Assembly (NCBI GenBank): GCA_964255285.1
Contig: CAXUUL010000005.1
Span: 62,001 to 88,725 of the forward strand
Reading direction: 5' to 3'
Source of the DNA: Ionaspis alba
Lineage: Eukaryota
Length of the DNA stretch: 26,725 bases
The position numbers and the translations under genes are program-made. A model generated the notes under the pieces. That model made no database searches. It saw only the letters and a list, made by a program, of their open reading frames with translations, and was not told where the DNA came from. Below are positions 1-26,725 of the stretch, piece by piece; within the stretch, counting starts at the first letter, position 1; each line of letters begins with the position of its first letter.

Positions 1-1461
1 GCAGTGAGAGATTGTAGATATGCTTCCTGAGCATGATCTCCCGGTTCCATTGGATCTATAGGAGCAGTTTGGTTCAGAGATGCCAGAATATTCCCTGCCT
101 GCCCATTGAGCTGCTGACTTGCCGCCTGACCGGGAGTCGAAGTATCAGGCGTCACCATGCACGAGAGGAATGCTAGCCTGTAGGTTAAGTCGCGGACTCC
201 CAATGCTTTAAGACCGGTGACTCCACTTCCTCCGACATCTCCACCGCGAGGAGCGTTCCGATTATCCCGAGTAGCTTCTGGCCGTACTCCAGGAAGGCCA
301 AGCTGACTCACATCGGGTACGACGATTAAAGCTCCCGTGAATACGCATTTCTCTCCAGCCTTGGCGCGGTCGACAATTTCACCTCGAAGGATGACGTCCA
401 TGGTCCGTGGCATACTTCCTGTGGGGATCTCGGAACTATTTTCTTGGATACGCACTTTCTGCCAGTCTACGAACGTGCTCTGTCGAATATCTAAATGCCA
501 TCCCTGTCGATTCATACAGGTCAAGTTCGGGCATTGCGTTGGCTCAGTGTATCGGAAGATCTGCTCAACATTCTTGATCACAGCACGACAGTTCTCGCAG
601 ACAAAAGTGGCGAGATAGAGCTCAGGTCGGACTTCTGATGTACGAGTCACCGTCCCAGAGATTGACAAGAGCTTTCCAATCGATCCTGTCCGCAGTTGTC
701 GTATTCGAGAGACTAGCGGCAGGTTGTAGAAAGCTAGTGTAAAGAGCTTGTCTGTCTGCTGATTCGTTGTCTTTTCCTTGACGGAGTCCACCTGACTACT
801 CATGCCATTGCCTGCAACAGAAGAGTTCGCCTGGGATGATGTGCTTGTAGGCTGCCGATGTTCTTTGAAATACCGCGGCTCGTACTTCGCGATGAGAATA
901 TGAAGCGCCTTGGTGAGAAACGGGAGAAAACGATAGTAGCTGCTAGCAACAGCGTTGGCGAGCACTCCCTCGTTAGATGACATGAGGTGTTGGAAGTCGA
1001 CATATAGAGTGGATAGATTGTAGATTCTTAAGCCGTTTATTTGCGCGATATAGTACTTATCGCTTGTTACAGCACTTGAGGGGGGCGCGCCAGAGGAGAA
1101 GGGCTCTTCAATGAAGCTGATGCTGTCAGCGAATGCTCCAAGTACATGTCAGTGAGGCGTCATACTTTTCGAGAAAACCTCCAAAGACATCTGCCACTCT
1201 CTCGCCAACTTCATCCGTCACGGGCGGGATGGCGCGGTCCATTGGGCCGCGTCGATTACGGTCGGTGCCTTGTGTTCCCACAACTTCGTCATCTAGAAAG
1301 CCTTCCATATCCGAGAGATGGCCATTGCTTTCAGAAGGGGGCGCCTGTGGGCGCGGGGTACTATTTCGAACACTGGCCAACTTAGGTGTTCCTTTTCGTG
1401 CTGCGCCATCTCTGAGACCCAGCTTGTCGCTGCTCAGAATGACATCGGCGAGGGATGACAT
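1..1461 (-). CDS. MCM6: DNA replication licensing factor Mcm6, N-terminal part (runs off the window start)
   Basis: ATG at 1461; exon 1461-1166, intron 1165-1117 (GTATGA...GCTGAC...CAG), exon from 1116 onward. Translation includes KYYIAQINGL, LYVDFQHL, IGKLLSISGTVTRTSEVRPEL, Zn-finger C-x2-C...CPNLTC, FVDWQKVRIQENSSEIPTGSMPRTMDVILRGEIVDRAKAGEKCVFTG and GVTGLKALGVRDLTYRLAFL, all typical of Mcm6. Confidence 0.96.
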
Positions 1462-1539
1462 GATTGCGGCTTGCACTGCTTTACGGATGAGGAGAATGGA
1501 GAACCTCGAGCAGTTGTCCACGACACGACGTTGTGGGAG

Positions 1540-1645
1540 ACGCGACGCGACAGCACCTTACTATTTTAGGATTTCGCGTAAAGTGGACTTGCAGCCCTAT
1601 TTCGACCTCGACATGTCAGGGCTTGAGATACAGCGACTTTCGCGT
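1540..1645. promoter_or_regulatory. Cluster of MCB/SCB-like (CGCG-core) G1/S elements upstream of MCM6
   Basis: ACGCGACGCGA at 1540-1550; TTTCGCGT (=ACGCGAAA on minus) at 1572-1579 and 1638-1645, all within 200 bp of the MCM6 ATG. These match MBF/SBF-type sites known for fungal replication genes. Confidence 0.6.
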
Positions 1646-1971
1646 GAGACCGTAAGAACAGAACGGTCGAGGTACGGAATTCTGCGAGGTTCTCCTCCAC
1701 GTCAAAGCAATTGTGCTTCCTATTCGTTCCAGGCTGTCACAAACTAATTCTACAGATCCAGGCCATTGTCTCATCCATCACGACAAGAACCCTACAGAGT
1801 ACAGAGGATCTCCCGGCCATCCTCGTCAAGACCAACGTCAAATCAGTCCAGGTCCAACCAACCTTGGGTATCATAGCGCTAAAACGCAGCAAAGAGCAAT
1901 TCACCACCATCTCGCATTCCTTAATCGAAACCCAGTCCCGTGGCCTTCTCCCTTCCCTTCCCTTACCGTAG
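1613..1971 (+). CDS. Candidate small spliced ORF (84 aa), unknown function
   Basis: ATG 1613; exon 1613-1651; intron 1652-1755 (GTAAGA...ACTAAT...TACAG); exon 1756-1971 in frame to TAG. Product MSGLEIQRLSRET-IQAIVSSITTRTLQSTEDLPAILVKTNVKSVQVQPTLGIIALKRSKEQF... No family recognised. Confidence 0.35.
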
Positions 1972-2009
1972 CTTACCTAAAGTCGTCAAGTGGCGATTTG
2001 ACTCCCTTC

Positions 2010-5000
2010 TCATGCCGTGACTACCCCCTCACTCAGCCATAGTCTAACACCCTCTCTCAATGCCCCGCCTTCAGCTCTTCGCCCATCGCGACCTTTACCC
2101 TCTCGGACACCCTCAGTAACCACGCTCCGCACAATTTCCTCCAATGCGCCAAGAACAACACGTCTGCATTCCTCGTGCGGGACTTCAAGAGCCGGAACCG
2201 GACCATCAGTGGGAGCACGCCGAATACTTGCGGGCCGTGAGAGTGAGAGCGGCGCAGCACCGAGGGGACCGCTGGCGAGACCCCTGGTGGGGGAAGGTGG
2301 CATTCTAATGTCCTTGTCGACGCGATTAGGAGATGGGGCACGAGAAGGCACACGAGAGGAATGACCACTTTGAGAAAGAATGCGCTCGAGGGCAGTCGTG
2401 AGTATCGGATCCGAGTCTAGGATCTGATCCTCAGCAAACTTTAACTCGAAAACCTCATCGTTATGCTGAAAGTCAGAATCATGGGTGATTGGAACTGTGT
2501 TCTCGGCGAGTTCTTTGCGTAGACGTCGTTGAAGGCGGAGCCGGTAGATGGAAAACGTTGCCGTGTCTGCAATGACAGTCGTGCTGATATCAGTCCACTT
2601 TCCATTGGTGGCAGGAAATTCCTTGGAGGTGGATGGATGGATGAGACGAGCTTCGGCTCTCATAGATAGCTTGATCTCCTGTTTAAGAGCTTCATAGGGC
2701 CGGACAGCTTGAAGAGAGAAGTCGGGATGATATCTTTTGAGCCATCCGGCCACATCGATAGTTGGCTCGGATTTGTTGCGCGGGGAATCAGACGTTGACG
2801 AAAGTCCGTAAGGGGAGAAATGGCCATTCGGGCTTCCCGCAATGACATTTTGGGCACGAGAAGAGTTGTAGGATGATGTTAGGGAAGACGAGAACGAATG
2901 GGTGCGTGGTAGATCAACATCAATGTAACCATCGTCTTCGTTTACCGATAGTTTAAGCGGCATACGCTCCATTCTAGTTCGCCGAGGGATGCTTCTCGCA
3001 GCCGAACCTCCATCCTGATCTGTTGGTTTTAAGCAGTCTTCGAGCGCTGGGTGACTTGTTAGGCCGCTAGTAGATGAATTCCCATTTCCGTCCACAGTGA
3101 GCGCTGCAGCCTGTTCAACCATATGTGACAATCGTGTGGTTGTTGGCGATCTTTCCTTGTCCTTTGGAGCACGAGTGTCCGCGAGAGCTTCCTGCGAAGA
3201 CAGGAAAGCATCACTTTCATCTGTCGAAGACCCTCGTCGGTTGCTCCAAAACCCACTAACCATACTACCCCAGCGTCCGCCTCCGGAGCCGCTGGTACTT
3301 AGAGCAGAGCTTTCGGACCTTTTGAGCGTATGTGTCAAAGCAATAGATGCCAGACTGCCGCTGCTTCCTGGTCGTTGCACGCCCGCGGTTCCTGGTGGCG
3401 CTTGGGTTGACAGGTTTGAGAAATGAGGGGTTGGCAGCGCAGTATCCGCTATGATGGTTGAGGTCGAGGACTTACGCGTATCGCCAGCGCGAACAGGGAT
3501 CGCTAGTGATGCGCTTCTGATAGATCTTGCGTCTGAAGTGCGTCTGGCAAGGGCTTCGGGCGCGAAGTCGTTGTTTTCGGATTCACCGCCACCAGCACCA
3601 ATGAGCGAGAAACTTACGGTTCGTGCATGATCGCTGGCGTTCGTACCATTTCTGCGGGGGCGAGTGGTATTGACCTCTGTAGCCCTAGATAGCGATTGAT
3701 CACGAATCGGGGGAAGTGACGAGGGACTCTCTGAGTATTTCATGCTTGGATGAGACGAGAGGGGGAGCTGGGATGTTGGAAGCGAGACGCAGCCTGGAAT
3801 AAATGTCGAGAGCAGAAAGATCAAACGTCTGGCGGCCATTTTGTCGCAAGAGACGATAACTGTCCGCTGTTTGATATGGTTCTCGTCTTTACCCAAATCT
3901 TTCAATTGCGCACGGCGCCGCCGATTCTGCGCTGGTGCGATCGAGCCTAGCCAAGAAGTATGATTTCCGAGAAATGTGGTAAGAAAAGCGAAAAAGAACG
4001 TAGTCTGCTCTCTGTCTCCTGCCCAACGTCCAATCCAGCGTGCTTCCTCCCTCCAGGCACCCCATCGGGCTTGGCCAGTCACCACTCTACGTGTTCTGAG
4101 CCCACCGACGATCCTCTGGCTTGTGATGGCAGTCTCCTTCTGGATGATCGCACTTTCTTGAAGACACCCAGGCATGACATGGATGCTTTGTTGTGTAGGC
4201 TGCTTTGGCTTCTTGAATTTCGTGCTTCCAGATCTTGCCGGCGGCGCAGCCATCAGAGGCGCAAGTGGGGTCGAATGCTCCAAAACTGTTCGAAGCGTCC
4301 TGCTCGCAACGGCCTCCAGTAGTTCTAGTGCTCTACTGACCACGTTCCAGTGAGTAAGTATGTGAGAGATGTGGAGATTCAACACAGTATCGACCCCCGA
4401 AAGCGATGCAGTACTCCGCGCCTCCATGAACCTTGCGAAGACACCGTGTTCGGCGTGCCATGACGTCGCAGGTGTAGAGTCATTGTAAGAAGAACCCAAA
4501 GATGATACGCCATGATGAGATCCTTGAGAACGTAAGCGAGGTTGTGAACCATCTGTTGGAAGTTGGATAATGACCGCGATCGCATACATGGGGACCTTCT
4601 TCTGTTTGACGACTTTTCTGCCACTCCCGTTGTCGAACAAATCGTCGTCCTTGGCAGTGGGATCCGAGCCATGGTTTTGATCCATCTGATCCGGTTCTTG
4701 TGCCACTTCCTCGGCATTCGGTGACACGGATTCAGGCAAGTGAACGGAGAAGAGCCGGGTAAACATGATCGAAGGCCTAGAGTACTGACTTGTTCGATTA
4801 TCCGTGTAATTAATCTCTTCTTTGGACAGGTCGGCTACACTGGTAGACCGAACGAGAGGTGTTCGCTTCCTCGTGAAACCGCCAGATGATAAGGGACGTG
4901 CAACATTTGGACTTCTGTTGCCACTGTTTAGAGCGTCAGGAGATTTTCTCGGAACAATATGGAGCTTTGTGCCTGGTTCGATCCGAAAGCCTGGAGCTCC

Positions 5001-5666
5001 AAACATACAACCGAGGAGTGCCTCGGTATCTTCCTTTCCCTCGCGTGCAACCTTGCCCTGGGCTGTTTCCAGATCATTTGCAGATTGTTCAAGCGTCGCA
5101 GCTCGAGATCTCGTATCCCCCAATGGACTTCGGAATCGATACTCCGGTGAGCGAGGAGATATTGGTGAGAGCGGTTGGATCTGCGAGCTTTGGAAGATAG
5201 ACGATTGCGGAGAATGGAAACGTCTGGAGGGAATTGTGGCCGGGCTTCGATTGCCTTTCCCACGCGAGGGCATTCTGAACAAGGAGCTTGAAGCTTCTCG
5301 GTCCTGCTGAGGACTACCGTTTCGGGAGGTGGGTATATTCGGAGGCGGCCTTGAATCATATAGCACCTGTGGTTGTTGATACCGAGAATTGACATCTTGT
5401 GCTATGATGATCCGTATATCTGCAGGATACGCAACATCAAGACCACCTCGATCATCGTAGTTTGTAGCTTCTCTTGCGTTCGATGGGAATCTGGTGTTCT
5501 GGGCCAATGACACACTGTAGTGACTAATCCGTAGAGAATTGCCATCGGGGTAGAGCAAGTCCCGCGTATGAGCATCCTCGGTCACAGATTCGAGTGGTGT
5601 CTGCGGTCGCGAAGAGCTATGCTGGCTGAAGGTAGACGCAGCGCTCTGGAGCAGGCGGCCGATCAT
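2010..5666 (-). CDS. Folliculin-interacting protein (FNIP)/Lst4-like protein, ~1218 aa, apparently single exon
   Basis: Long uninterrupted ORF; first ATG at 5666 (MIGRLL; the track start at 5696 is GTG). Motifs recalled from fungal FNIP_N-containing proteins: DIRIIIAQD, LLGCMFG, TKLHIVP, MFTRLFSV, MYAIAVII, RTVIVSCDKMAARRLIFLLSTF, VAGWLKRYHPDFSLQAV. Confidence 0.8.
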   Translation of the reverse strand: MIGRLLQSAASTFSQHSSSRPQTPLESVTEDAHTRDLLYPDGNSLRISHYSVSLAQNTRFPSNAREATNYDDRGGLDVAYPADIRIIIAQDVNSRYQQPQVLYDSRPPPNIPTSRNGSPQQDREASSSLFRMPSRGKGNRSPATIPSRRFHSPQSSIFQSSQIQPLSPISPRSPEYRFRSPLGDTRSRAATLEQSANDLETAQGKVAREGKEDTEALLGCMFGAPGFRIEPGTKLHIVPRKSPDALNSGNRSPNVARPLSSGGFTRKRTPLVRSTSVADLSKEEINYTDNRTSQYSRPSIMFTRLFSVHLPESVSPNAEEVAQEPDQMDQNHGSDPTAKDDDLFDNGSGRKVVKQKKVPMYAIAVIIQLPTDGSQPRLRSQGSHHGVSSLGSSYNDSTPATSWHAEHGVFARFMEARSTASLSGVDTVLNLHISHILTHWNVVSRALELLEAVASRTLRTVLEHSTPLAPLMAAPPARSGSTKFKKPKQPTQQSIHVMPGCLQESAIIQKETAITSQRIVGGLRTRRVVTGQARWGAWREEARWIGRWAGDREQTTFFFAFLTTFLGNHTSWLGSIAPAQNRRRRAQLKDLGKDENHIKQRTVIVSCDKMAARRLIFLLSTFIPGCVSLPTSQLPLSSHPSMKYSESPSSLPPIRDQSLSRATEVNTTRPRRNGTNASDHARTVSFSLIGAGGGESENNDFAPEALARRTSDARSIRSASLAIPVRAGDTRKSSTSTIIADTALPTPHFSNLSTQAPPGTAGVQRPGSSGSLASIALTHTLKRSESSALSTSGSGGGRWGSMVSGFWSNRRGSSTDESDAFLSSQEALADTRAPKDKERSPTTTRLSHMVEQAAALTVDGNGNSSTSGLTSHPALEDCLKPTDQDGGSAARSIPRRTRMERMPLKLSVNEDDGYIDVDLPRTHSFSSSLTSSYNSSRAQNVIAGSPNGHFSPYGLSSTSDSPRNKSEPTIDVAGWLKRYHPDFSLQAVRPYEALKQEIKLSMRAEARLIHPSTSKEFPATNGKWTDISTTVIADTATFSIYRLRLQRRLRKELAENTVPITHDSDFQHNDEVFELKFAEDQILDSDPILTTALERILSQSGHSSRVPSRAPSPNRVDKDIRMPPSPTRGLASGPLGAAPLSLSRPASIRRAPTDGPVPALEVPHEECRRVVLGALEEIVRSVVTEGVREGKGRDGRRAEGGALREGVRLWLSEGVVTA

Positions 5667-6428
5667 GTTGGAGGAGGAGCTGGGAGCAAATTCCACAGTA
5701 AGTAATCAATCTCGTAGTGTTGAGCCTTGTCAGGCCTGCAGCGCCGTCGGCTCCTTCCCCATCTCTCCCATCTTGCTAAGAAAGCCAGTTTTGTTGGCGA
5801 GCCTCGGTTGAAGGATATCTCAACGAAGCTTGTGTTGAGAACCTGCCTTTAGTGGACAGATTCCTGTCGAGACTGAGGTTGAGGTGATGGTGGGGAATGA
5901 GAAAGACAAGCAAGTATGAACGAGGGAAACGAGGGAGGATTCGGCAAGTTAGGCTGGCGGCAGAGATGAGAATGAGCGGTGAGCTTCGATCATGGAACGG
6001 GCCGGAGTGCCAAGACCGGCACCCAGATCGTTTGCTTGTGCATCTCCAAAAGAATGTGACTTCATTCTACTCATGGCCAGTAGAATAGATCTCAACGTAG
6101 TCATAATAATGCTTTCGACACGGCTTATGTGATGCGGTATTGTTGCTTTAGTCAGAGAGTCTACTGGAGAGACTTTCGTTCGTCTTCCTATTTCCAGGTA
6201 GGTATCCCTTCATTACATTCATCTAATCTTTAGTGGACCACCTTAGTAGAAGCCTAAACTCATCAACACTCAAAGCTGGGAATGAAATGACCGTAACATA
6301 TTCTCCGAAAATCGCCCCTGCGATACACAAACTCAGCAACACAAGAGGACCGGACCAGCCCTTTCCAACCCATGACCCACCAATAAACAATGAAAATTTT
6401 AAGATAACATCGGATACAACGCCTACTC

Positions 6429-9400
6429 TTAATTCTCTGGAAGTCCTCCATTGTTCTTGCTCTCCCTAGCAAGGCTCAATTTCGCTCTCCCACCGCCAGC
6501 CGATTGCAATCGAGAAGCCGGCGAGACATCTCGCAGGCTCAAAGCAGGAGGCGGTCCCAGATTCGTCATGGTACTTTCAGCGGGTGGTGTGCTGGGAGCT
6601 GTCGTGATGGTTTTGTTCAAGACTTCGTCGTAGAAGGAATCCAATGCCTTGATATCGTTGCAAAATGCTTCCAGGTCGTAGGCAATCCTTTCAGGGGTCG
6701 TGATATTCATCTGCGCGAATCCCGGTCCTACATCTGGCGTTGCACGGATCAAGGGTGAACTTTGTGGTGACGCTCTGGGAGTCGCTAGATACGGATTGCC
6801 GTCGTGTCTGACCGGAGATGCTCGAGACCCGTTGCTGTGCTCGTGCTGGCTAGTAATTAGCCCCCGGTTTGCTTCTCGAGCCGCTGCACTCCTATTGTTA
6901 TAAAGCCTATTGGCAAGGAGCAGGAAATCACCCTCGTCTGTAATCTGCGCAAGAAGAACTCCTTCTCGAGAAACATATTGTGTGTAACAATAATCAGGTT
7001 TGCCCCATGAATACGTGACGTCAACGGAAGGTGGGAAGTCTTTTGCTGCTTCCAAGTCGAGAACAAAGTTGTGCTTCTTTAGTATCGCTTTATGATATGG
7101 AAACTCGGACATGGCCTTGGGGGTGAGCGAATTGGCATCAAAGTAATTCTGTGGCTCTTTCTCCGGCGGCCATTTCGCAAGCTTGACCATGTAAGGAGCT
7201 CTGAAAGGATGAATCTCGTTGATCCTCGAGGCTTCGCCTATTGGGAGTTCCACCAACCTGAGTCCATAAGACTCGGCTGCTGTAGCCCATGTGACAATTG
7301 CGTCTTCGATCAGCTTGGGTGTCACATTCAACCAGTCAATTCTGAGGTGATAGCAATCATCAGCAGATGAGATCTTGTCGTAGTGGAGGTTGATAAGCTC
7401 TCTTCGGTATGACCGTTTTTTGTGGTCCACATCATAGATCAGCCTTTTCGAGAGGGTGACCCCGAGCCTTGGTTTGGCCTTCGGGGTTTGTAAGCCTTCT
7501 TCCATACGTTCATTGCTGGTCGAGCTGGACTGAGAACCGGGAAGGTCGTTGTAATTAGTCATCATAGACTCCGCCACGGGTGTCGATGGCACAGACCGAT
7601 CATATCTTCGACCACCGAACCAAGTGTTCCGTGACTCGGGCCTTGGGAGACGGTAGTCCGTCGCAATCTGGTAAAAGAAGTTGCCATCACGAAAGTCGTG
7701 TCGTTTCTCCACGTGCTGGAAAAAACCTCCCTTTAATAGCTCTCTGCCGAAGTCCACCGCTTCTTCCCTTGAATCGATGTCCTTGAAATTGTTTAAGAGC
7801 CAAGTGGTGAGTTCGAATCCGATGAAGCAATTATAATGCAATCTCCAATGCCAACGTCGGTCCATCATTTTGATACCACGATCGCTCTGAATTGTCTGCG
7901 CAAGAGATCTCAAGTTTAAGTTCGATCGCTCAAACAAATCGTTGTCAGGCAACAGGTGGGCAGGACGGCCGTCTTGAGTATCATTGTCCATCAAAAGAGT
8001 TTCGCTCATCTCTGCTGCTACGATTGCGGAAGGATTCCTTGTTTGGTAGATGATATCTAGTGGATTTGGGTCCTTACTTTTGCGAACTGAGCCCTGGAAT
8101 CGACGCTCATCCAATGGTGCAAATCTGTACCTATTGAACAGCTGAGTAATTCTGTGAATGCCCTCAAGCCGGATTTCTTCTTCGTTGTCGTTGCTTGTAG
8201 GTCGTAGCAACCGCTTGCTGCTGATGGCACCCTCGACGGGTAGAAATACGAAGCGTGCGCGCCAGAAATGGAGCGATTCGGGATATTGGTCGGCGTGTTG
8301 CTCCTCGTGACCAGCTATGAATGTATCGAGCCTTTGCCAATCATAACGTTCGCTTGACAGAGCCAGCTTTATCGACCGCACTTTATACTCTCCGCTCAGT
8401 GTGGTTTTCACGCTCGGCTGGTAATGCACGAATTTATTATCGGGCTCAGCTGACGTAACGCTTGACAGAGAGCGCCTGAACTGTTTGACCTCGACTGAGC
8501 CTTCTGCGAGCTTTGATAATTGATGAATCGTATTGCCTTTGGACATGTACAGCTTCGTTCTTGGCAATCCATCATGTTCCACGCCATAGATTTCAATTAG
8601 CTCAGGTGCGGCCACGCCTGTCGCTTCGGAGAGCCGTGCTCCCACCACAAATTGGAAACCACGGGACAGCCGAGCACTTATAAGCTCACTCATGAGCCAT
8701 CCATTATCTTCTGTGATATCATGTTGAATCCCGGGAGAAACTTTGTATTCGCTGGATTGGTATTCAACCGGAAAGTCGTCAGGAGAAGGAAAGTCTTCGG
8801 TCGTCAACGGTACCGAAGCTGGAGAGCACAGAGACTTCCATTTGAGCTTGGAGGCCCGCAGCGTGTAAGGGAAGACATGATACCACCGCCCAAGCCTACG
8901 AGTCGGGTCCGTAGAAGTTTTATGTGGATTTGAAGGATTCAAGACTGTTAGCCAAGGGGTCGTGGCCTTGTTGGGCGGCAAGAAAATGGAATCTTCCGCT
9001 GGATGCGTGTCGAGATGTTCGTTGGACAGGTCGTCCTGTGTGCGCAAATTGACATCGTTATCGTCAGCGCCTAGTCGAAGGCTCGTCCTTGGGATTCCGC
9101 TACGGTTATAAGGAGATCGAATAGAGATTGGCTTGGATGCCTGTTCCAGCACCGAGCTTTGAAGCGACGACATCTTGGGCCCCACCCTTTCACGTTCATG
9201 ATCGGATGATAAGCTTTCCTCTGCCGATTCCGGCAAGATTGACTGTGCAAACTGCTTCTTTGCGACATCTCGGGACTGAAGACCACGGGTCAGCAGCGAT
9301 GTTGATTGTGCAGTCTCAGAGGACATTTCTGCGACGGCTGTGGCTTTGGCGGTCATTCCTCCGAAACCCCGCAGACCAAAGCTGATCTGCCGTGAGAGGT

Positions 9401-11973
9401 TCCTCGGCTTCGTTTTCGATTGAGATGGACGAGCACTCGAAATGCTCTTGGCAATGCTATTTTTCGTTTCTCGAGCGCCTAACTTTACTCTTTCCGTCTT
9501 CATAGCCTGATCTTCTCCATAGCCATTGCTTACTGAGCCAGTCACGGGTGTCACTACTTTGCTCGATGAGTCGCCACCGTGCTTATGAATGTTATGGAAG
9601 CCCGTCCTTGTTATACTCTGCTCTTGTGGCAGTGCTTGATGCAAAGCCTTTCGACGTTGAGGATGACGGAAAATAAGATCGTCGTGAGTGTCCATCCAGC
9701 GTATGAGAGAACCATACCGCTTCATCGTGCTGGCTTGGTGTGGTGACCTCGACGATGACAATGAAGGCGCTGGAGAGTTCTTAGAATGGTCTATGCCTGA
9801 TCCATGCATTTCTAGCGATGCGCTTAGACTCGTGGTCGAATGCTGGGCCCTGAAATGCTTGTTCTTTACTCTCGCGGAAGGGCCATCGGGCAATCCGGAG
9901 GGCTGTCGATACATATACGGTATTGATATGTTTCTCATTTCGTTCTCCATGATGCCCATCATCTGCACCTCATACATTCTGATTCTCGGTACAAAGACAT
10001 CGCGTTTCGATGGGTCCGAGGTTCTCTTGGAAAATGTCGAGGTATTTGTAGTATGACCTACACCGTCGTCCATCGAAGCGGTCCAGAATGATATGTCCAC
10101 CCACTGAGGCATAGCATAGAGCCAGTGGTCTTTGTCAAAGTCTCCTCGATTCATCTGGTCTCTTGAGAAGCTACTCTTTGGTTCTGAAAGCTGGGATGTA
10201 TTGATGGAACTATCGAGGCTGCGGAAGCTTCCTGCTTCATTGGGCTGAACGTGTGAAATTTCGGCTTTCGCGTTGTCCCTCGGACGTGCTGCATGATGCG
10301 TCGGCGCCCTGTACTTGAACAAAGGAACGGAGTGTAAGGGTATCCTCGAAAGACATATCAGATCTATCCCGATACCATTTTCAATCAGATTGTCGGTTGT
10401 GGTGATAAGTAAATTGCGATCTACTTCGAATACACCTGTGCCTGGAGTAATGATGACTATGGAAAGCCCAGTCCTTACGAGGTCACGATCGATATAATCC
10501 TCTGAGAACTGGGATGATGCAAGATTGATAGCCTCCAGAACATTGCCTCGTATTGCCGGGGTCGGAGTCCCAGCGATGATCTGGACCGGAGTGTCTTGAG
10601 GAATAGAAATTCCTTCTTGAGCCCAAGGGACATATTCATTCGAAGAAGCCTTACAGATAGACACATCACGGAGGAAGACTTTGAACTCCTTCTTCAGCGA
10701 CCTCAGAATGGCACTCCATTGACCAGAAGCCATATCGCTTACAACGACTCGATAGAAGTCCTTGTAAGGTGTCTTGTTCGTGGGCGAGTATCCACTTGCA
10801 TTGTGAATATCCTCGTTTGACCTTTCAAAGTCCAACGACAGCCGCCTTTCATATTGCAGCCTCGTGAAGAGGATGATACTCACCAGATGTCGAGCGCCGA
10901 TACTCTGCCAGCGCTTGAAGAGCTCCGGAAGGAAGCCATTGATGACCTTGTGGAACATGATTTCCCCTGTGCCGTCGGTATCGAAGTCCCACATCTCCTT
11001 GGACATCTGGATGAAGAGCACGTAGCGAGCAGACTCACTCCGGAAGATCGGTTTCGTCGTAGGATCAAAGAACGCGGACTGTGTCTTTTTGCTTTGGATA
11101 TATATTGTCTTGACCTCTGCTTTGATAGTGCCCAAAAACAGGACCTTTTGTCCCTTGTAGACAGATTTGTTGGCCAATTCGGAAACGACCAATCGCCACA
11201 TATCTGCTCTAGTCAGGTAGGTATCTTTGAACGAGACTTCCACATGTGATGCCGAGTGGGAGCTTCGCTCGATCTGACTACTGATCAGCCTCGACATACA
11301 GGGAAAACTACGGGACTTTCCGAGTCGCTGACTTCAGTGACCATGACCTGAGTGCGATTCTTGAACCCAAGGGCAGAGGCTATCTTGTGCGAAATGGACA
11401 CCTTGCAAACTATCAGCTACTCATCAGTCCATACATATCTGAAGCAGACCTCGAGGTTTGGGTGCTTGGCCATAGAGTCAGAGTCCATTTCACCAATGGT
11501 GAACACGAGAGTAGGACAGTGCGGAGGTCTGTCTTCCGATCTAGCTGGGCAAAGTCAATTGGGAATAAGTAGTTATGTTGTACGGACGACCCACTTGATG
11601 TTCTGCTGCCCTGACTAGGACGTCCGCTACTACGACGCCTAGGGTGCATGGTTGGCGACTCCATTTCAAGGGCCATGATCCGCATTCGAGTGCCGACAAC
11701 CACGTTTTGGCCAGCAAACAGGGAGGGATTGACAAGTACATCGTCCTTCGCAAACGCTTCGTCATGAAGACCTAAAGTGCAGATGACCTTTTCTAAAGAA
11801 GCATGATGTTCTATCCAAGGAGACGTCTCATCAGTGTGAAGTGTTTGTGCATCCCGTTCGGGTTCGCTCCCGGTAGTATGATTCAATGCAAAGCTCCCTG
11901 TTGTGCCCTGGCGAAATTGAGATGCTCGGAGAGTGTTTGCACGGGAAGATCCCACCATCCCGTTTGTAGACAT
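6429..11973 (-). CDS. IML1: Vacuolar membrane-associated protein Iml1 (SEACIT/GATOR1 subunit, DEPDC5 orthologue)
   Basis: Exons 11973-11595, 11544-11450, 11401-11333, 11273-6429 with GT-AG introns of 50, 48 and 59 nt (start ATG could be 11973 or 11958). Motifs: FRSESARYVLFIQMSKEMWDF, GNVLEAINLA, YIDRDLVRTG, GIGIDLICLSRIPLHSVPLF, KWKSLCSPASVPLTT, RLSRGFQ; DEP domain DRRWHWRLHYNCFIGFELTTWLL...FFQHVEKRHDFRDGNFFY. Confidence 0.95.
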
Positions 11974-13306
11974 ATGGGAAAAATTAGATTGGTCGCACGA
12001 GGTCAACGACGTGGATACATGCTTCGATCAATCTGCTACGAACAACAATAACATAAAGGATGTACGTTGGTAGGGCCAAGATTCACCATAACGCGGACAA
12101 AAAACTGTTCGCTCGTCGTCATCACCATACTTGGGGGAATGCCTTGGTCATCTTCACTCGGACTTTGTTGAGCACTTGATAAGTCTGCACTACTAATCGA
12201 CAAGGTACACCTCGAGTGAGACAGGAAGCTTCGGTATCACAGCTGATGGCATGCGTTCTAGACGACGGTACAATCAAGACTGAAGCTGAAGTTCACCAGG
12301 AAGGTTCGCCATGCTTGCACTGAAAGCTGCAGCTTATCCAGCCGTATGGCACACGGCTTTCGAAGTCGCTCGGTACGATGACGAGAATGTAGCCTGAGGA
12401 TGGTGGCCGTAAGGTCGTAAGGGCAAAAAAGGGCAGCCGTTTCCTAACCTCAAATAGACATAGAGAACAGTCGCATTATGATTATTAGTCGCACGCAGAG
12501 ACGGTAATTTGAAATCACTATCTCACATTACGGTCAGCGACGACGAGATCATCAGTGCGCCTCAAGGAGCGCCACCGGTACCCTGCTAGCTGCTGCCTAA
12601 TTCATACTAGTCTTCATTGCAAGGCCGGTTCCAAGCCACATGCTGACATCACCGCCCCAGGCATTCCAGGGAAAACAATGAAGCAACACATACATGTATA
12701 TCGAGTAAACAGTCGATCAGCAATACATGAACCTGCCGGATCCATGCTTCATCTAGACTGCTCCAATAATGATGCCATCCACATGCTGCAAATACTGATA
12801 CAGTCGATATCGATCGATGGACAACACAACTTTGAACGCCTATGATGGTAACAGTGCATTGGCCAAGCATAACTGCCAAGCTGCTAAGTGAAGTGTGCCA
12901 AATCAACAAGAGACGCAATCATTATTAACCGGTTTTCCCCTTGTTTGACCCCATTATTGCCATTTCCGCATCTCGCATCTTCTGCAACTTCCCGTCTTCA
13001 ATAAGACTCATCGTGCAATACACTGTGCTGCCAACACCAGATCTCTTGCACCGAGGTGTGAATTGTGAAGCGTATCCTGCCAGGCACGCCACACCGACGC
13101 ATCCAAGTGAACGATTCTGCCAAGACGGAAGAGCCCGCTTGTTGCTCAAGTGAATTGCGAAAAAGAGCGCAATAACAACCCATACAAGAGGGCGACCGAA
13201 TACCTTTGCCTTCTTCCTTTCCTGCCTCATCAGATAAGATATTCGGCACACATCAGCAGTTCCAGCCCCAGGCAACACTACTCTTCAGTAGTATCAACAA
13301 TAATCG

Positions 13307-13459
13307 GTGAGTACCTGTCAGCCTTGCCCAGAACGGAAGCAAGTCGTCTGCCTTAGCGTGGCATTGAACGGCCCCCAAAAACACACACATGCGACTTTCA
13401 TTCCAGCCAGTCGTCACGAGGCTACAATTGTCTATATCAAGTACTGACCATGACTTTAG
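13307..13459 (+). other. Putative 5'-UTR intron of the VCX1-like gene
   Basis: GTGAGT donor at 13307, branch TACTGAC at ~13442-13448, TTTAG acceptor ending 13459, 66 nt before the ATG at 13526. Confidence 0.5.
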
Positions 13460-13525
13460 CACTTTCCGAACCACGCCCGCTGCTCAGAAATCGCAGAGCG
13501 ATCTTCTAGCATTGCGCGTATTGTG

Positions 13526-15684
13526 ATGCGTAAGTCAAGCGCCACCGGATCACTTCTTGCGAAGAATACTGTGTTCATTATATATCTCGATTTGATACTG
13601 ACCGCAACGCTGCAGACAAACTCAAGACTACTGCTAGGCATCATGCTTGGAATACCAGCGGCACTGGCACCAATTACAATCCCTTCGGCAGAGTGCGTTC
13701 AAGGTCTAGCCAGATCGCAGGTGGCGAGGATGTCGAGCGAGGTATTACCGACAGACCACTTAATCATGGCGACACGTTTCACTCCGAGAACTGCGTGGAG
13801 CCGGAATCGGAATCGAGGCGGAGATCGCAGTATGGGGAGGATAACATAGGTCCGACACATGCCAATACCATGCCAGTATCCAGAGGGCAAGATAGAGGAC
13901 TGAATGCAGTTGACCCTCCAATCGGCGGGCGACGAAAAGAGAACAGCGAGGAATCGAATGCTCAGACGAGTGATACCCTGGTCACGGACGACTTGCCCCA
14001 AGCCAACGGACACCCAAGTCAGGGCAAATTCGGGGGAATCCTGGGCAAGATGCATCTAAAGAAGGATAAGAAAGAGAAAGAAAAGGCTGAGCCCGCACGC
14101 TCGAATACTTCTGGCTCGAAACGCAAGTTCACCCCTTGGAACCAGATCCAGGCGACGCTGTTCAACTCGTGGATCAATGTTCTCTTGGTTGCCGTACCTG
14201 TCGGCATAGCCCTTCATTTCGTGCCAGGAATGAGCAAGGTGGTAATCTTCGTTGTAAATTTTATCGGTGAGTTGGCCAGTTTCAGAATGAAGCAAAAGCG
14301 ATCCTCTGCTAATATCCCCGAAGCGATCATCCCGTTAGCGGCTCTTTTATCGTACGCCACAGAGGAGATCGCTCTAAGGACATCAGAGGTTTATGGAGGA
14401 CTACTCAATGCTACATTCGGGTTTGTGCTTCTTTCCAAAAACGAAAATTGCTGTGATGCTAACACTGCGCCAGTAATGCCGTCGAACTCATCGTATCCAT
14501 CATTGCTCTGGTGAAGAATGAGACGATAATCGTCAAGACTTCTTTGATCGGCAGCGTCCTCTCAAATCTACTTCTGGTGCTTGGAATGTGCTTCTTCTTC
14601 GGTGGCTTGAATCGAGTCGAGCAGCACTTTAATGTGGTCGTGGCCCAGACTGCTGCAAGCTTGCTAGCCTTGGCCATCGGTGCCCTCATCATCCCCACGG
14701 CATTCTTCATATCAGGGAGCGGCAAGATCGAGAACATCGATGCTCTGTCTCGAGGAACGGCTGTCCTTCTACTCGTCGTGTATGGGGCGTACCTTTTCTT
14801 CCAGCTCAAGACTCACGCGATCATCTACAATAAACCTAGCGAGAAAGCCCCTAAGCGTCGAGTCAAGACGGAGAAAGGTGATGCTAGTAATCGCATTGCC
14901 CAGATGGGTGCCAATATGGCGGGAGGAGGCGCCGACCAAGAAAACTTCATGCACCAGGATGAAGAGGAAAAGGAGGAACCAGCTCTATCCTTGGTGGTGG
15001 CACTGATAACACTAGCTGGCTCTACCGCTCTTGTTGGGTAAGTTTACTACCCTTTTCTGCCTGTCAACTTTTGCTGATCAGACCCTTTGCTAGTGTCTGT
15101 GCCGAGTTTCTAGTCGACAGCATAGACGCCATCACTGCAAGTTCCGGCATTTCCAAAACCTTTGTCGGTCTTATCCTCTTACCGATTGTCGGCAATGCAG
15201 CCGAGCATGCTACTGCTGTTACTGTTGCCATCAAAGACAAGATGGATCTTGCCATTGGTGTAGCCGTAGGCTCGAGTACGAATCTCCTCCCCCTCCCCCA
15301 ATACTTCAATACTTTGTCCTGACTCTCTACAGGTCTTCAAATCAGTCTCGGAGTTTTACCCCTCAGCGTTGTGCTTGTGGGTATCCTCATCATCTGGCAA
15401 TGTTCTTGTACTGATTTTACATGCTAGGGCTGGATAATTGGTCGACCGGACATGAACCTAGAATTCGACGGCTTTCAGATAAGCGTCCTCTTCGTCGCCG
15501 TGCTTTTGGTGAATTACCTTATTGCAGACGGGAAAAGTATGTGATCACCACACCAACCAGCCTACATGTAGTGATACTTGGCTAACCTATACTTTCTTTA
15601 GGTCATTGGCTAGAAGGAACACTGCTCAGCGTTCTTTACATAATCATTGCGATTGCTGCTTGGTTCTACGACAGTGGTCAATAG
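13526..15684 (+). CDS. VCX1: Vacuolar Ca2+/H+ exchanger (CAX/Vcx1 family)
   Basis: Exons 13526-13529, 13616-14266, 14324-14420, 14474-15037, 15094-15275, 15333-15376, 15428-15536, 15602-15684, all with GT-AG introns keeping frame. Alpha-1 repeat [37 protein letters not shown], acidic linker, alpha-2 repeat [38 protein letters not shown]. Confidence 0.95.
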
Positions 15685-16083
15685 GCGAATTGACATGGCA
15701 GGAGTTCTGGTTCTCGGGCAAGGTGGTCGGATTTGACAGATATTGGTAGGCCATGTTGCTTCGTCCACTATTCACATTGACAGAGATTCAATTCAGAGAA
15801 AAATCTCCAAAGCATTGTCTTTAGTGCCAGGGTTTGCCTCTTAGAGGCCATCAAGTCCCATTCATGTTTGATATCACATAACGAGCTTGGCATAAATTTG
15901 ATCACAACTTTGCATCAGCCATACACCTAGATTGGCAATATACCAAAGCTCGACGGGCTTGAGAGAGAGACTTGGACCAGAAAGGTGCCGTGAGAGTTTC
16001 AGACAGATTTTTTGAATGCTCCCAATGCCTCCAGACGAGCACTTTGGCCCTCCGATCTCTGAAACCCATTAGGATCGACTTCA

Positions 16084-16657
16084 TCAAGATATGGATGAAA
16101 GAAACCTACAGGCGCCCGTCATCATTCTCCGAATCTTTGACGCAGTCCACATATCTCTTTGCTGAATGGTGGCGCGTCCATCGTGTTTGCAGCATAACAT
16201 AGCCACTATCCTGAATTTAATGCTAGGCCATTCTGAGCGGTACAAGGCACTTACTCTCAAATTCGCTCGCGATAAATGCTTCTGTCATCTCCTGCAAAGC
16301 GCTTATAGCAATTGCCTGGAACTTGATGTCGCCACTGAAGTACGGATTGTCTCCGACGATTCTGTTTGCGATCTCACGTACAAGGCGCTGGAAAGGGCGC
16401 TTTCTGAAAACGACAACTGTTATGGGAATCAGCATAAAAGTTGCGTATAAGAGTGATCCTCAGACTGAGTTCCACGTACCTTCAGAACTAGTACGAGCTG
16501 ACTCTACTGGTCGAGTCACTCGCATTCTCACACCCTTGCGTGCCATCCTCGCCGCTACTACTTTGCGTGAGCCCTGAACACGACTAGCAGGTCTCGAGCT
16601 GATCTTGCGAGTAAGAGCGAGCTTTTTTGCCACGCGCATTGTTTCTTGAAGAGCCAT
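16084..16657 (-). CDS. Divergent histone H3-like protein (153 aa)
   Basis: Exons 16657-16480, 16416-16255, 16205-16084; introns GTACGT...GCTGAT...ACAG (63 nt) and GTAAGT...ATAG (49 nt, weak branch site). Histone fold: RKRPFQRLVREIA, DIKFQAIAISALQEMTEAFIASEFE, LCCKHDGRATIQQRDM...KIRR. Basic tail with SRKVVAARMARKG resembling H3 PRKQLASKAARKS. Confidence 0.85.
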
Positions 16658-17319
16658 CTGCTTTGATGCAGAAGTAGCAGTGATGAGTATGGGTTTGTTC
16701 GTATGATCTTTGAGAATCAAGTCCTGTAGCGATGGGAAACCCTTACACCATACCAAAAGGCGTTAGAGTTTCGCTAACCCTAACTATCACCAGCTCATCA
16801 AACCTGACTCACCAAGCCGGTGTGCTGTCTAGGTAATCTAATAGTAAATGAGTTATTGGATGTGACCAGGAAATTCTAATTTCACCGCAATGATACTTCG
16901 CGGAAAATCACAATCTGAATGACAAAAACAATCGAAAAGCTTGGCAAAAAGTTACATCTTTATGGTTGTGTCGATTCGTGAGCTTAGATATCTAAACGTT
17001 CTCAAGTAGACGACGCGCGCCTCGATGCTTTATGGTCGTATCAATCTGTAAGCCCTAACCTCACTCCCGGTGGAATGCGTTGACCAAGATTAGAGGACAA
17101 AGCTCATCGATATATCGAAAGGGGCCGAAGCAGTTTAGAGACATCTTTTCTAGCCACCAATTCAAGTGCCGTTGCCAATATGCAATATCTTGCTTTCAGA
17201 GCTCCTCACTACAGCCAAGATCAAGAATGTTTCACGAGCTGAGGGCTCTCTTTCCCTTTCCCATCATGGCATCTGAATCCCTCTTGTCAGTCTCTTCAGC
17301 TACATCTCCACTGCTAGAA

Positions 17320-20183
17320 TCAGTAGTCATTACTGCCGACTTCTTCATCGATATCTCTCCAAAGTGGAACACCATCCCCTTCGTGCGTCCCCTCCTCTAC
17401 GCCCTTCCAAAATAGTTCTTCTGGGACAGGGTAGATGAAGTCTTCCTCATCACAATATGGGAACGTGACTTGATCGTTCTCATGCCTTATAAACGCCGTC
17501 GCAGTTAACCGACATGGTTCTGCAAAAACCCATGCCCGAAATAGCATAGCTTCCCGCAATAGCAATCCGCTTTTATGAGTACGTTTGTTTCGGGCGGCAG
17601 GCACCTCCGGCAGGATGGCTCGCCGGCGAAAGTCACTCGCTAGGTGCCATAAGGCTTCCGGAGTAGCGCAAGTGTATTGACGGGAAAGGTTCACGCCAAA
17701 ACTGAAGAGGTGGAAGAAGGAATTGAGGATCTCGAACACTTCGTCAACGACGCGGTGCTGACACGCCCACATGTTATGGTTACTGATCACCCAATAGCGC
17801 AGATTGCCGTCTTCTGTAGCTTGGTCATGGATGGAAGGCAGGAACAAGGGAGCGTGACCTGCTGGGGGTGGCCGGTGAACCGGGATCAGGATGGGGGACG
17901 AAGTGAAATGAGCCGGGAGATCGGAATGCGTCTGAGGCAGGCTATTGAGGATGAGCTCCTCCACGTCGTGCGGTATAACCATGGGTAACGTGATTTGTTT
18001 TTCCATGACCGTCCTTAGATCAGGACCATGTACTTGGCGGCGGATCCGGCGCGTGAGATAGTCTCTGTCTATACCCGGGTTAGTACGAGCTGGAGAAATC
18101 AAACAGATAAAATATAAACAAGTCTGTGCAGAAGGCTTGTCGACTCACAGCCAGAACGAGCGTTGGGGATGGATAGGCGTCTAGAGAGGGCATTTTTGAG
18201 CAATCCAAACAATCGATCATCTTCGTGGATCATGCGATAAGCGAACGCATCTGTATTGAAAGATTCGTTCCATACATAAGTGAATGGTTCGTCGTAGGCT
18301 CCTACTTCAAAATATAAGGTGCTGTTTAATAGAGCCCTGTTTAGTCTAGACAGAAGTTTCAGCCATGCTTTAGCGAAGTAGCAAGGTGAACTAGATTTGA
18401 TAACTCACGTAACTTGACCATCAGCATCCAATTCCCAAGCCTTACAGTGCCTCATGAACAATTCAAATTGCCCGAGACCGCCAAATCCATCAGGCACGTT
18501 CCTACGACCACGTCGCATGTCTAGGTTGGTAAGACTGATCGATGGAACCTCGGTCGAGTTGCCTCCGACTTGGAATTCCTCCTTTCCGGTCTCACCGTCG
18601 TTGTTTTGCAACGGGAGGTCTTGCGTGGTTCGCGATCGAGAGTCGCTGCTGGCACGACTTTTCCCAGCTATTTCCGTGACTTTGCGAAGTGGAGAATCGC
18701 CGAAACAATAACGGGTGGTAAAGTCTTGCCCAAGATATGCCACTCTTTTCAAGGTCTTCAATCCAGGTTCGGATCCTTCTGGTCTCCTATAACTTTCCTG
18801 ACTACCGAAAGTCTTTCGAGGTATAGTCAGAGAAAGAGGCCTGGAGACCGGCTCCGATGACGATCCTGCCCAGCTGTCATCTAGAAAATCGATTTCCATT
18901 TGCTGGGAGTTGGCGAGCTTGAAGAAAGGAGTTTCGTCTTCCAGAGACCTCGCATAGGATGGCAGGATCCTCAGACCAAATCCACGATCTGCATATTTGA
19001 ATACCCGTGTCTCTCTGGTGGCCCGGCGATCGCCCAGGTAATGCCCCCAGATAAGGTCCATGGTGAAGACCGAATAACCGGTCTCAATGGCTCGAGCACA
19101 TCGCGGGAGCATCAACACCTGCTTCCCGTCAAAGCCAACGGCACATGCATCGAGATCGAAGTTCAGTAAGATCTGGGTCGGCGATGGTAGAAGCTTAAGT
19201 ATGATCTGAATACGACGGTTGGGATAGTCGGCGAGAAAATTGATAGTCCTCGCATTCTTGACCACCAATCTCTGCTTGTTTGTTGCTGGTAGGTTGGCGA
19301 GCCATATATCGTATATCTCCTCAACCTTTTTGTTAGCTTGGTCAGCATCAAGGCCATAGAGGTAGAGATCAATGTCGCCATCCTTGATTGTCTTGTCATC
19401 ATCCTTGGATGGATCTGTATGCATCAATGTTGATAGGACAATGCCACCTGCGACAAAGACGTTAGTCCAATCGAGCCCTGTCAGAATTCCGTTGGTTATT
19501 CGCTCAAAGGTTGCAGCGAATGCTGCACTGTGAGAAAGGATCTCTAAGTTGCACGGGCGACGACGGTCGAGTAATTCAAGTCCTCCTAAAGGTGGGTTCG
19601 TCCTCCTGAAGGAGACGATATCTCCATAATCCTTGTTCACAGTTTCGAGGAGCTTCACAAGTTCTTCTAGGGTCACTAGATATTTATGGTCCATGTTGTC
19701 CTCGGCTGATCGCGACCGTATGTACTTCTCGTTGACTAGGACTGCTTCGTCAATATCCTGAAGGCTAGCTAAGCATACGTTTTGGTATCCGGAGTGAGCG
19801 GCAGGTGTCCTCTCTCGCAGGAACGCTCGGAGTACAGGATACGGCGTCCGTTCATCTCGCAAGATCTGACATAGTACTGTCGCTGGAAGGTTTCTAGAAA
19901 TGGTCCTGATATCACTCTCGCGGTTATCGGAGGTCGCCAGTATTTCGTGGATCTTGCCGATTGAGATGGTTGTAAGTGGGGGGACTGCTCTTGCACCTCC
20001 ATCTCCATGGTCATCACGAGAAGATGAGTACGACGCAAGCCGAGACTTAAGATAGCGCTCTGTCAACGAAGACACTGTCCAGTCAGTGCGGTAGATGAGA
20101 TTTTCAGAACGTCTGGCTTCTGCGAGATCAAATAGCCATGCACGTGTGAGGAAGTCTGGAAGATCCTCCAACTCGTTATCCAT
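17320..20183 (-). CDS. Uncharacterised ~906-aa protein with a Pol-beta-superfamily nucleotidyltransferase-like domain
   Basis: Exons 20183-18409, 18345-18149, 18068-17320 (GTGAGT donors, TAG acceptors, frame preserved), joining two ORFs of the track; start codon uncertain. Motifs LDWTNVFVAGG...DGDIDLYLYG (GG + DxD), RIQIILK, NFDLDACAVGFDG, RVFKYADRGFG. Confidence 0.8.
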
Positions 20184-20638
20184 GCCTACTGTGAACACCG
20201 TAGTTGGAAAGGATAATGTTGAAAGTGATGGTATGAGATGGAGACTTGCAGCAAAGGCACGAGAGTATGTTCAGTGAGTTGGGAGTGCGGAAGGAAAGAA
20301 AGATCTTGAATCTCCATATTATGTACAATATCACGAAGGCTCCCATCAATGAAGATTATGACTAACTGTAAGTTAGACATGCATGATCTGAGTATCTCTA
20401 GGCATCCGACACCGCTCTATACGTGTCGTTTGTGCTTCACTCTTTGCTTGCACCATGATAGTGAGTAACTAGTAGAGGCATGCATAGGGCTGTAGGGCTG
20501 ATGTTGCCTGTCAACATTTCTCAATTCCAGCAAAATAATGCTCATACGCTTTTTGACGACGTGTTCCTTGCTGTGTTCATACAGCGGGTGTCCCATGATG
20601 CAAGGAGATTTGTCTTCTAGGAGAGTATTATGATTCCA

Positions 20639-21579
20639 TCATGGCCAAAGCTCTTCCTCCGTCCATTTGCCCACCACCTCGCCGTTCTCGCCCTTCTCAC
20701 TGACAAAGGTGTACTTGTATCGTCTCGCAGTCGTTGGATCCTTGATGTCCGTCATTTCTACCACATCGGGCTTGATGACCACAACTCTGAAGTTCTCCCG
20801 TGCAATCTTGTCCTCTAGATCTGTGACCTTCTGTCCCAGTTTGTGCTCCTCATCTGGTTCCTCGGTAGCTGGAGTACCAGGAGGTGGATTTCTCCATGAG
20901 CCTGCAAACATATCATATAATCAGTGCTGTATTGGTGACTACGTGACTTATGATCGGTCAGTCACCAGGAGGTAGCTCTAGACTCACCTCTCATGCCTGG
21001 ACTACAATTGCCAAAATGAGCCGTCAATTCCTTCGCCCAACTCCAACCTGATTCCTTGCCATTGCCTCCGTCTACTATCCTCATTCGTCCTCCAACCTCA
21101 CTCTTCACAGTCCTGACTCCACTGCTCTCCTCTCCCCCTTCGATGTCTCGAGCTACTACCCATGCTGTGCCTCTGATTCTCCACTGCGTCATTACATCGC
21201 CCTTGATCCACCAGACAGCCTCGACTGGGCCGCCGCCACCGCTTCCCTGACTTTGCTCCACAGCTCCCTTCCCAGGTCCACTTGCAAATATCTCGGGAAT
21301 CTTCTCCATCCGTACATCTGAAGTGAAGGTGGGCATCTCGCTCTGATAGATCCGCTCGTTCATAGGCGCGTCGTTGTGTTTGTTCTCAGGTAATTCACCC
21401 CACATGCCGCGGTAGATACAGTAGCGGGCTCGGGGGAGGTAGGGAGTGGGTGAGCCCTTCGGAGCCGCTGTAAGGGTAGAAAGAACGAATTCGGGGGAAT
21501 CCATTTTTGAGAGATGGGAGAGAAAGGTGGATTTCCATGGTGCGGGAGGAGTCGTGAGATGGTGGGTTGTGGTTGACAT
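20639..21579 (-). CDS. Pyridoxamine 5'-phosphate oxidase-like FMN-binding split-barrel protein
   Basis: Exons 21579-20988 and 20901-20639, intron GTGAGT...TGCAG (86 nt). Motifs APWK, FVLSTL, PRARYCIYRG, FTSDVRMEK, VEAVWW...TQWRIRG, SPGMRGSW..PPPG, ARENFRVVVI, C-terminal EELWP. Confidence 0.85.
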
Positions 21580-22239
21580 GGTGCGGAGGAGAGCCTGAAG
21601 GCGGAGGGTCGAGGGCTTGGTGGACAGAGGGGAAGCTATCTTTGCGAGAAAGAATGACTGATGGCTGGATTAGAGGATTTCTTGTTGCTAGGAAATGATA
21701 TAAGAACAGGAAACGACTGTGCCAGTTGACATCTCAAAAGAAACAGAAACATGAGCGTCTGGATTGGTTCCTGTAACGATGATGACGTCGATATGGCTGG
21801 TTACCTAATGTTACCGGTACAAAGAAAACGAGGCCAAAAAAGTCACAGATTGATGAACCTCAATAGGATCGGACAACTCTACGTAACGATTGTGTTATAC
21901 TTGAATGATCCGCCAGAGCATATTCGTGGTACTATCAAACACAGCTGTACGATCGAAGGACAGCTTTTGACCGTACTTCTGCGCAGTTATTACGGAATAC
22001 TCGGAGCCAGTAAGGATTAGTCGAAAAGATTAATATTTTGGATTAAAGAATACTGTGGACTCGATAGAGCTCAACCCATATTGGATGGGTTAAACGATCG
22101 ACTCCGGGGAAGGAAAACGAAAAACCAGAGTGGTATCATCAATTGCTGCACGTCACAGGTACAAACAAAGCACTCGCGCCATAATGAAACCTCCTTTCCA
22201 GTCCACATCTACTATGCAGACTCTCCGCCTTCTGCCATC

Positions 22240-25202
22240 TTAATAGTAGATCTTCTCTTCGTAAATCGGTGGTCTGGTGTCAGGATTCCAACGCAGCTTG
22301 CCCTTGTCATCAAAGTCGGCATCCTCGTCCGATATAGGAATTATACGAGAGGTGTGGCGCACTTCTTGTCTGCTGACACCCATTACGTCTCTTGGGATCC
22401 AGAGCAATGGAGCCTGACTCGCGACTGCAGGGTGATAGTACGCATTGCGCTCTACTTCAGGCGTATACAGAATGTCTGCAAACCCCTTTGGTACTAAACG
22501 ACGCAAGGTATGGTAATCCGTATGTCGTTCGGGATGCAGCCATTTGGAGAAGAAATTGGGCTTCTTCCTGGGAGCGGTGGGCAAGTCTTTCTCACCGCCA
22601 GTATGTGCAGCTGTGGATGCACTACCATTTTTGTAGCCGGTGCCGTGATTCGCAGCTGCATTGCCGTCCTCGAGCGCAAGAAGAGACTGCTCCTCGACCT
22701 CAAGGGTCTGAGGAAGACACTGCAGCAGCGGACTAATAGCACTGTTGAGGGAGACGTGGAAGAGAATTGATGCAATCAAGAAGACGACCATGAGGACGAT
22801 GGGACCAGCTGCCTGGGCAATGCCAAAGAGACCGATGAGACAAACAATAGCCAAGTATATACCGACAGTGATCTGTTGCAGAGCACGCGGATAGATCAAG
22901 CCTTTTGTATCGACTTTGACATCATAGACGAACAACATGTTGTAGCGGTTGGCGAGGTAAAGCAGCCAAAGTCCAATGGTTGCAAAGGCCATCATGAGAG
23001 GCGCAATACACGAGTACGTGATTGCTAAAAGAATGGTTAGCCAAGTATTCAACTCTTCGTAACGGACAACAAGCCCGAGAGGGAGAGTGGAGGCGGGCAA
23101 GAAATTAAGTTCCAAACGTACCGATAACTACCAGCAGGGTGTAGATAGGGAACACTGTTCCCCAGCCAAGGGCGGTAAGTGTGGAAAATCGTTTGTACAT
23201 CTTCCGCGGTGTGGTGTCCAAGAATTTTCCGAGAACACGGAACAGGATTAGCCCGACGAGCTGAAGCAGCGCGTTGGCCGAAAGCTGTAGACCTTGGACA
23301 ATGAAGTAGGAGATGTAGAAGTTAGAAGCTGAAGGAAGCTGTTTGGCTAGAATGGACGTAGCAGAGGCGGGATTTTTCGCAATCTCACCACCCGATGCAG
23401 CGGCCGAAGAGGAGAGAGTAGTGACAAGGAAGACTTGGATAACCTGGAAGACAAAGTAGAAATTCTGGGTCCTGAGTTCGATACGGGCCAGCGACGGCAT
23501 ACCACCCAGCTTCGCCATGAGCCGTAAAATGATGGGCAGGAGAGCCATAAGTACAGCCAACAAGACGGAGGGTAGGAGACCCTGGATGACACCAAAGATG
23601 ACGGGCGGAATCTTCGTCAGGAAGCTGAGGAAAGGAGCGATCTGAATGAGTTTGCTGATGTTCGACAGAATACCCACAAAGCCGACTGGAATTGACCAAA
23701 ACACGACAAGAGCAACGACGAATGCAATTGTTGCAGCATTTCTGACGATGCGCTCCCACCATTTGATACGGAGGTTCTGCCAGATGACCTGATCAGGATC
23801 GATGCCAATGAAGCGGGGTGCCATGTGAAGGGCCTGGTGGTGGGTGACGGTTTGGTAGGCGGCCTGAGCATCAGCCTGGGTGTAGAACTCCACGAAAACC
23901 GAGCTGACAAAGGGCGCTTCCCCGGCACGATGCTTGGCCTGCAAAACACGAACTTGGGGAATCAGACGCTCGAGTTCCGATCGGCACCAATTGATGGTAT
24001 CGACTTTCTTGCCAATCAGGAATTTGGTCTTGTGCGTGGGCCTCTGCTTGGGCGTAATCCAACGAGCTGCTGCCGAACCAGACTCACCGTCCACATCGCC
24101 TGCGTGTCCCAAATGTTCGCCATCCTGGTGGGATCCTCCTTTTTTGAGAGACTTGAGGCGTGCGGTATTGGCCAGTTTGATGAGTTTGGTCTCCGCAGCT
24201 TCAAGCTTGAAAGCAACCTTGTCCCTCTCGTCGACGAGCTTCTGAAGTTCCTTGCATTCCGTGGCAATCCACAAATTCTTGAGCTTGTTGCCGAACAGTC
24301 TGCGGAGTTTGGCTTCATCGAGAAACTCGTCCGGGACAGAGGAGAAAAGAACAGTGCGAGAAGAGAGGCGATTGGCGTAGAGAGGTGAGAGGAGGTAAGC
24401 CTGTCGGAGATTGATATAATAGATGCTTTCGCGGGCAATCATGTACCAGACAAAGGCTAAAGATGGATGATCAGCATGGACCACGCAGCAAAACGCTTCC
24501 GAGCTCCCAACTCACTGAAGTAGATCCAAGCCACAAACGTATGGGCATAGAAACGGGGATTTCCAGTGCCCGCGACGTTGCCAAAGCTCAACAGATCCAG
24601 CTGTTCGAGGCCACCACCTCCAGTGATGTTCACGGGAAAGAGGATTGGAAACGTGATGATGCAGCCGACGAGGCAGATGGTGGTCGCGATCCTCAGGAAG
24701 CGAAGAAGCAAGTAACCATCGATGGACTGATGATTGAGCACGTAGGTATCCGGAATCTTGAAGAAAGCGCCGAACCAATTGAAGAGTCCCTTGGGGAGTT
24801 CTGGTGAACGTTCCCTACAGCACTCTCGTTAGCAGCCGGACTCGGTCTGTGCACAGGGGAGAGCGGAGGGGAGACGTACTGTTCTCGGAGCGAGGAGAGA
24901 AAGGTTCGAGGAGCATATTGTCGACGTTGAGAGCGACGAAGTATGAGGAAGACCAGGACCATAAGACCAGCGACGAGGCCAATGGGTATGAGGGTCGATA
25001 CGAGACCCGAAACGGTGCGATTCTGCTTGGAAGGGTCCTGAGCAGAGCCAATGTTTGGATCATTGCCCTGACAAGAGAAAAGAAGAGCAGCTGTCAGTCT
25101 GGACACTTCCTTTGAGGAATTGAAGAACGATTGCTGTTGGAGCTCTCCGGAAAAGTGACTTACAGATTGGCGTCGCGAGATGTGGTTTAGGATGTCCTCC
25201 AT
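22240..25202 (-). CDS. CSC1/OSCA/TMEM63 (DUF221, Phm7/Rsn1-like) mechanosensitive or osmo-gated Ca2+-permeable channel, ~881 aa
   Basis: Exons 25202-25164, 25067-24880, 24814-24516, 24456-23122, 23024-22240 with GT-AG introns. Motifs FLILRR...YAPRT, IDGYLLLRFL, LFPVNITGGG, SSRTVLFSSVP, GKKVDTINW, DPDQVIWQNL, YFVFQVIQVFLV, LPSASNFYISY, YSCIAPL, DTKGLIYPRAL, LLWIPRD. Confidence 0.95.
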
Positions 25203-26725
25203 CGTTGCGACAAGGGCTCTGAAGCCTTATCGCCTTTCCCTCTCCCACAATTACAAGAAATTAGGATGCGCAGTCTGAAGAGGATGAATATGAAAGAAAA
25301 GGTTGACGCGAGGGTTTTGCTGAAGGAAGAGAAGGAGAAAGATTTGTGTGGATGATGTCGCTTTCTCCTCTCTGTCTGCTCTTTTTCCTGGTTTGTTGTT
25401 GACCTTGGCAAGGGAAAGCCGGTTCGAAATGGGTTGTTTGCGCTTGCCGGTAGAGATCCCGGTAAAGCGCGTCAAGGGAATTAGGGAGGATCCACTAAAA
25501 AGGACTTGGGAAGTGACGATCGCAATCCCGAAGAATAGTATAATCAAAGACAGGAAGAACCACGGATTTGATGATTAGGCTTTGATTGACAATCGATGAA
25601 AGGCGCGACAGACAACGGCTGCTGTTATTGAAGATGATGGGACTGAGCAGAGGTTTGATAGCAGTGAAAAGGTGTTGGGAGGGGTGGGAGATGTTACAAG
25701 TATGATGTCGTCCTCCAGTTGGGGATGGATGATGGGTTGTGTCGCCCTCTGGGTGAGTGTTCGGGCCTCTGCGATCTTGTGATACAACAGCCTTCCGCAA
25801 GCTGCACCCAACCGCCTCTGACGTAGGCCAGAAGCTGTTCATTTCCACGACCATCCAGTATCCAGCTGCGGTGCGACAAGAACCAGGACCAGCCAATTTC
25901 CAATCCTTATTTGCCAATCAATAATGCCTTTTCAGACACCCGCATTTGTCTCACATGCAAATTTTGGGATTTGATGGTCAACAATGCTTCCATTGCTTAG
26001 TAGCAAGATCGAGGAAAGGAGTATGCGCCGATGGAGTTGGCCGTTGCCACCAGACCTCGAACACCCCAATTATCTTCGTGAATCGTCCTTCACATGGGAG
26101 ACGATTCACTGTGCAGCTTCTCCAGCTCAGAGTCAACGGTTTCCCGAGTTAGTTTTGCCGACCAGGTTGCCAGATGCTTCCAATTGATTTTCAGTGAAGA
26201 CCAAACATGTGGCGCAGCCAATAATTTGTGGTGGCTCGACTACCACGGGTCTGGGAAGGATTCAAGATTCTGACAAGCAAGGACTTACCCCAGCACAGCT
26301 GAGATGAGATACATGCACCTCTGGACAGAGTACAGTGCTTGCTTGGCAATTAGATCGACTCCAGCCACAGGTCTAGACCCTCTACCCGGCCTTGGCAATG
26401 ATAATCATCTTCGGCTTGATCCGGAGTGGCTGAAGGATGTATTGCCACAAGGTACTCCTTACTCGGACGCTACAAATGGTAATACCATGATGAAGACTAT
26501 GGGAATCGAAGAGGTATCACTCACGGCTATTGCCTGCGGGACCCTTGCGCTCTAGGACAGCGTACCATCTGCCTGTGCTTTGCTGCATGGGATCTTTCGT
26601 AGTCGCTGGAACTATATCATCTCCTACACGTACCTCCATGCCACTTCTCCGTGGCCCAGACAAGCCTCTTCACGTTCAAGATGCTGATGGAAAGCCTTCG
26701 TCTTCGTTGACCACGTATGCCCAAT

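Follow-up and report, generated by a model that had tools for sequence, protein, structure and literature searches.

Contig CAXUUL010000005.1 of Ionaspis alba carries a gene for a protein that keeps the fold of histone H3 but has no recognizable H3 tail and no recognizable alphaN, the helix with which H3 grips the last turn of nucleosomal DNA. We analyzed a 26,725-nucleotide stretch of this contig, which we call the window, and all positions below are positions in the window. The H3-like gene (henceforth, the candidate) is on the minus strand at 16657-16084. That it is an H3 is far beyond chance. It is a derived, accessory paralogue, and it is about equally likely to be functional or to be decaying. 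Judged by its sequence, it fits best with a small group of accessory H3-like proteins that have an EFE-Met motif, most of which are known only as unnamed fragments or from metagenomes.

Gene structure and sequence support

The candidate has three exons, all on the minus strand, which join to 462 nt (153 codons and a stop). Exon 1 (16657-16480) starts with an ATG at 16657-16655 and contains 59 codons and the first base of a Val codon that intron 1 splits. Intron 1 (16479-16417) is a phase 1 intron of 63 nt, with a GTACGT donor and a CTGAT branch 13 nt before an ACAG acceptor. Exon 2 (16416-16255), which is better conserved than the other two exons, encodes alpha1 and loop 1 and the larger part of alpha2 (..FRKRPFQRLVREIA..ALQEMTEAFIASEFE). 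Intron 2 (16254-16206) is also in phase 1, is 49 nt long, and splits the Met codon after EFE; its donor is GTAAGT and its acceptor is GATAG. Exon 3 (16205-16084) encodes the rest of alpha2, then loop 2 and alpha3, and lastly a C-terminal extension (..MLCCKHDGRATIQQRDMWTASKIRRMMTG..), and it ends in the TGA at 16086-16084.

The initial annotation of this DNA, which was made from the letters alone, had read the exon junction as ..SSE-V-VVFRKRPFQRLVREIA, and we arrive at the same junction, with GT..AG introns and a 153-codon frame. It had also argued that intron 1 could not supply the segment of H3 that is missing. This is correct: if intron 1 is read in frame from exon 1, then a TGA is reached after six codons (ORF 16460..16762). 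Its description of the open reading frame and the splice sites as intact is only partly right. The frame is open and both introns have their GT and AG, but intron 2 was rated too generously, as it has no CTRAY branch (neither CTAAC nor CTAAT) and it contains a competing CAG that ends at 16211, which is 5 nt upstream of the TAG that is used. If the upstream CAG were used, then the reading would continue as AGA-TAG (Arg and then a stop) and the protein would be truncated.

The splice signals of the candidate fit this genome, as an intron of the neighboring PHM7/RSN1 gene has the same GTACGT donor, together with a CTAAC branch. Also, the candidate is not a local assembly slip: a Logan contig from one DNA run (which may be the window's own source) has 0 differences from 15900-16900, at a depth of 123. 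Rfam and tRNA scans gave no matches.

The histone fold

Exon 2 matches the Pfam family Histone (PF00125) with E 6.2e-8 and 33.4 bits, given a cut-off of 26.4 bits. Exon 3 has 17.2 bits, which is under this cut-off, and exon 1 has no Pfam match. Exon 2 also matches H3 chains from the PDB at about 2.2e-7; there were 154 PDB matches at E <= 1e-3, and all 60 of those listed are chains of H3 or of H3 variants. When we searched 1.84 billion representatives exhaustively with exon 2, using phmmer, we obtained 67 matches. We built our own H3 profile from 14 of the hits, and with this profile the spliced product scores 100.8 bits (E 2e-31) over residues 57-143, while exon 3 has an E of 1.2e-5.

Relative to canonical H3 (PF00125; PDB entries 4zbj_B, 1id3_A, and 1aoi_A), the candidate keeps the order alpha1-L1-alpha2-L2-alpha3, and its alpha1 is nearly identical (RK.PFQRLVREIA). 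This fold, with a PFQRLVREI-type motif in alpha1, is what places it in the H3 family. C110, H113, R116, T118, D123, I130, and R131 are kept as well, and identity across the fold is about 42-48%. The differences within and after the fold are that loop 1 has 7 additional residues, that the C-terminus is 11 residues longer, that EFE-Met stands for LFED, and that HDGRAT stands for HAKRVT. The insert in loop 1 (RIVGDNP; 16343-16363, minus strand) appears as a 7-residue gap in the HMMER alignments to PDB H3 chains and to library representatives alike. A loop of similar length, with a (N/K)P(Y/H)F motif, is found in some other long-loop H3-like proteins (P0039, P0022, and P0027).

The tail and the alphaN helix

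Two other parts of canonical H3 are absent from the candidate: the tail (ARTKQTARKS..) and the alphaN (..TVALREIRRYQKS..) that comes before alpha1. With filters off, we found no alphaN-like piece in six frames, either over 15600-17400 or over the whole 26.7-kb window. In a six-frame scan of the window with the H3 profile, only exons 2 and 3 score, and all other pieces have E > 0.5. No ARTK-like start was found upstream of the candidate or elsewhere in the window, and no frameshifted alphaN was found in the other frames.

The central claim of the initial annotation was that this protein goes from the H3 tail straight into alpha1, with the alphaN segment dropped. The absence of alphaN is borne out by the six-frame scans of the 26.7-kb window, in which neither intron 1 nor any other frame supplies it, and by our profile alignment, which includes positions 51-135 only and begins with 'SSEVVVFRK' opposite KSTELLIRK. 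What was called a tail is not an H3 tail, however. The 63 residues before R-K-R-PFQ have local-alignment z scores of 0.3-3.1 against eight H3 or EFE-type N-termini, as compared to 13.7-19.1 for the N-termini of three Talaromyces relatives against canonical H3. So it is all of exon 1, and not just alphaN, that is no longer H3-like. And the idea of a shortened protein does not hold: R63-K64 are at their canonical H3 residue number, so the protein is not shorter, and instead the alphaN stretch is unrecognizable. The 'SSEVVVF' just before them corresponds to the STELLI linker in a diverged form.

Residues 44-59 (MRVTRPVESARTSSE; 16481-16528, minus strand) occupy the position of alphaN and the linker. 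MAFFT places them over TALREIRRYQKST(D/E)L, where only R49, S57, and E59 match and where a Pro replaces E50; at the alphaN position, VTRPVESARTSSEVVVF of the candidate is paired with TALREIRRYQKSTDLII of H3. The mean helix penalty of residues 44-59 is 0.60 kcal/mol, as compared to 0.34-0.40 in seven relatives, which is a weak line of evidence. Exon 1 encodes a basic N-terminal region, and AlphaFold2, given exon 1 alone as a single sequence, predicts helices at residues 2-20 and 24-41 and leaves 42-59 as coil (mean pLDDT 74, with no control; this line is weak too).

We considered whether alphaN might have been moved rather than lost. The first 18 residues (MALQETMRVAKKLALTRK) can be rejected as a displaced alphaN, as their best local alignment, which is to P0037, has a z of just 0.74. 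Another idea was that alphaN had been "intronised": the read-through ..YATFMLIPIT.. is faintly like YQKSTDLIIPK, but the profile stops short of the intron, so we reject this as well.

A group of H3-like proteins with EFE-Met

In the phmmer search, the top match was the window's own ORF fragment of 70 amino acids (one member, from one ENA contig), and the next matches were canonical H3 proteins, at 56% identity and with the gap in the loop. There is no orthologue of the candidate among the 1.84 billion representatives. Over residues 57-139, the spliced product is 40-48% identical to everything that it matches.

The features that the candidate has in common with the EFE-Met group are EAF(L/I)xxEFE-Met, TIQ, and a C-terminal extension with RR(I/M)MTG. 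We define the group by EAF(L/I/M)xxEFE followed by Met and by a phase 1 intron that interrupts this Met codon and is about 50 nt long, and the candidate has both. The named relatives in the group are all from Talaromyces. T. stipitatus has two EFE-type genes (P0067, which is XP_002340810.1 and which NCBI names "centromeric histone H3 htr12, putative", and P0201), and the others are from T. marneffei (P0195) and T. pinophilus (P0196). Tails of the RR(I/M)MTG type are common to the candidate and to P0195, P0196, and P0201. The group also includes unnamed ORF fragments (P0037, P0018, P0043, and P0052). Three of these (P0037, P0018, and P0052) read EFESK.., which is what we would expect from reading through an A|GTAAG intron, and P0043 reads EFESI...

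We also scanned JGI metagenomes with a pattern that combined the EFE motif and the donor, and we found 13 stretches. EFE-type genes are present in 11 of these, while L005 and L009 are chance matches; L011 and L012 are from one contig. This gives the loci L001-L004, L006-L008, L010, L011, and L013 for the group. In all seven of the locus models with a found acceptor, the EFE-Met intron is in phase 1 inside the Met codon, is 51-55 nt long (49 nt in the candidate), and has CTAAC or CTAAT 9-11 nt before TAG|TG. This intron position is not unique to the group, as an intron at the same codon is apparently present in two CenH3-like fragments, P0030 and P0050.

The Talaromyces proteins share EAF(L/I)..EFEM and TIQ with the candidate, they are about 48% identical to it over 83 residues, and their extension after alpha3 contains RRIMTG, RRIITG, or RKIMN where the candidate has RRMMTG. 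In contrast to the candidate, they have an intact alphaN and an H3-like tail (MARTK..ARK), R63 is a Pro in them, and the two that we scored match at 25/25 near-invariant columns as against 20/25. More broadly, alphaN (ALREIRRYQKS) is intact in all 13 of the other EFE-type sequences that extend over this region, and it is absent in the candidate.

The group resembles accessory DNA, in that some copies are clustered and some are mutated. One 5.2-kb metagenome contig carries three EFE-type copies, and near-identical copies occur in different sequence contexts. All 15 of the changes between one copy and its twin are G:C>A:T, and one copy terminates after RVTI. Outside of the gene, we found no synteny between the window and the related loci. 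We scanned 55 of the 73 ORFs at the related loci for hAT domains (at least 90 amino acids; the H3 ORFs and some overlapping ones were left out) and found none. The sequences suggest that the group is related to CenH3, given the (K/R)WQ in many members, the C-terminal extension, and the intron that is apparently at the same codon. Our literature searches on fungal H3 paralogues found no description of the EFE-Met group, and our literature searches on H3 proteins that lack alphaN found no paper.

The initial annotation had called for an alignment with other H3-like proteins and a phylogeny. Our tree has 81 columns from the fold and 40 sequences: the candidate, 16 EFE-type sequences, eight named canonical H3 proteins, P0203 and P0209, and 13 unnamed H3-like sequences with a long loop (any "CenH3-like" label for these 13 is ours and not a name from the source). 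P0052, L003, L010, L012, and other representative hits were left out. The best tree sets the candidate with the EFE type (lnL -2620.9, delta lnL 0, AU p 0.71), where it pairs with P0037 (73.6/84), outside of the clade of canonical and long-loop sequences. If the candidate is constrained to group with the long-loop set, the cost is a delta lnL of 11.1, which is not rejected (AU p 0.18). Membership in the canonical H3 clade is rejected (delta lnL 15.9, AU p 0.021).

Other accessory H3 genes in ascomycetes

One comparison is with Pyrenophora tritici-repentis, in which, according to Manning et al. 2013 (PMC3538342), 26 H3-like genes (H3L) lie inside hAT elements and fit neither H3 nor CenH3; ESTs for H3L are reported as well. 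Like H3L, the candidate is an extra H3-like gene with an altered tail that fits neither H3 nor CenH3. But H3L has YFED, keeps alphaN, and is found within an hAT element of 2.3-5.6 kb in 26 copies (PMC3538342). Given the YFED and the alphaN, we consider H3L to be a different group from the candidate's.

We also rejected the idea that the candidate is carried by an hAT transposon. Between 14800 and 18400, there are no convincing terminal inverted repeats around it (the best arms are 14-20 nt with 75-87% complementarity). The nearest ORFs (17320-18144 and 14463-15041) have no transposase domain, and none of the window's ORFs has an hAT domain. There is one identical contig, at uniform depth, and the motif differs from that of H3L.

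Aspergillus terreus has an H3 paralogue with two typical short introns and, according to de Vries et al. 2017 (PMC5307856), no expression evidence. From that description, it is like the candidate in being a sporadic extra H3 gene, in this case in a eurotiomycete (PMC5307856).

Function or decay

The reading that we prefer, which we would put just short of an even bet, is that the candidate encodes a still-working H3-fold protein that would pair with H4 and would be unable to clamp the DNA ends. The competing reading is that it is a non-functional relic: an accessory paralogue that lost its proper first exon, with the tail and alphaN, and that is drifting, with a frame that has stayed open only because too little time has passed. 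This is nearly as likely.

Several observations argue against a relic. First, we simulated neutral evolution of the candidate's own coding sequence, and the 153-codon frame stayed open in just 26 of 2,000 simulations at 50% identity and 12 of 2,000 at 45% identity (0.6-1.3% at the observed divergence), although these simulations include only substitutions, ignore indels, and are compatible with a recent death. Second, substitutions avoid the conserved columns: where conservation is 90% or more, the candidate keeps 20 of 25 columns, as against 20 of the 46 other columns (Fisher p 0.005). Third, exon 2 is kept as well as it is in relatives that presumably work, as its identity to the family-wide consensus (32/50, or 0.64) is within the range of 12 relatives. 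Fourth, GT and AG are kept at both introns. Fifth, codon usage suggests that exons 1 and 2 are coding in the predicted frame only. The codon score of exon 1 is 0.076 in the predicted frame, while the two remaining frames have -0.43 and -0.24, and exon 2 scores 0.271; for reference, the window's real genes have 0.152 +/- 0.066 and intergenic sequence has -0.212 +/- 0.148. Finally, uniform decay does not explain why exon 2 has an identity of 0.64, exon 3 of 0.41, and exon 1 none. An unrecognizable exon 1 beside a normal exon 2 is not the pattern of a dead gene that decays uniformly. The gene also has no signature of RIP (TpA/ApT 0.75 and (CpA+TpG)/(ApC+GpT) 1.31).

On the other hand, much of what is odd about the candidate would be expected of a relic. 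It is an orphan on a long branch, and its exon 1 cannot be aligned to H3. Exon 3 is the most degenerate part: it has the lowest identity to the consensus of the 13 sequences (12/29, or 0.41; p 0.06 for exon 2 versus exon 3), its codon score of -0.117 is within the intergenic range, and it contains four of the five changes at near-invariant columns (N108M, I112K, V117A, and L126T in canonical numbering). By our own estimate, a 39-codon exon would be open by chance about 1 time in 6. Intron 2 lacks the branch consensus and has the competing AG. Among the EFE-type relatives there are clustered, mutated, and truncated copies, and all 13 of those with the region visible have kept the alphaN that the candidate lacks. 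The literature, too, has fungal H3 paralogues that are non-functional or that lack evidence of expression, in A. terreus and in A. oryzae, A. sojae, and A. parasiticus (PMC5307856).

The initial annotation held that an intact gene argues against simple decay. We agree as far as old decay is concerned, which the open-frame simulations disfavor, but they do not disfavor decay that is recent or partial.

How the candidate might act

In our preferred reading, the candidate is a real gene and a highly derived member of the EFE-Met type, in which exons 2 and 3 still encode an H3 fold with a long loop 1. Exon 1 has either diverged beyond recognition or been replaced, upon loss of an ancestral first exon at a conserved intron. 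In the predicted protein, a basic N-terminal domain is joined directly to the H3 fold. Through this fold it would probably pair with H4, and it would probably be unable to clamp the last turn of DNA on a nucleosome. Its deposition would give particles with loose DNA at the entry and exit. If it is not deposited, then it might merely occupy H4 or the chaperones. Its expression, its pairing with H4, its deposition, and its effect on the DNA ends are all things that we infer from the predicted protein.

CENP-A may offer a guide. According to PMC7475651, CENP-A has an alphaN that is shorter by about half a turn and has a looser hold on DNA, and this makes the DNA ends flexible. As a weakened alphaN causes the flexible DNA ends of CENP-A, the candidate may work similarly. 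The difference is that alphaN is still recognizable in CENP-A, while nothing is recognizable in the candidate. Any loosening by the candidate, if it is deposited, would be expected to go beyond that of CENP-A.

A bolder version, which we think is unlikely, is that the candidate is a working H3 variant in which the tail and alphaN were swapped for an unrelated domain that is basic and possibly helical. It would pair with H4, and particles with this protein might be unable to hold the entry and exit DNA, or they might be unable to form the normal H3-H3' four-helix bundle (given L126T and I112K). Either defect would be expected to give open or half nucleosomes. Alternatively, such a variant could be a regulated sink for H4 or for chaperones.

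Could the candidate be a centromeric histone or a misread gene?

We doubt very much that the candidate is the organism's own CenH3, that is, a fast-evolving CenH3 with an unusually degenerate alphaN. CenH3 proteins typically have a divergent N-terminus, a loop 1 that is longer than in H3, and a C-terminal extension. By these criteria, the candidate does resemble CenH3, CENP-A, and Cse4: its N-terminus cannot be aligned, its loop 1 is longer by 7 residues, and it has a C-terminal extension. Also, one of its relatives (P0067) is the protein that NCBI named as a putative centromeric histone, two CenH3-like fragments (P0030 and P0050) seem to share the intron position, and grouping with the long-loop set was not rejected. 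Many of the EFE-type members carry (K/R)WQ, which is also present in the Pyrenophora CenH3 (Table S10 of PMC3538342).

However, all of the CenH3-like sequences that we saw keep ALREIR..YQ. Neither RWQ nor LPFAR, which PMC5307856 gives for the CenH3 of Eurotiales, is present in the candidate, which instead reads RPFQR and FQ. The best tree joins the candidate to EFE-type fragments and leaves it outside of the long-loop, CenH3-like set (AU p 0.18 for joining that set). Three EFE-type genes in 5.2 kb of one contig, and two in T. stipitatus, are unlike an essential, single-copy CenH3, and a degenerate exon 3 with a weak intron 2 is a poor fit to an essential gene.

We consider it barely credible that the gene model is faulty and that alphaN is restored in the true transcript by different exons or splice sites. 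In favor of this, database "H3" entries without alphaN are often annotation errors (e.g., P0048, "histone H3.1, partial", from Exophiala), and an AG directly before the ATG could be the acceptor for an upstream exon. Against it, no frame of the 26.7-kb window has an alphaN- or ARTK-like piece (and a conserved alphaN exon of 17 residues should score clearly). Intron 1 leaves no room for a hidden exon and contains an in-frame stop, and it has a good donor, branch, and acceptor. Other H3 genes (P0053 and P0018) also imply a phase 1 intron at this place.

Implications

If the bolder version above is true, then the candidate would be the first natural H3 of a eukaryotic cell without alphaN, and it would come from an accessory family that is related to CenH3. 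A natural H3 fold that is under selection without alphaN or the tail would be a ready-made test of the nucleosome without its clamp. If the candidate is only a relic, then it is ordinary: another histone paralogue that is decaying.

Fungi are often described as having CenH3 as their only H3 variant. Our analysis exposes a small accessory family of H3-like proteins in ascomycete-type fungi, in which both an intron and a motif are conserved and some copies are clustered or mutated.

Finally, we take the source of the window to be a fungus, probably an ascomycete, and two look-ups that bear on its phylum disagree. The ORF at 18405-20270 goes with Basidiomycota-type Gad2 clusters (0.92), and IML1 goes with an Ascomycota cluster (0.93).

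Intron positions and related gene copies

The two intron positions of the candidate, the three-exon H3-like gene on the minus strand of the window, may be old and common to CenH3-like genes, because the ends of fragments from other genes imply introns at both places. These fragments are ORF-called pieces of other fungal H3-like genes (P0030 and P0050, which are CenH3-like; P0018, of the EFE-Met type; and P0053, from another H3 gene), and where they end or start implies introns in the same two places as the candidate's: one ahead of (L/F)RK.PFQ and the other within the codon that follows (M/Y/E)FE.

Genes of the EFE-Met type, an accessory H3-like group, can occur close together. One metagenome contig of 5187 nt, L011, carries three of them (4685-5185 on the plus strand, about 1247-792 on the minus strand, and 2-220 on the plus strand). 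A record from a different data set, L006:1-3750, corresponds to a 3750-nt part of this contig at 99.65% identity, and the shared segment looks like a repeated unit; a Pfam scan found no family for a 229-aa ORF inside it. Also, L013:1-1299 and L011:311-1609 are two copies of one H3-like gene with 15 differing sites, and all 15 are G:C to A:T changes in a single direction (8 G>A and 7 C>T). Among their effects, these changes convert the alphaN sequence ALREIRRYQKS to TLQEICCYQKS. The substitution pattern is RIP-like or deamination-like. Another metagenome stretch has a divergent EFE-Met copy (L004:4866-5150, plus strand; ..LPFQRLVKDIMHS..EFE) whose third exon, as read by eye from the DNA, reaches a stop immediately after RVTI and hence lacks alpha3. 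This is probably a decayed copy.

Surroundings of the candidate gene

A 26-nt direct repeat (window 16958-16983 and 17028-17053; 77% identity, spacing of 70 nt) sits 300-400 nt 5' of the candidate's ATG, which is likely its promoter region. Farther upstream are two long ORFs on the same strand (minus), at 17320-18144 and 18405-20270, neither with a Pfam family. The Atlas neighbours of the larger one are Basidiomycota clusters with PF26128 Gad2 (0.92), whereas the nearest Atlas cluster for IML1 (window 6429-11333) is from Ascomycota (0.93).

Public H3 entries

Where a public "H3" protein appears to have no alphaN, the cause can be faulty annotation, as in P0048 and its cluster ("histone H3.1, partial", Exophiala xenobiotica). 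Profile searches are swamped by multi-copy H3 fusions, which are predicted proteins numbering in the hundreds and coming mainly from animal genomes.
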